This document shows positions 1-64,000 of a DNA stretch of 64,000 nt, piece after piece; the first letter of the stretch is position 1, and the number at the start of each line of letters is the position of its first letter. The DNA is from Minisyncoccota bacterium. Its GTDB lineage: Bacteria; Patescibacteriota; Minisyncoccia; Phycocordibacterales; SBAW01. The stretch is taken from the NCBI GenBank assembly GCA_035546615.1, contig DASZWM010000003.1, positions 64,001-128,000 on the forward strand, in the 5' to 3' direction. The notes under the pieces are model-generated. The model saw nothing but the letters and a program-made list of their open reading frames with translations. It was not told the DNA's origin and did not search any database. Both the position numbers and the translations under genes were made by a program.

Positions 1-1
1 C

Positions 2-520
2 ATATACGTACCGCACCGGGAGTCCGGACCGGACAGGATATGGGCCGGCAAGCCCGTGCTCCTGTGCGGAGCGCTGGAGCTCTCCCGCACCGTGGAGGAA
101 AATCTGGCCCAGATCCGCACCCAGGCTATCGACATGGAAGCCGTTCGCCCGTTCGCGGGCGGGAAGAAGCGCTACGCCGTCGAGTTCCTGATGCTCGGGC
201 AGAAGGCGGCCTTCTACGGCGAAGACAGCCTGCGCAGGCAGATACACAAGAGCCGGCTGGCCCAGTGCAAGGGCAAGACGATAGCGCTGTCCCTCGGCTC
301 CCCGGGCCGCGTGCGGGTCATCGCGCGAGGCGTGCTTGAATCAGTGGAGGGCGAGTACGTTACCGTCTCGAGAGGCATCCTCTCGCGGGTGAACGGGCAT
401 CGCATCAGCAGGACCCCGAAGCCGGAGGAGCCGAAGCGCGGCCGCGGCGACCTGTTCTTCAAGCTCCGCAAGGTCGTGGACATTTACCTGCCGGAACCCC
501 CCGCCGAAGCGCCGGCTTAG
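2..520 (+). CDS. hypothetical protein, 3' part (ORF open to window start)
   Basis: Frame stays open from nt 2 to the stop at 518-520. High-GC codon usage. Followed by an intrinsic terminator. No family recognised. Confidence 0.4.
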   Translation: MYVPHRESGPDRIWAGKPVLLCGALELSRTVEENLAQIRTQAIDMEAVRPFAGGKKRYAVEFLMLGQKAAFYGEDSLRRQIHKSRLAQCKGKTIALSLGSPGRVRVIARGVLESVEGEYVTVSRGILSRVNGHRISRTPKPEEPKRGRGDLFFKLRKVVDIYLPEPPAEAPA

Positions 521-541
521 GCGCAGCGAGCACGAACGAAA

Positions 542-572
542 GGCCGCCCTCCAGGAGGGCGGCCTTTTCCTT
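542..572. terminator. rho-independent terminator hairpin (GGCCGCCCT..AGGGCGGCC + TTTTCC)
   Basis: 9-bp GC stem, 5-nt loop and a T-tract directly after the stop of the upstream CDS. It also lies just past the 3' end of the minus-strand gene 586-1455. Confidence 0.5.
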
Positions 573-585
573 TACCTTCTTTAAT

Positions 586-1455
586 TTACCTGCCGAGCAC
601 GAGGCTGCGGCGGATGAAGTCGAACTCGGTGACGAGCTTCGCCTTGTCAAACGCGGTTACCGTGCCCTCCGGATAGTTCCCTAGTTGCGTTGAGTGTATG
701 TAGTAGCGCACCGCGGTGCACGGATTGGTCCCGGGTATGGAGAACACCGCTTCGTCGTAGAGGTTGCCCGCGCCCGCGCCGCTTGAAGTAGCGGCCGAGT
801 AATCGACGCCCGAATCGCTGAAGGTTATCGCCTTGCCGCCGTCCAGGAAGGACGTTGCGAGACACGCGCTATTTCCCGGAAGCCACTCAACGCTGATGTA
901 GGAATCTTTAGACAGGTTGGTGCCTTGCGCGCTCGAGGCGGGAATGGTGAACTTCACGCCCGAAATATTCTTGCCCGGGCCGAGCGCCTGGTACGTATAG
1001 GGCGCGGCCGTGTAGCCCGCCGGGAAGCGGAGGCTGAAGCCCGCGGTCGAGGTCGCGTATACCTGGTTGAGAAGCCCTGTGGCGTCCGGAGCGACCATGA
1101 CGCAGCCGCTGTAGGTCTCCTGCTGGGAGGCGCCCTCCTCTACGAAGGCGGTATTGCCTTTGCCCCAGAAGACGAAGCTCTCGTCCTGATTGGCATAGCG
1201 GATGCCCGAACCCGAAACGGCCTGCGGGAGCGCCATGGTGCGGCCGTCGCTGAGGCTGAGCGCCACGCTCCCCTCAAAAAATGCCGCGCTGATGGAGCGG
1301 CCCGCGTCGCACGCGAATGCGGCGGTCGCGACCGGCTGGGGGCCCGCGGCCGTGTCGGCGGGCGCAGCGGACTTCGTGCCCGCGAAATACCACCACCCTG
1401 CGCCGAGGACGGCGATGAGCGCGACGACGACTATTACTGCTGTTGATGTTTTCAT
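586..1455 (-). CDS. secreted/membrane-anchored hypothetical protein
   Basis: N-terminal hydrophobic segment (MKTSTAVIVVVALIAVLGAGWWY). No recognisable catalytic motif. Confidence 0.5.
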   Translation of the reverse strand: MKTSTAVIVVVALIAVLGAGWWYFAGTKSAAPADTAAGPQPVATAAFACDAGRSISAAFFEGSVALSLSDGRTMALPQAVSGSGIRYANQDESFVFWGKGNTAFVEEGASQQETYSGCVMVAPDATGLLNQVYATSTAGFSLRFPAGYTAAPYTYQALGPGKNISGVKFTIPASSAQGTNLSKDSYISVEWLPGNSACLATSFLDGGKAITFSDSGVDYSAATSSGAGAGNLYDEAVFSIPGTNPCTAVRYYIHSTQLGNYPEGTVTAFDKAKLVTEFDFIRRSLVLGR

Positions 1456-1493
1456 GATGAGAAAATGATAAGTAAATAACTGCCGCCGAGGCG

Positions 1494-1865
1494 CTACCCT
1501 TCAGCCTGCGCCCCTGCGCGTGAAGCGCGCGTGAGCATCAGGGCGAGAGCGATGCCTGCTATAGATACGTCGCGGAAGAGCGTGTCGAAGCCGTGCAGGT
1601 GCGTGCCGACGATAGCGAGCAAGGTCAGCAGGGCCAGCGCGCACGGCCAGATTATCTTCCAGCCTGAGAGTATCCAGAGCGCGATGACGGCCTCGAACAA
1701 CCCGAACCCGTGGAGCAGTACCGCGTCGGGCACGATGCCGTGCATGAAGCCGGGAAAATAGCCGAGCCAGGTGTCCGGATCCCGCAGGGCATCCAGCGGC
1801 GGATACAGGAACGCGAAGGCCAGCGATGCGCGCAAGACCAGATCGCTCAAGCGGCCGAGGTTCAT
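1494..1865 (-). CDS. DoxX-like small integral membrane protein
   Basis: 123 aa with 3-4 TM helices and a DoxX-like pattern (FLYPPLDALRDP..LLHGFGLFEAVIALWIL). Confidence 0.45.
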   Translation of the reverse strand: MNLGRLSDLVLRASLAFAFLYPPLDALRDPDTWLGYFPGFMHGIVPDAVLLHGFGLFEAVIALWILSGWKIIWPCALALLTLLAIVGTHLHGFDTLFRDVSIAGIALALMLTRASRAGAQAEG

Positions 1866-1866
1866 A

Positions 1867-2358
1867 TTATTCTACGACCCTGATAGTCCCGTAATTCTCC
1901 TCGTCGCGGTGGTTGTGATAGTTGAACGAGCCCACCTTGTCGAAGGTGAAGGAGAACGTGTCGCCGGTCGAACACTGATCAAACGGCTTGGAGCCCGCAT
2001 AGTCCGCCGCGCAGTGCTCGGAACGGGTCGTGCCGTCGTAGCCGTCGTGGTCGGGGTGCGGGGCGCTGCCGATCCACATATCGGTACCGCTCCGGTTGAC
2101 CCAGGTAACGGTGCCGCCTTTCTTGATAGTTACGGTCTGGGGCTGGAAAGCGGCAGCGGCGGTATACGTGACGGTTGCTTCCATAGGAGCCTGCGAGACA
2201 TCGCCCAAGCCCTGATCTTCATTCGCGGAACCCGCCGCCGCCTGGGTATCTTCTGCCCCCGGAGCCGGAGTGCCGGTTTGCGACGTGACGTACCAGTATC
2301 CCCCGCCCACGACGATAATGAGGATGGCAAGCATTCCTACAGCTGTTTTTATATCCAT
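1867..2358 (-). CDS. secreted cupredoxin-like domain protein (tentative)
   Basis: N-terminal TM/signal anchor, then a beta-rich domain with His/Cys residues (TVTIKKGGTVTWVN..HNHRDEENYGTIRVVE) resembling a plastocyanin/EfeO-type cupredoxin fold. Confidence 0.4.
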   Translation of the reverse strand: MDIKTAVGMLAILIIVVGGGYWYVTSQTGTPAPGAEDTQAAAGSANEDQGLGDVSQAPMEATVTYTAAAAFQPQTVTIKKGGTVTWVNRSGTDMWIGSAPHPDHDGYDGTTRSEHCAADYAGSKPFDQCSTGDTFSFTFDKVGSFNYHNHRDEENYGTIRVVE

Positions 2359-2424
2359 ATAGTCAAGAGATTACGGGAAGTAATGGACAATGAACGCTAC
2401 ATACTCAAGTATAACACGCGAGCC

Positions 2425-3573
2425 TTATTGGATGAGATTCCAGGTATTCTGGTCTTCCCCGCCGTCGAATTTGAAGAATGCGACGCCCCTGATGCCGAGC
2501 TTTTTGGCGAGCGCTATCTTTTGTGCGATGGCGGTCGAGTCGCTCCACGAAAGGATATTGATGGTCTGAGCGCCTGCGGCGGCGGGACCCGCCGCCGCCG
2601 AGGACGTGCGCACGCCGGCAACGGTCGGCGTAGACGTGGCGAGGTAGGTCAGCTGTAGCTCGCCGGCGCTGTTGCGGATGGGCTTGAGGCCGAGGCTCAT
2701 CGCGAGGTCGGTGCCGTACTTGGGATTGAACGCCCAGAGCCTGCTATAGCTGTAGCCGGAGGTCGGAAGCGGCGTCACGGTGTATTCGTAGCCGTAGGTC
2801 GGGATGCCGAGCACAAGCTTTTTCTTGGAAATGGTCTGCGCGGCCAGAGTCATCACCTTCTCCACCCACGCAACGTCGGCCACGGGAATGTACGGACCTG
2901 CGGCGGTACCATTGAGCTTAACGTCGATGGCGCCCTGGTCGTACGCCATTATCTGCACGCGGTCGCAGTACTTGTTTATCTGCACGAAATCGTTGGCGTA
3001 AACGCCGGCGTCCTTGGGCGGCGTGCCGTCGTAGCGCGAGTCCAGCGGGGTGCGCGACTCGATAGTGCAGTAGACCCACTTCTGCCCCATCCGCTGGTAG
3101 AGGCCCTTGAGGAAGAGCGAGAAATAATCGCGCGTCTCGGCGTATTTGCTTTCGAAATCGATATCGATGCCGTCGAAGCCCTCGCGCACTACGAGCGCCG
3201 CCACGTCGTCCTCGAGCTTCTGGCGCGTCGTTGCGTTTGAAAGGATGCGGTGCATTGAGGCGCCGTCGCTCCACATGATGGTCGGAATATAGCGCACGCC
3301 GTTCTTCTTCGCGGCGGCGCGGAGGCTCTTCCACGGTTCGTCGGCAAAGCCGGTCGGGTCGGACAGGACGCCGGTGTTGGTAACGATGTAGCCGAACGGA
3401 TGCACGGCCGTGAGGCTTGCGATGCGCGGCAATACGTCGGCGGTGCCGGTTGCGGCGCGCCAGTACGGGATCCAGCCGGACACCTCAAGCGCGGACTTGA
3501 GAGGCGCGGCGTGCGCCGCGCCGGGGAGTGCCATGAGAAGGCCGAGTATGGAGAATAGGAAAAAACGCTTCAT
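2425..3573 (-). CDS. glycoside hydrolase family 18 (chitinase-like) secreted protein
   Basis: Signal peptide (MKRFFLFSILGLLMALPGAAHA) and GH18 catalytic motif DGIDIDFE (DxxDxDxE). Confidence 0.7.
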   Translation of the reverse strand: MKRFFLFSILGLLMALPGAAHAAPLKSALEVSGWIPYWRAATGTADVLPRIASLTAVHPFGYIVTNTGVLSDPTGFADEPWKSLRAAAKKNGVRYIPTIMWSDGASMHRILSNATTRQKLEDDVAALVVREGFDGIDIDFESKYAETRDYFSLFLKGLYQRMGQKWVYCTIESRTPLDSRYDGTPPKDAGVYANDFVQINKYCDRVQIMAYDQGAIDVKLNGTAAGPYIPVADVAWVEKVMTLAAQTISKKKLVLGIPTYGYEYTVTPLPTSGYSYSRLWAFNPKYGTDLAMSLGLKPIRNSAGELQLTYLATSTPTVAGVRTSSAAAGPAAAGAQTINILSWSDSTAIAQKIALAKKLGIRGVAFFKFDGGEDQNTWNLIQ

Positions 3574-3640
3574 ATATCCAGTATACGATATGACGCAGGA
3601 ATAAGGGTTTTATTACCCCTCCGGACCAGGAAGCCCGAAA

Positions 3641-4861
3641 CTATCCGACACGGGGACGGCGCCTGCCCAAGAAAAGAACCGCCCACGAAGCGCCTATCAG
3701 GAGAGCGCCGAATATGAATGAGGAGTTGAGACCCACCAGCGCGATAACGCCGCCGCCGAAAACCGGTATGACGCCCTGCGACAGCGCCATGAGCGAGCCG
3801 TTGATGCCGAGCGCCGCGCCCTGCTTTTCGGGCGAGACGCTCTTGCTCACGAGCGCGCCCAGGTTGGCGAAAGAAAGCCCCTGCGGCACCGCCAGTATCG
3901 GCAGGAGCACGTAGAGCCAGAAGGCGCTCGGCATGAAGGGGTACAGCGCGATGGCGCCGCCCACGAGCAGGATGGTGTAGCGGAGTATTGCGCGCTCGCT
4001 GTACTTCCCCGCCACCAGGCGCAGGAGGAAGAGCTGGGTCACGACCATCCAGGCGCCCACGACGCCGAAGAACGTGCCGATGGAGGCTTCGCTGAAGTGG
4101 AACTTGGCCACGAGAAGCACGCCTATAAAGGATACGAAGAACGAAAAGCCCGACATATAGAGGAAGTTCGTGAGGTACACCGGCCGCGCGTCGCGGTCGC
4201 GGAAGGCGTCGCGGATGTTATGAATGCCCTTGAGCCAGTGGAAATGATGCGCGCCGCTCATGGTCTTGTGCGTCTCCGGCAGCATGAGGGAGATGAACAG
4301 GACGTTGATTATGCCGAGGATGCCGGCGAACCAGAACGGGGCCGCCGCGTTATGCGTCGTCTCGGCGATGAAGCCGCCGAGCAAGGGCCCGAGGATGAAG
4401 CCGATGCCGAACGCGGCGCCGATGAGGCCGAAGTTCTTGGCGCGCTCGTTCGGAGCGCTAACATCGGCGATGGCCGCCTGCGCAATGGAGAAGTTGGCGC
4501 CCGCAAGCCCCGCGACCATGCGCGAGACCAGGAGCAGCCAAAGCGACGCTATCTCGATGCCGAAGCCGAAGATGAGCTGGGAGACCGCAAGCACTGCGAC
4601 ACCCAAAGTGAGGAGCTTCTTGCGGCCGTACGCGTCGGATAGCTCGCCCAAAATGGGAGAAGCGATGAACTGCATAAGCCCGAAGAGCGCGGTCAGAAGG
4701 CCCGCCATGAAATACTGAGCCTCTACCGAATAGCCGTGGAGTATAAATGAGGGCGAGGTCGGGTCGGTGAAGAGCACGGGCAATATCGGCACGAGCATGC
4801 CGACGCCTATCATGTCCAGCAGCAGCGTGCTGAACAGCACTATGAGCACTTTTTTCTGCAT
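3641..4861 (-). CDS. MFS transporter (DHA1/TetA-like efflux family)
   Basis: 406 aa with about 12 TM segments and an MFS signature region (GELSDAYGRKKLL). Confidence 0.75.
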   Translation of the reverse strand: MQKKVLIVLFSTLLLDMIGVGMLVPILPVLFTDPTSPSFILHGYSVEAQYFMAGLLTALFGLMQFIASPILGELSDAYGRKKLLTLGVAVLAVSQLIFGFGIEIASLWLLLVSRMVAGLAGANFSIAQAAIADVSAPNERAKNFGLIGAAFGIGFILGPLLGGFIAETTHNAAAPFWFAGILGIINVLFISLMLPETHKTMSGAHHFHWLKGIHNIRDAFRDRDARPVYLTNFLYMSGFSFFVSFIGVLLVAKFHFSEASIGTFFGVVGAWMVVTQLFLLRLVAGKYSERAILRYTILLVGGAIALYPFMPSAFWLYVLLPILAVPQGLSFANLGALVSKSVSPEKQGAALGINGSLMALSQGVIPVFGGGVIALVGLNSSFIFGALLIGASWAVLFLGRRRPRVG

Positions 4862-4876
4862 GATTGGATAGCTACA

Positions 4877-5326
4877 CTATACCCCTTGTTTCGTGATGGC
4901 TGCGAAGTCCGCGCCGCGGCCATCCGCGGCGGTAATGGCTCCGCGCTTGAGCACGAGCTTGTCGCTGTCTTTGAAGACGCCTATTTCCGTTCCCGAAGCG
5001 CCGTTGCGGCAGATGACGCCGGAGAGCTCGCCGGGAAGATACGCGACCGATCTGCCGTTTATCTCGTCGCACTCCCCCGGGTACGCGCCCGCGGGAAGGT
5101 CGACGCCCGCGACATGGAGCACGACGACGGTGGTAGTCGCCTGCGCGCCTGCGGCGGGCACTATCTCAAAATTCCACACGAACTGGCCGCGCAGGGTTTC
5201 GTCGACGAGCGGCTGGGTATGAAAGCTGTAATACGCGAACCATCCGGCAAGTATGACGACCGCCGCCACGGCGGCGATGACGGGCCACTTATACTGCTGG
5301 CCCTGCTCGTTTTGTTCTTCAGACAT
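4877..5326 (-). CDS. membrane-anchored hypothetical protein
   Basis: Single N-terminal TM helix after an acidic N-terminus. No known domain. Confidence 0.4.
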   Translation of the reverse strand: MSEEQNEQGQQYKWPVIAAVAAVVILAGWFAYYSFHTQPLVDETLRGQFVWNFEIVPAAGAQATTTVVVLHVAGVDLPAGAYPGECDEINGRSVAYLPGELSGVICRNGASGTEIGVFKDSDKLVLKRGAITAADGRGADFAAITKQGV

Positions 5327-5377
5327 ATAGTGTGAAAGTGTACGTTACCTAGCCTGTACGATTAATGAACGGTTCAA

Positions 5378-7147
5378 TTACGCGCGGCGCTTTTCCTGCG
5401 GCTTCTTGCGCAGGCGGGTGCTGACCGGCGTTATTTCAAGATACTCGTCTTCGGCCATAACCTCAAGCCCGCGCTCGATGGTAAGGGTGTACGGCGGCAC
5501 CAGATTGATAGCCTCGTCGGAGCCGGAAGCGCGCATGTTGGTAAGCTGCTTGCCCTTGGTCGGGTTCACTTCCATCTCCTCGCCCTTGGAGGTATTGCCG
5601 ATGACCTGGCCCTCATACACTTCGGTCGCGGGGGAAATATAGAGCACGCCGCGGTCCTGGAGGTTCCAGAGGCTGAAGCCAAGCGCCTTGCCTGAGGCCA
5701 TGGACACCATGGAGCCCACGACGCGCTTTTGGATCTCGCCGGCGTACGGGCGGAATTCGATGAAGCGGCTCGAAAGGATGCCTTCGCCCTTGGTGTCGAG
5801 CACGAATTGCGAGCGGTAGCCCAGCAGGCCGCGGGTGGGGCCCTCAAATATCATGCGCACCGTCTCGCTGTGCTGGCGCATATCCTTGAGGATGCACTTG
5901 CGCTGGCCCAGGCGCTCGATGATGGGGCCCTGGAAGTCCACCGGCGTGTCGATGACGATTTCCTCAAACGGCTCGTAGCGGACGCCGTCGCGCTCTTCAA
6001 AAATAACGTGCGGCTGGGAGACCTGGATCTCGTAGCCCTCGCGGCGCATATTCTCCAGGAGAATCGCGATATGGAGCTCGCCGCGGCCGGAGACATGGAA
6101 GGTTTCGGAAGTGCCGAAGTCCACCTGGAGGCCGACGTTGACCTCAAGCTCGTGCTCGAGGCGCTCGCGGATCTGGCGCGAGGTAACGAACTTGCCTTCG
6201 CGGCCCGCGAACGGCGAATTGTTGACGAGGAAGTCCAGCGTAATGGTCGGCTCGTCGATGGCGATGGCCGGAAGCGGCGTGGCCCCGGCGTCGCTGGTAA
6301 CGGTCTCGCCGATGTAGATGTCCGGAAGGCCCGCTACAAGCACGATGTCGCCGGCCTCGGCGCTCGGTATCTCTATCTTCTGGAGGCCCTTGAACGAAAA
6401 GAGTTTCGTTACCTTGCCCTGGCGCATGGCGCCGTCGGGTTTCTTGATGAAAACGCTGTCGCCTACCGACACGGAGCCCTGGTAGATGCGGGCGAACGCG
6501 AGGCGGCCGAGGAAGTTGTCGTAGCCGAGGTTGAACGGCTGCATCATGAGCGCGCCGCCCTGCACCACATCGGCGTTGGCGGGCTTCACGTGCTCCAATA
6601 TTACGTCCAGAAGCGGCATGAGGTCCTTCGAGTCGTCGGCGAGCTTGCGCTTGGCGATACCCTGGCGGCCGATGGCGTACACTACGGGGAAATTGCTCTG
6701 GTCATCGTTTGCGCCGAGCTCGAGGAAGAGCTCCAATACCGCTTCCTCGCACTTGGCGGGATCGGCGGCCGGCTTGTCTATCTTGTTGATGACGACGATA
6801 GGCTTGAGGCCGAGCTCGAGCGACTTCTTGAGCACGAAGCGCGTCTGCGGCATCGGGCCCTCCTGGGCGTCCACGACAAGGAGCACCGAGTCGATGGAGC
6901 GCAGCACGCGCTCGACCTCGGAGCCGAAGTCGGCGTGGCCGGGGGTGTCCACGATGTTTATCTTGGTGCCCTTGTACGGCACCGAGGCGTTCTTTGCGTA
7001 AATAGTGATACCGCGCTCGCGCTCGAGGGTGTTGGAGTCCATAGACACGCCTTCCTCCCCCACGCCGGTCTGCTTAAGCAAAGCGTCGGTTAAGGTGGTC
7101 TTGCCGTGGTCCACGTGCGCGATGATAGCTATATTGCGGATTTCCAT
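5378..7147 (-). CDS. typA: translational GTPase TypA/BipA
   Basis: Motif AHVDHGKTTLTDALL. Full EF-G-like domain order with TypA-specific C-terminus. Start placed at MEIRNIAIIAHV (ATG at 7145-7147) rather than the longer upstream ORF. Confidence 0.9.
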   Translation of the reverse strand: MEIRNIAIIAHVDHGKTTLTDALLKQTGVGEEGVSMDSNTLERERGITIYAKNASVPYKGTKINIVDTPGHADFGSEVERVLRSIDSVLLVVDAQEGPMPQTRFVLKKSLELGLKPIVVINKIDKPAADPAKCEEAVLELFLELGANDDQSNFPVVYAIGRQGIAKRKLADDSKDLMPLLDVILEHVKPANADVVQGGALMMQPFNLGYDNFLGRLAFARIYQGSVSVGDSVFIKKPDGAMRQGKVTKLFSFKGLQKIEIPSAEAGDIVLVAGLPDIYIGETVTSDAGATPLPAIAIDEPTITLDFLVNNSPFAGREGKFVTSRQIRERLEHELEVNVGLQVDFGTSETFHVSGRGELHIAILLENMRREGYEIQVSQPHVIFEERDGVRYEPFEEIVIDTPVDFQGPIIERLGQRKCILKDMRQHSETVRMIFEGPTRGLLGYRSQFVLDTKGEGILSSRFIEFRPYAGEIQKRVVGSMVSMASGKALGFSLWNLQDRGVLYISPATEVYEGQVIGNTSKGEEMEVNPTKGKQLTNMRASGSDEAINLVPPYTLTIERGLEVMAEDEYLEITPVSTRLRKKPQEKRRA

Positions 7148-7469
7148 AGGATTCAATAAAAATCGCCCGCGAGGGGCATATATATAGTATACATCACTTT
7201 CCGCATACAGCAAAGAGCGCCCGGGAGGGCGCTCTTTGCTGTGTTCCCCACGTATGTATCTTAGGAGTTGCGGGACGAGGACGTGTCCGAGCCCGAAGAG
7301 CCGTTGTCGCGGCTGTTATTGGTGCTGCCGGCAGAAGAGCCCTGATCGCTGCCCGTGTTGCGCTTGTCGTCGTTCATATTGTTTGCCATATGATTGTATT
7401 TATTATTGCTTGAATAATTAATACTGTTCGACCTGCACTCAGTCTACAGAACCGACCCTGAAGAGCACA

Positions 7470-7928
7470 TTAAGGCCTCCCGCCCTGCATCTGCGTGGCC
7501 CCTGCGGGCCGTATCTGCACCGACTGCGCGGTAATGCTGCCGTCGCTGTTGCCTGAGCCCGTAACGACGACGCTTGTTCCCGGCGCCAGGTCGTCGAGCG
7601 TACCCGCGGCGCTCTTGGTAACCGCTGTCGAGGCGCTGAGGAGCACTATTTTCGTGCTGCCGTCCGCCATTTTCAGCGTTATGCCAGACGCGTCCCTGGA
7701 AAGGACTTCGCCGGCGGTAAAGCCGCCCCCCACGCGCGCATTCATGCCGCCCTGGAAGCCCGCTCCCCCGCCCGTACCCATGCCGCGGGTGAATGCGGCG
7801 CCCGCGAACTGTCCGCGGCCCTGGCTGCCGCTCTTTGCATACAGCGTGCCGGCCCAGAACGAGGCGCCGACAAGCACGACCGCTATGACGCCCGCGATGA
7901 TCTTCGTATTGTTGCTTATGGTGTTCAT
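7470..7928 (-). CDS. Gly-rich secreted/membrane-anchored hypothetical protein
   Basis: N-terminal TM, Gly-rich low-complexity region (GMGTGGGAGFQGG) and a C-terminal beta-rich segment. Directly downstream of the MacB permease gene. Confidence 0.45.
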   Translation of the reverse strand: MNTISNNTKIIAGVIAVVLVGASFWAGTLYAKSGSQGRGQFAGAAFTRGMGTGGGAGFQGGMNARVGGGFTAGEVLSRDASGITLKMADGSTKIVLLSASTAVTKSAAGTLDDLAPGTSVVVTGSGNSDGSITAQSVQIRPAGATQMQGGRP

Positions 7929-7979
7929 ATTTTTTAATTAGTCCTATTAATTGTCGAATAACATTTCTCTGCGAAAACG

Positions 7980-9215
7980 TTATTCGTACCGCAGCGCCTC
8001 GATTGGGTTAAGCGCTGCCGCGCGGCGCGCCGGGTAGTACCCGAACACGATGCCGATCAAGGCAGATACGCCGAACGCAAGAATGATGGATGTCGGCGAT
8101 ACCGCGGTCTTCACGATGCCGGTCAGATTGACGGCGAAGGATATGCCCCACCCCAGGGCGATGCCGATGACGCCGCCGATAAGCGTCAGCGCGATGGCCT
8201 CGATGAGAAACTGCTTGGTGATGTCGCTCTTTCTCGCGCCTATCGCCTTGCGCAGGCCTATCTCGCGCGTGCGCTCGGTTACCGTCGTGAGCATCATGTT
8301 CATGATGCCGATGCCGCCGACCAGCAAACTGATGCCGCCTATCGCGGCAAGAAGGTACGTCAGGGTGGCCGTGACGCTCGACGCCGACGCGAGGATGTCC
8401 GCCTGGTTAAGCACGCTGAAATCCGCAGCGGTCGCGTCGGAGATATGGTGCCGGTCCAGAAGCAGCGCGGTAATGTCGGCCGAGGCCTGCGTCATGACAT
8501 CGGCGCTTGCGGCCTGCACGTCGATGGATGTCAGGTACTGGTCGCCGGAGAAGTAGCGCTGCGCGCTTTTGACCGGGATGTAGACGATATCGTCGGCGTT
8601 GGTGAATCCGCTGCCGCCCTTGGCCGCGGTAACGCCGATAACCTTGAACTCCATGCCCTTGATGCGGATTATCTTTCCTATCGCGTCCGCCGCCGCCGTG
8701 TCCTCCCCGAACAAGTCGCTTACTACCGTCGGCCCCAGCACCGCCACTTTGGCGGCGGAATCGTTTTGCGTGTCGCTGATGAACGAGCCTTCAGCCACGG
8801 CAATGTTGCGGATAGCCGGATAGCTCGCCGTGGTGCCGTTGACGGTCGTATTGGTATTGGTGCCCTTGGCGGTTATCTGATAGCGGCCGGTTACTTCCTG
8901 CGCGACCGCCTCCACGCCCGAGACCTGCGCGAGTATTGCGTCGGCGTCGGCCGCGGTCAGCGACTTTGCTCCCCCGCGGCCGGCGGAAGCGGTAAAGCCA
9001 CCGGCCATGCGCTGTACCCCCGGCGTTATCTGCAAAAGATTGGAACCCAAGGCGCTGATGCTTGAAGAAATAGACGCCGAAGCGCCGCTGCCTATCGAGA
9101 CCATCGCGATGACGGACGAAATGCCGATAACGATGCCGAGTATAGTGAGCCCGGAGCGGACCTTGTTGGCCGAAAGGGCCGTATAGGTTTCGTGTAAGGT
9201 ATCTTTTAAAGTCAT
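7980..9215 (-). CDS. ABC transporter permease, MacB/FtsX family
   Basis: MacB periplasmic core domain plus C-terminal FtsX 4-TM domain. Start taken at MTLKDTLHETY (ATG 9213-9215). Confidence 0.8.
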   Translation of the reverse strand: MTLKDTLHETYTALSANKVRSGLTILGIVIGISSVIAMVSIGSGASASISSSISALGSNLLQITPGVQRMAGGFTASAGRGGAKSLTAADADAILAQVSGVEAVAQEVTGRYQITAKGTNTNTTVNGTTASYPAIRNIAVAEGSFISDTQNDSAAKVAVLGPTVVSDLFGEDTAAADAIGKIIRIKGMEFKVIGVTAAKGGSGFTNADDIVYIPVKSAQRYFSGDQYLTSIDVQAASADVMTQASADITALLLDRHHISDATAADFSVLNQADILASASSVTATLTYLLAAIGGISLLVGGIGIMNMMLTTVTERTREIGLRKAIGARKSDITKQFLIEAIALTLIGGVIGIALGWGISFAVNLTGIVKTAVSPTSIILAFGVSALIGIVFGYYPARRAAALNPIEALRYE

Positions 9216-9358
9216 GTGTGTATCACTGCGAAAGATGGAAGTGAAATAGGATAGTCGCACCTATACGGTCCCAAGCCCCCGTGGAGGAAGGTTTGGGAAA
9301 CCGAGAGGTTTCCCAGACGGGGGTCGGGGGCTTGGGCGGTATATGTTTCATGGAGGGT
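9216..9358. repeat. palindromic intergenic insert flanked by a duplicated macB 5' end
   Basis: 12-bp inverted repeat CCCAAGCCCCCG / CGGGGGCTTGGG enclosing an inner hairpin. Flanked by two copies of TCTTTTAAAGTCAT (9201-9215 and 9359-9373). The upstream copy re-encodes MTLKDTLHETYT with only synonymous differences. Confidence 0.45.
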
Positions 9359-9385
9359 GTCTTTTAAAGTCATACGAAGAAATTT

Positions 9386-10099
9386 TTAAGCGTCATGATG
9401 TTTGGCGCGGCGGCGCGCGTGGGCTTTGGAGTCGGACACAATAAGCCCGTCGCGCAGGACGATGATGCGCTGCGCATGCTCGGCAACGTCGGGCTCGTGG
9501 GTGATGAGGATTATCGTGCGCCCCTGCTCCTCGTTGAGCTTCTGGAACGTGCCGAGCACGACTTCGCCGGTCTTGGTGTCGAGGTTGCCGGTCGGCTCGT
9601 CGGCCAAAATGAGCGACGGCTCGTTGACAAGCGCGCGGGCGATGGCGACGCGCTGTATCTGCCCGCCGGACAATTCATTGGAGCGGTGAAGAAAATGCGT
9701 TTCGGAAAGCCCCGCGTCCACCAATGACTTCTTCGCGCGCTTTTCGCGCGCCTCCTCGTCTACGCCGGCGTACACGAGCGGCAGCATCACGTTGCGCAGC
9801 ATGGTCGTGCGCGGAAGCAGGTTGAACGACTGGAACACGAAGCCCACTTTGCCTTTGCGGATATCGGCCAATTGCTCGTCGTCGAGCTTGGATACGTCTT
9901 TTTTGTCCAGCCGGTACGAGCCCGAAGTCGGCGTGTCGAGGCAGCCGAGAATATGCATGAGCGTCGACTTGCCCGATCCGGAGGGGCCCATGATTGCGAC
10001 GAACTCGCCGTCCTCTATCGTGAAGGACACTCCCTTGAGCGCCTGGAATGCGGTATCGCCCGAGCCGTACGTCTTCGTTATGTCTTTTATTTCGATCAT
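9386..10099 (-). CDS. ABC transporter ATP-binding protein (MacB/LolD-type)
   Basis: Walker A GPSGSGKST, ABC signature [15 protein letters not shown] and Walker [12 protein letters not shown]. Confidence 0.85.
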   Translation of the reverse strand: MIEIKDITKTYGSGDTAFQALKGVSFTIEDGEFVAIMGPSGSGKSTLMHILGCLDTPTSGSYRLDKKDVSKLDDEQLADIRKGKVGFVFQSFNLLPRTTMLRNVMLPLVYAGVDEEAREKRAKKSLVDAGLSETHFLHRSNELSGGQIQRVAIARALVNEPSLILADEPTGNLDTKTGEVVLGTFQKLNEEQGRTIILITHEPDVAEHAQRIIVLRDGLIVSDSKAHARRRAKHHDA

Positions 10100-10104
10100 G
10101 AGGG

Positions 10105-11736
10105 CTAGAAAGCTCTGAGCGTCGCGCCGCCGAAGCCGCCCCTGTTGGCGCCTGTGGCAGCCGTAGCGGCAGTTGCCGCGGTGGCCGAAATAGTGCGCGT
10201 TACCACCTGCTCCCCTTCCGACAGGCCGGACACTATCTCGACGTTCGTATCGTCGGAAAGGCCCGTCTCTACCGCTACCTGCCGCGGCGCCGTCTTTGAC
10301 GCGACGCCGGCAGCGCCTCCGGTCTCCGCAAGCGGCGGATCGAATACCTGCACGTAGGAGGCGCCGCCCACGGTCTTCACGGCGCTCGACGGCACGATGA
10401 GCACGTCGGATTTGACGCTTGTCTGGATACTGGCGTTCACCGTCATGCCGGCCTTGATGCGCGGATCCTGCGCGTCGAAAGCGATCTCAAGCGCGTAGCT
10501 GACAACGCCCTGGCTCACGGTGCCCGCCGCGTCTATCGACGCCACGGTGCCCGTGAGCGTGAGGCCGTCTATCGCGTCGAACGTAAGCGTCGCCTTGTTG
10601 CCCACTTGCACTTTCGCCGCGTCGACCTCGTTGAGGCTGAGCGTCGCGACCTGCGTCTTGCTGATGACGGTCGCGATGGCGGTGCCGCTGCCGACCGTGT
10701 CGCCGACGGAGACGTTCACTTTGGAGACGATGCCGTCAAACGGCGCGCGGACGTAGGTGTCCGCAAGGGCATCCTTTTTCTGCTGGAGCGACAGCATCTC
10801 CGAGCGCAGGTCGAGCGCGTCGGGGCCGCTCTCAAGGTCGGCGAGCGCCTGCCGGCTTTTTATCGCGGAGCTTCTGGAGGAAGACGTGTTGGAGACGGCA
10901 TTGTTGGCCGTGCTTGCCAGGGACGTGACCGACGAATACGCGGCGTCCGCGTCGGCCGCAGTCGCGATGCTGTTATGGGTGCGCAGATACACGACCGCAT
11001 CCTGGGCGGACTTGGCGCTCTGCGCCGCCGAAAGGGCCGCATCATACGCCTGCGACAGCGCGTTCTCTATATCGGACTGGCTCGACGCCGTCGAGACGGA
11101 GCGCAGCGTCGCATCGTACGCCTTGAGAAGGTCGTCCGACGCGTAATAGCTCTTTTCGGCGGTAGATACGTATCCGCGGCCGGTCGCGCTGACGCCCGAG
11201 TTATTGGAAAGGCTGAGATAGCCGCTGAAAAGATCGTGCAGCCCGTCGAGTACGGTGTGCATGTCGCTTGAAGCCTTGGAAAGGGATGCGCGGGCGTCCG
11301 CGTACGCGCTTACGACCGAATCTTTGGCGTCTTGCAGGTCTTCCGGGTCGACGGTAACGAGCCTGTCGTACGAAAGCTGCGCGGTCCCAAGGTCGTACAA
11401 GGCGTCGGTCGGATCGACCTGCGCCAAGAGCGCGCCCGCCTTAACTTCCTGCCCGGCTTTCACGTTGACCGCGATGAGCTTGCCGGAGGAGGCGCCGGAA
11501 ACATCGACTTCGCTTGATGCCGCGACCTGCCCGCTGCCGGAAACCGAGGCAACGATGGTGCCCATCTGCGCGCTACCCAGCACGTACCGCGTCTCGGCGC
11601 TCGCGGATGTGGCGCGGCTATACGCCCACCAGCCGCCGCCCACAAGAACGACGATGGCTGCGGCGCTTATAACCTTGTGCGCGAGCGCGTATTTGGAGGC
11701 GCGCGCGTAGAGATTCTTAAATGCGGCTGTATTCAT
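10105..11736 (-). CDS. efflux periplasmic adaptor subunit (HlyD/MacA family)
   Basis: N-terminal TM anchor, long Ala/Ser-rich coiled coil, then barrel-sandwich/beta-barrel domains. C-terminal ATAATAATAAT low-complexity repeat. Operon with the ABC ATPase and permease. Confidence 0.75.
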   Translation of the reverse strand: MNTAAFKNLYARASKYALAHKVISAAAIVVLVGGGWWAYSRATSASAETRYVLGSAQMGTIVASVSGSGQVAASSEVDVSGASSGKLIAVNVKAGQEVKAGALLAQVDPTDALYDLGTAQLSYDRLVTVDPEDLQDAKDSVVSAYADARASLSKASSDMHTVLDGLHDLFSGYLSLSNNSGVSATGRGYVSTAEKSYYASDDLLKAYDATLRSVSTASSQSDIENALSQAYDAALSAAQSAKSAQDAVVYLRTHNSIATAADADAAYSSVTSLASTANNAVSNTSSSRSSAIKSRQALADLESGPDALDLRSEMLSLQQKKDALADTYVRAPFDGIVSKVNVSVGDTVGSGTAIATVISKTQVATLSLNEVDAAKVQVGNKATLTFDAIDGLTLTGTVASIDAAGTVSQGVVSYALEIAFDAQDPRIKAGMTVNASIQTSVKSDVLIVPSSAVKTVGGASYVQVFDPPLAETGGAAGVASKTAPRQVAVETGLSDDTNVEIVSGLSEGEQVVTRTISATAATAATAATGANRGGFGGATLRAF

Positions 11737-11795
11737 GCAAAGAAGTGAATGGGTAAAAATGCCTTATACCCATTAGTACAAGCGGACAGGCGGCT

Positions 11796-12527
11796 TTATT
11801 TCATCGCGCCCTGCGGCAGTTTCCGCACGCCGAAAGCCCGTATGACCCCGCCTTCATCCGCGTCGCCCGCGATAAATACCACATCGCCGACCGCAAGGCC
11901 GGTCGTCGTAGCGCGGGGGGAGCCCGCGGGAATAAGGATTGAAAGCTGCCTCGTGGTAGTGCCCCGCGCATCCTCTACCGTCAGCATGCTGCCCGCTATG
12001 GCGGTAATGGTGCATTTGCACACGCCGCTTCCCGGCATCGGCCGGCGCGCGCCCTCGAAGAAATCGCCGAAGAAATACAGCTCGTGCCGGTCCGCGCGGT
12101 GAAGCAGGCGGTCGTTGAAGTCGGTGCCGCGGTCTATGAGGACCGCGGCCGCGGCCGTTGCCGCCAGGATGCCCAGCAAAAGGTACAGCACGGGCGTCTT
12201 GTATCCGAAGCGGAACCACCGGAGCATCCATTGCAGAAGGAGGACAAGGCCGACGTCTATGAGGAGCAGGTTCCACGGGAAAAAATACAGGAAAGCGCCG
12301 ATGCCCCGCGGCCCGAAGCCAAGCAGCGAGTCATGGCTGTTGATGCGGATGCCGAACAGGATGAAATTGAAAATAAAGACGGAGATCAGGAGGGCGGCGA
12401 GCGCCACCAGCATGATGGCGGCCATCTTGAGCGCGAAGTAGGCGCGCGGGCGCATGGAAAGCTCGTCCGCGCGGATGCGGCGAAGAACGGCTTCCTGCAT
12501 AGTGTCGTGCTTTTCGTTATTCTCCAT
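11796..12527 (-). CDS. membrane protein, putative anti-sigma factor
   Basis: Overlaps the 3' end of the ECF sigma gene by about 10 nt. N-terminal cytoplasmic segment followed by multiple TM helices. Confidence 0.4.
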   Translation of the reverse strand: MENNEKHDTMQEAVLRRIRADELSMRPRAYFALKMAAIMLVALAALLISVFIFNFILFGIRINSHDSLLGFGPRGIGAFLYFFPWNLLLIDVGLVLLLQWMLRWFRFGYKTPVLYLLLGILAATAAAAVLIDRGTDFNDRLLHRADRHELYFFGDFFEGARRPMPGSGVCKCTITAIAGSMLTVEDARGTTTRQLSILIPAGSPRATTTGLAVGDVVFIAGDADEGGVIRAFGVRKLPQGAMK

Positions 12528-13143
12528 AGCGCATGTTCATCTTCTCATAGGCGGCCCTGAGCGCCTCCTTCCCCCGCTTGATGCGGATGCCGACCGTTCC
12601 GGCCGGGATCTGGAGGATGTCGGCTATTTCCTTGTACTGCATGTCCTCAAGATAGTGGAGGATGAGCACTTCGCGGTATTTCGGCTGCAGTTCCCCGAGC
12701 CCGCGATCGATCATCCGCCGGAGCTCTTTTTGCTCGCGCTCCCCCGGCGCCGGGTCCTCGTACGCGGTGTGCGACACCAGGGTATCGAAATCGACCAGCG
12801 TGAGCGGATTGTACGAGTTGCGCTTGAGGGCGTTGACGAAGGCGTTGTGGGCGATGCGGTACACCCAGGGCGAGAACCGCTGCGATACGTCGAAGTCCCG
12901 AATGTTCTGGTACGCGCTTACGAATACGTCCTGTACGATATCCTCTATGTCCTCGCTTCGGGCGAGGAACTTCCTGCCGTAGCGCAGGAGCTTTTCCTCG
13001 TACCGTTCCATCAGCGCGCCGAACACCTCCTTGTCGCCTTTTTGCACGCGCGCGGCCAGCTCCTCGTCGGTGAGTTGTTCGCGCGCGGAATCCACCTGCC
13101 TATAGTACACCGCGGCACCCATATTTATTTCATAACTCAACAA
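12517..13143 (-). CDS. RNA polymerase sigma-70 factor, ECF subfamily
   Basis: Region 2 (DIVQDVFVSAYQNIRDFD) and region 4 HTH (YREVLILHYLEDMQYKEIADILQIPAGTVGIRIKRGKEALR). Confidence 0.8.
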   Translation of the reverse strand: MLSYEINMGAAVYYRQVDSAREQLTDEELAARVQKGDKEVFGALMERYEEKLLRYGRKFLARSEDIEDIVQDVFVSAYQNIRDFDVSQRFSPWVYRIAHNAFVNALKRNSYNPLTLVDFDTLVSHTAYEDPAPGEREQKELRRMIDRGLGELQPKYREVLILHYLEDMQYKEIADILQIPAGTVGIRIKRGKEALRAAYEKMNMRYGE

Positions 13144-13235
13144 GCCCCCAAAGGGGGCTTGGAGAAGCGGCCGTTTCCGGCCTCCGCGTAGTAGTACACC
13201 CGGGCCGTGGAGATTATTTCACCCGGAGGAAGGAC

Positions 13236-14687
13236 CTATTTCTCCAGGTCGAGCGTCTCGTCGATGCGTATCTGCAATACGAAATCCGGCACGTGGCTCA
13301 CGAGTATCATGGCGCCTTCAAACTGGCTCAATGCGTGGGCGATGACCGGCAAGTGGCGGAAGTTTATATGGTTGGTGGGCTCGTCGAGTATGAGGAGTCC
13401 GGGCTTAAGCAACGTGAGGCGCGCGAATGCCACGAGGCCTTTCTGGCCTTCGGACAGCGTGCCTATTTTGGCGTGCACGAGATCGCCGGTTATCAAGAAT
13501 GCGGCGGCGACCGAACGCAGCGTCTCCTCCACCTGCTTTTCCATCACCGCGGCGAGCTCCTGGTACACGGTCTTGTCGAAATCGAGGTTCGAGAAATCCT
13601 GGCGGTAGTAGCCCACGCGCACGCCGGGCGCAATAACCGAGCCTTCCGCGTTCCCCGACGCGATCGATTCCAAAAGCGTGCTCTTGCCGATGCCGTTAGG
13701 GCCCTTGAGGAGCAGGTGCTGGTTGCGGCGCAGCGTTATCTTTGCCGTGCGCTTCACGGCCTTGTGGTTCTTGATGGTCAGATACGACGTGATGTTGATG
13801 ATGTCGCCGACTATCCCCTGCTGCGCGGGTATCGTGAACGCGCGGATAGTCTTGTCTTCGCGGCGGACATCCACCTTCTCCTCCTCCAGTTCTTCGGCCT
13901 TTTCGCGCATGCGCTTTGCCACCATGCGCATCTGGCCGCCCTTGTTTGCGAAAAAGTTCGCCTTGTCCTTGTTCTCCTGTATTTCCTTCGCCAAAAGCGC
14001 GTTCTTCCGGTTCTCCTTCTCGATGCGCGCGGTTATCTGCTCGGTTACGTCGAAATAGTCGCCCACATACTGCTCGACATGCTTCGTATGCACGTCCAGG
14101 TACAAGACGCCGTCGGTGAACGAATTGAGGAACTCCGCATCGTGCGAAATGACGATGCAGGTCTTGTTGTAGGCGACGAGGAACTTCGTCAGATGCTCAA
14201 TGCCCGCCTTGTCGAGGTTGTTGGTCGGCTCGTCCAAAAGCAGCAGGTCCGGGTCCTGAATGAGCGCAGATGCAAGGAGGAGCCGCGCCTGCTGCCCGCC
14301 GGAGAACTTCTCTATTACTTTGTCGTGCGGGGCGGCGAGATTCACCACTTCAAGCACGGCGTCTATCTTGGGGTCGATATCGTAGACCTTCTCCGGGAAT
14401 ACTCTTTCAAAAAATTCGCGCACCGTGAGCTTCATCTGCTCGCGCGGAATGACCTGGCGCGCGATGGCGATAGTGAGCCCGTGCGCAATGGTGATGCGGC
14501 CCTTCTCCGGCTTGTGCGCGCCCGTGATGAGCCCGAATATGGTGCTTTTGCCCGCGCCGTTCTGCCCCATAATGGTCAGCTTGCCGCCGCGGCGCACCGA
14601 AAAATCCACTTCTTCCAAAATGGGCTTCTTGACGCCAAAATCAAATGACACCTTCTCGAATTTGAGAATAGCTTCGCCTCGGGACAT
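13236..14687 (-). CDS. ABC-F family ATPase (tandem nucleotide-binding domains, no TMD)
   Basis: Two Walker A sites (GQNGAGKST and GPNGIGKST), two signature/Walker B sets and a charged linker between the NBDs. Confidence 0.75.
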   Translation of the reverse strand: MSRGEAILKFEKVSFDFGVKKPILEEVDFSVRRGGKLTIMGQNGAGKSTIFGLITGAHKPEKGRITIAHGLTIAIARQVIPREQMKLTVREFFERVFPEKVYDIDPKIDAVLEVVNLAAPHDKVIEKFSGGQQARLLLASALIQDPDLLLLDEPTNNLDKAGIEHLTKFLVAYNKTCIVISHDAEFLNSFTDGVLYLDVHTKHVEQYVGDYFDVTEQITARIEKENRKNALLAKEIQENKDKANFFANKGGQMRMVAKRMREKAEELEEEKVDVRREDKTIRAFTIPAQQGIVGDIINITSYLTIKNHKAVKRTAKITLRRNQHLLLKGPNGIGKSTLLESIASGNAEGSVIAPGVRVGYYRQDFSNLDFDKTVYQELAAVMEKQVEETLRSVAAAFLITGDLVHAKIGTLSEGQKGLVAFARLTLLKPGLLILDEPTNHINFRHLPVIAHALSQFEGAMILVSHVPDFVLQIRIDETLDLEK

Positions 14688-15443
14688 TTATTTCTGAGTT
14701 AGCGCTTGCGGGTGCTTGCGGCTCCAGGCGTATAAAGCGACGGCGCCCGAGGTTGCGACGTTGAGCGACTCCGCCCGCGGGCTTATCGGCACCGACAGCA
14801 TCTGGTCGCACAAGGCTTTGGCGGACGCGGGGATGCCTTCGGACTCGTTGCCGAGCACGAAGAGCGCGGGCTCGTTGAAGTCTTCGCTGTCAATGCCCTT
14901 CTTTGCGTCCCCGGCAAGGCCGTGCACGCGGACGCCCTTTTTCTTGAGCTGTGCTATCGCCTGCTGGATGTTCTCCACGGTGACGAGCGGAATGCGGAAC
15001 GCCATGCCGGCGGACGCCTTGATAACTGCCCCGGTTATAGGCGACTGATTGTGCGTGGGCATAAGCACGGCCGCAGCGCCGAATGCAGCGGCAGAGCGGA
15101 TAGCTGAGCCGACATTGTGCGGGTCCTGCACTTCATTCAGAAAGAGAAGTGCGGTGTCCGGAGTCGGGTTGAACGTATCCATGAACTTCTCGAACGGCAG
15201 CGCGAAACTGCCGAGCGAAATGAGCGCGATAATGCCCTGATGCGGAGCGCCGCCTTCGGCCTGCGAGGTCGCCTTGCGCTCATCGAGCGGCTCGACGGGA
15301 ATGCCGGAATGCCTGATAAGCTCCTGGAGCTTGCGGTCTTCCATCCGCGGCGAAAGGTGTATCTTGCGCAAAACCTGCGGCGCGTGCCGCAGGGCTTCCT
15401 CGACGGCATGCTTGCCGTATATGTAGATCTTGCTTTGCTTCAC
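14688..15443 (-). CDS. rlmB: TrmH/SpoU family RNA 2'-O-methyltransferase (RlmB-like)
   Basis: N-terminal substrate-binding domain plus SPOUT methyltransferase core (GLVFGNE-like FVLGNESEGIP). Confidence 0.7.
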   Translation of the reverse strand: MKQSKIYIYGKHAVEEALRHAPQVLRKIHLSPRMEDRKLQELIRHSGIPVEPLDERKATSQAEGGAPHQGIIALISLGSFALPFEKFMDTFNPTPDTALLFLNEVQDPHNVGSAIRSAAAFGAAAVLMPTHNQSPITGAVIKASAGMAFRIPLVTVENIQQAIAQLKKKGVRVHGLAGDAKKGIDSEDFNEPALFVLGNESEGIPASAKALCDQMLSVPISPRAESLNVATSGAVALYAWSRKHPQALTQK

Positions 15444-15532
15444 GTTCTTATAATTATACTCCTTTTGGAGCTTTTTGTCAATTAGCCCTTCGGAAAAGGC
15501 TTACATAGGGGCTTATTTGAAATTAGGGAACA

Positions 15533-15883
15533 CTATGCAAAGCCGAACAGCGTGTCTCGGAAATTCTTAATTCTATTCTTGCTATCCACTTCTATCCCCT
15601 CTTTTTTGTAGAGCTTCATGCGCTTCTGGTGATACTGGGGGCTGGTCCAGATGCGGCCATCGGAATAGACGATGCGATGAAACGGAATATTCTTCTCGCC
15701 CTGGTCGTACGCCTTGTCCAAAATGGCGGAGACGCTGCGCGCCGCCTGTCCGCCGCCTCCGGCCGCGCGAGCAAGCGCGCCGTACGTCGTAACCCGGCCC
15801 GGAGGGACCGAAAGCGCGAGCTTCACAACACGCTTGCTGAACTCGCCGGGAGCGTTAAAAGCATTTTGCTGTATGCGCTTCAT
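15533..15883 (-). CDS. alkyltransferase-like (ATL) / MGMT-family DNA-binding protein lacking the catalytic Cys
   Basis: MGMT C-terminal HTH domain, but the active-site PCHRV is replaced by PFHRIV. Confidence 0.6.
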   Translation of the reverse strand: MKRIQQNAFNAPGEFSKRVVKLALSVPPGRVTTYGALARAAGGGGQAARSVSAILDKAYDQGEKNIPFHRIVYSDGRIWTSPQYHQKRMKLYKKEGIEVDSKNRIKNFRDTLFGFA

Positions 15884-16422
15884 ACCTTTAAAAATTCAGA
15901 TACCTTTTCTAAGGCTATCTTGCGCATCGACGTCTGATGTTTTTCTTCGTCGCTCATTTCCGCCCAGGTTTTATCATACCCCTTCGGTATAAATATGGGG
16001 TCCCAGCCGAATCCCATCTCTCCTTTTGGCGATTCTGCAATAGTTCCCTCTATTGAGCCGCCGAATGTGTGAACGCCAGTTTCGTCGCAAATAGCGAATT
16101 CCACTTCAGCAAGAGCACTCCTGTCATTCAAGCTATCGGCCAACCGGCACAAGCCTTCATTCCCGAGGGTTTCCAGAAACCATTTGATGAGCGGACCGGG
16201 CAACTGTTTCAAGCCAGCAAACACGAGCGAAACGTCTTCCACCAAAACCGGCGCTTTCACTATGTCATATGCGCGCCTTGCCTTGTCTTCAACCACTTCT
16301 CTCAGGCTAAGCGATTGGATCTCTTTCAAGTCGAGCTTGATATGATCGACAGGCATATGAAAATGCTCGCTCAGATACTTTGCTTTTCCTGCGTTCCCGG
16401 TGATGAAAGTAAGTTTTTCCAT
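15880..16422 (-). CDS. non-canonical purine NTP pyrophosphatase (RdgB/Ham1 family)
   Basis: N-terminal ITGNAGKAKY motif characteristic of Ham1/ITPase. 180 aa. Confidence 0.7.
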   Translation of the reverse strand: MEKLTFITGNAGKAKYLSEHFHMPVDHIKLDLKEIQSLSLREVVEDKARRAYDIVKAPVLVEDVSLVFAGLKQLPGPLIKWFLETLGNEGLCRLADSLNDRSALAEVEFAICDETGVHTFGGSIEGTIAESPKGEMGFGWDPIFIPKGYDKTWAEMSDEEKHQTSMRKIALEKVSEFLKV

Positions 16423-16423
16423 A

Positions 16424-16897
16424 TTATTCTTTCATCCTCGCTTCGAACGCATCGATGATGCCTTGCTGGTATTCGCTCATTTTTATCCTCGCCTCCTTGA
16501 TAGTAAAGAAATCGCCGCGGTCTATTTCTGGTATCTCCATCTTTTTCCCCGAGCGCGGCGGCCAGTCTATGACGACCGTGTTGCTCTTTATTTTTGCGGG
16601 ATCGCAATCGCCCTCGAACATCCACGCCGTCAGGACCTTGCCGTCGCGAGCGCGCGTGACGGAGATAAGGTATTGAAACTCCCCTTCCGGCTTGAATCCG
16701 GTCTCTTCCTCGAACTCGCGCAGGGCGACAGAAAGGAGTTCATCGCCCTCCTCGCCATCGTCAGCCTGGCCCTTCGGGATGCCCCACGCACCTTCGTCTT
16801 TATTCTGCCAGAACGGCCCGCCCGGATGCACCAAAAGTATCTGAGGGATTCCTTCCTTCAGGCGATACATGAGGAGCCCAGCGGACACCTGCTTCAT
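16424..16897 (-). CDS. NUDIX hydrolase
   Basis: Nudix box GX5EX7REUXEEXGU-like: GQADDGEEGDELLSVALREFEEETG. Confidence 0.75.
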   Translation of the reverse strand: MKQVSAGLLMYRLKEGIPQILLVHPGGPFWQNKDEGAWGIPKGQADDGEEGDELLSVALREFEEETGFKPEGEFQYLISVTRARDGKVLTAWMFEGDCDPAKIKSNTVVIDWPPRSGKKMEIPEIDRGDFFTIKEARIKMSEYQQGIIDAFEARMKE

Positions 16898-16909
16898 CTA
16901 TATATAGTA

Positions 16910-17230
16910 CTACAGCGGCTGCTGGGTGACGCTTGCGACAGCCTCGGGAATGGCATTGACGGTCTTGCGCAATGAGGCGACTTCGTCCTCAAGCGCTTTC
17001 TTCTCGCGCTTTATCTGGCCCAGGTACATCAGATCGCGCATGAGGCTCGGAACAAGAATGAGGAGCGCGGTGATAAGGCCGACAAGCAGCGTCGTAAGAA
17101 GCACGAGCGCCAGCGAAGCGGCGAACTGGAAGCCCAAGAAGGTGACGGTGACGACCGCAACGTTCTGCAGGATGAATATGACGGCTACGGCGCCGAGGAT
17201 GATGCCCGCCAAAAGAGAAATAATGGTCAT
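16910..17230 (-). CDS. LapA-family (DUF1049) small membrane protein
   Basis: Two TM helices followed by a coiled-coil tail, typical of lipopolysaccharide assembly protein A-like proteins. Confidence 0.45.
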   Translation of the reverse strand: MTIISLLAGIILGAVAVIFILQNVAVVTVTFLGFQFAASLALVLLTTLLVGLITALLILVPSLMRDLMYLGQIKREKKALEDEVASLRKTVNAIPEAVASVTQQPL

Positions 17231-17315
17231 GGAATATAAAAAGTTATTGGTAAGCGCACGCTCAGACTATACGATTTCTCCCCTGCCGGGTCAATGAACA
17301 GCGCATAGGGCATTA

Positions 17316-17567
17316 ATGCGATTTTCAGATACTGCCGCGCACACTATATGCATGAAAAAATACGGCGCAGCAGCAGGACGAAAGGTAGAAAAAGTGATGC
17401 ATGAGTATAAAAAAGGCACGCTGAAGTCCGGGCGCGGCGGCAAAGGAGGCCGCGTGAAAAGCCGCAAGCAGGCCATCGCCATCGGGCTTTCGGAAGCGCG
17501 CAAGCGCGGCGCGAAGGTACCGAAAAAGCGTGCGGCAAAAAAGAGGCGCCCCTCGCGCAAAAGCTAG
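17316..17567 (+). CDS. small highly basic protein (DUF-type, K/R-rich)
   Basis: 83 aa. Conserved-looking core HEYKKGTLKSGRGGKGGRVKSRKQAIAIGLSEARKRGA. Confidence 0.4.
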   Translation: MRFSDTAAHTICMKKYGAAAGRKVEKVMHEYKKGTLKSGRGGKGGRVKSRKQAIAIGLSEARKRGAKVPKKRAAKKRRPSRKS

Positions 17568-18076
17568 ATCTTCCTGCTGTCGTAGGCCCAGTGGAGCACC
17601 GCCTGCCGCTGCTTGGCATGGCAGGAAAAGTCTCCCTTTTTGCAATGCTTTTTTATTTGCGCTATGTGCCGGCGGATGGCGACCCAGCGCTGTATCTGCC
17701 TGTCATCATCCGGTCCCCGACGGCCCATATAATAGCGGCAGTACCATTGGAACCAGCCGCGCGGGTCATCCTTGTAGATCCATCCTTTCTTGCGCCACAC
17801 GGAGAGCGGCTGGCTTGCGTTAACGCCGAACAAGTTGATGCGCGGGTCATGCGCGTATAAGCCCTTCTTCTGAAACTTCGCTTTGGCAAACCAGTCTTTC
17901 GGGAATTCCTTTATGCAGTCGCGCATGTATACGCCGCCGAAGACCCCCAGCGCGAGCATCTGCTTGGGCGTCAGCTCGGGCTTGAAGCGCGGGTCGAAGC
18001 GTTTGCCCATGGGCTCCGCGAGTTCGTAGCGGTAGCCCTTTTGCATCTTGTCGCTCACCCGTATTGTTCGGCTCAT
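17564..18076 (-). CDS. conserved hypothetical protein (Trp/Cys-containing, cytoplasmic)
   Basis: 170 aa. No family assigned by eye. Overlaps the adjacent tspO stop/start. Confidence 0.4.
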   Translation of the reverse strand: MSRTIRVSDKMQKGYRYELAEPMGKRFDPRFKPELTPKQMLALGVFGGVYMRDCIKEFPKDWFAKAKFQKKGLYAHDPRINLFGVNASQPLSVWRKKGWIYKDDPRGWFQWYCRYYMGRRGPDDDRQIQRWVAIRRHIAQIKKHCKKGDFSCHAKQRQAVLHWAYDSRKI

Positions 18077-18555
18077 GAGTTAAGCGTCCAGAGCATGAAG
18101 TTGAGATACGAGGCGAAGCTGACCCATACAAGATAGGGCGCCAGAAGCAGTGCAGCCGTGCCCGAAACTTTCGAGAACGACCATACGGTTGCGGCTATAG
18201 AAACCCAGAGGAGCGCGATCTCAGCGAGCGCGGCCCCCGGATTGTGCAGGCCGAAGAACACGAGCGACCATCCGACGTTGAGAAGAAGCTGGACAAAGAA
18301 CAGCTTGAGCGCCAGCGTCCGGCCCCGGCTTGCCGGCCTCTTCCATACCAAATACGCGGCAATGCCCATGAGCAGAAACAACGCTGTCCACACCGGCGCG
18401 AATATCCAGTTGGGCGGAGCGAGGTCGGGCCTGGCGAGCGTGGCATACCACCCGCCTACTGCCGGAGCGGTAAAAAGCGATCCCAGGAGGCCGGCCCCCT
18501 CCGCCAGCAGTATCCATGCCGCGAGCGGCGCGAGGTTTTTTCTGAAAGAGATCAT
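18073..18555 (-). CDS. tspO: TspO/MBR family tryptophan-rich sensory protein
   Basis: Five TM helices with the TspO Trp-rich signature (WYATLARPDLAPPNWIFAPVWTALFLLMG). Start chosen at MISFRKN; the longer upstream extension is Arg-rich and unlikely. Confidence 0.75.
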   Translation of the reverse strand: MISFRKNLAPLAAWILLAEGAGLLGSLFTAPAVGGWYATLARPDLAPPNWIFAPVWTALFLLMGIAAYLVWKRPASRGRTLALKLFFVQLLLNVGWSLVFFGLHNPGAALAEIALLWVSIAATVWSFSKVSGTAALLLAPYLVWVSFASYLNFMLWTLNS

Positions 18556-18974
18556 TTGAAGATGATAAGCAGCGTGCCCGCAATGGTAAGTACCAGCCCC
18601 AGACCGCTGCGCATAGTGAACGCCTCGCCGAGGAACGCGGCGGCAAGCAGAAGCACCAGCACGACGCTCAGCTTGTCGATGACCGCCACGGCGCCGGCCG
18701 GGCCCTGTTGCAGCGCGATGAAGTAGAGGAGCCATGATGCCGCGCCCGCGAGACCCGATAGCGCTATAAATATCCACGCCCTGCCGCCCAGCGACGCCAC
18801 GCTGAATCCGGCGAACTTGCCGAACGCGATTCCCCCCAGCGCGAGAATGGCGGCCATAATGATGCCGCGGATGACGGTCGCCTGCGTCGGATCAACCTGC
18901 TGCAGGCCTATCTTGCCGAATATGGAAACGAGCGCGGCCGCTGCCGCCGAACCAAGCGCGTATGCCACCCACAT
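18552..18974 (-). CDS. EamA/DMT-family small transporter (single EamA domain)
   Basis: 140 aa, 4 TM. ATGA overlap with tspO. Confidence 0.6.
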   Translation of the reverse strand: MWVAYALGSAAAAALVSIFGKIGLQQVDPTQATVIRGIIMAAILALGGIAFGKFAGFSVASLGGRAWIFIALSGLAGAASWLLYFIALQQGPAGAVAVIDKLSVVLVLLLAAAFLGEAFTMRSGLGLVLTIAGTLLIIFK

Positions 18975-19184
18975 GCAAAAAGTATAGCACCGAGTTTTGC
19001 ATTCGGGTTCCCTGCGAATAGTCCGGCTTCGTCACCCTGTTCCTCAGCTGCCAGACTTGAGATAGAACCGGTCGCGGGTACGGTGTCCAGATTTGCTGCG
19101 GGTGTAGGAATGTCACTTGTGTATTTTTTGTGGCTTAAAATATAGGGCTCGGTTTCTATTTTAGTTCGAATCTCAGGGGGGTCA

Positions 19185-19221
19185 AAGAAAAAGCCGCCCG
19201 ACGAACTGAGCCGTCGGGGGC
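19185..19221 (-). terminator. intrinsic terminator downstream of 19245-19724
   Basis: Stem CCCGACG/CGTCGGG followed on the minus strand by TTTTTCTTT. Confidence 0.45.
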
Positions 19222-19244
19222 TTTGTTCGCGGGCGGTCGCTGCT

Positions 19245-19724
19245 TCAGGGAACGAAGTCGACCTTCGCTTCCCTGAGGTCGGTGAAATATCGCTTTGCCT
19301 CGGCCTGAATCGCCGCAGCGAGCCAGTACGAAAACATCTCGTCGTAGAAGCCCTCGACGCCGGAACAGGCCACGACGATGCCATCAATGACCGCACTCCC
19401 GGAATTGACGGTATCGTCGTCGAGCAGATATTGCGGGGCCACCTTGGTCGTCGGGAGGCCCGTGCGAACCGAGATCTCTGCTTTCGACAGCGCGATCTTC
19501 TTGTATGGCCATTCGTACTTGGCCGGATCGCCGAACTCGTGCACGAGGTAACAGTTGTCCTCGAAGGATTTGCCCTCGGTCATCGGATTGATGATTTCGA
19601 CGGCATTTGCAACGACGACGAGATCTCTCCGCCTGGTGACGCCAGACCTCAGAGTCAACTCGATGCACGGACGCACGAACTCGAACGCGCGGGCTACCGT
19701 GTTGGCAGTCAGGATGCCTTGCAT
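19245..19724 (-). CDS. hypothetical protein, possibly GlcG/DUF336-like
   Basis: Motif NSGSAVIDGIVVACSGVEG resembles the GlcG/HbpS family core. Weak assignment. Confidence 0.35.
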   Translation of the reverse strand: MQGILTANTVARAFEFVRPCIELTLRSGVTRRRDLVVVANAVEIINPMTEGKSFEDNCYLVHEFGDPAKYEWPYKKIALSKAEISVRTGLPTTKVAPQYLLDDDTVNSGSAVIDGIVVACSGVEGFYDEMFSYWLAAAIQAEAKRYFTDLREAKVDFVP

Positions 19725-19756
19725 GTCAGTTACTCCTTCTGTCTATATTGTTGAAC

Positions 19757-20149
19757 TCAGCGGCAGAAAGCTTTGACGATTTCACCCGTCAGCTTCTGCC
19801 GGCAACCCATGACAAAGAGACGGTCACCTCTTTGGAAATCAGACGCAACCAGAGTGCCGGCCTTCGCGCCGCCTCCCATGTACAGGAGGGGCCCGTCCTG
19901 GTGCCCGCCCGCATACTGCGCAAAGAGGCACTCGTGATACTCCAAGGCCGACTCAGGCCTGCGAGCGGGGCCGCGAAAGACAACGATGGGAACCTGTGGA
20001 GACTCCCGATCAACACCGAATGCATCCAGGCTGATTGCAGTGAAGACCAGCGAGCCTCCCTTGTCGATCTGCTCGAGCCATCTGAACTGCAGTCTTTTTC
20101 GATCTCTTTCGACGGTCAGTACTTCCACGTTCAGACCTGCTAAACGCAT
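19757..20149 (-). CDS. hypothetical protein
   Basis: 130 aa with no recognisable domain. Cassette partner of 19245-19724 between tRNA-Gln fragment repeats. Confidence 0.35.
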   Translation of the reverse strand: MRLAGLNVEVLTVERDRKRLQFRWLEQIDKGGSLVFTAISLDAFGVDRESPQVPIVVFRGPARRPESALEYHECLFAQYAGGHQDGPLLYMGGGAKAGTLVASDFQRGDRLFVMGCRQKLTGEIVKAFCR

Positions 20150-20357
20150 GGCGTATCCTTTCGTGCTTAATCCGTCGCGTACTATGCCACAAATATCTAA
20201 TAAAAGGAAGTCACGATGTTTCTAGGATTCGAACCAATTTTGTGGCTCAAAATATAGAAACTAGTTTTTGACCCGTCTAGGTCATTTTTGAAACTTTTGG
20301 AAACGAGCCTTATGACACAACGATGTGCCTAGGTCTTTCGATACCGCGTCCATGACT

Positions 20358-20418
20358 GCTGCCAGACTTGGAACTTCGATACCCAAGATAAACGGATCCA
20401 GAGTCCCCTATTGTCGCT
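20358..20418 (-). pseudogene. partial degenerate copy of the tRNA-Gln 3' half
   Basis: GCTGCCAGACTTGGAACTTCGATACCCAAGATAAACGGATCCAGAGTCCCC aligns over about 50 nt with the genuine tRNA-Gln 3' half immediately upstream. Confidence 0.5.
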
Positions 20419-20430
20419 TTATGCGCAAAG

Positions 20431-20501
20431 CTGCCAGACTTGGATTCGAACCAAGATAAACGGATTCAGAGTCCGTTGTCCTACCATTAGACGATCTGGC
20501 A
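20431..20501 (-). tRNA. tRNA-Gln (anticodon CUG)
   Basis: Manual fold: acceptor UGCCAGA/UCUGGCA with U1-A72 and G73 (Gln identity), anticodon arm ACGGA-CUCUGAA-UCCGU, T-loop UUCGAAU. Confidence 0.85.
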
Positions 20502-20857
20502 GCTTTACTCACAAAGAACGACAATTTCCTAAAGGAACCGGATGCAAAGGCAAAGCAGTCTGCCTTTCATTCCCGCCACTAGAGGATCTGGCAATAGGTA
20601 TATGCCTGAGGCAAATACACACAAAAGATACCTGAAAACGCGCCAAATCTCAACCTATCTTCCGCTTCATCCTATCCTAAGGATGCCTTCAGTAAGCTTT
20701 AGGCATGATAGCCATACTGCTTATATTAGGCTTCAGCATATTCCTGCTCTTTCTCACGGGCATCATCAACATCGCTACCGACCCGATGAGCATCGACCAG
20801 GAGGAAGAAAGGAAGGAAAGGCATAAAGCCCGCTATGCCGCCTCGACGTACCAGTAG

Positions 20858-22489
20858 CTAGCGGACGCGTTCCCCTGCCGCGCGCACGAATGCCGTAAAA
20901 AGCGGGTGCGGCGTGAGCGGCCGTGAAAGGAATTCCGGGTGGAACTGCGTGCCGAGCATGAACGGATGCGCTTCCTTCGGGAGTTCCGCTATTTCCATGA
21001 GCACGCCGTCGGGCGAGCGGCCGGAAAATACGAGCCCGGCTTTTTCTATCTGCTCTATATATTGCGGGTTCACCTCGTAGCGGTGGCGGTGCCTTTCGCG
21101 CACTTCAGGCGCGCCGTAAGCCGCCGCGGCAATGCTGCCGTCGCGAAGCAGGGCCGGATAGCCGCCCAAGCGCATGGTGCCGCCGAGCTTATTGGTGGCG
21201 ACATTCTCTTTCTGGCTTTCCATAACGGCAATGACCGGGAATTTCGTATTCGGGTCAACTTCGGTCGTATGTGCGCCGGCGAGGCCCGCGACATTGCGCG
21301 CGTATTCGATGACCATGAGCTGCATGCCGTAGCACAGGCCGAAGTACGGTATCTTGTGCGTGCGCACGTACTCGATGACCTTTATTTTTCCTTCGATGCC
21401 GGTGGCCCCGAAGCCGCCCGGAATGAGCACGCCGTCGTATGTATCAAGCACACTCAGAGGCGTCTCGCCAGTTTCGAATTTCTGCGAGCCAAGGTAGGAA
21501 AGCTTCAATTTGAAGCCCTGATGATAGGAAGCGGTCTTCAGCGCTTCGAGCACTGAAATATACACATCGGAGAGCACGAAGTCGCCGGAGTCGAAGTACT
21601 TTCCTACGACGGCAATGTTCACTTCCTTACTGCTGCTCTTTGCCTTTTCAACGAACGCTTTCCACTCGGCCATATTGGTAGGCCGCTTCGGGAGGCCGAG
21701 AACCTCGCACAAAATATCTCCCAGGCCGTCAGCCTCGTAATTGAGGGGCACGTCGTAAATGCTGTCGACATCGGGGGCCGAGATGACGCGCTCCGGCTTC
21801 ACGTTGCAGAAGGTCGCTATCTTTTCTTTACGCTTGGCATCGAGCGCCACTTCCGCGCGGGCGAGAATGACATCGGCCTGGAGGCCCGCGGAGTTAAGCT
21901 CGCGCGAGGCGTACTGGGTCGGCTTAGTCTTCATTTCGCCGATGTTGTGCGGTATCGGCAGGTACGAGAGCATCACGATGGCCACATCGCCGGGGTGCTC
22001 ATGCTTCATCATGCGCGCCGCCTCGAGGAATATGATGTTCTGATATTCGCCGATGGTTCCGCCCACCTCGATAAGCGTTACATCCGCCTGCGCGAGCTTC
22101 TGCGCCTCGGTGATGCGGCGGATAACCTCCATAGGCACGTGCGGCACTACCTCAACGTTCTTGCCTTTGTACTCGAGATTGCGCTCGCGGCGGATTATCT
22201 CCATGTATACGCGCCCCGTGGTCATGTAATTGACCTCGCTCAGGGTCTCGCCCAAAAAACGCTCGTAGTTGCCCATGTCCTGGTCGGTCTCATAGCCGTC
22301 GTCCAGCACGAACACCTCGCCGTGCTCGGTCGGGTTCATCGTGCCCGCGTCAACGTTGATGTACGGGTCTATCTTGAGGGCGGTCACCTTGAGGCCCTTG
22401 TCCTTGAGGATGCGCGCAATGGCGGAGGAGGCGATGCCCTTGCCTATTCCCGACATCACCCCGCCAACGACAAAGATATATTTCGGCAT
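20858..22489 (-). CDS. pyrG: CTP synthase
   Basis: N-terminal synthetase domain (MPKYIFVVGGVMSGIGKGI) and C-terminal glutamine amidotransferase domain with GLCYGMQ catalytic Cys motif. Confidence 0.9.
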   Translation of the reverse strand: MPKYIFVVGGVMSGIGKGIASSAIARILKDKGLKVTALKIDPYINVDAGTMNPTEHGEVFVLDDGYETDQDMGNYERFLGETLSEVNYMTTGRVYMEIIRRERNLEYKGKNVEVVPHVPMEVIRRITEAQKLAQADVTLIEVGGTIGEYQNIIFLEAARMMKHEHPGDVAIVMLSYLPIPHNIGEMKTKPTQYASRELNSAGLQADVILARAEVALDAKRKEKIATFCNVKPERVISAPDVDSIYDVPLNYEADGLGDILCEVLGLPKRPTNMAEWKAFVEKAKSSSKEVNIAVVGKYFDSGDFVLSDVYISVLEALKTASYHQGFKLKLSYLGSQKFETGETPLSVLDTYDGVLIPGGFGATGIEGKIKVIEYVRTHKIPYFGLCYGMQLMVIEYARNVAGLAGAHTTEVDPNTKFPVIAVMESQKENVATNKLGGTMRLGGYPALLRDGSIAAAAYGAPEVRERHRHRYEVNPQYIEQIEKAGLVFSGRSPDGVLMEIAELPKEAHPFMLGTQFHPEFLSRPLTPHPLFTAFVRAAGERVR

Positions 22490-22496
22490 GCGTTAG

Positions 22497-23429
22497 TTAT
22501 ATCTGGAGGTACCGGCGCACCGCAAGGAAGCTTGCCGCGGCGCCAAGCACGATGCCCGAACCCGCGATGACGCCGAAGAACAGCGGGAAATGCGTGATGA
22601 AGTAGTTGAAGACGTTCACGCCGCCGAAGAAATTAACGGTGGCGCTCCCGAGCCACCACGTGAGCGGATACATAAGGAGGAGCGTGATGACCGCGGCTAC
22701 CAGGCCGTACAGCACGCCTTCCACCATGAACGGCGCGCGGATGTAGCTCTTGGTGGCGCCAACGAGCCGCATCACCTGTATCTCATCGCGGCTGGAGTAG
22801 ATGGCGAGCCTGAGCGTGTTAAAGGAAATGGCGATGGTCATGAGTATGAATATGACTATAACGACGAGCCCTATCCATTTGGCGGAGTCGGTTATCTGCG
22901 CGAGCCGGTCCACCGCCGCGCGGTGCTCCGCGTCGTAGTAGTTTATCTTCTCGATAATCGGCGTGGCGCCGCTCCCCAGCGCGTCCTGGTCGTTGAGGAA
23001 GCTCGCAAGACCCTCGTACTGCGTTATCTCATGCGCCTTGATGTTGAGGACCGCTCCCAGCGGATTGTCGCCGAGCTCTTCGAGGGCCTGAAGGGTCAGC
23101 TGGTCGTTCTGATGGCGCTCGCGGAAGGCGGCAAGCGCCGCTTCGCGGGTCGTGTAGGTCACCGTTTCCACTTCGGGAAGCGCCTCAAGCGAGCTCTTTA
23201 TCTCGAGTATGCGGTCCTCCGGCGCGTCGGTCGTGAAGTACACGTTCATATCGGCCTTGTCGCGGAATTCCTCGAGCGTGGAGCTCAGTATCACGCCGGT
23301 GAACATGGCCAGCCCTATGACGCACAGCGTAAAGACCATCATAAGGACGGACGCGAAGGACACGAAGCCGTTCCTCCAGAAATCGAGGAACCCCGCCCTA
23401 AACACGCGTTTTATGCTGAGCCAATTCAT
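22497..23429 (-). CDS. ftsX: cell division permease FtsX
   Basis: N-terminal TM, periplasmic domain and C-terminal FtsX 3-TM bundle. Immediately downstream of ftsE. Confidence 0.8.
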   Translation of the reverse strand: MNWLSIKRVFRAGFLDFWRNGFVSFASVLMMVFTLCVIGLAMFTGVILSSTLEEFRDKADMNVYFTTDAPEDRILEIKSSLEALPEVETVTYTTREAALAAFRERHQNDQLTLQALEELGDNPLGAVLNIKAHEITQYEGLASFLNDQDALGSGATPIIEKINYYDAEHRAAVDRLAQITDSAKWIGLVVIVIFILMTIAISFNTLRLAIYSSRDEIQVMRLVGATKSYIRAPFMVEGVLYGLVAAVITLLLMYPLTWWLGSATVNFFGGVNVFNYFITHFPLFFGVIAGSGIVLGAAASFLAVRRYLQI

Positions 23430-23431
23430 AG

Positions 23432-24112
23432 TTACAGTATGTACTTCCCTTCCCGGTCGTCGCGCACGACCTTCCCGCGGTCAAGCGTTACGACGCGCTT
23501 CTTGAGGCTGTCGATGACGCCCTTGTTGTGGGTCGTGAGGATGATGGTGGTGCCGAGGTCGTTTATCTTCTTGAGTATCTGAACGACCTCGAACGTGTTG
23601 ACCGGGTCGAGGTTGCCGGTCGGCTCGTCGGCGATGATGACATCGGGCTGGTTCACTATGGCCCGCGCGATAGCGACGCGCTGCTGCTCGCCGCCGGAAA
23701 GCTCGTCGGGGAAATTGTTCATCTTCTCGCCCAGGTCTACGAGCTCGAGCACGTGCGGCACGTCGGACTGTATCTCGTCCTCGCTGCGGCCGGCCGCCTC
23801 CATGGCGAAGGCCACGTTCTCGTACGCGGTTTTCTGCGGCAGGAGGCGGAAATCCTGGAATACCGTCCCTATCTTGCGGCGCAGGTCGTTCATCCTGCGG
23901 CTGTGCACCTCGTGGACGTTGACCGACTCGAAGAATACCGAGCCGGAGGAGGGGCGCTCTTCGGCCAAGAGCATTTTGACCAGCGTGGTCTTGCCGGCGC
24001 CCGAGTGTCCGACGAGGGAGATGAATTCTCCCGGTTCGACCGAGAAACTGACGTCGTTGAGAGCAACGGAGTTATCTGCGTAGATTTTTGATACGCGGTC
24101 GTAGTAGATCAT
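23432..24112 (-). CDS. ftsE: cell division ATP-binding protein FtsE
   Basis: Walker [10 protein letters not shown], signature [15 protein letters not shown] and Walker B. 226 aa. Confidence 0.85.
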
Positions 24113-24157
24113 GACAACCTATGTATTTTACCCCTTTAGGGGCCGATGTGCAAAAAA

Positions 24158-25015
24158 CTAGGCCAGGAAGGGGTCAAGCGCCCCTTCAAGCACGCCTTCG
24201 GCATCGCGGACCTCCACATTGGTGCGGTGGTCCTTCACTAATTTGTACGGATGAAGCACGTAGGAGCGTATCTGATTGCCCCATTCGATCTTGCCGACTG
24301 CGGTTGAAAGTTCGTCTATGCGCTCTTTGCGCTCCTCTGCCATAAAATGGAGCAGTTTCGCCTCTACTATCGCAAGCGCCTTCTCCTTGTTCGCTCCCTG
24401 CGTGCGCTCGCCGTCAACGTGCGCGGAAATGCCGGTAGGCTTATGCACGATGCGCACCGCCGTTTCGCGCTTGTTGACGTTCTGGCCGCCCGGGCCGCCG
24501 GAGCGCGCCACCGTTATTTCAAGGTCGTCTTCGGGAATATCGATATCGGACACTTTTTCCAAGACCGGCAGGACCTCCACGAGCACGAAGGACGTGTGCC
24601 GTTTGGCGGAGGCATTGAACGGCGAGATGCGCACGAGCCGATGCACGCCGTACTCGTTTTTGAGCGTGCCGTACGCGCGCTTCCCCGCTATTTCTATCGA
24701 AAGGTTGCGGTAGCCGCCGCGGTCGTTCCGGTTCTCGTGCAGCAGCTTGTAGCCCCAGCCGCGGTTTTCTATGAACTTGCGGTACATCTCAAAGAGCATG
24801 TGCGCGAAATCCTCGGCATCGTCCCCGCCCGCGCCCGCGACGATGGTGAGTATGGCGTTGCCGTTCTCGTATTTGCTGCCCCCCTCAAGCTCTGCCTTGA
24901 GGTCCTGGAGCTCTTTTATGAGATTCCGGGCCTCGGCAGGGTTGCTCCAAAAGTCCGGAGCCTGCATCGCTCCTTCTATCTCCCTGATGCGCTTTTCTAC
25001 CTCTTCTTTGGTCAT
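24158..25015 (-). CDS. prfB: peptide chain release factor 2 (short N-terminal domain)
   Basis: Motifs GGQ and SPF ([17 protein letters not shown]2-specific). Only about 50 aa precede the conserved core. No frameshift site. The start codon directly abuts the tRNA-Thr 3' CCA. Confidence 0.8.
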
Positions 25016-25091
25016 TGGAGCCGGAGGCCAGGATTGAACTGGCGACCCCGTCTTTACGAAAGACGTGCTCTACCAACTGAGCTACTCCGGC
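25016..25091 (-). tRNA. tRNA-Thr (anticodon CGU), CCA encoded
   Basis: Manual fold: GCCGGAG acceptor, D-arm GCUC-AGUUGGUA-GAGC, anticodon arm CGUCU-UUCGUAA-AGACG, T-loop UUCAAUC, 3' UCCA. Confidence 0.85.
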
Positions 25092-25113
25092 AAAGGAAGT
25101 CAAAGAAAATCTA

Positions 25114-25575
25114 TCATATAAGCAAACGGGCGGCAATCGCTCTTTTACTTATTGCGCGCCCTTTTCTGCCGTTTCCTTTATTGAGATTAGCATAAGTAGG
25201 ACTTAATGCGTCACAGTTCGGACAAACTAGTCTAAGATTTTCTTCTGTATTATTCTGCCAATTACCATCGATATGGTCCGCAACTAACGGCACAAGTCCG
25301 GTAACCGGATTAACTTCCGACCAACCGCACATACAACACTTATCGCCAAACTTTTCTCGCAGATAACGCTTGACCGGCCTTGAGACTATCCCCGTTACCT
25401 TTAGTCCTGTTATCTTTCCCTCTTTCCACTTTTTGATATAAGATTCGTGCTGCAATTGTGCCTGGCACTTGTTACTGCAATAGGTGTATCCAGCGCGAGC
25501 AGTCTCTGTACCACACAGAACACACGCGCTACGTGGTTTTTTAGGCATCGACATACCTACAAGAAGTATATGCAA
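25114..25575 (-). CDS. HNH endonuclease (His-Me finger), free-standing
   Basis: Cys-rich zinc knuckles (CVLCG..CSNKC, CCMCGW..CPNCD) flanking the HNH core ADHIDGNWQNNTEENLRLVCPNCD. An alternative start at MPKKPRSA (25548) is possible. Confidence 0.7.
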   Translation of the reverse strand: MHILLVGMSMPKKPRSACVLCGTETARAGYTYCSNKCQAQLQHESYIKKWKEGKITGLKVTGIVSRPVKRYLREKFGDKCCMCGWSEVNPVTGLVPLVADHIDGNWQNNTEENLRLVCPNCDALSPTYANLNKGNGRKGRAISKRAIAARLLI

Positions 25576-25627
25576 ACTGCTTATCGGTGTAAATAATTAC
25601 ATCGGAAGCAATTTACAGCATATTTTG

Positions 25628-25880
25628 AGCCGAAGGCCGGAATCGAACCGGCGACCTACTCCTTCGCTTACACCTCTTTTTTCTTTATAAGAGGGCTAGA
25701 CTGTATCTTTCTCCTGCGAACAGGAGACCCTTGTCAGTCGTTCGAGCGTCTAGGACGCTACGGTCTGGACCAGTCATGTGGCCTTTAACCGTTATTCGGG
25801 ATTCATTCCGACGTTACCGTCGGGATGGGCGGGGTCTGCGACCCACCATGGAGTTGCTCTACCATCTGAGCTACTTCGGC
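25628..25880 (-). tRNA. tRNA (probably Thr, anticodon GGU) interrupted in the anticodon loop by a ~180-nt intron
   Basis: 5' half (25850-25880): GCCGAAG-UA-GCUC-AGAUGGUA-GAGC-A-ACUCC. 3' half (25628-25662): GGAGU-AGGUC-GCCGG-UUCGAUU-CCGGC-CUUCGGC-U. Both halves are complementary in the acceptor and anticodon stems. The acceptor stem is near-identical to the adjacent tRNA-Thr(CGU). Confidence 0.6.
25665..25844 (-). ncRNA. putative compact group I intron (no internal ORF)
   Basis: R-like AACGACUGA and S-like AAGAUACAGUC elements form P7 (GACUG/CAGUC). P3 GACCC/GGGUC. P8 hairpin with UUCG loop. GNRA hairpin CCGACG-GUAA-CGUCGG. P9 hairpin CCUCUU..AGAGG, then a 3'-terminal G. Boundaries approximate. 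Confidence 0.5.
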
Positions 25881-26017
25881 TTATTGTACTGAGTCCCGAC
25901 GCTTTGGTCGGGAGGCCGACTGACACGTCGGCCCTACTTCGGCTTATACAAGAACATCTATCAACTTACAATAAAAACGGCAAAATTGCCAAAAAATATA
26001 GGCGGTATACTGGTGGC

Positions 26018-26380
26018 ATGAACGAATTTTTCAGGAAGGTGGCGCACGGGGCAAGCAGGACCATGGGCTCGCCGTGGGCGTTCCTTATCGCGCTCAGCAT
26101 CGTGGCGCTGTGGGCCGGCACCGGATGGCTGTTCGACTTTTCCAACACCTGGCAGCTGGTCATCAATACCGGCACGACCATCGTGACGTTCCTTATGGTA
26201 TTCCTTATCCAGAACACGCAGAACCGCGACGCGCACGCAACACACCTGAAGCTGGACGAGCTTATTAAGGCGCTCGGCCCCGCAGACAATGAGCTTATCG
26301 ATGTGGAGGACGAGACGGACGAGCGGATAAGCGCGCTGGAGGCGGAACTGAAAAAATTCAAGGACGAGCACAAGCACTAA
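26018..26380 (+). CDS. low-affinity iron permease family small membrane protein
   Basis: Motif [54 protein letters not shown] typical of this family. Start placed at MNEFF (ATG 26018). The upstream in-frame extension runs antisense through the tRNA and is rejected. Confidence 0.6.
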
Positions 26381-26576
26381 GGGCGGCCGAAGCCGCCCTT
26401 AAGCGCATACGCCTCTTTTCTAAACTACATCTCGCCGCTCGGGCATGCCTTGCCGCACGCGGCGCACGTCGCATCCCCTACTTTGCACGTACTGGCCGCA
26501 CCGCAGTCACATTTGTCCATATAAACATGGTTATTGCTAATGGCGCCCTGTCTTATCAGTATAGACCCTCTTTTTG

Positions 26577-26651
26577 CGCGAGAGACGGGACTTGAACCCG
26601 CAACCTCTTCCGTGACAGGGAAGCGCTCTAACCAAATTGAGCTACTCCCGC
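26577..26651 (-). tRNA. tRNA-Asp (anticodon GUC)
   Basis: Manual fold: GCGGGAG acceptor, anticodon arm CUUCC-CUGUCAC-GGAAG, T-arm GCGGG-UUCAAGU-CCCGU, discriminator G. Confidence 0.85.
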
Positions 26652-26795
26652 ATATACTATGCGGACACAGGCTATTCTAGCCGAAAAATGCTGATTTTCC
26701 AAGATAGCGAGGAAATCGGCTTCTAGGCGTGAGGCTTGCAAGTTCTTACGGTCCATCCTCAAGGAGGGACCTCGGCCGCACATGCTGCGCATTTG

Positions 26796-26869
26796 TGTCG
26801 GCGGAAGGACTTGCACCTTCGACCTTGGGTTTATGAGTCCCATGCTCTAACTACCTGAGCTACGCCGAC
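26796..26869 (-). tRNA. tRNA-Met, elongator (anticodon CAU)
   Basis: G1-C72 acceptor (GUCGGCG/CGCCGAC), anticodon loop CUCAUAA, T-arm GAAGG-UGCAAGU-CCUUC with an unusual G at position 55. Confidence 0.7.
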
Positions 26870-26930
26870 ATGCCCTGCCCTATCGGACAAAGTAGGCTCA
26901 AAATAGCATTTTTACGGCCTTACTTCAACG

Positions 26931-27551
26931 CTACGCGTGCGCGTGATGATGCGCGTGGAGTTTCCGGTATACGTGGGCGTAGGCGATCGTGCTGACCGGA
27001 ACGGTTACGAGAAGCCCCACCATCAGAAGTATCGCGCCCAGCATATTGACCAGGCCGCACAAGAGAAGGAATCCCAGCAGCTTCCATTTTACTCCCCGCG
27101 TCATCGCGCCGCTTTTCTTGAGGCTCTCTTTGACGCCCGCGCCTTCAAGCACCGCGAAGCGCACCATCGAGAAGCGCAGCGACAGGTAGATACCCGGGAT
27201 GATAAGAAGGACAAACCCAAGGAGGATGAGCAGGCCCGCAGCCAGCGAGGCGAGCAGGTACGTCCACACCAGCCGCACGGGCGGAAGTATGTCGGCGTAC
27301 TGCGCGCGCTCCCCTTTTGCTATCTTGAGCATGATAAGGACGAAGCCGACGCCGGCCACGCATTCGGCCGCGAGCACGGCTACAAGGGCGAGCACGCCGA
27401 TAAGCTGGTCCATAAGCGTCGCGGTAACCAGGGCCTGGGCAACCTGGAGCGCGAAGATCGTAAGCATCGCCCCGAAGAGGAGGCCGCTATGCTCCCTGGT
27501 CTTCTGCCAGCCGAACGCGAAGGACTCTTTGATCGAAAAAGCGGATTCCAT
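26931..27551 (-). CDS. integral membrane hypothetical protein with His-rich C-terminus
   Basis: 4-5 TM helices. C-terminal RKLHAHHHAHA. Confidence 0.45.
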   Translation of the reverse strand: MESAFSIKESFAFGWQKTREHSGLLFGAMLTIFALQVAQALVTATLMDQLIGVLALVAVLAAECVAGVGFVLIMLKIAKGERAQYADILPPVRLVWTYLLASLAAGLLILLGFVLLIIPGIYLSLRFSMVRFAVLEGAGVKESLKKSGAMTRGVKWKLLGFLLLCGLVNMLGAILLMVGLLVTVPVSTIAYAHVYRKLHAHHHAHA

Positions 27552-27615
27552 AATGCAAATTTACTTATTAAATTACTTGTACTATAGCACTAATCTTGAT
27601 ATAATTGCATTTCAT

Positions 27616-27687
27616 CGCGGGGTGGAGCAGTAGTAGCTCGCAAGGCTCATAACCTTGAGGTCGCAGGTGCAAGTCCTGCCCCCGCAA
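27616..27687 (+). tRNA. initiator tRNA-fMet (anticodon CAU)
   Basis: Near-identical to E. coli tRNA-fMet at the ends: CGCGGGG...CCCCGCAA with the C1-A72 mismatch. Anticodon loop CUCAUAA. T-arm GCAGG-UGCAAGU-CCUGC. Confidence 0.85.
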
Positions 27688-27694
27688 CAAGCCA

Positions 27695-27737
27695 AAAGTA
27701 AGACACCCCTTCGGGGGTGTCTTACTTTTGCTGCTTT
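27695..27737 (+). terminator. strong intrinsic terminator after tRNA-fMet
   Basis: 16-bp stem AAAAGUAAGACACCCC / GGGGUGUCUUACUUUU with a UUCG loop, followed by U-rich sequence. Confidence 0.7.
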
Positions 27738-27934
27738 TGCGAGGGAAAGAAGCGAACTGCTTCGCTTCTGGCAGGACTTGCAGGCCGGAGCGCGACCTCA
27801 TTTTCTTAGAGGTATTCCTCTTAGAAAATGGAAGTACTCCTGTGGTGTTGTTTTGCACTTGCAAAACCGCGAGGCCGGGCTGCAGCCGAGCCGAGTGACG
27901 ACGAGGCGAGAGCGAAGGCCAAGCCTATTCTCCC

Positions 27935-28585
27935 CTACACAAAATCGAATTCCTCAAAAACCCGCCGATACAAATCGATAGTCGCGTTCGCTTCGCGCTG
28001 CGACAAATGGTAAGTCTCTCCCTGATGCGCGATGTCGTTGCGCACCTTGTGCGCCTTCCATGCCAAGTCGAGTGTCGAGAACTGGAGGGGGTTCGCATCG
28101 CGCAGCTTCTCCCCTATATCCTTGCCCCGATAGCCCTGGGTATTGAGCAGGTCGCCAAGCATGATATCGGCTTCGAGTATGGCACGACGCCAATCGCTCT
28201 CGCTGCCCGAGCTTGACCACTCCCGGATCTTCTCCCAATGCGGGTTCTTGTGCGGATCTTCCGGATGCTCGACCTTGTGTTCGTGCGCTTCCTTCCCGTG
28301 GAACCCTTCGTGCTCGACCGTTACAAGCCGGATGCGGACCCACACCGCCAGCGCAAAGAGGAATACGGTCGCAACCATGCCGATGACGGCGATAAGCCCG
28401 AGGGAGAAAGAGAATCCTGACGCCACATGCGACGCAGTGGCGGCCTGGTCTGCCGGCGTCGCGGAGCCGTCCAAAGGAAAGCCGAAGAACGCAAAGACGG
28501 CATTTACGATATCGAACCCGCGCAAAAGGATGTACTCAATGTTAAGGAAATGGACGTTCTCCATCCGGTTATTGTACCTCGCCAA
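27935..28585 (-). CDS. membrane-anchored protein with C-terminal HEPN-like (DUF4145-type) domain
   Basis: Two N-terminal TM helices, a His-rich linker, and a C-terminal domain containing the Rx4H motif KVRNDIAH characteristic of HEPN/DUF4145 RNase-fold domains. Confidence 0.45.
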   Translation of the reverse strand: MARYNNRMENVHFLNIEYILLRGFDIVNAVFAFFGFPLDGSATPADQAATASHVASGFSFSLGLIAVIGMVATVFLFALAVWVRIRLVTVEHEGFHGKEAHEHKVEHPEDPHKNPHWEKIREWSSSGSESDWRRAILEADIMLGDLLNTQGYRGKDIGEKLRDANPLQFSTLDLAWKAHKVRNDIAHQGETYHLSQREANATIDLYRRVFEEFDFV

Positions 28586-29990
28586 GCAGCAGCTTGCCGA
28601 CGGCGAACAGCCCGGCTTCGTCGCCGTGCGCGCCGGTGAACTGGATGCCTACCGGAAGCTCCTTTCCTTCACGTGCTACCGTCCCCATGGGCAGAGAGAT
28701 GGCGGGATTGCCTGTGAGGTTGGCGGTTACCGTAAAGATATCGAGCAGATACATGGTCAGAGGGTCGGCGGTGTTCTCGCCGAGTTTCGGCGCGGGGGAA
28801 GGAGCCGACGGCGTAACAATGAAGTCAACGCGCTCAAGCGCGGAAGCTACTTCCTTTGAAAGCTGCGCGCGGGCCGCAGTCGCCTTGCCGTAGTACGCAT
28901 CATAATAGCCGGAGGAGAGCACGTACGTGCCGAGCATGATGCGGCGGCGGGCTTCCGGACCGAACCCTTCGCCGCGGGTTTTCGCATAATCCTCCCACAG
29001 GCTGTCGCCCTTGAGCGACAGCCCGTAGCGCACGCCGTCGAAGCGCGCGAGGTTGGTCGATACCTCGGCCGGCATGATCACATAGTAGATCGCGAGCGCC
29101 AGTCCGGCTGAAGGCAGATCGATATCGACGATTTCGTAGCCTTGCGCCCTCAGCTTGTCGAGCGACTCTTCAAAATGCCCGAGCACATCGGCATCCACGC
29201 CTCTTGCCAGAAGCGCGCGGGGCACGCCGATTTTTTTCTTGGATGCGCGCTTTGGGTAGAAATTTTCATCAATTGACGTGCTATCAAGCGGGTCCTTGCC
29301 GCGCATAGCGTTAAAAATGAGCTCGGCGTCGGCCACGCTGCGCGCGAGCGGGCCGGCCTGGTCGAGGCTGCTGCCCATCGCGATGAGTCCCGATCGGGAC
29401 ACGGCTCCGTACGTCGGCTTAAACCCAACCAGGCCGCAGAAGCTCGCGGGCTCGCGAATAGAGCCGCCTGTGTCGGTACCCAATGCGCCCAGCGCCATGT
29501 TCGCGGCGACGGCCGCCGCGGAGCCGCCGGAGGAGCCGCCGGGGACGCGCGAGGTATCGTGGGGATTTTTGGTCGGGCCGTAGGCCGAGTTCTCGGTAGA
29601 GCTGCCGTGAGCGAATTCATCCATGTTGGTGCGGCCCAGGAATACCGCGCCGGCTTCCTTAAGCTTGCGTATGAGCGTCGCGTCGTAGCTTGCGACGTAG
29701 TTCTCGAGAATTTTGGAGGCCGCCGATACGCGCCGCCCTTCTATCAAAATATTGTCCTTTAGCGCGAGCGGTATGCCGAGCAGGGGACCGCTCTCCCCCG
29801 CCCTTCGCCGCTCATCGGCTTTTGCGGCCTGCGCTTCAACATCGTCGAACACTTCCAGGTAGGCGTTAAGCTCGCCGTTGCGCGCCTTGACGTTATCGAG
29901 GCAGGCGCGGGCGAGATCGACCGCCGTTATGTCCCCGGCCGCCAGCTTTTTGCCCGCCTCAAGTATGGAAAGCTCCGCTAGATTATTCAT
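28569..29990 (-). CDS. gatA: Asp-tRNA(Asn)/Glu-tRNA(Gln) amidotransferase subunit A
   Basis: Amidase signature with Ser-cisSer-Lys triad region (GGSSGGSAAAVAA). Confidence 0.9.
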   Translation of the reverse strand: MNNLAELSILEAGKKLAAGDITAVDLARACLDNVKARNGELNAYLEVFDDVEAQAAKADERRRAGESGPLLGIPLALKDNILIEGRRVSAASKILENYVASYDATLIRKLKEAGAVFLGRTNMDEFAHGSSTENSAYGPTKNPHDTSRVPGGSSGGSAAAVAANMALGALGTDTGGSIREPASFCGLVGFKPTYGAVSRSGLIAMGSSLDQAGPLARSVADAELIFNAMRGKDPLDSTSIDENFYPKRASKKKIGVPRALLARGVDADVLGHFEESLDKLRAQGYEIVDIDLPSAGLALAIYYVIMPAEVSTNLARFDGVRYGLSLKGDSLWEDYAKTRGEGFGPEARRRIMLGTYVLSSGYYDAYYGKATAARAQLSKEVASALERVDFIVTPSAPSPAPKLGENTADPLTMYLLDIFTVTANLTGNPAISLPMGTVAREGKELPVGIQFTGAHGDEAGLFAVGKLLLGEVQ

Positions 29991-30282
29991 CTTTCTGTAT
30001 TATCTTGCGGACGACGTTGTACTCGCCTTCGCGCCTGGGAAGGGCCGTCAGGAGCGCCTCGCGCTTTTCCGCCATAGGGTCGCCCCCTTCGCGCGGCATA
30101 TCCGCGCGCATACTATTGCGGTTCTGCGTTGACGCCTCTGCACCCTCGGCCGACACGGAGGCCACTTGCCCCACATAATCGAGGATAGAAGAGATATCCT
30201 TCTGCAAAACGGCGGCTTCACCCTCGCTGAGGGTTAGGCGCGCCAGCTGGGCCAAATTTTGCACCTCGTCCCTCGAAATCAT
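29983..30282 (-). CDS. gatC: Asp/Glu-tRNA amidotransferase subunit C
   Basis: 99 aa. GatC-like N-terminus (MISRDEVQNLAQLARLTLSE). Overlaps the gatA start by 8 nt. Confidence 0.7.
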   Translation of the reverse strand: MISRDEVQNLAQLARLTLSEGEAAVLQKDISSILDYVGQVASVSAEGAEASTQNRNSMRADMPREGGDPMAEKREALLTALPRREGEYNVVRKIIQKDE

Positions 30283-30368
30283 GAGCTTATTGTCTAGCGG
30301 AGCGAGTGAAAAGTAAAGCTTGCTTTCTTTTACGAGCGGAGCGACGACAATATCCGGGCCTTGCCCGG

Positions 30369-32384
<2,016 letters not shown>

Positions 32385-32414
32385 TTAGTGCTTCTTCAGG
32401 CCGGAAGCCAGCCC

Positions 32415-32936
32415 TTAATAATTCACCTGAAGCGCGCGCTCAAGCCGCACCATCCCGCCCGACGCGCAGGTGTTGTAGCCGTGGGACGTGACGGTGGTCC
32501 TCGACGGGTCGCCTGATTTTGCGACCTCCACTTTGGCGCAGGGGCCTGTGGCCGACCCCATGGTTATGGTGAAGGTGGTCGTCGCGGCGGCGCCGGTCTT
32601 CACGATCGGGTCGGGAGACGACCAGAGGGAGCTTATCACCTGGCCGTTGCAGACGATGCTCGAATCTGACGACGGCCACGTGTCTGAAGTGGACGTTCCA
32701 AAGGCGCTCTTGTCCGAATCGGTGTATTTGTTATCCCAATACAGCGCGCATTCCGCGCCGGTATCGGCAGCATAGATGGCATACTGCGACTGCGTGGCGG
32801 TCTGGGACAGCACGAGCTCGCGGGACAGGAGGTCATAAATGGCGAGTCCGACCGCAAGCGCGAGGCTCGACACCAGCACGGCGAAGAAAATGGTAAAGCC
32901 GCGCTTATGCATTCGTATGTGCCGGGGGGTGCGCAT
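32415..32936 (-). CDS. pilin-like/pseudopilin-like protein (degenerate prepilin N-terminus)
   Basis: N-terminus KRGFTIFFAVLV resembles a prepilin leader but lacks Glu at +5. First gene downstream of the pseudopilin run. Confidence 0.4.
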   Translation of the reverse strand: MRTPRHIRMHKRGFTIFFAVLVSSLALAVGLAIYDLLSRELVLSQTATQSQYAIYAADTGAECALYWDNKYTDSDKSAFGTSTSDTWPSSDSSIVCNGQVISSLWSSPDPIVKTGAAATTTFTITMGSATGPCAKVEVAKSGDPSRTTVTSHGYNTCASGGMVRLERALQVNY

Positions 32937-32937
32937 A

Positions 32938-33528
32938 TTATTGCCAGTTGAAGATGTTCTCGGTCACTTTGACAGAGCGGCCGGTTCCGCCCGTATCGCT
33001 CCAGGATACCGTAACGACCAGTTTTTGCTCGTCATCGGAAAGATCGGTCAGGCTGACGGTGCGGGTATAGATGGTGGGCGTGACGGAGGGAGGATTCGCG
33101 GCCGAGTAGGTAAAGCGCCCCTGCGAGGCGTCGTAGTTCAGCGCCGGACAGGTCGAGCCGCAGGTCTGCGGAGTGGCCGGATAATTTCCCGTGGAATCCA
33201 CATAGCAGAGTGCGCTGCCGTTTGCGCTTTTGCATACTGAAAGGTCGGTTCCGGCGGCCGAGCCCCCCGCGCCCGTAAGCCAATCGGCTCCTTTCAGCTT
33301 GTTTGAGTCGCGCACGAAGCGTACGTACTCGACCGCGTCCTGCGCGAGGAAGAACGCGGTCACCTGGTCCTTGGCAACTAGCGCGGTTGTAAGGCTTTTG
33401 CTCGCTATGGTCATAGGGCCCGCTATGGCGGTCGAGAGAATGAGCACGGCCACGAGCATCTCAATGAGCGTGAAGCCCCCGCGGGCCTTCGCGACGAGCC
33501 GCCGCATGTTCTTGGGTTTACTGGTCAT
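32938..33528 (-). CDS. type IV minor pilin / pseudopilin (prepilin-type N-terminal cleavage/methylation domain)
   Basis: Leader ...ARGG|FTLIEMLVAVLIL. Confidence 0.7.
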   Translation of the reverse strand: MTSKPKNMRRLVAKARGGFTLIEMLVAVLILSTAIAGPMTIASKSLTTALVAKDQVTAFFLAQDAVEYVRFVRDSNKLKGADWLTGAGGSAAGTDLSVCKSANGSALCYVDSTGNYPATPQTCGSTCPALNYDASQGRFTYSAANPPSVTPTIYTRTVSLTDLSDDEQKLVVTVSWSDTGGTGRSVKVTENIFNWQ

Positions 33529-34126
33529 ACAGTCGCTGGGTTACTGAGGTCTGGATATTGAATACGGAGCACTGCGCGGGCGTCGCCAGGCAGTCGGCCA
33601 TGGAGGCGGGGTTGCCGCTTATCTTCACAAAGCCGCTCAGGGCTATCGTGATTCGGGCCTGTAGGGTATCCGCGGGAGACGAGCCGACCAGGTAGAATTT
33701 CAAAGAAGTTATGACGACTTCCGGAGCCGTAATCGACAGGTAGCCCGAACCGTCCCCAGTATCGCGCATGATGCAGCCGGCCGTCGCAAGAGCCGACTGG
33801 CCGCAGGGGGCGGCGGTTGTCTCGAACTTGTACTTCGTCCGCGCGCCCGGACTTGCAGCGTCGACGGGATGGAATCCTACCTCCTGCGCGCCGTCGGTGC
33901 AGTCGGTATTCGCTCCGCGGCCGCAATCGTACAGCGTGCCGGTGCGGATGGTGCGCGACATGCTCTCTATGGCGAAGTTGAGGTTGTTCATGACCGTCTT
34001 CAGCGTCTCGGCCTTCTTGTCGGCTGCTGATATCGACAGGAGCGCGCCCATGGAAACGACCATGACGATGGAGAATATCGTCACCGACACCATTATCTCT
34101 ATGAGCGTAAAACCTCCTTTGTTCAT
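33518..34126 (-). CDS. type IV minor pilin / pseudopilin
   Basis: Leader MNKGG|FTLIEIMVSV. Confidence 0.7.
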   Translation of the reverse strand: MNKGGFTLIEIMVSVTIFSIVMVVSMGALLSISAADKKAETLKTVMNNLNFAIESMSRTIRTGTLYDCGRGANTDCTDGAQEVGFHPVDAASPGARTKYKFETTAAPCGQSALATAGCIMRDTGDGSGYLSITAPEVVITSLKFYLVGSSPADTLQARITIALSGFVKISGNPASMADCLATPAQCSVFNIQTSVTQRLYDQ

Positions 34127-34127
34127 A

Positions 34128-34844
34128 TTAGCAGTCTGGGTACACCTTGTTGACCCCGCAAACGATAATTTGACCCGTCGTGGTGACGGTTATTCCGCGC
34201 GTTGTAACGCCGTCAGGCCCGACTATCTGAATATACGCGCTTTTATACGTGCCGCCGGCCGAGGTTGCAAAGAACGCGTCGGGATTGGGGCGCTTGAAAT
34301 AGATCGAAAGCCAGTCCAAAGTCGGCGTACATACTTGCGAGTTCGAGGACGTGGTGGCACAGAACTTCAATATGGAATAGCCCGGCCCGAGCTTGAACTG
34401 CTGCACGTCTTCGTTGCCCGCGTTGGAAGAGCAGAATCCGGTAACCGCCCATCCCGCGCGACAGTGGTCCTTCGTACCGCTGTCGGCGAAAATATAGTAG
34501 TTGCTCGTGCCCTCTCCTTTGTAGAAGAATACCCCGTAGTCGGACGTGAAGCCGCTCGTGGCCGAATCCTGCCGGACGCTCGTGCCGTAGACCTGCGCCT
34601 GGCGCACCGACAGCGCGATGCTGTAGGCCAGGCTGCGCAGCAGGGTCGAACTGTCGAACTTCCGCTGCTGGAGCAGCAGCACCGTGGTCATGATAGTTAT
34701 GATGGCGACCACCACCAGAAGCTCGATGAGCGTGAACCCTCTTCCCTTCCCCAGGAGGCGCCGGAAAGGCTTTTTAAAAAAGGAGCGGGAGTGAGGAGAG
34801 AAAATCGACATGGAAGAATAGTGCGACCAGCGCGCCCAGCACAA
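34128..34844 (-). CDS. type IV minor pilin / pseudopilin
   Basis: Leader ...GKGRG|FTLIELLVVVAII. The true start is probably internal (MSIFSPHS). Overlaps the pilD 3' end. Confidence 0.65.
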   Translation of the reverse strand: MCWARWSHYSSMSIFSPHSRSFFKKPFRRLLGKGRGFTLIELLVVVAIITIMTTVLLLQQRKFDSSTLLRSLAYSIALSVRQAQVYGTSVRQDSATSGFTSDYGVFFYKGEGTSNYYIFADSGTKDHCRAGWAVTGFCSSNAGNEDVQQFKLGPGYSILKFCATTSSNSQVCTPTLDWLSIYFKRPNPDAFFATSAGGTYKSAYIQIVGPDGVTTRGITVTTTGQIIVCGVNKVYPDC

Positions 34845-35574
34845 GGAAGGGCGCGAACGGGAGCTCGCTTCTCATTGTAAGCCCTTTTTTTAGGACGATG
34901 AGCAGTATGCCCACAGCGGCCCCTATCCAGAACGCGAGCATGAGGGCGCTGCCGCCCGCCGCGAGCCCCAGGAACCAGCCGAGACTGAGTTCAAGCGCCC
35001 CGTCGCCCCACCCCATCCACCGCCCGCGCGAGGCGAGCGAAATGAGCGTCAGCGGCAATGCCAGCAAGGGTCCCGCGAGCACCGCCCATATATCTGGACT
35101 TACGAAGTCCAGAATATGGCCCGGAGAACTGAAGGATATGAAGAGAGACGCGAAGGCGAGGATGGCGAGCAGTATGGAGCACGACCAGGGGATGACCGTA
35201 TGGCGAAGGTCGTACACCACGACGAACAGCAGTATCATCCAGACCAAAAGCCAGAATGCGTATGCGAGCGGCAGCGAGTACGAAAGGAATACCAAAAGAG
35301 AGAGGCCCGCGCCGGCCAGCTCGACCAGCGGATACTGCACGCTGATGCGCGCGCTGCAGTAGCGGCACCGGCCGCCGAGGAACACGTACGAGAATACCGG
35401 CACGAGGTCGCTTGCGGCGAGCGTATGGCCGCACTGCATGCATTTGGAGCGGCCGTTTGCTATCGAGCGGCCGGTCCCCCACCGGAAGGACAGCGCGTTT
35501 ATGAAGCTTCCGAATATGGCGCCCAATACCGCCGCGGCGACCGGAAAAAGAAGACTGCTTTGCAAGGCGTCCAT
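34774..35574 (-). CDS. pilD: prepilin peptidase (A24 family)
   Basis: N-terminal Cys cluster (CMQCGH..CRYC) and a polytopic membrane domain with conserved Asp residues. Confidence 0.85.
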   Translation of the reverse strand: MDALQSSLLFPVAAAVLGAIFGSFINALSFRWGTGRSIANGRSKCMQCGHTLAASDLVPVFSYVFLGGRCRYCSARISVQYPLVELAGAGLSLLVFLSYSLPLAYAFWLLVWMILLFVVVYDLRHTVIPWSCSILLAILAFASLFISFSSPGHILDFVSPDIWAVLAGPLLALPLTLISLASRGRWMGWGDGALELSLGWFLGLAAGGSALMLAFWIGAAVGILLIVLKKGLTMRSELPFAPFLVLGALVALFFHVDFLSSLPLLF

Positions 35575-36092
35575 CAGTTATTGGTCACGTCGTAGCACTG
35601 GTCGGGGGTGCCGCCGCCCTGCGTGCAGTCCTTCGTTGGGTAAAAGTCATTGTAGCCGAAACACGCGACCGCTCCGTTCGGCACCGTTCCTCCAAGATCG
35701 TCCGACGGCATAGTCGCGTTTTCCAGAGCCGCGCCGAGATGATATTTCGAAGCGCCGCCGGAACATGCCGTAGTCGCCCCGAACGGGGCATACATATAGC
35801 TCCCTCCTGTCAGCGGATCAGTAGGTATCTTGGAGATGTATCCGCCGTTCACGAGTGCGGTTGCCAGGTTATTGGCGTCAGCGACCTTAGGGTACGACAG
35901 GTTATCATTGTAATAGAGCCCGAGCGCGAGCTGGATATTTTTTATATCACTGATGCGCTTGGCGTCGCGGCCGCTCGCCTTGGCGCCGCTCAATCCCGCT
36001 ATCATGATGCTTGCCAATATGCCGATGATGGCGATTACCACCAGGAGCTCGATGAGCGTAAAGCCGCGCAATCTTGCGGCAATAGTATGCAT
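35574..36092 (-). CDS. type IV pilin (PilA-like)
   Basis: Leader ...RLRG|FTLIELLVVIAIIGILASI. 172 aa. Confidence 0.75.
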   Translation of the reverse strand: MHTIAARLRGFTLIELLVVIAIIGILASIMIAGLSGAKASGRDAKRISDIKNIQLALGLYYNDNLSYPKVADANNLATALVNGGYISKIPTDPLTGGSYMYAPFGATTACSGGASKYHLGAALENATMPSDDLGGTVPNGAVACFGYNDFYPTKDCTQGGGTPDQCYDVTNN

Positions 36093-36164
36093 ACAGCCAG
36101 TATACCCTCAAAAACAAAATCCCCAGCACATGCTGGGGATTTTGTTTTTCCTTTAAAGCGAAGA

Positions 36165-36629
<465 letters not shown>

Positions 36630-36748
36630 AATTATGATAACTATCCGAATTCCTAATAATTGTTAATGGAACGCTAAATTGCGGATGCCTTAAGTATAGC
36701 CTGTTCCTGGGCGGACAAATACGCCGTGTGGATAACACCCCTTCGGGG

Positions 36749-37963
36749 CTAGATGCTCCCGGCGGTGTTGTAGATAGGCAGGAGGACCGACGCAAGGAGG
36801 AAGCCGACGCCGAGCGCCAGCAATATGATAAGCGCGGGCTCGATGAGCGACACAAGCGTGTCCACAGCCGCATTGACCTCGCGGTTGTAGAATTTGGCGA
36901 GACGCTCGAGAATGCTCCCCATCTCCCCCGTTTCCTCGCCTATCTGGAGCATCTGGACCATGATGGCCGGTATCTCGTGCGGATAGCGAGCGAGAGCCTG
37001 CGACATCGGGCTGCCGGCCTTCACCGCCTCAAGCGCCTCCTGCAGTATCCCCTCGTACACGCTGTTGCCCACGACCGATGCGGTTATTTCAAGCGCGCGC
37101 ACGGCGGAAATGCCGGATGAAAGCATGACGTGCATGTTGTCGGCCATGCGGGCAAGGAAGAGCTTCTGGTAGAGGGCGCCGATGTACGGGACCGAGAGCT
37201 GGAGATGGTCGAGCGCAAGCTTGCCCTGCGGGGTGCGCGTAAATTTGACGAGGAAGAAGCCCCCGATGATAAGCGCGATGAGAAGGAAAATGCCGTAATC
37301 GACCAGGAACGAGCTGAACCCGAGCACGAGCGACGTGATGAACGGCAGCTCCTGCCCCGAGTCGGCGATGATTGCGCCTATCTTGGGGATGACCACCGTA
37401 AGCATAAGGGTCATGACCGCTACGAACGTAAGCATGATGAAGCCCGGATAGACCAGGGCGTTGCGGGCCTTGCTGGTGAGCTCGTAGGAGCGGTCGATAT
37501 AGTCGGCCAAAAAGAGGAACGTCTCGTCGAGCTTGCCGGACTCCTCGCCCGCGCGGACCATGTTGACGTAGAAGTCGGAAAATACCTTCGGGTGCTTCGC
37601 CAGCGATTTTGAAATGGAGCTGCCCGCCTGCAGGTCGTCGCTTATTGTGACGAGCACCGTCCGCAGGAAGGGTTTTTCCGCCTGTTCGGCCAGAAGCTTG
37701 AAGACGCGCAAAGCCGAAACCTGCGCCTCGAAGAGCGTCGCTATCTGGCGCGACAGGAGCACGAGGTCGCGGTTGCTGACGCCGCCGAAGAGCGTAATGC
37801 CGCCAATAGAGGCAAGCATCCCCTTGGCGCCGCCGGCATCGAAGGACGTGATAGTGAGGCCGCGCCGCTGAAGCGCCGTGATGGCGGCGTCCTGGCTGGC
37901 GGCGTTTACCACGCCGGAGGTCGGCTTGCCGTTTTGGTCGAGTGCTTCGTATTTGAATTCCAT
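36749..37963 (-). CDS. pilC: type IV pilus inner-membrane platform protein PilC (GspF family)
   Basis: Two T2SSF repeats, 404 aa, 3 TM. Confidence 0.85.
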   Translation of the reverse strand: MEFKYEALDQNGKPTSGVVNAASQDAAITALQRRGLTITSFDAGGAKGMLASIGGITLFGGVSNRDLVLLSRQIATLFEAQVSALRVFKLLAEQAEKPFLRTVLVTISDDLQAGSSISKSLAKHPKVFSDFYVNMVRAGEESGKLDETFLFLADYIDRSYELTSKARNALVYPGFIMLTFVAVMTLMLTVVIPKIGAIIADSGQELPFITSLVLGFSSFLVDYGIFLLIALIIGGFFLVKFTRTPQGKLALDHLQLSVPYIGALYQKLFLARMADNMHVMLSSGISAVRALEITASVVGNSVYEGILQEALEAVKAGSPMSQALARYPHEIPAIMVQMLQIGEETGEMGSILERLAKFYNREVNAAVDTLVSLIEPALIILLALGVGFLLASVLLPIYNTAGSI

Positions 37964-37972
37964 ATATGCAGT

Positions 37973-39037
37973 TTACAGCAATCGCTCCAGGTTCTTGGGG
38001 TTCCCCGAGCGGCTGTACGCGCTCTCGGCCGTTATCTCCCCCATGCGCACCAGCTCGGCCAAGCTGCGATTCATGTCTATCATGCCGTCCTCGCCGCCGG
38101 TCTCGATGACCGTCTGTATCTCGTGCGTGCGCTTCTCGCGGATGAGATTGGCGACCGCGCTGTTGGCGACAAGCAATTCATAGGCCGGGATGAGCCCGCC
38201 GGAGATGCGGGGCACCAGCCGCTGGGAAAATATGCCCGCAAGCGAGCCGGCCAGCTGGATGCGTATCTGCTCCTGCTGGCCCGCCGGGAACGTGTCGATG
38301 ATGCGGTCGATGGTCTGCGACGCGTTGTTGGTGTGCAGGGTCGAGAACACGAGATGGCCGGTTTCGGCGGCGGTCACGGCTGTGGCCATGGTCTCGGGCG
38401 TGCGCATCTCCCCTATCATGAGCACGTTCACGTCCTGTCGAAAAACCGAAGCGAGCGCCGTCTGGAAGTCGGCGGTATCGACGCGCACCTCCCGCTGGTC
38501 GATGAGCGACTTCTTGTTCTCGAAAATATACTCGATAGGGTCCTCTATCGTGATGATGTGCTCGGTGCGCTCGTTGTTTATCTTTTCTATCAAAGCCGCG
38601 AGCGTCGTGGTCTTCCCTTGCCCCACCGGCCCCACCACCAGGAAGAATCCCTGCTCGCGCGCGGTAAAGGACTCAAGCGACGGCGGCAGATTGAGCTCGG
38701 CGATGGTGCGGATCATTCGCGGGATAAGCCTGAGTGCCACGCTTACCTGGCCGCGCTCCACGTACGCGTTGCCGCGGAAGCGCGCCTTCTCGCCGTAGGA
38801 ATATGAAAAGTCGGCTTCCTGCGTCTCCGTGAACGCCTTCATGCGCTCCGGCGATATCATCTCGGCCAAGTAGCCGCGCATGTCCTCGGGAGTGAGTATC
38901 GGTTCGGAAAGAAGCGGCGCCAAGGCGCCGGATACGCGCATGACCGGCTGGATGCCCGCGCCCATGTGGAGGTCGCTTGCTCCTTGGGCTATGAGCTTGT
39001 CTATAAGAGCCGCTAATTTTTCCTTGTACTGGGGCAT
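37973..39037 (-). CDS. pilT: type IV pilus retraction ATPase PilT
   Basis: 354 aa. Walker A GPVGQGKTT. PilT-type hexameric ATPase with no N-terminal GSPII domain. Confidence 0.9.
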   Translation of the reverse strand: MPQYKEKLAALIDKLIAQGASDLHMGAGIQPVMRVSGALAPLLSEPILTPEDMRGYLAEMISPERMKAFTETQEADFSYSYGEKARFRGNAYVERGQVSVALRLIPRMIRTIAELNLPPSLESFTAREQGFFLVVGPVGQGKTTTLAALIEKINNERTEHIITIEDPIEYIFENKKSLIDQREVRVDTADFQTALASVFRQDVNVLMIGEMRTPETMATAVTAAETGHLVFSTLHTNNASQTIDRIIDTFPAGQQEQIRIQLAGSLAGIFSQRLVPRISGGLIPAYELLVANSAVANLIREKRTHEIQTVIETGGEDGMIDMNRSLAELVRMGEITAESAYSRSGNPKNLERLL

Positions 39038-39040
39038 GAG

Positions 39041-40912
39041 TTAGACTTTTATTTCCTTTTCGGGCGCGGCCGGCGCATCTGGAGCGTCATCGCCGTCCCC
39101 ATCCTCGGAAAGGGCTATCGGGGCCGGCGTTGGCTCGGCCTCGGGAGTATCGTCGAGCTCGAACTCGCCGCCGAGCGTGTTCACTTCCTCAAACGGCACC
39201 GTGCCCTGCGCTGACTTGATGATAGCATCCTCCTTCATGGTGAGCATGCCGTTCTTGCGCGCTATCGAGAACAGCTCGTCCTCCGGCTTGCCGGCGAGTA
39301 TCGCGTGCTCGAAGTCGGAGTTCATGCCCCACATCTCGAACGCCGCGATGCGGCCGCGCGTGCCCGACGGGCAGTCGGGAGTGACGTCCACGCGGTACAT
39401 CTCGTCAAGCGGCGGTATCTCCTTGCGGTATTCCTCCGGCAGGTCCGCGAACTGCTTGTCGAGCATCTCCTTGGTGCTGGAGTCGACTTCCACTTTTTTG
39501 CCGCCGCCCGGGCACAGGGTCTTCACCAGGCGCTGCGCCATGCCGAGGATGAGCACGGGCGGAATGAGGTACGGTTCCACGCCCATGTCCAGGAGGCGCG
39601 GGATGATACCGACGGAGTTGTTGGTGTGGATGGTCGAAAGCACGAGGTGGCCGGTCAGCGCCGCCTGCACCGCAAGGTTGGCGGTCTCGGCGTCGCGGAT
39701 CTCGCCCACCATGATGATGTTCGGGTCCTGGCGGAGCGTCGTGCGCAAGCCGTTGGCGAACGTGTAGCCTATTTCCGGCCGCACCTGCGACTGGGAGACG
39801 CCGGGTATCGTGTATTCGACCGGGTCCTCGAGGCTGAGCACGGTCTGCTTGTCGCGGTCCACCTCGTTAAGGAGCGCGTAGAGGGTCGTTGATTTGCCCG
39901 AGCCGGTCGGTCCCGAGATGAGTATCATGCCGTACGGCTTCTTTATCGCGGTGCGTATCATCTCGAGATTGCGCTTGGAGAGCCCGAAGTCCTCGAGCTT
40001 GAGGACTTTCGCGGAGGCCCCGAGAATTCTCATCACCACCTTCTCGCCGTAGTAGGTCGGGAACGTCGAGACGCGGAAGTCCACCTTGTTGCCGGCCACG
40101 CGCGCGGAGAAGCGGCCGTCCTGCGGCTTGCGCTTCTCGTCGAGCTTCATGTTTGAAAGCACCTTGATGCGCGCCACGACGGCCGAATGCACCTTGGGCG
40201 GCAGGGTGATGTTGGTTACAAGCACGCCGTCGATGCGGAAGCGCACGCGCGTCTGGTCGGCGAGCGGCTCTATGTGGATGTCGGACGCGCGCTGCTCGGC
40301 GGCGTGGCGCAGGACGGTCGCCACAATTTTGGTGACGGGCGCGTCCTCGGTTATCGCCTCCGCGCCGGTGTCGGTAATGATGTCCTCCTCGAGGCTGATG
40401 GAGCGCTTCTTGCCGTCCTTCCCCTCCTTCTGCGCTTCTATAGTGCTTTCGGTGTCGAGCTCGCCGAGCGCCTTGCCCACCTCGCCGGAGAGTCCTTTGT
40501 ACTGCTGGAGCAGGTGCTCGAAATCGGTGTCGGTAATGAGGAATATCTTGTACGGCATGCCTACCTTTGCGGAAATGAAAGTGAGCGCGTCGCGCGCTTC
40601 CAGGTTGTCCGGGTCGACGATGCCGACCTCAAGCGCGCCGTCGACTATCCCCAGCGGCGCAAAGCGGTAGTGGCGCGCGCTTTCCTCCGGCACGAACCGG
40701 AGCACCTCGAAGGGCACGTTCTTGTCGCCCACCTCGCGCGTCGGGAGGCCGTAATAGTCCCCCTTGGCCTTGAGCACCATAGGGAGCGTAATGCCGGCGG
40801 CCTGCAGCACGCCCTCGACGGTCGTGCCCGGCTTTGCGAGCTCGGCGCGAAGCTCGGCCGCCTTCGCGCGGTCAAGCGTCCCTGAATCGATTAAGAGTTG
40901 AAAGAGGTCCAT
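39041..40912 (-). CDS. pilB: type IV pilus assembly ATPase PilB (GspE family)
   Basis: 623 aa. N-terminal GSPII domains, Walker A GPTGSGKST and a tetra-Cys motif region. Confidence 0.9.
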   Translation of the reverse strand: MDLFQLLIDSGTLDRAKAAELRAELAKPGTTVEGVLQAAGITLPMVLKAKGDYYGLPTREVGDKNVPFEVLRFVPEESARHYRFAPLGIVDGALEVGIVDPDNLEARDALTFISAKVGMPYKIFLITDTDFEHLLQQYKGLSGEVGKALGELDTESTIEAQKEGKDGKKRSISLEEDIITDTGAEAITEDAPVTKIVATVLRHAAEQRASDIHIEPLADQTRVRFRIDGVLVTNITLPPKVHSAVVARIKVLSNMKLDEKRKPQDGRFSARVAGNKVDFRVSTFPTYYGEKVVMRILGASAKVLKLEDFGLSKRNLEMIRTAIKKPYGMILISGPTGSGKSTTLYALLNEVDRDKQTVLSLEDPVEYTIPGVSQSQVRPEIGYTFANGLRTTLRQDPNIIMVGEIRDAETANLAVQAALTGHLVLSTIHTNNSVGIIPRLLDMGVEPYLIPPVLILGMAQRLVKTLCPGGGKKVEVDSSTKEMLDKQFADLPEEYRKEIPPLDEMYRVDVTPDCPSGTRGRIAAFEMWGMNSDFEHAILAGKPEDELFSIARKNGMLTMKEDAIIKSAQGTVPFEEVNTLGGEFELDDTPEAEPTPAPIALSEDGDGDDAPDAPAAPEKEIKV

Positions 40913-40924
40913 AGCAGGCCATAC

Positions 40925-41215
40925 CTATAAGGGCGCGAACGGATTGCGCCGCCCCGCGTTCTCGGGCGGGATCTGCACGCCGTAGTCGGTAAGCGAGGTG
41001 AAAATGGGGTCGCTGAAGATGCTCGAGTCCAGGCGGATGACGGTAAGGTTCGAGAGCGTCGTAAGCACGTCAGCCGACAAGGGCGAGGCCTGCGGGATCT
41101 CCAGCAGGGTGTTGTTCGCCGGGCCGCCGGAGAAGTACGTCATATACAGCCACCAGGCGAGCACCGCCGCGACGACGAGGCCGATATACAGTTTGTTGTC
41201 TTTAAGGAATTGCAT
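40925..41215 (-). CDS. small membrane-anchored pilus assembly protein (PilP-like, tentative)
   Basis: 96 aa, single TM. Position between pilO and pilB. Confidence 0.35.
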   Translation of the reverse strand: MQFLKDNKLYIGLVVAAVLAWWLYMTYFSGGPANNTLLEIPQASPLSADVLTTLSNLTVIRLDSSIFSDPIFTSLTDYGVQIPPENAGRRNPFAPL

Positions 41216-41222
41216 GGTGGTG

Positions 41223-41774
41223 TTAATGGAGCCAGTAGGTCCGGATAGAAAGCGTGTAGTCGCTGAGGCCGGTTTCCGTCGCGGCGAACTTTATCTCCTC
41301 CACGTCCACGACGCGCAGACTGTGCTCGAGGTCCTGCAGGAACGCGAGGAAGTCGTCGTACGACGCCGAGAGCGTGAATCCGAGCGACACCGACCCTATC
41401 GCGTCTCCCGACGCCCCGACCGCGGCGGCGCTGCGCGCGGAGGCCGCGTCGGAAACGCTCCCGAGCTGCACATTCTTGAGGCTGAGCCCGTGGCGCGCGG
41501 CGATGTTGTTTATGTCGATGATGAGGTGGATATTGTCCACGTTGTCCGGGAGTATCTCCTCGAGCCGGTCCTTGTTCTCGACCGAGAAGGTGTTGAACGC
41601 CGCGGTCTTCTGGTCGCGTATCTTGCGCAGCTCCTGCGACTTGTCGAGCGCTTCGTCGTACGTCTTCACTTCCGCCTGGAGGCTCTTGGTGCTTTGATAG
41701 GTCGGATTGGTATACATAACGAAGAGGCCGATTGCGGCCAGGACGAGGAGGATGGGCAGTGCGAGTCTGGTCAT
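41223..41774 (-). CDS. pilO: type IV pilus assembly protein PilO-like
   Basis: N-terminal TM, coiled coil and a ferredoxin-like periplasmic domain. Position after pilN. Confidence 0.6.
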   Translation of the reverse strand: MTRLALPILLVLAAIGLFVMYTNPTYQSTKSLQAEVKTYDEALDKSQELRKIRDQKTAAFNTFSVENKDRLEEILPDNVDNIHLIIDINNIAARHGLSLKNVQLGSVSDAASARSAAAVGASGDAIGSVSLGFTLSASYDDFLAFLQDLEHSLRVVDVEEIKFAATETGLSDYTLSIRTYWLH

Positions 41775-41778
41775 GATG

Positions 41779-42462
41779 TTATTGGGCGGCTTTTGGCGCT
41801 CCTGACGAAGGGGGCGTTGTGGAGGCGGCCGGAGCCGCGGGCGTCTGGGGCGCGGCGGTTTCCGCCGGGGGCAGCGACTGCGGCGCGGCGAGGTTCTTGG
41901 CGTATGAGATGAGCGCGGAATCCACCGTAGCCGTTACATGGAACGATACGGCGCCGCTATCTTTTATCGCGATGTCCGAGAAGAGGAGGTCCTTGAGCAC
42001 CTTGCTCGCGCCGAACTGGTCGGATTGGAGCGCCACGCCGGAGAAGCTGTCGGCCACGCCGGAGAGAGTGATGTCAGCCGACCCGTCGTCCTTCAGCTCG
42101 TAGGAGAATTCCGTCAGCTGGACGCTTTCAAGCGTCTGCTGCGCGAGGAAGTAGAAGATCGCCGAAGGGGCGATGTGCTTGTTGAGGACCGCGCGGGCCT
42201 GGGTCAGGCGGGTATCGAACCGCACGAGCAATTGGATGCTGGGCAGGTCAAACGCCTCCTGGTACTTAACCAACGAGTCCTTTTTGTCCTGGAGCGACTT
42301 GTCGAGCAGGCGCGTATACGCGAAGGCGCCGCCCGCGGCCGCGATGGATGCGACGAAGAAGAGCACGGCTATAAGGAGAATGAGGCCGGAGAAGCCGCGC
42401 ACGCCGCGCGCCTCGACAAGCGGCTTCTTGGGTATGAACGATGCCTGGAGCGAAGGATCCAT
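41779..42462 (-). CDS. pilN: type IV pilus assembly protein PilN-like
   Basis: Short cytoplasmic N-terminus, single TM, periplasmic domain and a Pro/Ala-rich tail. Follows pilM. Confidence 0.6.
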   Translation of the reverse strand: MDPSLQASFIPKKPLVEARGVRGFSGLILLIAVLFFVASIAAAGGAFAYTRLLDKSLQDKKDSLVKYQEAFDLPSIQLLVRFDTRLTQARAVLNKHIAPSAIFYFLAQQTLESVQLTEFSYELKDDGSADITLSGVADSFSGVALQSDQFGASKVLKDLLFSDIAIKDSGAVSFHVTATVDSALISYAKNLAAPQSLPPAETAAPQTPAAPAASTTPPSSGAPKAAQ

Positions 42463-42560
42463 CTTGGGCTTAATTATATAGTATGAAAAAACATCGCATG
42501 AGAGCTATCAACAAGCGAGTTCGCGCAGTTGATAGCAAATTAAATAGTCAACATGGTCTT

Positions 42561-43670
42561 TTATCCGACTTCCTGCAGCCGTCTGAGCGCCAGCCCCACC
42601 GCCACCGCAAACTCCGGTCCCGCTTCTTTCAGTATGCCTTCGAGGAAGGCGGGCGCCTGGGTCTTTCCGAACGGGTCGGCGAGCCGTATCTCGTTGGGAA
42701 TCTTGCTTTGGGCGAATTCCTTGAAGCCTTTCAGCGCCGCTCCCCCGCCGGTCGCTACCAGAGTGCTCAGGGTCTGGTTGGTGCGCTGCTCGTAGCCGAC
42801 TATTGTGCGCGAGAGCTCGGAGAGAAGCGGCGCCAGCGACAGCTCGAAGGACTGCACCAGCTGCGCCGTTACCTCGTTCTGCTGGGCGGCCGTGGGCGCG
42901 AGGCCGACCTTCCTCTTTCTCTCCTCGGCCTCCATGACCGAAATGTTGAGCGCGCGCGAAGCGGCGAGCGTGAGGTTCTGCGAGCCCTGGTTGATGATAT
43001 GGCTCTCGTGTATGAGCCCGCGCTCGACGACATAGAACTTCGTCGTCGCCGCGCCCATGTCAACGACCGCCACCGGCGCCAGGCCGTGCTCGAGCGCCGC
43101 GCGCACCGCGCTGAAGACCTCTATTTCGAAAAACGCCACCGCAAGCGCCGCGTCGGAGGCTATTGCGCGGAACTTCGCGATGGTGTCGTTATGTATCGCC
43201 ACCAGGAGCACTTCTATCTTGTCCTGCTCTCCCTTGGCGGCGGCCTTGTCGTTGCCGACCACGAACCAATCGAGCAGGACTTCGTTTATGGGCACCGGGA
43301 TATACTTGCGCGCCTCGATAGGCACGACCTGCGCCAGCTGCTTCTCGACCGTAGCGGGGAGCTTAATGATGGAAATGAGGCTCGAGGAGTACGGAATGGA
43401 TATCGCCGCGTCGGCAGTGGTGACATTGGCCTCGCGGATGACATCCTTGAGCGCTTCTGATATCTTGTCGGCCGGAAGCGAGGTCGCGCGGCCTATCTCC
43501 ACCCCCGCATAGGGGCCGAGCGATATCGCGCCGTAGGTTTCCAGTATCACCTTCCCCTTCTCGCGCCTCAGCTGCACGACCTTTATGGCCGAGGTACCGA
43601 TATCCACCCCAAGCACGCTATGCGCTTCCTGCGAGAACATTTTAGAGAAATCAGGGATAGAGAACGCCAT
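42561..43670 (-). CDS. pilM: type IV pilus assembly protein PilM (actin-like ATPase)
   Basis: Actin-fold motifs (GVDIGTSAIKVV; DMGAATTKF). 369 aa. Confidence 0.85.
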   Translation of the reverse strand: MAFSIPDFSKMFSQEAHSVLGVDIGTSAIKVVQLRREKGKVILETYGAISLGPYAGVEIGRATSLPADKISEALKDVIREANVTTADAAISIPYSSSLISIIKLPATVEKQLAQVVPIEARKYIPVPINEVLLDWFVVGNDKAAAKGEQDKIEVLLVAIHNDTIAKFRAIASDAALAVAFFEIEVFSAVRAALEHGLAPVAVVDMGAATTKFYVVERGLIHESHIINQGSQNLTLAASRALNISVMEAEERKRKVGLAPTAAQQNEVTAQLVQSFELSLAPLLSELSRTIVGYEQRTNQTLSTLVATGGGAALKGFKEFAQSKIPNEIRLADPFGKTQAPAFLEGILKEAGPEFAVAVGLALRRLQEVG

Positions 43671-43708
43671 ATAGAAGAATATCTTCCTTATTATACCATT
43701 TTATATCC

Positions 43709-44320
43709 ATGCTTCGCGCGATTTCCTCATTGTTTGCCTCTTTGGTCGGCCTGCTTATCCCGCCGCGGCGCAACGAGCGGGTCGTTGCGGCGATGACGCT
43801 CGATGATCTGGAGCAATTGCGCGCCGAGGACGGGCTTCCTTATCGCGACGAGCGCGTCAGGGCGTTTATATGGGAGCTTAAATACAACAAAAACCCCCAC
43901 GCGCTCAGGCTTGCGGGCGAATTCCTGGCCGAAGACCTGCTCGGCATCGCCGAAGAAGAGCTGGGCCGGCCGCTGTTGGTGCCTATTCCCATGCATGCAA
44001 CAAGGAGGCGCGAGCGCGGGCACAATCAGACCGAAGCTTTATGCGAAGCGGCGCTCGCATTCGTGAACGATTCATTCGAGTACATGCCGAACGCGCTTGC
44101 GCGCATAGCACATACGCCGCCTCAGCAGGGACTTCCCCGCCGCAAGCGGCTTGAAAACCTTATCGGCTCGATGCAGGCAAATGCAGATGCGGTTCGGGGC
44201 CGCGTATGCGTCGTCATGGACGACGTTTCTACGACGGGCGCCACGTTTGCGGAAGCCAAACGCGCCCTGCGCGAAGCCGGCGCCAAGCGCGTGCACCCGG
44301 TCGCGCTTGCTCGCTCCTAA
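43709..44320 (+). CDS. comF: ComF family protein (competence, phosphoribosyltransferase domain)
   Basis: C-terminal PRTase motif VCVVMDDVSTTGATF. 203 aa. Confidence 0.75.
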   Translation: MLRAISSLFASLVGLLIPPRRNERVVAAMTLDDLEQLRAEDGLPYRDERVRAFIWELKYNKNPHALRLAGEFLAEDLLGIAEEELGRPLLVPIPMHATRRRERGHNQTEALCEAALAFVNDSFEYMPNALARIAHTPPQQGLPRRKRLENLIGSMQANADAVRGRVCVVMDDVSTTGATFAEAKRALREAGAKRVHPVALARS

Positions 44321-45957
44321 TCTTCTTCCTCGATAAGGCCCAATTTGATGAGTCGCGCGCGTATGGAGCCCGGCTGGCGGCCGAATTCGCTCGCCAGGCT
44401 CTTTTGCGACTCGTTCGAGAGGAACTTTTCCTTCAGCCGTTCGTCTTCTTCCTTGCTCCACGGCCGATAGGCGTTGGGATGCTTCTGCCTCAGCAGTTCA
44501 AGCTTGCCCGGTCCGGCTTCAGCGGGTTTTTGCGCCGCGACCGGCTCAATAGAACCGCCCGAGGCTTTTATAAAATTGTTCTGCATTACCAGAAGCTCTT
44601 GTGCAGGCATCGCGCCGAAGGCTTGCTGTGCGGCTTCAGAAGCGGCGCGGAACTCCGCATCCTTCTTCCGTATCTCCGGATGCACTTCAAGCGCGCGCTC
44701 GTTGAGGCCGCTCAGGGAAAGCCCCGCAAGCGTGCGTACGCGAGAGAGCGCGACGTATCCCTGCCCGTATTCGAAGGCGCTCGATAGGTCCATATGCGCG
44801 GCATCAAGCGACATGCCCTGGCTTTTATGCACCGTCATCGCCCACGCGAGCCTGAGCGGCAGCTGGTGTATGGAGGCCAGCGTCTTTCCGCCGTCGTCTA
44901 TGCGCCATTCGGCAGGCTCCACCACCATGGTGCGGCCGCTATGCGTCCTAACCGTCGGGTAGCCGGTCTCTTTTGCAAAACCCGTCACGACGCCAAGCGT
45001 GCCGTTCACGTACGCGCGGCCCGCGATATCGTTCTTGGTAAACATTACTTTGGCGCCCGGCTTGAGCGAAAGCGTTTCGGGCGACAGGCAGCCGCGCTTA
45101 AGCGCCTCCACGAGCCGGTCGCTGCCGCGGCTTGTCATCGTGAATACGCGCGAGGTCTCAGGAATTTTCCCAAGCTCCGCATCGTTTATCTGATTCACGT
45201 CGGCATTGTGCGAGAACAGCTGCGTGCGGCCCGGCTCCGCCTTTGCGGCGCGGCGCGCCTGAAGCATTTCGCGGTGCGTTTCGTCCACGTCCCCGCTGCG
45301 AATAGCCGAAAGTATGCCGAGAAAGTCGTCGTCTTCCTGCCGGTGCTGTTCGGAGATGTAGCAGACTATCGGATTAAGCGTTTTCCAAGCATTAGAGGTG
45401 AAAGCGAATTGCGTCTGCGAGGCCGCGGCGACAAACATATCGCCCTCCTCGTTGCTCGCTTCTTCCCTGGGAGTGACCGGCGGCAGCTGGAAGAAGTCGC
45501 CTACCAAAAGCACCTGGAGCCCGCCGAAGGGCTTCGGATTCATCCGCACTTCCCTGCACACGGCCTCCACCATCGCGAAGGTTTGGGACGAGAGCATCGA
45601 TATCTCGTCGATTATCAGAATCTTCGTATCGCGGATGCGCTTGGCAACGCGCTCGTTCTGCGAGATGCGGTCAAGCTCGTATGCAGAGAGCGTTCGCTTG
45701 ATGCCAATGCCGCTCCACGAATGTATGGTGTAGCCGCCGATGTGCGTCGCCGCAATTCCTGTGGAGGCGGTGATGGCGGGCTCAATGCCCCGCTCGCGCA
45801 GCCACTTCACGTATTCGTTGACAGTGTGCGTCTTGCCGGAGCCGGGCTCGCCGGTCAAGAAAACATTCGCGCCGGTCTTTAAAATAGTCAGTGCTTCCTG
45901 CTGGGTCATCAGGCTATTGTATGTGCCTAAGCCAAGAGCGCAAACTTGTGTACACAA
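44317..45957 (-). CDS. PIF1/RecD-like 5'-3' DNA helicase with C-terminal HTH-like tail
   Basis: Walker A GEPGSGKT. AAA_30 and UvrD_C_2-type helicase core. A Lys/Arg-rich linker, then a C-terminal SEFGRQPGSIRARLIKLG segment. Stop codons converge with comF (4-nt overlap). Confidence 0.7.
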   Translation of the reverse strand: MCTQVCALGLGTYNSLMTQQEALTILKTGANVFLTGEPGSGKTHTVNEYVKWLRERGIEPAITASTGIAATHIGGYTIHSWSGIGIKRTLSAYELDRISQNERVAKRIRDTKILIIDEISMLSSQTFAMVEAVCREVRMNPKPFGGLQVLLVGDFFQLPPVTPREEASNEEGDMFVAAASQTQFAFTSNAWKTLNPIVCYISEQHRQEDDDFLGILSAIRSGDVDETHREMLQARRAAKAEPGRTQLFSHNADVNQINDAELGKIPETSRVFTMTSRGSDRLVEALKRGCLSPETLSLKPGAKVMFTKNDIAGRAYVNGTLGVVTGFAKETGYPTVRTHSGRTMVVEPAEWRIDDGGKTLASIHQLPLRLAWAMTVHKSQGMSLDAAHMDLSSAFEYGQGYVALSRVRTLAGLSLSGLNERALEVHPEIRKKDAEFRAASEAAQQAFGAMPAQELLVMQNNFIKASGGSIEPVAAQKPAEAGPGKLELLRQKHPNAYRPWSKEEDERLKEKFLSNESQKSLASEFGRQPGSIRARLIKLGLIEEED

Positions 45958-45959
45958 AT

Positions 45960-46406
45960 CTAGCCGAATATCTTTTCCTCTTTAAGTATCTTCACGATGC
46001 GGCCGCGCAGGCCGAACATGCGCGACAGAAGCGCCGATGATACGAAGGCGAACGTTATCGCCGTCGCGTCCAAACCGGTGTGGACGACGTCAAAAAATAC
46101 CGCGCGGCTTACCTCAAACACAATATATGCCACGAGCACGAACCACCCTATCTTGTCGATGCGGCCCACGACCCGCTGCCCGTCTTCATTCCAAGACAAA
46201 TGAAATATGCGGCTGGTGAACCAGCCAACGACAGTGCCGACCGCAATTGACGCCAGAGCCACAGGCACTGTAATGGCGCCCTGCACAATATCCCATCCTA
46301 CGACCGCAAGCGTGATGCCGCCGATTATAAAGAACATGCGGAGGCGGCGCTGGAGCGTCGGGTGCACATGATGCCGGAAATCCTTCCGGCCGTGAGTATA
46401 GAGCAT
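45960..46406 (-). CDS. hypothetical membrane protein
   Basis: 148 aa, 4 TM. Confidence 0.4.
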   Translation of the reverse strand: MLYTHGRKDFRHHVHPTLQRRLRMFFIIGGITLAVVGWDIVQGAITVPVALASIAVGTVVGWFTSRIFHLSWNEDGQRVVGRIDKIGWFVLVAYIVFEVSRAVFFDVVHTGLDATAITFAFVSSALLSRMFGLRGRIVKILKEEKIFG

Positions 46407-46434
46407 CTATCTATTATAGCATTTTGCCCAAATG

Positions 46435-46521
46435 CGGAGGCGGAAGGATTCGAACCTTCGGTCCAGTTTCCCGGACAACAACTTAGCAGGTTGCTGCATT
46501 CGACCGCTCTGCCACGCCTCC
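46435..46521 (-). tRNA. tRNA-Ser (anticodon GCU), class II
   Basis: GGAGGCG acceptor, anticodon arm GCAAC-CUGCUAA-GUUGU, long variable arm UGUCCGGGAAACUGGACC, T-loop UUCGAAU, discriminator G. Confidence 0.85.
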
Positions 46522-46535
46522 GTTACCTCAACACC

Positions 46536-47837
46536 TTACAACAAATTCTCCCTTGACGCACCCCGTTTGCGCTCTTCTTTTACATGACGGTACAGTGTTA
46601 GCAACTCATCCGCAATGCGTGCGCTTCGGAACCGCTCCGACGTCTGTTGGGCGGCGGCGGCCATTGCCAGCCGCTTATCGGTATCGCCAAGCAGTTCTCT
46701 CGCCCGCTCTTCCGCTTCCTTCTCCGTCGATACCAGGAACCCGTTCCTCCCGTCTTCTATTATTTCCGGAGCTACGCCGACGGCGAAAGAAATAGGTACC
46801 AGTCCCTGCGACATGCCTTCTATCAAGCTGAGCGAAAAGCCTTCGTACCGGGAGGAAAGGAACAGGATGCTGCCGAAGAGCGGGGCAAGCGCGCCCGGAA
46901 TCAGGTCTTTGCGCAAATTCACAAACATATGATGCTTGGGAAAAGAGACTCGCAACCACTCTTTAAGCTTGCGGTTGGTCGTCATGCAGACCGTCGTTTT
47001 TGGAACATCCGGAAAAGCGCGGAAAAAGGCGACCAAGCGAGACAAGCCTTTTAGTTTTAGCGTAAAAACGTCATTGCCCAGCCGACCGAGAAATACCAGA
47101 TGGGGAGGCTGCGCGGCAACGGTACGCCTCGATTCGAACCAGTAATCCTCGATGGCATTATGGATGACGTGGATCCGTTCGGACGGAATATCCATAGCAA
47201 TAAGCTCATCTCTTACTTTCTGGGAAGTGGCGATGCAGGCGGCCGCGCGAGAAGCGGTCAAGGCTTCCACGTCCGCCACATCCTCCATCGGGCGAAATGT
47301 TTTAAGTTCTATTTCTGGAATGATTTGAAGCGCTGTTAACTCTCTAAATACCGCTTTCTCATGCCGCGGAAGCAGTTTCGTCTGGGGAACGGAATCAAGA
47401 TATCCGCGAACGGTAGAGCCGAAATGACAAATGATGGGCGTAGTAAAAGAAGTGAACGGAAGTGGCGTATATGTTGTGCCTTGAATGATGTCGTATTTGA
47501 GCATCGCGTCTTTATGCTCAAGCATCGAATAGAAGAAGAGAATGTTCGCTATGCCGCGCAGGTGCACAGGAGCGTCGGTCAGCTGGTGTCGGGGGTAAAA
47601 ATTCTTGATCTGCACTCCGCGCGCGGCAAGCGCCCGGGCCATAAGGCGGTTTATCTGCGCGGCTCCGGTATGCATGCCGGCATGTACGCGCTTTTCGTTA
47701 TGGATAAAAGCGACTTTTATGCCGCTGCGCCGGACAGTTTTGGGCAACGGCTCAGCCTTATCCGAAGAAAACCGCCGAAGCAGGGAGCGGGTGGCGCGGA
47801 AGGCCCGCCGCTGAAGACCATGTCCCCATTCTTGCAT
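46536..47837 (-). CDS. glycosyltransferase family 4 (GT-B, RfaG-like)
   Basis: C-terminal GT1/GT4 motif region (EGFSLSLIEGMSQGLVPIS). 433 aa. Confidence 0.75.
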   Translation of the reverse strand: MQEWGHGLQRRAFRATRSLLRRFSSDKAEPLPKTVRRSGIKVAFIHNEKRVHAGMHTGAAQINRLMARALAARGVQIKNFYPRHQLTDAPVHLRGIANILFFYSMLEHKDAMLKYDIIQGTTYTPLPFTSFTTPIICHFGSTVRGYLDSVPQTKLLPRHEKAVFRELTALQIIPEIELKTFRPMEDVADVEALTASRAAACIATSQKVRDELIAMDIPSERIHVIHNAIEDYWFESRRTVAAQPPHLVFLGRLGNDVFTLKLKGLSRLVAFFRAFPDVPKTTVCMTTNRKLKEWLRVSFPKHHMFVNLRKDLIPGALAPLFGSILFLSSRYEGFSLSLIEGMSQGLVPISFAVGVAPEIIEDGRNGFLVSTEKEAEERARELLGDTDKRLAMAAAAQQTSERFRSARIADELLTLYRHVKEERKRGASRENLL

Positions 47838-47882
47838 TATATTCGGTTATACCACAGCCTCATCAGGCAGGAAATCGGAGAT

Positions 47883-48173
47883 CTACAAAAACTTCTCGCC
47901 GTAGCGGCGCATGGCATTTTCCACCATCTTGAGCCCCTCCCCTTTGCGGGTCGCGGCATAGGCGCCGCTGCGCAGCTTACGCACTATCCGCTCGTCTTCG
48001 AGCTTCTTGAGCTTGAGGGCCAACGTGCGCGTTGAGATGCCGGAGAGTTCGCGCTCAAGCTCGCAGAAATGGAGCGGCCCTTCCAAAAGGGCGTGCGCGA
48101 TGAGCATGGTCCAGGTGTCGGAGAGCATCCGGGCGGTCTTCGTGATGGGGCAGGTTGTTTTGAGGGGCTTCAT
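47883..48173 (-). CDS. HxlR-family winged-helix transcriptional regulator
   Basis: Motif CPITKTARMLSDTWTMLIAHALLEGPLHFCELER. Confidence 0.75.
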   Translation of the reverse strand: MKPLKTTCPITKTARMLSDTWTMLIAHALLEGPLHFCELERELSGISTRTLALKLKKLEDERIVRKLRSGAYAATRKGEGLKMVENAMRRYGEKFL

Positions 48174-48274
48174 GGCCTGTACACCTATTATAGCATAGGT
48201 CGGAGTTAATAAGTACTTTACTTTGTAAAGTACTAGTTGATATACTGGACGTCTATTTATAACTCATAACCACT

Positions 48275-48892
48275 ATGGAATATAACGCAATCGCGCCCCG
48301 CGCCGTGCTTGAAAAGACGGTCGAAGCGCTCAAGAGCATGAACGTGGAGGGAATAATCGTGAAGGACCGCTCCGAGGCGCTCGCCAAAATAAAGGAGCTT
48401 ATCCCCGCCGGAGCTTCCGTCATGAACGGCGCTTCCAAGACCCTTGAGGAAATCGGCTTCGTCGGCCATCTCAAGTCAGGCGACCACGACTGGCACAACC
48501 TGCACGAGGCAATACTCAGCGAGAAGGACCCTGTCGAGCAGGCAAAGCTCCGGAAAATGTCGGTAGTATCCGACTTCTACCTCGGCAGCGTGCATGCGAT
48601 CGCGCAGACCGGCGAAATGGTTATCGTCTCGAACACCGGCAGCCAGCTCCCCCACATCGTCTACACGTCGCCGAACCTTATCTTCGTGGTGGGCGCGAAC
48701 AAGGTGATGCCCACGCTCGAGGACGCGCGCAAGCGCGTGGTCGAGCATGTGGTCCCGCTTGAGGACGTGCGGCTTATGGGCGTCTACAACGCGCATACGC
48801 ACCTCTCCAAGGAGCTCATATTCCATTGGGAGAACCCGATGATGGGCCGCAAGGTGCGGGTGCTCTTGGTCGAGGAAGCGCTCGGCTTCTAA
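48275..48892 (+). CDS. LUD-domain protein (LutC/YkgG-like)
   Basis: LUD/DUF162 pattern (VVSNTGSQLPHIVYTSPNLIFVVGANKV). Divergently arranged with the HxlR regulator. Confidence 0.6.
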   Translation: MEYNAIAPRAVLEKTVEALKSMNVEGIIVKDRSEALAKIKELIPAGASVMNGASKTLEEIGFVGHLKSGDHDWHNLHEAILSEKDPVEQAKLRKMSVVSDFYLGSVHAIAQTGEMVIVSNTGSQLPHIVYTSPNLIFVVGANKVMPTLEDARKRVVEHVVPLEDVRLMGVYNAHTHLSKELIFHWENPMMGRKVRVLLVEEALGF

Positions 48893-48904
48893 AAAGAAAG
48901 CGTA

Positions 48905-50125
48905 TTAAAAAGGTATGACGGGCAGGCCGGGAACGGCCTGCCCGCTGCCGTCGTTGTCAGAATCGTCGTCTTGCGAGGTAGCGCCTCCCCAACCGCCGAT
49001 AGAAGCGTGGACGAAGTCGCCGTCGAACTTGGCGCTCGCCTCAATAAGCGCCTTGAGCTCGATGCCCCCCTTCAGCACCGCGCTGAACATCGCGCGCGCA
49101 TCAGCGTAAGCGCCGTCGCGAAGCTCGCTGTCGCCCACCTTGGCCTGCGTCTCCAGCTGGGCGAGCTGGGACTGCACCTTGTCGGTCGTCGTAGCGTCGA
49201 GCGAGTCGGCAACCTGCGCATAGGCCTTGCGGGCCTGGCTTAGGTCGTACAAAGCTTTCTTCTGAAGCTGCATCGCTATTTTTTTGTCCACGGCGGAAGC
49301 CTGCGCGTCCTCAGCGGATTCCGTATCCGCTTCCAGCGCGGCGGTAGCCGACACATCGTCGGACGTAGTCGCCTCTTCCTCGCCCGGCGCCGCCTCGTTT
49401 GAAAGCATGCTCACCTGCATCTTGGCGGCCATGGGCGCCATGGCCTTTGCCGTGCGCGCGGGAGCGGCGGCCACTGCAAGGTCGGCGTCGCGCGAGCGCA
49501 CGCGCATGGCGAGCGAGTCGGAATTCTCCTGGGTCTGCGTGTCGCGGCTGTCCCGGCCGAGGCTCGCCAAGATGCTTCCATGGGCGGAGAGCGACGAGTC
49601 AAGGGTGAGCTTCGCCTCCACGCCCGCGCTCGGGTCCTTCTCTTCTATCGCCTGCGCGAGCACGTCGGCCTGCGCCACATGCTCTTCGAAGTTGGATGCG
49701 ATCTGCGCGGTCGCCGACGTGTCGAGCCGGCCCTGGGAGGCGAGCGTCTCGGCCTCCTCAAGGCGCTCCTGCGCCACGGACGTGTGGTACGAAAGCTTCG
49801 CTTCGTCGGAAACCGCGAGCGCGCCCGCGACCTTTTCGTTCACATAAATCTTCACCGGGTAGAGAATCCCGCCGGGGAGCGCGCCCTTGGCGGCATAGGC
49901 GGTGGAGCTGCCCAGCACTATCACGAGCACCGCCGCAAGCGCGGTCGCGTATCGCACCGAGAACCAGGAGTACGCGGTGAACACAGCGGCGCGCTGGCGC
50001 GGAGCGGGCGCGTACTTTGCCCCGTCTATTATTTCAAAAATTCGGGCACGCATACCGGCCTTCTCGTCGTGCGAGAGGCGGATATTCTTTGCGGCGCTAT
50101 TCAGTTTGTTGAGAGGATTGTTCAT
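48905..50125 (-). CDS. membrane-anchored Ala-rich coiled-coil protein, putative anti-sigma factor (DUF5667-like)
   Basis: 4-nt overlap with the upstream ECF sigma gene. Single TM, then a long Ala/Gln-rich helical periplasmic region. Confidence 0.5.
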   Translation of the reverse strand: MNNPLNKLNSAAKNIRLSHDEKAGMRARIFEIIDGAKYAPAPRQRAAVFTAYSWFSVRYATALAAVLVIVLGSSTAYAAKGALPGGILYPVKIYVNEKVAGALAVSDEAKLSYHTSVAQERLEEAETLASQGRLDTSATAQIASNFEEHVAQADVLAQAIEEKDPSAGVEAKLTLDSSLSAHGSILASLGRDSRDTQTQENSDSLAMRVRSRDADLAVAAAPARTAKAMAPMAAKMQVSMLSNEAAPGEEEATTSDDVSATAALEADTESAEDAQASAVDKKIAMQLQKKALYDLSQARKAYAQVADSLDATTTDKVQSQLAQLETQAKVGDSELRDGAYADARAMFSAVLKGGIELKALIEASAKFDGDFVHASIGGWGGATSQDDDSDNDGSGQAVPGLPVIPF

Positions 50126-50661
50126 GCTGGTTTTTCTTCAGGTTCGAGCGCGGCCTTCAGCTTTTTAAGCCCGCGGTGGATGCGTACCGATACCGCGTTC
50201 TCGTTCTCCCCTATCGACTCCGCTATCTCCTTCGGCGAGAAGCCGTCGACATAGCGCATCGAAAGCACTTCACGATAGGAATCCGGCAGCCCCTTGAGCG
50301 CCTCAAGCGCGCGGGCTCCGTCGAACCGCTCTATCGCCGTTTCAAGGGTATTGGTCTCGTCGGCGGGCACAAGCGCGTCTATGCCGCCGCTTTCCTCGTT
50401 CTTTTCCGCGATGCCCTCAAGCGAGAGGTTCTTGTTCTTGCGGTACTCGTCGATTATAAGGTTGCGCAGCGTGCGATAGAGAAAAGGCCTCAGTTCGCGC
50501 ACCTCGTTGCCTTTGCTCATGTATTCCCAGGTCTTAAGGAACGCCTCCTGGGTAAGCTCGAGCGCCCGCTCGCGGTCGGACAGTCGCAGGGCCGCATGCC
50601 GGAAAAGCTCGTCGCTGTAGCGCTCGTAGGCTTCGCCGAATTGTCCCGCTATGTCCTGCAT
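50122..50661 (-). CDS. RNA polymerase sigma-70 factor, ECF subfamily
   Basis: Region 2 (LRNLIIDEYRKNK) and region 4 HTH (YREVLSMRYVDGFSPKEIAESIGENENAVSVRIHRGLKKLK). Confidence 0.8.
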   Translation of the reverse strand: MQDIAGQFGEAYERYSDELFRHAALRLSDRERALELTQEAFLKTWEYMSKGNEVRELRPFLYRTLRNLIIDEYRKNKNLSLEGIAEKNEESGGIDALVPADETNTLETAIERFDGARALEALKGLPDSYREVLSMRYVDGFSPKEIAESIGENENAVSVRIHRGLKKLKAALEPEEKPA

Positions 50662-50807
50662 ATATAGACGTATCCGGGCGCCAACCCTTTCACGCGCCCT
50701 TTATTGTAGCGGATTCGGAACATGAAGGCGATTCTTGCCTTTTTCATGCTTCGTAGGGTATACAGGGAGAGGGGCTACGTTCTGTTTGATACAGGAGTCT
50801 CATAATC

Positions 50808-51263
50808 GTGAATAAAAGCGAAGAGCCGGCTTCCAGTTCGAAGCTGAAGAAGAAGTCTGATGTGGAAGACTGGTGGAGTACCACCGCTGGAGAGCTGAGT
50901 TCTAGGCTCATGCACTTCGGCGAAAAGAAACACCTGACGCGCCTACGCAAGACCGTGAAAGCGGTCGCACGCAACAAGGAGATCGCCGAGGAGCTTGCCC
51001 GGCGCTTCCCCACCAACAGCGCGGCGGAAAAGCGCCGCCTGCATGCGGCAATAGCCGCGCTCGCGATACGCAAGAAGCTATATGTCCGCGGCCGGGCACG
51101 GCTGGACGAGGACACCGCAGCTCTTGCACAGTGGCTCGAGGACAAAACGTTCGACCTCGGACACAAGACCCACGAATGGAGAAAGCAGGAGCGGGACGTC
51201 TACATCGCTCATCTGCCCCTGCTCTTGGCGCTCCATGAGCGCAAAAACGCCTCCGTGCAATAA
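50808..51263 (+). CDS. hypothetical protein (basic, helical)
   Basis: 151 aa with no assignable domain. Confidence 0.4.
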   Translation: MNKSEEPASSSKLKKKSDVEDWWSTTAGELSSRLMHFGEKKHLTRLRKTVKAVARNKEIAEELARRFPTNSAAEKRRLHAAIAALAIRKKLYVRGRARLDEDTAALAQWLEDKTFDLGHKTHEWRKQERDVYIAHLPLLLALHERKNASVQ

Positions 51264-51328
51264 AGAAGAGCCGCTGCGGAAACGCGGCGGCTCTCTACTT
51301 TTTATATGCGGATGAGTACAATACCCCT

Positions 51329-53497
51329 ATGCAGCCGTCCGACCCCCTCTCCAAGCACCTTCGGCTCAGCGAAGAGCACTCAAACGCCCTGTCGCGCCTC
51401 GGCATCAAGACCGTACGCGATCTCCTCTTTTATTTCCCCTTCCGCTACGACCAAGGAGGCGGCGAGGCAAGCGTAGCAGGCCTAACGGTGGGCGCGGAAG
51501 TATCCATCATCGGCACGCTCGAAAAGCTTGAGGCGAAGAAATCATGGAAGAGCCGCATCCCCGTCGCCGAAGGATATCTGCGCGACGCGACCGGCCGCAT
51601 CAAACTGCGTTTTTTCAATCAGCCGTACATCGCAAAAATGTATACGGACGGCCTGCTAGTTAAGGCTACCGGCAAAGTGAGCGGCTCGGCCGGAAAGGAA
51701 TATCTCGCAAACCCGCAGCTTGAACGCGTCTCCCCTACCGAAGCGGGGCTGTTCAAGAAAACCGCGGACATTCTGGCGGAGGCCGACGCGGAAGTGCCGA
51801 CCCTTTTCGCGATGTATCCGGAAACGCGCGGCATTACCTCGCTCTGGTTCCGGCACGCGATAGAAAAAGTACTGAACGGCGGGGCGCTGGACGCGATGGA
51901 AGACCCGATTCCCGCCGATATGCTTAAGCGCTATAACTTGCCCACACTTAGGAGCGCCCTGGTCTGGATACACGCGCCGCAAACGCTGAAGGACGCCGAG
52001 GCCGCGCGCAAGCGATTCGCGTTTCAGGAAGTATTTTTGATACAGCTCGAGCGCGGGCGCGAACGCGCGCTCCAGGCGCGCGAAAAAAGCTTTTCCATTG
52101 ATGCGCCGGAAGAAGCTGTGGAGGAGTTCATGGGCGAATTCCCTTTCGAGGCGACCGATGCGCAGAAGCGCGCTATCGACGCGATACTAAACGACATGCG
52201 CAGCGGCCGCCCCATGTCGCGACTGCTGGAAGGCGACGTCGGAAGCGGCAAGACAGCGGTGGCGGCAACAGCCGCCTATGCCGCCGTGCGGACTCGGCCC
52301 CAAGGACAAAAGTACGGCACGCTCCAGGTGGCCTACATGGCGCCAACCGAGATCCTCGCCAAGCAGCATTTCGAATCCTTCATCAAGTATTTCGAGAAGT
52401 TCCCTATCAATATCGGGCTCATCACGGGCTCTGGCTGTTTCAAATTCCCTTCTAAAAGCCGGCGCGACGAGGCCACGAACATTTCGCGCGCGCAGCTTCT
52501 GAAGTGGGTGGCTAACGGCGAGATACCGGTCTTGATCGGCACGCATGCGCTCATACAGAAATCGGTCGCGTTTAAGCACCTGGCGCTCGTCGTGATAGAC
52601 GAGCAGCACCGCTTCGGCACCAACCAGCGCCGCAAGCTCGCCAAAAAAGAAGAGCGGCTGCCCCATCTGCTGTCCATGACCGCAACCCCCATCCCCCGCA
52701 CGCTCGCGCTCACTATATATGGAGACCTCGATCTGACGCTCTTGGACCAGATGCCGCCGGGCCGCAAAACTATCATCACCGAAATCGTGAAGCCGGAGGA
52801 CCGTGGCGAGGCGTACCAGCTCATGCGCCGCGAACTCAAGGACGGCCGCCAGGCGTACGTCATCTGCCCGCGCATCGACGAGCCGGACCCGGACAAGGCG
52901 TTCGCGATACAGGCGAAGTCGGTGAAGGAAGAAGCGAAGCGCCTGAAGCTGAAAGTATTCCCGGAATATGCGATCGAGATACTGCACAGCAAGATGAAGC
53001 CCAAGGAGAAGGACGATATCATGGCGCGGTTCGCCGCGCACGAGATAGATATTCTTGTGGCAACATCGGTCGTGGAGGTGGGCGTGAACGTACCCAACGC
53101 GACGCTCATCATGATAGAGGGCGCGGAGCGCTTCGGCCTTTCCCAGCTCCACCAGCTGCGCGGACGCGTCGTACGGTCCAACCATCAGGCGTATTGCTTC
53201 GTGTGCCCGGAATCGCGCGGAGAAAAGACCCTGGCCCGTCTCAAGGCGCTTACGAAAGCCAAGAACGGCTTTGAATTGGCCGAGATGGACCTGATGCAGC
53301 GCGGGCCGGGAGAATTGTCAGGCCGCCAGCAATGGGGCATCTCCGACATCGGCATGGAGGCGCTCAAGAACCTGAAACTGGTCGAAGCCGCGCGCAACGA
53401 AGCGCTTGAGCTCATACAAAAGGACGAAATGCTGGCGAAGCACCCACTCTTAGACCAAGCCCTCGCCGATCGCCGGCCCACGATGCATTTTGAGTAG
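51329..53497 (+). CDS. recG: ATP-dependent DNA helicase RecG
   Basis: Wedge/OB N-terminal domain, Walker A GDVGSGKT, DEQH box (VIDEQHRFG) and helicase C domain. 722 aa. Confidence 0.9.
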   Translation: MQPSDPLSKHLRLSEEHSNALSRLGIKTVRDLLFYFPFRYDQGGGEASVAGLTVGAEVSIIGTLEKLEAKKSWKSRIPVAEGYLRDATGRIKLRFFNQPYIAKMYTDGLLVKATGKVSGSAGKEYLANPQLERVSPTEAGLFKKTADILAEADAEVPTLFAMYPETRGITSLWFRHAIEKVLNGGALDAMEDPIPADMLKRYNLPTLRSALVWIHAPQTLKDAEAARKRFAFQEVFLIQLERGRERALQAREKSFSIDAPEEAVEEFMGEFPFEATDAQKRAIDAILNDMRSGRPMSRLLEGDVGSGKTAVAATAAYAAVRTRPQGQKYGTLQVAYMAPTEILAKQHFESFIKYFEKFPINIGLITGSGCFKFPSKSRRDEATNISRAQLLKWVANGEIPVLIGTHALIQKSVAFKHLALVVIDEQHRFGTNQRRKLAKKEERLPHLLSMTATPIPRTLALTIYGDLDLTLLDQMPPGRKTIITEIVKPEDRGEAYQLMRRELKDGRQAYVICPRIDEPDPDKAFAIQAKSVKEEAKRLKLKVFPEYAIEILHSKMKPKEKDDIMARFAAHEIDILVATSVVEVGVNVPNATLIMIEGAERFGLSQLHQLRGRVVRSNHQAYCFVCPESRGEKTLARLKALTKAKNGFELAEMDLMQRGPGELSGRQQWGISDIGMEALKNLKLVEAARNEALELIQKDEMLAKHPLLDQALADRRPTMHFE

Positions 53498-53522
53498 GGA
53501 TGATATATATTGAGACAGAAAC

Positions 53523-53595
53523 GGGCGTGTAGCTCAGTTGGTAGAGCAGCCGACTTATACTCGGCCGGTCCCAGGTTCGATCCCTGGCGCGCCCA
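53523..53595 (+). tRNA. tRNA-Ile (anticodon UAU)
   Basis: Manual fold: GGGCGUG acceptor, D-arm GCUC-AGUUGGUA-GAGC, anticodon arm GCCGA-CUUAUAC-UCGGC, T-arm CCAGG-UUCGAUC-CCUGG, discriminator A. Confidence 0.75.
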
Positions 53596-53669
53596 CAAAA
53601 TACAGAAACACCTGCCCTGCGGCAGGTTTTGTGCTACTGTTGTGCGGGTTCATTAACAGGGAGGGCGCG

Positions 53670-54608
53670 ATGCCCCACAAACTGCATGGCCAATCGATCA
53701 TCTGGTCGCAAGACTTTGACGTGCCGCTGCTCGAAGAGCTGTTCGAGCTGGCGGACAAGCTCAAGAAAGAGCCTGAGAACAAGGCTCTGGCAGGCCAGCT
53801 GATAATCAGTCTCTTTTTCGAAAAGAGCACGAGAACTCGAATGTCTTTCGAGGCAGCGGTTCATGGACTGGGCGGTGATCGCATGACCACTGAAGACGCG
53901 ATGCAATTCTCCTCATTCGGCAAGGGTGAGCCGTTCGAGGAGGGCATACAGGTCATCTCCGCATACGGGCAGGCGATTATTCTCCGACATCCGGAGGACG
54001 ATGCCGCCATGCGGGCGCGCGACTATCTGCAAAGCTTCAACATCTGGGTGCCCATCATCAACGCCGGATGCGGCCAGGCGCAGCATCCGACACAGTCGCT
54101 GCTTGATCTCTATACTATCCGCGAGCTCCGCGGCCGTATCGAGAACCTTACAATCGTCATTGTGGGCGACCTCAAGCACAGCCGTGTGGTTCGCTCGCTC
54201 ATCTACCTGCTCGGCAAATTCCCCGGCATCCGTATCATCCTGGTTGCGCCGTGGGAGCTCGCCATCGGCCACAACATGCTCGCCTACATGCGGCGGCATG
54301 GAGTGGAATTCCTGCAGACGCCGAAGCTCGCCGATGTCATCGGGGAGGCCGACGTAGTCTATTTCACCCGCGTCCAGAAGGAGCGGTTCGAAGATCCGAA
54401 GGAGTACGAGCGCCTCAAGAACTCGTATCGCCTTACGGTCGGGCTTGCGGAGAAGATGCGGCCCGGCGCCGCCATCATGCATCCGCTTCCCCGCGTCGAC
54501 GAGATAGACGAGGCGGTATCGCGGATGCCGCAGGCCCATTGGATAACGCAATCCAACAACGGCGTGCCGATTCGCAAGGCACTGCTCCAGATGGTGCTCG
54601 GCGAGTGA
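53670..54608 (+). CDS. pyrB: aspartate carbamoyltransferase catalytic subunit
   Basis: Motifs STRTR, HPTQ (GQAQHPTQSLLDL) and HPLP. RBS GGGAGGG 7 nt before ATG 53670. The upstream part of the long ORF overlaps the tRNA and is rejected. Confidence 0.85.
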   Translation: MPHKLHGQSIIWSQDFDVPLLEELFELADKLKKEPENKALAGQLIISLFFEKSTRTRMSFEAAVHGLGGDRMTTEDAMQFSSFGKGEPFEEGIQVISAYGQAIILRHPEDDAAMRARDYLQSFNIWVPIINAGCGQAQHPTQSLLDLYTIRELRGRIENLTIVIVGDLKHSRVVRSLIYLLGKFPGIRIILVAPWELAIGHNMLAYMRRHGVEFLQTPKLADVIGEADVVYFTRVQKERFEDPKEYERLKNSYRLTVGLAEKMRPGAAIMHPLPRVDEIDEAVSRMPQAHWITQSNNGVPIRKALLQMVLGE

Positions 54609-54726
54609 CGACAAACTTCGCAGCAGGGCCGCGGTCTTCGGACCGCGGCCTTTCTTTTTCATAGCAGCGGCTGTATTGTGCGATGGGTTCTTTCCCATAC
54701 ATCGCAAACCAACGGAGGATACGGCG

Positions 54727-55893
54727 ATGGAAGTACAAGGAGACGCCGACACCGCACTAAAGGTCGTCATGCGCAAGCCTGCCGATATGCACCAACATGT
54801 CCGTACGGGCGCAACGCTCGAGCTGGTGGCGCCGATGGTGCGAGCTCGATTCGCGACATTCGTAGCGATGCCAAATACCCAGCCTGACTACATCACCACC
54901 AGCGACGCTTTGGTGGCGTATCACAGCGAGATCGTCGGCGCCATGTTTCCCGAGTGGAGCGCGCGAGGCTACAAGCCCGGCAAGGATCCCGACCGGGTGC
55001 CGGATTGCCTCATGACGCTCTACTTCACCGACGCTCTCGAGCCCAAAGAGATCGAGCATTCCCTGCCCTATCCGTTCGCGGGAGTGAAATACTACCCGCG
55101 GGGCCTCACGACCAACAGCGACAAAGGAATCGCGGACCCAGCATCGCTCTGGACCCCCGGTACGAAAGCGTACGAAGTCGTGCGCATGCTCGCGGACAGC
55201 GATAAGGTGTTGCTCATGCACGGAGCGGATGGCCTCGATAAAGACCGTCACGAGCTCGACCCGTTCGAGCAGGAGCCGCATTTCTTCCGCGAGACGCTGC
55301 CTCGTACCATGGATGCACATCCGGACGCTAAGATCTCGGTCGAGCATCTCTCGACCGCGGTCGGCGCGGAGTTCATCCGCAACCACGGGAGCGAGCGGCT
55401 CGGCTGCTCGCTCACGCCGCACCACCTGCTTCTGGACCGGCGCGACGTGCTGCGGGGCGGCTTCAATCCGCACCGCTACTGGCTGCCGCCCATCCAATCG
55501 AGCGAGCATAAGGAGGAGCTCCGCCGGCTGGCGGCGGAAGACCATCCGTTCGTGTGGCTTGGCAGCGACTCGGCTCCGCATACGGTCGATAAGAAGCAGG
55601 CGGCATGTTGCGCGGGCGGCGTGCTCACCGCGCACGCGGGGATTGAGCTGTATGTCGAGGCGTTCGAGGATATGGGCGCGCTCGACGATCGGTTCGAACG
55701 GTTCGCGTCTGTTAACGGCCCGCGGTTCTACGGCTACGAGCCGAGCGGCGAGAAGATAACCCTCATTCGGGAAGAATGGAAGTTCAATAATTTCTTCTGT
55801 CTCTCGACCGACGTCAGCCAGCGGCTGAACCCGGAGCAGAACATCCGTCCGTTCCGCCTCGGCGAACCAATCCGCTGGAAGCTGGCCGTGTAG
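54727..55893 (+). CDS. pyrC: dihydroorotase (amidohydrolase superfamily)
   Basis: Metal-binding HxH (DMHQHV) and GSDSAPH motif. RBS GGAGG 8 nt before ATG 54727. Immediately downstream of pyrB. Confidence 0.75.
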   Translation: MEVQGDADTALKVVMRKPADMHQHVRTGATLELVAPMVRARFATFVAMPNTQPDYITTSDALVAYHSEIVGAMFPEWSARGYKPGKDPDRVPDCLMTLYFTDALEPKEIEHSLPYPFAGVKYYPRGLTTNSDKGIADPASLWTPGTKAYEVVRMLADSDKVLLMHGADGLDKDRHELDPFEQEPHFFRETLPRTMDAHPDAKISVEHLSTAVGAEFIRNHGSERLGCSLTPHHLLLDRRDVLRGGFNPHRYWLPPIQSSEHKEELRRLAAEDHPFVWLGSDSAPHTVDKKQAACCAGGVLTAHAGIELYVEAFEDMGALDDRFERFASVNGPRFYGYEPSGEKITLIREEWKFNNFFCLSTDVSQRLNPEQNIRPFRLGEPIRWKLAV

Positions 55894-56037
55894 GCCCCTA
55901 CAAAACCTGCCGCGGCGTTCCCTACTTGGGATGCCGCGGCTTTTCTTTTATGAATTCTTCTTCATGTACCGTTCATCAAAGCCCCTGTATACAGAAGGCT
56001 GGCTCGAATAAAAGCTTTATCAATTATAGGCAATTAC

Positions 56038-56793
56038 ATGAAAAATATATCAAAGACAGGCATCGTTTCAGTCCTCGCGGCGGCGGCTTTCGTTATCGGC
56101 CCGTTTAGCGCATTTGCGCTTACGGTCGACAGCGCCGGCGCGGCATCGGCCGACACCTCCGTATCAGGCTCGGCTAACGGCAGCGGCTCCAACACGACGG
56201 GCACCGCCGCGGGCAACGCCACCGTAGACGTAGGCGTGTCCGGCAGCGCATCGGGCAATACGACCGGAGCGACCGGTACCGATACCGACACTTCCGGCAG
56301 CGGCAATGCATCCGGCAGCACCGGCGCAACGCTCGACACCAACGCAAACGGCGTTGCGATCAGCTCATCCGGCCAGGTATCTTCCGATGCCGACCTTGAG
56401 GTCTTCAGCAGCAACGCGGAGAAAATGGACGCTAACGTGAAGGATGTCGAGGCGAGCTCGGACAACGAGATCAAGGTCGCCTACGCGCACGCGGGGCGCC
56501 TCTTCGGCTTCATTCCGGTCAAGGTAACCTCCGAGACCGACGTCTCAGTAGACGCCAGCGGCAACACCAACATCCACACCCGCATGCCGTGGTGGAACAT
56601 GTTCGTCACCCGCACGCACCAGGTAAGCAACGACGTCGACACCTACCTCTCCGCTTCGCTCACGGGAAGCATGAAGCTTTCGGCGGACGCATCGGCGGCG
56701 GAGCGCGCTCGCATCATAGAGTCGATCATCCGCGCGCACTCTTCGCTTGAGGCGGACGCAAGCGCGCAGGCAAGCGGCACCGCGCAGTACTAA
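56038..56793 (+). CDS. secreted Gly/Ser/Thr/Ala-rich repeat protein
   Basis: Signal peptide (MKNISKTGIVSVLAAAAFVIGPFSAFA) then low-complexity GS/GT repeats and a structured C-terminal domain. Confidence 0.55.
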   Translation: MKNISKTGIVSVLAAAAFVIGPFSAFALTVDSAGAASADTSVSGSANGSGSNTTGTAAGNATVDVGVSGSASGNTTGATGTDTDTSGSGNASGSTGATLDTNANGVAISSSGQVSSDADLEVFSSNAEKMDANVKDVEASSDNEIKVAYAHAGRLFGFIPVKVTSETDVSVDASGNTNIHTRMPWWNMFVTRTHQVSNDVDTYLSASLTGSMKLSADASAAERARIIESIIRAHSSLEADASAQASGTAQY

Positions 56794-56811
56794 CTAATTT
56801 TGCCAGGGCAG

Positions 56812-56842
56812 AAAAACCCGCGCCTCAGGCGCGGGTTTTTCG
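56812..56842. terminator. bidirectional intrinsic terminator
   Basis: AAAAACCCGCGCC-UCAG-GGCGCGGGUUUUU, with A/T tracts on both sides. Sits between convergent genes. Confidence 0.7.
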
Positions 56843-56847
56843 TGGGC

Positions 56848-57240
56848 TTACGAGAGCTTCGATTTTATTTCCGTCAGCTCCTTCTCTACCCTATCAAGCT
56901 GGGCCTTCATCGCTTCGTTTATATCCACGTCCTTCATCACCTCCTCTTCGGTGCGCTCGACAAGCTTCTTCTGATTGCGATAGCCGGACAATATTATGTT
57001 GTCGCCGATGAAGAAGGAGACGAAGAGACCGGTTGGGAGTATCAAGAGCAGCCCGAGCGCGGCCGACGGCCAGCCGTACAGTATCGGGAAGTGCTCCGCC
57101 GCCTCCCATACGCCCTTCCAAAACAGCACGATGCCCACGCCGCCGATGAGCGCATAGAGTATCGGCCGGTGGCTGAGCCGCGCGCGCAAAGTGTCCTCAA
57201 GCTTGTCGAAAAACTTCACCAGTCCGCGTTCTCTGGTCAT
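56848..57240 (-). CDS. hypothetical membrane protein with C-terminal coiled coil
   Basis: 130 aa, 2-3 TM. Confidence 0.45.
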   Translation of the reverse strand: MTRERGLVKFFDKLEDTLRARLSHRPILYALIGGVGIVLFWKGVWEAAEHFPILYGWPSAALGLLLILPTGLFVSFFIGDNIILSGYRNQKKLVERTEEEVMKDVDINEAMKAQLDRVEKELTEIKSKLS

Positions 57241-57243
57241 ACC

Positions 57244-59199
<1,956 letters not shown>

Positions 59200-59447
59200 G
59201 ATAAAAAGAGTATAGCACTAGAACCAATCTCAATAAAACCCTGTAGGTAAAAAGATTTTACCTGGCTACTGCGAATCGTTTTGGACGGCTGCGACAGGCA
59301 ACGGCTCGGTCTTAGCGTATCAGGATACGCTTCGTCCTGCGCCGGCCCGTCTCGCTCGCCCAAAAGCGCTTCTCGTAACGCCATTTTTATTGAGATTGAT
59401 TCTCGCATATAGGAGCAAAAAAATGTGCGGGGTGCTATATTCTGCGT

Positions 59448-59909
59448 ATGAATCTCATCGAGCACAAGAAGGCGCGATTGGACTATGAGTTCCTCGAGGA
59501 ATACGAGGCGGGATTGGAGCTGCTCGGCTTCGAGGTAAAGAGCCTGCGCGCCCATCACGGCAAGCTTGAAGGCGCGCATATAGTGGTGCGCTCCTCTGGC
59601 CGGGCTCAAAATGTCGAGGCGTACATCGTAGGCATGTCCATCCCCCCCTACCAGGCCGGTAACACGCCCAAGGACTACGAAGCCGACCGCACCCGCCGCC
59701 TGCTCCTCACTAAAAAAGAGCTTGCGGGGATTGCCGGAATTGAAGGCCAGAAAGGCTTGACAATAGTACCTGTTTCGGTGTATAATAAAGGGAAGGTATT
59801 GAAGCTCCGAATAGCCGTCGCGCGCGGCCGTAAGCAGTACGACAAGCGCGCCGTCTTAAAGAAGCGGGATACCGACCGCGACATCCGCAGGACCTTGAAA
59901 AACGCTTAA
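59448..59909 (+). CDS. smpB: SsrA-binding protein SmpB
   Basis: Characteristic SmpB fold sequence with a C-terminal basic tail. 153 aa. Confidence 0.9.
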   Translation: MNLIEHKKARLDYEFLEEYEAGLELLGFEVKSLRAHHGKLEGAHIVVRSSGRAQNVEAYIVGMSIPPYQAGNTPKDYEADRTRRLLLTKKELAGIAGIEGQKGLTIVPVSVYNKGKVLKLRIAVARGRKQYDKRAVLKKRDTDRDIRRTLKNA

Positions 59910-59947
59910 GCCCTCCCCACCAGCACGCGACCTCTCACGTTCTGCTT

Positions 59948-60321
59948 GGGAGTGACAGGCTTAGACAATATAAATAATAGTTCGCACGCAAGGGAGAAGC
60001 GGGGACCTTCTTTAAAAAGCCCCAAACCATAACTGCAAAATCAGTTACATCGCCGTATTTCACGGTGAATGACCTCGCTTTCGCTACCGCAAGGAGCTAA
60101 GCGAGCATTGGCTCTGCAACGCTCGTGAGCGGAGTACCAATGTTATAACACCGAGATCGATCGGCTAGCCTGCTTGCCTAGCCCTTCTAAACTAAAGCTG
60201 CGATCCGGTCTTATTTCGTCTGCTTCTTACAACCGGGTCTAAGAAACAAAAGCAGCCTATCTCTTGTAGACCTGCGCTCTATCTTATGTTGCACGGCGGT
60301 TCAACTCCGCCCACTTCCACC
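59948..60321 (+). ncRNA. ssrA: tmRNA (SsrA), standard one-piece
   Basis: Immediately downstream of smpB. 5' GGGAGUG pairs with 3' CACUUCC, including the G3-U70 Ala identity pair. T-arm GGCGG-UUCAACU-CCGCC with a T-loop identical to E. coli tmRNA. Discriminator A then CC. PK1-like GCGGGGACC..AAAAAGCCCC. Candidate tag frame GCA(60035)..UAA(60098-60100). Confidence 0.7.
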
Positions 60322-60333
60322 GGTAAAAACATT

Positions 60334-60360
60334 GCGCCCTCATGGGCGCTTTTGTTTTTT
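60334..60360 (+). terminator. intrinsic terminator after tmRNA
   Basis: GCGCCC-UCAU-GGGCGC followed by UUUUGUUUUUU. Confidence 0.7.
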
Positions 60361-60616
60361 CGGTGGAAGTGAGTACTGTGCCTGAGCACAGTACGAGGCG
60401 GAGTTGAAAGGCGCAGCGATGCCCTGCACTGGCAGGGCCGCGAGCCGGGGTCGCGAAAACTTTTTGCGACGGCAAAAAGTTATTTGTGACCAACCCTTCC
60501 CCACTTCGGCCCACACATACCAAAAGCTGTCCTCGATGGGCAGCTTTTGGTGTTCTTTACCGCACACTTTTGTCTTAGTAATATGGCATTAGGCTGAACA
60601 AAAGGGAGTGCGTGCG

Positions 60617-61024
60617 ATGCCTATACGACCTGAAGCATCCGGCCGCATCAGGATCACGAAAGTACCTGATGGCGAAGCCCCGCTTGAAGTCCGGCAGGCA
60701 TGGGTGGGACTTGAACTGCCCTGCGGACCCATCTGTGGCTACGGCGACGAACCTCCGAAGGGAGTGCTGTCGAATGAGCCCATCAAGAAGAACATGTACG
60801 GCTTCGACGTTCCCCAGCGTGAAGCGCTGGAAATTCTGGAAGCCAGCTCTCCGGAGGCGGCGGCCTGGTGGCGAACACATGGCTTCCCCGAAGGCAACGA
60901 CTATTTCGTCTTCGATCGCCACTGGGCCGAAATCATCAGCGGCGTCACGATGCAGGAGATTACCGTGTGGGACAACATGGAGACCGGACGCTACCAGCCC
61001 GTGTTCACCTACACTCCCCCGTGA
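60617..61024 (+). CDS. hypothetical protein
   Basis: RBS AAGGGAG 8 nt upstream of ATG 60617. 135 aa, no known domain. Preceded by a ~250-nt highly structured leader. Confidence 0.4.
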   Translation: MPIRPEASGRIRITKVPDGEAPLEVRQAWVGLELPCGPICGYGDEPPKGVLSNEPIKKNMYGFDVPQREALEILEASSPEAAAWWRTHGFPEGNDYFVFDRHWAEIISGVTMQEITVWDNMETGRYQPVFTYTPP

Positions 61025-61096
61025 CAACTTCTCACCGCAAAAAACGCGAACGCCCCGGCAACAACCGGGGCGTTTCACTTTTTACGACATTGAATC

Positions 61097-61519
61097 CTAC
61101 TTCCCCTTCATGCGGGAGGCGATGTGGAAGCTCATGTACGCGAGGTAGGTCGTGACCGCCACGCCGAACCACGAGAGCCAGGTCGGGACGTCCCAGTCGC
61201 CGAGCATAAGGTCGGCGCCGGTAAATATCCTCCAGATGTGGGCGATAGCCACAACAGTGAACACTACTCCGACGAGGAATATGTAGGAGCGCTCGCGCAT
61301 GGCCGGGATCTTCCCCACATGCCACGCGTAGTGCACCAGGATAATAAAGAGGGCGAGGTCGAAGATAAGGTTCGGCAGCAGCATTTCGGAGGTTACCGAC
61401 ATGCCGAAGAACGAAACCGACTTCAGGTGCTGCTGGGAGAACCAGAGCAGCCAAAGGAAGTCCGCGGCAACGAGGCCTGCGGCGAACTTCGCTACCTCAT
61501 GCAAAGAACTGTTTTTCAT
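61097..61519 (-). CDS. hypothetical membrane protein
   Basis: 140 aa, 4 TM. Confidence 0.45.
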   Translation of the reverse strand: MKNSSLHEVAKFAAGLVAADFLWLLWFSQQHLKSVSFFGMSVTSEMLLPNLIFDLALFIILVHYAWHVGKIPAMRERSYIFLVGVVFTVVAIAHIWRIFTGADLMLGDWDVPTWLSWFGVAVTTYLAYMSFHIASRMKGK

Positions 61520-61603
61520 AGGAACATCAAATACGCACGGTTATTGATATACCCGTAAGTCTAGCGCATAAGGCTATTTCCTGGTATAGTACTTATCACC
61601 ACT

Positions 61604-62122
61604 TTGGATACTACTCGAATCAACCACCAGATCCGCTCTGCAGAGGTGCGCGTTATAGGCCCCGAAGGCGAGAACTTCGGCGTCCTGGCCCTTTCCGAGG
61701 CCATACAGCGGGCTTCCGACGTCGGTTTGGACCTTATAGAGATCTCCCCTAACGCCGTTCCCCCGGTTGCAAAAATAATGGAATATGGTAAATTCCAATA
61801 CGAACAGGCCAAAAAAAGGCGGGAAATGAAGGCCAAATCCCACGTTACCGAGACCAAGGGGGTCCAGGTAAAGATAGGGACCGGAGACCACGACCTCAAC
61901 CTGAAGGCCCGAAAGGCAGCCGAGTGGCTGGCCGAAGGCCACCGGGTGAAGGTCGACCTGTTTTTGTGGGGGCGGTACAAGTACATGGAGTTCAACTTCC
62001 TCAAGGACCGCTTGGAGCAGTTCCTCAAGCTCATCCCGGAGGAGTACAAGATAGCCGAGCCGATAGGCAAAAGCCCGAAGGGGCTCAGCGCGGTGCTTGA
62101 GCGTGCGGCAAAGGGCAAATAG
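61604..62122 (+). CDS. infC: translation initiation factor IF-3
   Basis: IF3 N- and C-domain sequence (RINHQIRSAEVRVIGPEGE..). Non-AUG (UUG) start as usual for infC. Followed by rpmI-rplT. Confidence 0.9.
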   Translation: MDTTRINHQIRSAEVRVIGPEGENFGVLALSEAIQRASDVGLDLIEISPNAVPPVAKIMEYGKFQYEQAKKRREMKAKSHVTETKGVQVKIGTGDHDLNLKARKAAEWLAEGHRVKVDLFLWGRYKYMEFNFLKDRLEQFLKLIPEEYKIAEPIGKSPKGLSAVLERAAKGK

Positions 62123-62205
62123 CCAGATACTATAGAACGAGGACGTTATATAATCGTCTCGCTGCAGAATCAAAAACAAGTTTTTGTTCACTCACTCGCT
62201 AGATT

Positions 62206-62406
62206 ATGAAAACCAACAAGTCATTTACGAAGCGCCTCAAAATCACCCGTACGGGGAAGATTATCGCGCGCAAGCCCGGCCAGGACCATTTCAACGCCAA
62301 GGAGCGCCGCTCAACCCAGATGGACGGCAACCGCTCCCAGGCCCTTTCCCTTACCCCGAAAGTGTCCCAGCGCTACATCGGCACCGCTTCTAAATCCCGC
62401 AACTAA
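62206..62406 (+). CDS. rpmI: 50S ribosomal protein L35
   Basis: 66-aa basic protein between infC and rplT, with the canonical operon position. Confidence 0.75.
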   Translation: MKTNKSFTKRLKITRTGKIIARKPGQDHFNAKERRSTQMDGNRSQALSLTPKVSQRYIGTASKSRN

Positions 62407-62418
62407 TTTTTAATCTGT

Positions 62419-62769
62419 ATGGCACGCGTAAAAGGAGGTCAAAAATCGCTCAAGCGCCGCAAGAATATCCTTAAGCAGGTTAAGGGCTATCGCTTTGCCC
62501 GCTCCAAGAAGACCCGCGCCGCGAAGGAGGCTATCTTCCACGCAGGCAAGTACGCCTTCGCCCACCGCCGCGACAAGAAGAACGATTTCAAGCGCCTTTG
62601 GAACGTCCAGGCGAACGCGGGGCTGCGCGCGATAGACGAAAAGCTTTCCTACAGCAAATTCATGGGCGCGATGCGCAAGAAGGGCGTACTGGTGAACCGC
62701 AAGATGCTCGCCGAACTCGCGCAGAAGTCTCCTGAAGCGTTCAACCGCTTCGTTAAGAAGATCTCCTAA
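62419..62769 (+). CDS. rplT: 50S ribosomal protein L20
   Basis: MARVKGGQKSLKRRKNILKQVKGYRFARSKKTR... canonical L20. Confidence 0.9.
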   Translation: MARVKGGQKSLKRRKNILKQVKGYRFARSKKTRAAKEAIFHAGKYAFAHRRDKKNDFKRLWNVQANAGLRAIDEKLSYSKFMGAMRKKGVLVNRKMLAELAQKSPEAFNRFVKKIS

Positions 62770-62771
62770 CA

Positions 62772-62802
62772 AAAAGCCGCCGAGAAATCGGCGGCTTTTT
62801 TC
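62772..62802 (+). terminator. intrinsic terminator after rplT
   Basis: AAAAAGCCGCCG-AGAAAU-CGGCGGCUUUUUU. Confidence 0.75.
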
Positions 62803-62942
62803 GTCTTCGTCAACGCCGCTTTGGCAGCACGGCGATCAAATGAGCGAGCAGCGCCTGCGCGAGCCGCTGCCGGTCTTCTCGGCTTTCCATGACTTCCTCC
62901 CGATGTGCGCCCTATATTAAAACAAGCGCCGCAGGTAAAGGG

Positions 62943-63545
62943 TCACAGCGTCGCTGTCGGCTCGAAGTGGAACGACGCCCTGTTTATCTTGTCCTTGTTG
63001 ACCAGCTCTATCACGCGCTCCACGAGAGCCTTCGGGTCGGTATCAAAGAGGATGCGGTCGTTGGGGCGGTGCCCGTTGGCGAGAATATCCTTGATAACCT
63101 CGTCGGTCTCCCAATCTGATTCCAGTATCCCGATAGGCTTCCTGTCCTCGAAGGCTATGGTGAACTCGTGTATGGTCCCGATGCGGCCGCAGCCGAAGAA
63201 CACGGCATCCGACGAGCGGGTCAGGATAAGGTCGCGGCCCGGGTAGCCGAAGCCGGTATAGACGATGACGTCCATATATTCGATAGGCAGGTTGTAGGTC
63301 TCTACATGCTCCTTCTCGGTATTGGCCGGGGAAAAGCCGAGGCTGAACCCGCCGGCTTCCTTGGCGCCCATGGCGCTCCAGAGTGGAAAGCCGGTCGTAG
63401 CGCCGGTCACTATCATGGCGCCGTGCTTGGCTATCTGCCGGCCGAGCTCAACCCCCTTCTCGTACGCGTCGATGCCGCAGTGGCCGGTCTCGGCCGCGCC
63501 GGAGACGCAGAACTTCAGCTGCAAGTGAGCGTGCTTGGGATCCAT
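62943..63545 (-). CDS. LOG-family / TIGR00725-type Rossmann-fold nucleotide-binding protein
   Basis: Motifs GAMIVTGATTGFPLW and PGGxGT-like of the LOG/SLOG superfamily. Confidence 0.55.
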   Translation of the reverse strand: MDPKHAHLQLKFCVSGAAETGHCGIDAYEKGVELGRQIAKHGAMIVTGATTGFPLWSAMGAKEAGGFSLGFSPANTEKEHVETYNLPIEYMDVIVYTGFGYPGRDLILTRSSDAVFFGCGRIGTIHEFTIAFEDRKPIGILESDWETDEVIKDILANGHRPNDRILFDTDPKALVERVIELVNKDKINRASFHFEPTATL

Positions 63546-63558
63546 TTTCCTAATTGTA

Positions 63559-64000
63559 TCAGAAATCTATCTTGGCTTCCGCATTAGCCTCCGGCGCGAT
63601 AGCCTTGGTGCCGAGATAGTCGCGGATGCGCTGGGCCAGGAATCCCGCCGAAATAGGTTCCCCCATCACGACGAATACTTGCTTGAGGCTTTCGGCGGTC
63701 TGATTGACGAACTCAAGGAGCTGCTCTGAATCCATGTGCGCGGAATAGCCGTAGATGGCCTCGATGCGGCAATGCACGAAGGTTTCCTGCCCCTGGAGCC
63801 GCACGTGCCGCTCCCCTTCCACCAGCCTGCGGCCAAGGCTCCCCGCCGCCTGATAGCCCACGACAAGCATGGTCGACTTCTCGTCAGGAAGCACGTACTT
63901 CTGATGCTCGTGCACGCGGCCGCCGTTGCTCATGCCGCTTCCGGCGATGACTATCTTCGGGCCCGGAAGCGCAGCCACCTTGCGCGACTCATCAGCGTTC
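63559..64000 (-). CDS. MBL-fold metallo-hydrolase with beta-CASP/RNA-specificity C-terminal domain (C-terminal part; gene continues past window end)
   Basis: C-terminal region (HVRLQGQETFVHCRIEAIYGYSAHMDSEQLLEFV) typical of RNase J/CPSF-like beta-CASP proteins. Confidence 0.55.
   Translation of the reverse strand, partial: NADESRKVAALPGPKIVIAGSGMSNGGRVHEHQKYVLPDEKSTMLVVGYQAAGSLGRRLVEGERHVRLQGQETFVHCRIEAIYGYSAHMDSEQLLEFVNQTAESLKQVFVVMGEPISAGFLAQRIRDYLGTKAIAPEANAEAKIDF

Follow-up and report, generated by a model that had tools for sequence, protein, structure and literature searches.

The window analysed here, a 64-kb stretch of DNA with a GC content of 59%, carries a tRNA gene whose anticodon, UAU, is encoded directly and matches the isoleucine codon AUA. 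We read this tRNA-Ile(UAU), with a probability of about 0.8, as a functional and dedicated AUA decoder that descends from tRNA-Ile2(CAU) and replaced the lysidine system in its lineage. To our knowledge, AUA and AUG are the sole split purine-ending pair in the genetic code. The essential enzyme TilS is the solution to the AUA/AUG problem in nearly all bacteria. In a 2018 survey, 98% of bacteria had TilS, which was described as evolutionarily stable (PMC6063277); the bacterial cases of tRNA-Ile(UAU) known in 2013 were nine tilS-less species from three clades and a handful that combine the two systems (PMC3575796). The kind of system is known; what is new is an apparently very large clade of members and the high usage of AUA in a high-GC genome. 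A literature search returned no paper that ties tilS, lysidine, UAU or AUA to CPR bacteria or Patescibacteria.

The tRNA gene and its neighbourhood

The gene and the features around it are as follows.

51329-53497, + strand: recG, 722 aa, with the Pfam domains RecG_wedge, DEAD, Helicase_C and RecG_dom3_C
53523-53595, + strand: tRNA-Ile(UAU) gene, positions 1-73 with A73 at 53595 (ARAGORN, RF00005, cloverleaf minimum free energy fold, covariation)
53554-53560, + strand: anticodon loop C32-U33-U34-A35-U36-A37-C38, reading cttatac
53556-53558, + strand: anticodon TAT, read directly from the sequence
53610-53632, + strand: terminator-like hairpin (53610-53627) followed by TTTGTG, a pattern match only, from a consensus scan
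53670-54608, + strand: pyrB (Pfam OTCace_N/OTCace)
54676-55893, + strand: pyrC, E. coli-type dihydroorotase (TIGR00856, E = 1e-71)

ARAGORN called 53523-53596 (+) as tRNA-Ile with TAT at position 34, one of the seven tRNA genes that it detected in the 64 kb. RF00005, the Rfam model for tRNA, matched 53523-53595 over its full length with 70.6 bits against a gathering score of 29, the top score of this model within the window, and aligned CUUAUAC to the anticodon loop. The cloverleaf was the minimum free energy fold (-32 kcal/mol). The sequence-only reading of this DNA had proposed a tRNA-Ile with anticodon UAU at 53523-53595, and the two callers, the fold and the direct read of the letters bear out its coordinates, fold and anticodon. 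Both ARAGORN and RF00005 place the 73 nt without interruption, so the gene is free of an intron. Its 3' end lacks an encoded CCA, the next bases being CAA, and the copies in relatives are mostly without CCA as well. The sole window tRNA with an encoded 3' CCA is tRNA-Thr (25016-25091); since CCA is missing from the other six of the seven genes, a CCA-adding enzyme is required.

The gap between the end of recG, a conserved synteny anchor, and the tRNA gene is 26 nt. The hairpin, with a 7-bp stem (ACCTGCC/GGCAGGT) and a 4-nt loop, lies 15 nt 3' of the tRNA and may act as a terminator. The pyrB-pyrC pair begins 75 nt downstream of the tRNA and is not conserved alongside it: a PyrB orthologue was found in just six of 80 related loci, which indicates that the de novo pyrimidine block is patchy across the lineage. 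A few kb beyond pyrB-pyrC lie ftsH, smpB and the tmRNA gene, and the remaining genes are ordinary housekeeping and type IV pilus genes. Neither TilS nor IleRS is among the annotated genes of the 64-kb window.

Conservation across relatives

Relatives were collected by a RecG protein scan over one genome per bacterial species, which yielded 80 loci from metagenome-assembled genomes (MAGs) of Candidatus Paceibacterota, Adlerbacteria, Nomurabacteria, Kaiserbacteria, Zambryskibacteria and other Patescibacteria. The RecG identity to Paceibacterota/Adlerbacteria MAGs reached 82%. As all RecG matches are to Patescibacteria MAGs, the protein similarity identifies the source of the window as an ultra-small CPR bacterium of the Paceibacterota (Adlerbacteria-like) group.

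A tRNA-Ile(TAT) gene was present in 67 of the 80 species-level loci, in every case downstream of recG within 5 kb and on either strand; the distance from recG was at most 1 kb in 47 loci and at most 150 nt in 28. Among the 13 loci in which the gene was not found, the downstream sequence is shorter than 1 kb in nine and spans the full 10-kb flank in only two. The anticodon was TAT in 68 of 68 recovered copies and C38 was kept in 67 of these, the exception being U38 in locus L042. In an alignment of 39 diverse orthologous copies, one per species, C32-U33-U34-A35-U36-A37 and A73 were invariant. Paired bases filled 99.8% of the stem cells, and both partners had changed in 17 of the 21 pairs. In 500 shuffles, the percentage paired, the counts of doubly changed pairs and cells and the covariation score all stayed below the observed values, and shifted registers were just 28-47% paired. 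These alignments show tRNA-Ile(UAU) to be functional and subject to strong purifying selection throughout the lineage. The sequence-only reading had called tRNA-Ile(UAU) uncommon in bacteria; this holds for the described bacteria (PMC3575796, PMC6063277) but not for its own Paceibacterota lineage, in which the gene is the norm rather than an oddity.

Meaning and usage of AUA

The meaning of AUA was read from the RecG, FtsH, SmpB and PyrB orthologues of the loci, aligned codon by codon with the window as reference. The columns at each window codon had the following composition.

ATA columns: ATC/ATT 51.2%, ATA 22.0%, Val 15.0%, Leu 8.5%, Met 1.1%
ATC columns: ATC/ATT 54.7%, ATA 17.1%, Val 12.9%, Leu 7.6%, Met 1.9%
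ATT columns: ATC/ATT 55.1%, ATA 17.2%, Val 11.1%, Leu 8.2%, Met outside the nine commonest classes
ATG columns: ATC/ATT 8.2%, ATA 3.5%, Val 6.8%, Leu 7.3%, Met 56.8%

The ATA columns resemble the ATC and ATT columns and are unlike the ATG columns. On this orthologue profile, AUA is read as isoleucine in the organism of the window, as the sequence-only reading had it.

Codon counts over the whole window (63 ORFs, 17,239 codons) gave 357 occurrences of ATA, or 20.7 per 1000, a frequency near that of ATG, spread over 60 of the 63 ORFs. The codon-usage check that had been proposed alongside that reading thus finds AUA to be a major codon. ATC is the commonest isoleucine codon, ATA makes up 35% and ATT 16%, and GC3 is 0.77. 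The 35% share of ATA compares with 12% predicted from A3 at four-fold sites, an excess of about threefold, while AGA, CTA, TTA and CCA each stay below 2 per 1000 in the same ORFs. Many relatives of the high-GC, Adlerbacteria-like kind have a similar ATA excess of about threefold, but in the clade as a whole AUA is used about as often as composition predicts.

Identity of the tRNA and of the CAU tRNAs

By the rules of Silva et al. (2006), G3 or A3 with C70 or T70 points to tRNA-Ile and rules out Met as well as fMet, and tRNA-Ile2 typically has C4-G69 (PMC1635315). The window tRNA-Ile(UAU) has G3-C70, C11-G24 and U12-A23. In the 39 aligned copies, the 3-70 pair is G-C in 34 and A-U in five, 4-69 is C-G in 35, and U12-A23 and A73 are invariant. 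By sequence, the acceptor stem of tRNA-Ile(UAU) carries the signature of tRNA-Ile2, not that of tRNA-Met. G3-C70, C11-G24 and U12-A23 rule out a tRNA-Met identity, either elongator (C3-G70) or initiator (C3-G70, A11-U24, G12-C23, C1xA72).

Two CAU tRNAs accompany it in the window, both classed by the PMC1635315 rules.

26796-26869, - strand: elongator tRNA-Met(CAU), with C3-G70, G4-C69, G5-C68 and A73; not tRNA-Ile2
27616-27687, + strand: initiator tRNA-fMet(CAU), with the C1xA72 mismatch, A11-U24, G12-C23 and A29G30G31/C39C40U41

A third CAU tRNA, or a tRNA-Ile2(CAU), is absent within the 64-kb window. The count of one elongator CAU tRNA plus the initiator made from the letters alone was accurate, the two being of Met and fMet type. 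Both have an unusual elbow: position 18 of the D-loop is A and position 55 of the T-loop (UGCAAGU) is G, against the near-universal G18/U55 pair; the elbow is canonical in all remaining window tRNAs, tRNA-Ile(UAU) included. The anticodon stem of the elongator tRNA-Met is also mismatched at its base (A31-A39).

For the origin of the UAU gene, locus L034 is informative, because it encodes tRNA-Ile(UAU) and tRNA-Ile(GAU) at most 5 kb apart. Its GAU copy has A38 and a different acceptor stem, so the UAU gene did not arise by a recent duplication of the GAU gene. When metagenomes were scanned for CAU tRNAs that have a CUNAUAC loop, 76 genes were parsed (contigs L084-L163), 46 of them Met-like (C3-G70) and 25 Ile2-like (G/A3-C/U70); of the ten genes that most resemble the UAU family, nine were Ile2-like. 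These acceptor-stem signatures and the weak similarity ranking are suggestive, and at most that, of a descent from tRNA-Ile2(CAU). C38 was considered as a hallmark of U34 decoders and rejected, since the loop CUCAUAC occurs in at least 71 of the metagenome CAU tRNAs; with C38 common to so many CAU tRNAs, no specific function is claimed for it.

Probable distribution of the lysidine system among Patescibacteria

Table S2 of Nakagawa et al. (2026) lists tRNA counts per amino acid for 95 complete Patescibacteria genomes (PMC13011429); in its ARAGORN counts, 'Met' stands for every CAU tRNA. Two main states prevail among these genomes: two Ile tRNAs with about two CAU tRNAs, or one Ile tRNA with three CAU tRNAs (PMC13011429).

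Ile of 2 or more with 'Met' of 2 or fewer: Dojkabacteria 7/7, Microgenomatia 12/12, Paceibacteria 13/20
The same state: ABY1 2/4, Gracilibacteria 2/5, and single genomes of WWE3, UBA1384 and Doudnabacteria
Ile of 1 with 'Met' of 3: nearly all 36 Saccharimonadia and JAEDAM01 6/7 (the seventh with four 'Met')
The same state: Kazan-3B-28, Gracilibacteria 3/5, Paceibacteria 5/20

The tRNAscan-SE counts, in which Ile2 and fMet are split from Ile and Met, agree in giving Ile = 2 in most genomes of the first state and Ile = 1 in the second (PMC13011429). The paper itself makes no mention of Ile anticodons, tilS or lysidine. The simplest reading of these per-amino-acid counts is that the first state would correspond to GAU plus UAU tRNAs with no tRNA-Ile2(CAU), and the second to a GAU tRNA plus the lysidine tRNA. 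Taken together with the TAT gene in 67 Paceibacterota species, the two states make it likely that the UAU tRNA replaced the lysidine system in this lineage, short of proof for the window's own genome. Somewhat less firmly, lysidine-independent U34 decoding is probably the standard in most CPR groups outside the Saccharimonadia, i.e. Paceibacteria, Microgenomatia, Dojkabacteria, WWE3 and others. Two Ile and three 'Met' tRNAs are listed for a few genomes, e.g. GCA_022530585.1 and two of ABY1 (PMC13011429), so both AUA systems may co-exist in some Patescibacteria.

Protein-level searches covered the 64-kb window plus the 80 related loci, which sample a short syntenic segment per genome. Within these segments, E. 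coli TilS and IleRS were used as phmmer queries over six-frame ORFs and gave one match, a MetRS in locus L059 and the single class I synthetase hit; ileS was absent from the window and the 80 loci, and a regular expression for the SGGxDS PP-loop hit no plausible TilS gene there.

Alternative explanations

The tRNA might instead be a redundant isoacceptor, an extra AUA reader in cells that keep tilS and the lysidine-modified tRNA-Ile2(CAU). The co-occurrence of a UAU tRNA and tilS is documented, e.g. in Lactobacillus casei, L. plantarum, Cyanothece and Ferrimonas (PMC3575796), and the few complete genomes with two Ile-anticodon and three CAU tRNAs would fit it. The window is moreover only 64 kb of a genome, so that tilS and a third CAU tRNA could sit elsewhere. 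Redundancy is nevertheless unlikely in our judgement. In most complete Paceibacteria, Microgenomatia and Dojkabacteria the second Ile-anticodon tRNA goes with only two CAU tRNAs, and the two in the window are of Met and initiator type. Tiny CPR genomes keep few redundant tRNAs; here an invariant loop has been retained across 67 species, and AUA is a major codon. Nor did the window and the 80 loci, which represent a small syntenic share of the genomes, show a TilS-like ORF or PP-loop motif. Equally concerned with the tRNA set is the possibility that this is a lone superwobble isoleucine tRNA, whose unmodified U34 reads AUU, AUC and AUA with no tRNA-Ile(GAU), in the way that such a U34 serves entire codon boxes in Mycoplasma and mitochondria (PMC1635315). 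The UAU and GAU genes side by side in L034, the two Ile-anticodon tRNAs in complete genomes of the class and the position of ATC as commonest isoleucine codon in the window, which fits a G34 tRNA, make this very improbable.

Reassignment of AUA, or charging of the tRNA with Met (as in many mitochondria) or with Lys, is similarly hard to credit. CPR bacteria are known to reassign codons, namely UGA and CGA/CGG in Absconditabacteria (PMC8629427), and blastn against E. coli ranks tRNA-Lys (81% identity), not tRNA-Ile2, as the nearest tRNA. The profile of the ATA columns, however, equals that of ATC and ATT, with Met at 1.1% and Lys outside the nine commonest classes, and A35 in place of U35 fits Ile together with G3-C70, C4-G69 and A73. 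A Lys identity was rejected on the codon profile, cross-phylum tRNA similarity being judged uninformative. A non-working tRNA, whether a pseudogene, a mis-called anticodon or a recent arrival on a phage or mobile element, would be an exceedingly improbable explanation. tRNA-Ile genes for rare codons are often phage-borne, and the pyrB-pyrC pair downstream is patchy among relatives; against this, two independent callers agree on fold and anticodon, and the place beside the core gene recG is kept in 67 species. The clade-wide covariation and the invariant loop speak against both a pseudogene and a recent acquisition. A phage origin was rejected, as the best phage matches by blastn were generic, at about 80% identity, and annotated as Trp or Met.

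Comparison with known systems and putative mechanism

The nearest precedent for a replacement of the lysidine system is tRNA-Ile2(UAU) of Mycoplasma mobile, which shares the bacterial UAU anticodon, AUA as isoleucine and a reduced genome (Taniguchi et al. 2013, PMC3575796). That tRNA stands in place of tRNA-Ile2(CAU) and TilS, and a C34-to-U change in tRNA-Ile2 was proposed as its origin (PMC3575796). M. mobile is AT-rich and isolated in the Mollicutes, whereas the window has 59% GC, AUA supplies 35% of its isoleucine codons and the gene recurs in 67 species. In M. mobile, the unmodified U34, Arg865 of IleRS and the ribosomal discrimination against AUG were shown experimentally.

Bifidobacterium genomes are likewise high in GC. 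Bifidobacterium and Neorickettsia also have a bacterial tRNA-Ile(TAT) gene and lack tilS, and in them the tRNA goes together with an IleRS of eukaryotic type that was gained by horizontal transfer (PMC3575796). The tRNA-Ile(TAT) genes of Lactobacillus casei and L. plantarum, Cyanothece and Ferrimonas are bacterial as well (PMC3575796), but they are redundant, sporadic isoacceptors beside the lysidine system, whereas the Paceibacterota counts point to replacement. The classical tRNA-Ile2(CAU), modified to lysidine-AU, resembles the UAU tRNA in its AUA-specific isoleucine decoding and its acceptor stem (G/A3-C/U70, C4-G69, A73), and the C38 loop is common to the UAU family and some metagenome Ile2-type CAU tRNAs. 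It differs in that its C34 needs lysidinylation; with an encoded U34, recognition by IleRS and codon switching take no TilS step. In eukaryotes, the intron of tRNA-Ile(UAU) is needed for pseudouridylation; their genes bear introns, whereas the window gene has none. The eukaryotic tRNA, with its pseudouridine-A-pseudouridine anticodon, is similarly a U34-type AUA decoder (PMC3575796).

By analogy with M. mobile, the following path can be proposed for tRNA-Ile(UAU). A C34-to-U change in a tRNA-Ile2(CAU) would have given rise to the gene, which would then have displaced tRNA-Ile2(CAU) and TilS in the lineage. U34 would pair with A3 of AUA. IleRS would tolerate U34 by means of a basic residue, such as Arg, where the E. 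coli enzyme has W905, or would be a eukaryote-type enzyme, and misreading of AUG would be limited by competition from tRNA-Met together with features of the ribosome, of the tRNA itself or of its modifications. The sequence-only reading had also taken the UAU anticodon to imply a specialised U34 modification. This does not follow: M. mobile, the sole characterised bacterial case, has a U34 without modification, so none is required. The further suggestion of that reading, a possible absence of tilS, has indirect support from the published tRNA counts (PMC13011429).

If a dedicated UAU tRNA did replace the lysidine system across most of the CPR, TilS would be dispensable at a large evolutionary scale, in contradiction to its standing as near-universal and evolutionarily stable in bacteria. 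Many of the metagenome tRNA-Ile(TAT) genes left unassigned since 2013, when 371 such tDNA sequences were reported (PMC3575796), would then be accounted for, and this radiation would be the largest natural group for asking what keeps a U34 tRNA from reading AUG and what lets IleRS accept U34. In the high-GC Adlerbacteria-like branch, AUA would have turned into a preferred isoleucine codon, about threefold over compositional expectation. In practical terms, TilS (TIGR02432) would serve poorly to gauge how complete such CPR genomes are, and codon-usage models in which AUA is rare would mislead for them.

Other observations

The tmRNA gene adjoining smpB (59948-60322, + strand) scored 93.9 bits with Rfam and received no ARAGORN call in the window; the syntenic tmRNAs of many relatives were called by ARAGORN, with tag peptides such as AKSVSSPYFSVNDLSLATARA. 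A release-factor gene at 24158-25015 (- strand) encodes only 285 aa, matches PCRF from profile position 87 and appears to lack the usual N-terminal domain; its start codon abuts the tRNA-Thr gene (25016-25091) on the same strand.

A tRNA-Ser(ACU) with the loop UUACUAA was observed in eight low-GC relatives (L020 at 7970-8057, L025, L053, L059, L060, L062, L072 and L076). Apart from Arg(ACG), bacteria very rarely have tRNAs with A34 (PMC4013482). In six of the eight, a tRNA-Ser(GCU) lies within about 500 nt in the same stretch, and compensatory changes are present in the stems of tRNA-Ser(ACU).

Follow-up and report, generated by a model that had tools for sequence, protein, structure and literature searches.

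The ssrA (tmRNA) gene in the window, as we call the whole 64 000-nucleotide stretch of Minisyncoccota DNA analysed here, is followed directly after its terminator by a non-coding structured element of approximately 140 nt (60361−60501), the 5′ arm of which is an inverted, antisense copy of the gene's own 3′ end. None of the databases and papers searched contains a structured element with arms that match its neighbour, and a literature search for a described motif or element of this kind found none. The features described below lie on the forward strand unless otherwise stated, and all sequences in the sample, including the related loci that we refer to by L numbers, are metagenome assemblies.

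The gene itself is unremarkable in its architecture. ssrA (59948−60322) matches Rfam family RF00023 over model positions 1−374 of 374 (93.9 bits, E = 2.8e-35), exceeding the curated gathering score of 47 over the full model, and has orthologues in 84 related loci. Upstream, across a gap of 38 nt, lies smpB (59448−59909), encoding an SsrA-binding protein of 153 aa (Pfam SmpB PF01668, E = 1.4e-41) that shares 100% identity with an annotated Candidatus Paceibacterota SmpB protein. An ftsH gene is the neighbour of smpB. This bears out the original prediction of a standard, non-permuted tmRNA adjoining smpB, and the covariance model proposed there as a check places the tmRNA at this position and not elsewhere. 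ARAGORN called no tmRNA in the window, which we regard as a false negative, as Rfam and the orthologues agree on ssrA; the program detects the orthologues in relatives and probably overlooks the window's tmRNA because its tag ends in Ser, a point of some practical importance. The acceptor stem and T-loop read from the sequence are those originally described: 5′ GGGAGUG pairs with CACUUCC (60312−60318), including G3·U70, and the T-arm consists of GGCGG (60295−60299), the loop UUCAACU (60300−60306) and CCGCC (60307−60311). The discriminator, A60319, is followed by CCG, so CCA is not fully encoded, and for this reason the mature 3′ end of the tmRNA is probably at A60319. A sigma-70-type promoter match, TTGACA-18-TATAAT (59757−59786, 12/12 consensus positions), sits within smpB approximately 160 nt upstream of ssrA and is a candidate ssrA promoter. 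Downstream, intrinsic terminator 1 (60323−60360) comprises an A-tract, the hairpin GCGCCC-TCAT-GGGCGC and a T-run; its homology with the terminators of ssrA in L002 and L004 stops at 60359 and 60360, respectively.

The tag reading frame runs from GCA at 60035 to UAA at 60098−60100 and encodes AKSVTSPYFTVNDLAFATARS. The frame had been proposed correctly, since the closest relatives encode a near-identical peptide, AKSV[STKA]SPYFSVND[LF][ST][FL]ATARA, in the same register. It had been suggested that either this frame was wrong or the tag was lineage-specific, and it is the latter that holds: among 87 homologous tags in the lineage the last residue is A in 78, V in 8 and G in 1, and only two end in Ala-Ala. 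The window's tag finishes ...ARS and those of its relatives ...ATARA, so neither has the canonical ...AA form of the predicted hydrophobic/Ala degron end. Such an ending is typical of tmRNA tags and not strictly defining; only the final Ser (codon AGC, 60095−60097) is unusual in the window's tag, which is otherwise typical of its lineage. That tags in this lineage almost never end in Ala-Ala bears on the protease that recognizes them.

The inverted copy had been described as a degenerate copy of the T-arm and acceptor 3′ strand. It is in fact exact, in two blocks: a 12-nt pair, TTCAACTCCGCC (60300−60311) with GGCGGAGTTGAA (60397−60408), and an 11-nt pair, CACTTCCACCG (60312−60322) with CGGTGGAAGTG (60361−60371). 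The copied segment of the gene (60300−60322) comprises the T-loop, T-stem 3′ strand and acceptor 3′ strand, together with the discriminator and CCG; the T-stem 5′ strand is absent, so that only part of the T-arm is represented. The repeat search also confirmed the exact 11-nt inverted repeat around the terminator and the 9-bp hairpin (60373−60381/60386−60394) that splits the two blocks, both as predicted, and the 11-nt pair extends through the terminator to arms of 28 nt with 79% complementarity. In the 64 kb each half of the copy has exactly two occurrences, one of them in the gene and the other in the copy itself. For the whole 23-mer no further match exists in the window at up to three mismatches, nor did shuffled sequences yield one; the shuffles and the unique occurrence of both halves rule out a chance origin. 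The fold of 60290−60412 has a free energy of −77.4 kcal/mol, against −38.2 ± 3.7 for shuffles (z = −10.7). A direct, att-type copy of the ssrA 3′ end was not found in the 64-kb window at up to three mismatches. Palindromes of this kind may confuse the annotation of terminators and att sites.

Within the element, arm a (60361−60371) complements the acceptor 3′ strand and ACCG exactly, as arm b (60397−60408) does the T-stem 3′ strand and T-loop. Between them lies hp1 (60373−60394), the 9-bp hairpin GTACTGTGC-CTGA-GCACAGTAC, which is found at the same place in relatives, usually with a CUGC loop. A conserved structured core follows (60406−60491; 102.3 bits with our covariance model R1), for which RNAalifold independently predicts the same helices. 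The covariation-supported core consists of P2 (60410−12/60444−46), flanking a GCA/GA internal loop, P2a (60416−18/60439−41), a distal hairpin hp2 (60421−27/60432−38), P3 (60449−55/60485−91), which pairs GGUCGCG with UGUGACC and includes an invariant G·U, and hp3 (60458−67/60472−81), with a GACG loop. The element ends in a truncated 3′ arm remnant, CCAACCCTTCCC (60490−60501), recognized by comparison with L052, L059, L022, L027, L030, L007 and L283. Beyond it is a host-type flank (60502−60551) with an inverted repeat forming a terminator-like hairpin 2 (60519−60551); 60502−60549 is 86% identical to L283 2000−2048, where the flank follows a displaced ssrA 3′ copy.

Support for the core comes from the way in which its pairs vary. 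Across the alignment 93.4% of cells are paired, compared with 30−42% in slid controls, and 24 of the 31 pairs change on both sides, a level reached by 0 of 500 shuffles. The G·U in P3 is invariant in 12/12 sequences and would become A·C on the opposite strand, and because of this the fold is assigned to the forward strand; all 28 matches to covariance model R1 have the same sense as the adjacent gene. Covariation as such fits RNA and folded single-stranded DNA alike and cannot distinguish them, and the mismatches between arm and gene, inspected by eye for an excess of wobbles, offer too few informative positions to do so. A search of region 60280−60660 against Rfam 15 with E-values up to 10 returned nothing at gathering score except the cut-off end of ssrA. 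The best other match, to tmRNA_permuted (RF04321), covers the T-arm, acceptor 3′ strand, loop and GGAAGUGA, and at 20.1 bits against a gathering score of 47 it led us to reject a permuted tmRNA. No sigma-70-like promoter was found beside the element. Given this and the intrinsic terminator between gene and element, transcription of the element would depend on read-through from the upstream gene, which is what we predict.

A second copy in the window (27738−27920), identified with nhmmer, R1 and inspection of the sequence, is found behind the initiator tRNA-Met gene (27616−27688) and its terminator. Its arm a, TGCGAGGG (27738−45), matches that tRNA, hp1 (27748−69) has a CTGC loop, and arm b, GGCAGGACTTGCA (27770−82), is the exact complement of the T-loop and T-stem 3′ strand of the same tRNA; the core (27835−27920) scores 37.6 bits (E = 3.4e-6) with R1. 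These are the only two copies in the 64 kb, both following tRNA-type genes, and the same architecture is present behind tRNA-Ile(UAU) in L002, L056 and L217. Wherever the related loci extend upstream of a copy, as they do for all but L124 and L258 (cut by a locus end), the copy is preceded by a tRNA or tmRNA gene, by a partial ssrA 3′ end (L027, L059) or by a further copy of the element. A dispersed repeat of the REP or MITE type is ruled out, there being no copies at unrelated intergenic sites among these or in the window.

The arrangement recurs, and the arm follows the gene. Of 80 related ssrA loci, 22 carry an antisense arm 10 nt or longer at this offset, and so do all 13 type-A cores that adjoin ssrA; the remaining 72% of loci, close relatives L004, L003 and L005 among them, have no arm. 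When arms were compared with 40 distinct T-loop/T-stem alleles, the locus's own allele came out strictly first in 12 of 20 loci, a figure that rises to 16 of 20 when ties for first place are counted, while the arms of L218 and L228 match a foreign allele perfectly. The inverted copy had originally been read as a possible scar of an island or phage that used the ssrA 3′ end as its att site. As a simple scar it does not stand, since relatives show the same conserved inverted-repeat architecture, each matching its own gene and with the conserved core behind, a finding that the original account itself had named as an argument against an integration scar.

A one-off scar, in the form of a displaced attR-type ssrA fragment that an earlier island or phage left behind and that was inverted afterwards, is therefore barely credible to us, even though ssrA is an integration hotspot in the lineage and att identity blocks typically cover the extent copied here, from T-loop to 3′ end. 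Integration yields direct repeats, so the orientation is wrong; the copy is exact in two blocks and not decayed; and the split, inverted architecture with hp1 and core recurs at the 22 ssrA loci and behind tRNA genes.

The hotspot itself is real. In the closest relative (88% SmpB identity) a ~6-kb island encoding a 516-aa large serine recombinase sits exactly at the ssrA 3′ end, as the original prediction would have it, and in at least eight other loci a homologous recombinase overlaps that end; loci with a recombinase at the site include L284, L013, L037, L050, L054, L068, L238 and L265. The L284 island parts ssrA from the terminator, arm and core, leaving the element module on the host side of the island junction; an arm beyond the island is visible only in L284, the far ends of the other serine-recombinase islands lying outside the flanks examined. 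Between ssrA and infC the window has no integrase or recombinase. Neither ORF138 (60608−61024) nor ORF140 (61097−61519, minus strand) has a Pfam match. ORF138 looks like a host gene, as it comes after the element in L007 and L012 too, and a contig of a relative that shares this gene order has a called gene of matching size and position; L004 and L284 both conserve ORF140.

Comparison of loci gives several indications of movement. Intact copies in relatives (L052, L059, L027, L022 and L030) lie between the gene 3′ end and a direct copy of approximately 19 nt of that end, from mid T-loop to discriminator, after which a host-type flank begins; host-type terminators or flanks follow direct 3′ copies in L007, L203, L283 and L218. 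The window lacks this classical direct repeat at the far boundary and retains only the truncated remnant. Tandem units occur in L031, L032, L039, L217 and L124. The site is polymorphic, in that window positions 60361−61097 have no counterpart in L004 and, among the window's closest relatives, L284 and L283 have other core types and L004 none. Core identity correlates poorly with host identity (r = 0.32, compared with r = 0.86 for tmRNA body against SmpB), and the window and L006 share cores that are 90% identical next to tmRNA bodies that are only 57% identical; on these identity values, core similarity is decoupled from host phylogeny. We found no autonomous element joining the module to a recombinase. 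Two pattern scans of IMG/VR for a viral or episomal form, covering 128 loci, gave one real copy (L124), in a cellular-looking context, and a chance match inside a coding region (L285). No circular form or other excision product and no pair of empty and filled sites was recovered, the close contig L284 being occupied by its island, and the insertion boundaries are accordingly deduced from non-identical relatives.

The explanation that we prefer, on what we judge to be an even balance of probability, is an integrase-less (cis-mobilizable or miniature) integrative element that targets tRNA and tmRNA genes, moves horizontally among Paceibacteria and carries a structured RNA able to pair with the gene's 3′ end. 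It would insert or be exchanged at the 3′-terminal segment of ssrA, tRNA-fMet and tRNA-Ile(UAU) genes, with recombination supplied in trans, possibly by the DsiB-like large serine recombinases seen at the site in relatives, or else by homologous exchange via the repeated 3′-end segment. Read-through from the upstream gene would then yield the element as a structured RNA, whose arm could pair with the 3′-terminal 23 nt of the pre-tmRNA or pre-tRNA to form a three-way hairpin of ~45 bp with the terminator at its apex. Such pairing, at our best guess, either flags read-through transcripts for duplex-specific processing or shields the gene from its flank. What we observe is the architecture and its recurrence, the tracking of alleles, the covariation and strand of the core, the tandem arrays, the direct 3′ copies with their host flanks, the hotspot and the decoupling from host phylogeny; what we infer is the mode of movement, the transcription and the effect of arm-gene pairing.

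Several of these observations could be read differently. If the element were instead a host-encoded cis-acting RNA, vertically inherited and often lost, the 3′ flank of the gene would pair with the precursor tmRNA or tRNA at its 3′ end, either for 3′-end formation or processing (for example as an RNase III-type duplex), which was the alternative originally offered, or so as to reinforce or insulate termination. This is rather unlikely in our view, but it accounts well for an arm that complements the gene-encoded trailer (CCG here, CAA elsewhere) and not CCA, and hence matches the precursor or gene; for the great stability of the hairpin; and for the way in which the arm still follows the active gene at loci with a decayed 3′ arm (the window, L242, L071, tRNA-fMet). 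The core is strongly conserved in sequence with covarying stems, as expected of a functional RNA, and the element is kept in very small genomes; its mosaic character, with core conserved and hp1, arms and terminators variable, is also compatible with an ancient functional RNA that passes down vertically and is maintained by purifying selection. The absence of the element from most ssrA loci, close relatives included, sits badly with this, as do the tandem arrays and the direct 3′-end copies of other alleles, the different core types at the same site in close relatives with a core decoupled from host phylogeny, and a preceding terminator that leaves properly terminated transcripts without the element. 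A DNA-level recombination site, in which the palindrome and perhaps the core are read by a recombinase as folded single-stranded or cruciform DNA, in the manner of integron attC or the CTX-phage attP hairpin, appears unlikely. Large serine recombinases act on double-stranded att sites without long hairpins, and the serine recombinase found is of this kind; no integron-type or Xer-type recombinase was linked to the element in this analysis, the IMG/VR scans did not reveal an episomal form, and an invariant G·U, together with conserved nucleotides in loops and junctions, is more characteristic of RNA. On the other side, the palindrome contains a bulged (extrahelical) hairpin, L124 has cassette-like tandem units of 3′ copy, terminator, arm and core, in L027 and L059 the duplication of modules starts at TCCACA and leaves small cargo between the copies, recombinases use the site in relatives, and G·T wobbles are tolerated in DNA hairpins, so the strand bias is compatible with single-stranded DNA.

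It is very doubtful that the element is a stand-alone tRNA-like small RNA, in which arms a and b would pair with the element's own 3′ arm as an acceptor/T-stem-like minihelix closing a three-way junction, to be excised from read-through transcripts by RNase P and RNase Z and to act in trans, for example by mimicking or competing with the tRNA-like domain. Where both arms are intact (L052, L059, L027) they are complementary and give a stack of 7-bp acceptor and T-stem with a discriminator, the window element folded by itself reaches −79.9 kcal/mol (z = −7.2), its arms closing the structure, and there is a precedent in phage DS6A, whose mini-tmRNA consists only of the tRNA-like domain and inhibits host tmRNA (PMC11915505). 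Against it, the 3′ arm is truncated in many copies, the window's included, while the 5′ arm is still perfectly complementary to the gene; the arm gives A3-U70 and not G3·U70, with loss of alanine identity; and a fully paired T-loop leaves no tRNA elbow. A bolder idea, and one we think improbable, is that the element belongs to a new class of structured RNA that finds its target, a tRNA or tmRNA gene or its precursor transcript, by base-pairing with the 3′-terminal ~23 nt; the antisense arm would be a guide that directs the insertion of a protein-less mobile element or acts on the neighbouring stable RNA, for example by sequestering or marking the precursors of tmRNA, initiator tRNA or tRNA-Ile(UAU). 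If true, this would link a selfish RNA module, through an association programmed by base-pairing, with the translation-rescue and initiation RNAs of CPR bacteria.

At tRNA and tmRNA genes, the classic landing sites of mobile DNA, the footprints expected are direct repeats and integrases; what we find is a small protein-less module in which an antisense copy of the target's 3′ end is joined to an RNA fold backed by covariation, and which recurs behind the tmRNA, initiator tRNA and tRNA-Ile genes of ultra-small CPR genomes. If mobile, as we prefer to think, the module shows how elements without an integrase can survive and spread where a genome has hardly any DNA to spare. A functional pairing would offer an element or its host a new way of acting on the 3′ end of essential stable RNAs.

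Among known systems, integrative elements that target tRNA and tmRNA genes have reportedly been classified in a sublocation scheme by Williams in 2002. Integron attC sites and the CTX-phage attP hairpin are recombination sites of folded single-stranded DNA, and the resemblance extends to imperfect palindromes, extrahelical features, conservation of structure over sequence and cassette-like tandem arrays. The window element differs in having no link to IntI or Xer, in a palindrome made of the target gene's 3′ end and terminator, and in a separate core with sequence-invariant junctions. The primer-binding site of retroviruses and LTR retrotransposons is a stretch of ~18−23 nt complementary to a tRNA 3′ end, which is reminiscent of the present case in that a mobile element carries the complement of the acceptor 3′ strand, T-stem 3′ strand and part of the T-loop. 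Here, however, the complement is split by a hairpin and runs into the CCG or CAA trailer, so it matches the gene or precursor and not the mature tRNA, which rules out a primer-binding site; there is also no reverse transcriptase near the window element. In rRNA and tRNA operons, processing stems and 3′ external transcribed spacers have flanks that pair with the end of a stable-RNA precursor, where duplex-specific RNases may cleave, and the arm of the element, in the flank of its gene, is predicted to base-pair in a similar way. Processing stems are universal in their lineage and lie inside the transcription unit, and in contrast to the element they are neither tandem-repeated nor horizontally exchanged.

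Extra sequence at the T-loop or 3′ end of ssrA is also a feature of T-loop group I introns and permuted tmRNAs (PMC11915505). The window's ssrA is complete and standard, and the element, ~140 nt with two hairpin arms and no Intron_gpI match, is too small for a group I intron, an identity that we reject; a preprint on tRNA introns in Patescibacteria concerns group I introns of the anticodon loop. Tycheposons share with the window's element a setting in streamlined genomes, hotspots at tRNA and tmRNA genes and direct repeats of partial tRNAs (bioRxiv 10.1101/2020.12.28.424599), and, with related elements, a pattern of serial insertion that pushes older elements outward and leaves degraded remnants. 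They differ in encoding tyrosine recombinases and cargo, and they are not known to carry an antisense arm or a structured RNA module. The ssrA islands of Dehalococcoides are inserted mid-T-loop by DsiB, a large serine recombinase of ~520−540 aa, with a direct repeat of ~20 bp reaching to the 3′ end; the recombinase is encoded on the reverse strand next to attL, and tandem islands and integrase-less, cis-mobilizable islands occur (PMC3146451). The window's element, by comparison, is ~140 nt long, non-coding and without a recombinase, and its antisense target copy and structured core have no counterpart in that account, which mentions neither ‘inverted repeat’ nor ‘hairpin’ (PMC3146451). Relatives of the window (L284, L013, L037 and others) bear islands of precisely this type at the site.

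The inverted copy of the ssrA 3' end behind the tmRNA gene is almost certainly one arm, in antisense, of a structured element of approximately 140 nt (60361–60501) that is recurrent, conserved and strand-specific and lies at the 3' flank of tRNA-type genes. The DNA comes from a metagenome-assembled genome of Candidatus Paceibacterota (Parcubacteria/CPR), its SmpB being 100% identical to a protein so annotated. The Rfam tmRNA model matched ssrA over its full length at 59948–60322 on the + strand (93.9 bits against a gathering score of 47), 38 nt downstream of smpB (59448–59909; Pfam SmpB, E = 1.4e-41), so the standard tmRNA adjoining smpB is where it was predicted to be. The expected features can be read from the sequence: an acceptor stem of 5' GGGAGUG with CACUUCC, G3·U70 included, and a T-arm GGCGG-UUCAACU-CCGCC. 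The discriminator (A60319) is followed by CCG, so the CCA is not fully encoded. Transcription of ssrA probably starts from a perfect sigma-70 consensus (TTGACA-18-TATAAT; 59757–59786, +) inside the smpB coding region, about 160 nt ahead of the gene.

The tag frame running from GCA at 60035 to UAA at 60098 encodes AKSVTSPYFTVNDLAFATARS, and was read correctly in the original prediction, since the five closest relatives carry near-identical tags in the same register (AKSV[STKA]SPYFSVND[LF][ST][FL]ATARA). The missing Ala-Ala end, for which lineage specificity had been one option, is indeed a lineage trait, because only two of 87 homologous tags in related loci, all of the ...SP[YFI]... family, end in this way; the usual endings are ALA, ARA, AKA and AFA, with a last residue of A in 78, V in eight and G in one. 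Only the terminal Ser is peculiar to this genome, where the tag frame ends GCA AGG AGC TAA, versus GCG CGA GCC TAA in relatives. This Ser probably explains why ARAGORN, which does call the orthologues in relatives, made no call for ssrA at 59948–60322 in the window despite the Rfam score. ARAGORN also missed 15 other tmRNAs located by nhmmer in relatives.

The inverted copy consists of two exact pairs, one of 12 nt (TTCAACTCCGCC, 60300–60311, with GGCGGAGTTGAA, 60397–60408) and one of 11 nt (CACTTCCACCG, 60312–60322, with CGGTGGAAGTG, 60361–60371), the latter bracketing the terminator and extending through it to 28-nt arms. A 9-bp hairpin (60373–60394) separates the two blocks. Each half has exactly two occurrences in the 64 kb, where no direct copy of the ssrA 3' segment was found, and 60290–60412 folds as a three-way hairpin (−77.4 kcal/mol; z = −10.7 against shuffles); the predicted arrangement is thus real. 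Its description as a degenerate copy of the T-arm and acceptor 3' strand needs amending: both blocks are exact, and of the T-arm only the loop and the 3' side of the stem are copied, not the T-stem 5' strand. The copy also takes in the acceptor 3' strand, the discriminator and the gene-encoded CCG.

We compared 80 smpB–ssrA loci from genomes, 80 from metagenomes and contigs of the closest relatives, all of them metagenome assemblies. In 80 cases the sequence reached far enough beyond ssrA, and in 22 of these the gene's own 3' end recurs in antisense behind the terminator, at the same offset and usually with a hairpin interrupting it at the same point. The arm tracks the allele of its gene: of 40 distinct T-loop/T-stem 12-mers, the one belonging to the locus itself matched better than all others in 12 of 20 loci, and at least as well as any other in 16, with gene/arm pairs of TTCAACT/AGTTGAA in the window, TTCGACT/AGTCGAA in the closest relative (L284) and CTCTC/GAGAG in another (L283). 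At two loci (L218 and L228) the arm perfectly matches a foreign allele. Complementarity runs on into the gene-encoded trailer (CCG in the window, CAA in others), so the arm matches the gene or its precursor rather than the CCA-tailed mature RNA. A primer-binding site is excluded on the same grounds.

Behind the arm lies a core of about 87 nt (60406–60491 in the window; 102 bits), delimited by repeated rounds of nhmmer followed by the covariance model R1. The proposed structure was tested on 12 instances: 93.4% of cells were paired, versus 30–42% with partners slid, both sides had changed in 24 of 31 pairs, and none of 500 shuffles equalled these values. RNAalifold independently gave the same helices. 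One arm begins with the 3-bp helix P2, which borders a conserved GGA/GA-type internal loop, and continues through P2a to a distal hairpin (hp2); in the other, P3 (GGUCGCG/YGUGACC) closes hp3, frequently with a GACG loop. A G·U in P3 is invariant (12/12) and would be A·C on the opposite strand; the fold therefore belongs to the + strand, that of ssrA. All 28 R1 matches share the sense of the adjacent gene. The only Rfam match in the element region was to the ssrA end.

The element census covered loci around smpB and one 64-kb window, whose sole further copy lies behind the initiator tRNA-Met (27616–27688, +; C1×A72) and its terminator. Here TGCGAGGG is roughly complementary to the acceptor 3' strand of that tRNA and GGCAGGACTTGCA is the exact complement of its T-loop and T-stem 3' strand, with a CUGC-loop hairpin between them; additional hairpins (27784–27834) precede the core (27835–27920, +; E = 3.4e-6). 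A tRNA-Ile(UAU) gene sits near smpB in the window (53523–53596, +) and most Paceibacteria relatives, and is followed by short-armed copies in L002, L056 and L217; in L217 there are two in tandem, on the minus strand together with the tRNA. Among the 'viral' contigs only L124 (IMGVR_UViG_3300033463_005745) had a real copy (2860–3319, −), with two or more units in tandem beside ordinary genes of metabolism (serine acetyltransferase-like, epimerase, cytidine deaminase). The element may extend beyond the sampled Paceibacteria. Separately, tRNA-Gln(CUG) (20430–20501) has a downstream partial direct duplicate (~20358–20406, −) that begins in the anticodon stem, runs through the 3' end and has GTATCGAAGT in place of TTCGAA in the T-loop; it looks like a classic displaced-3'-half (att-type) footprint. 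A further T-arm-like piece, TTGGTTCGAATCCTAG, lies about 195 nt downstream.

Several features, among them the foreign-allele arms of L218 and L228, point to insertion and mobility. At the far end of intact copies the final ~19 nt of ssrA, mid T-loop through discriminator, are repeated directly (for example CGATTCCGCCCATCTCCAC in L052, L022, L027 and L059). This direct copy is present in 10 of 22 armed loci and often followed by a host-type terminator or flank (L007, L203, L283, L218). The window retains a shortened form of this 3' arm (60490–60501), and its sequence from 60502 on, in which a second terminator-like hairpin lies (60519–60551), has 86% identity to the L283 flank behind the displaced copy. 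Tandem units (L031, L032, L039, L217, L124) run 3' copy, terminator, arm with hp1, core. The whole module, from terminator to 3' arm, is duplicated near-identically in L027 (5914–6810) and L059 (6075–6775), with 500–730 nt of other DNA between and the second copy beginning at TCCACA, with which ssrA ends. A different motif is also conserved in the 3' flank: GAAGCGAAGCGACTATAWTTTTGTAGGATGYCG, followed by a hairpin and CGRCGCCAC, with a TATAAT-like box inside. It occurs just behind ssrA in L001, L011, L020 and L022, behind the displaced copy in L283 (1965–2020) and more weakly in L218; the window seems to keep its last part alone (60502–60518).

Core similarity is decoupled from host similarity (r = 0.32 with SmpB, versus 0.86 for the tmRNA body): the window and L006 share 90% identity in the core and 57% in the tmRNA body. 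The site itself varies among close relatives: L283 and L284 (SmpB 82% and 88%) have different core types, and L004 (SmpB 79%) has an unrelated gene there. Between element and infC are ORF138 (60608–61024, +), also found behind the element in L007 and L012 (33–34% identity), and membrane-like ORF140 (61097–61519, −), with 86% identity in L004 and a 76% DNA-level match in L284; neither has a Pfam match.

In L284 an island of about 6 kb (2028–~7960) separates ssrA from the terminator, arm and core. It encodes a 516-aa large serine recombinase (1986–3536, −; Resolvase, Recombinase and Zn-ribbon domains) whose 3' coding end antisense-overlaps the ssrA 3' end. Homologues occupy the same position in L013, L037, L050, L054, L068, L238 and L265, and L017 has a remnant. 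In L284 the right junction, TGTATG|TCCACAAG, leaves a repeat of only ~6 nt, and a separate 13/14 copy of the T-loop/T-stem, GGTTAGACTCCGCC, lies at 7744–7757. The ssrA 3' end is thus an integration hotspot, as suggested originally, but the inverted copy is very unlikely to be a simple scar.

We infer, as an even call, that the element belongs to the integrative elements that target tRNA and tmRNA genes, as a non-autonomous member. It would spread horizontally, be inserted or exchanged at the gene's 3'-terminal segment by recombination supplied in trans, and be transcribed by read-through, with its arm pairing to the 3' end of the precursor; in a read-through transcript, the T-arm and the acceptor 3' strand of the tmRNA are predicted to be sequestered in that hairpin. 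Against this, no autonomous element bearing the module was found, the element is practically absent from the viral contigs scanned, a terminator lies in front of it and no promoter-like site was found for it, and its mosaic conservation would suit an old host RNA too. Among the rivals, a host cis-acting processing or insulation structure seems unlikely. A recombination site acting as folded DNA is somewhat less probable again, and a stand-alone tRNA-like small RNA seems improbable. A simple inverted scar is essentially excluded by own-gene-matching arms recurring across the ssrA loci.

Rfam 15 and the literature searched contain no description of such an element, and a new class of RNA recognising tRNA-type genes or precursors by base-pairing is a minority possibility. 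The known kind that it comes closest to is that of the tRNA/tmRNA-targeted integrative elements, from whose described members it departs. The L284-type islands match the ssrA-specific islands of Dehalococcoides, which have a ~540-aa serine recombinase beside attL, insertion in the T-loop and a 20-bp direct repeat, and occur as tandem and as integrase-less, cis-mobilizable islands (PMC3146451). The tycheposons of Prochlorococcus, serial tRNA/tmRNA-targeted insertions in streamlined genomes (bioRxiv 10.1101/2020.12.28.424599), are a second precedent for insertion at a site of this type.
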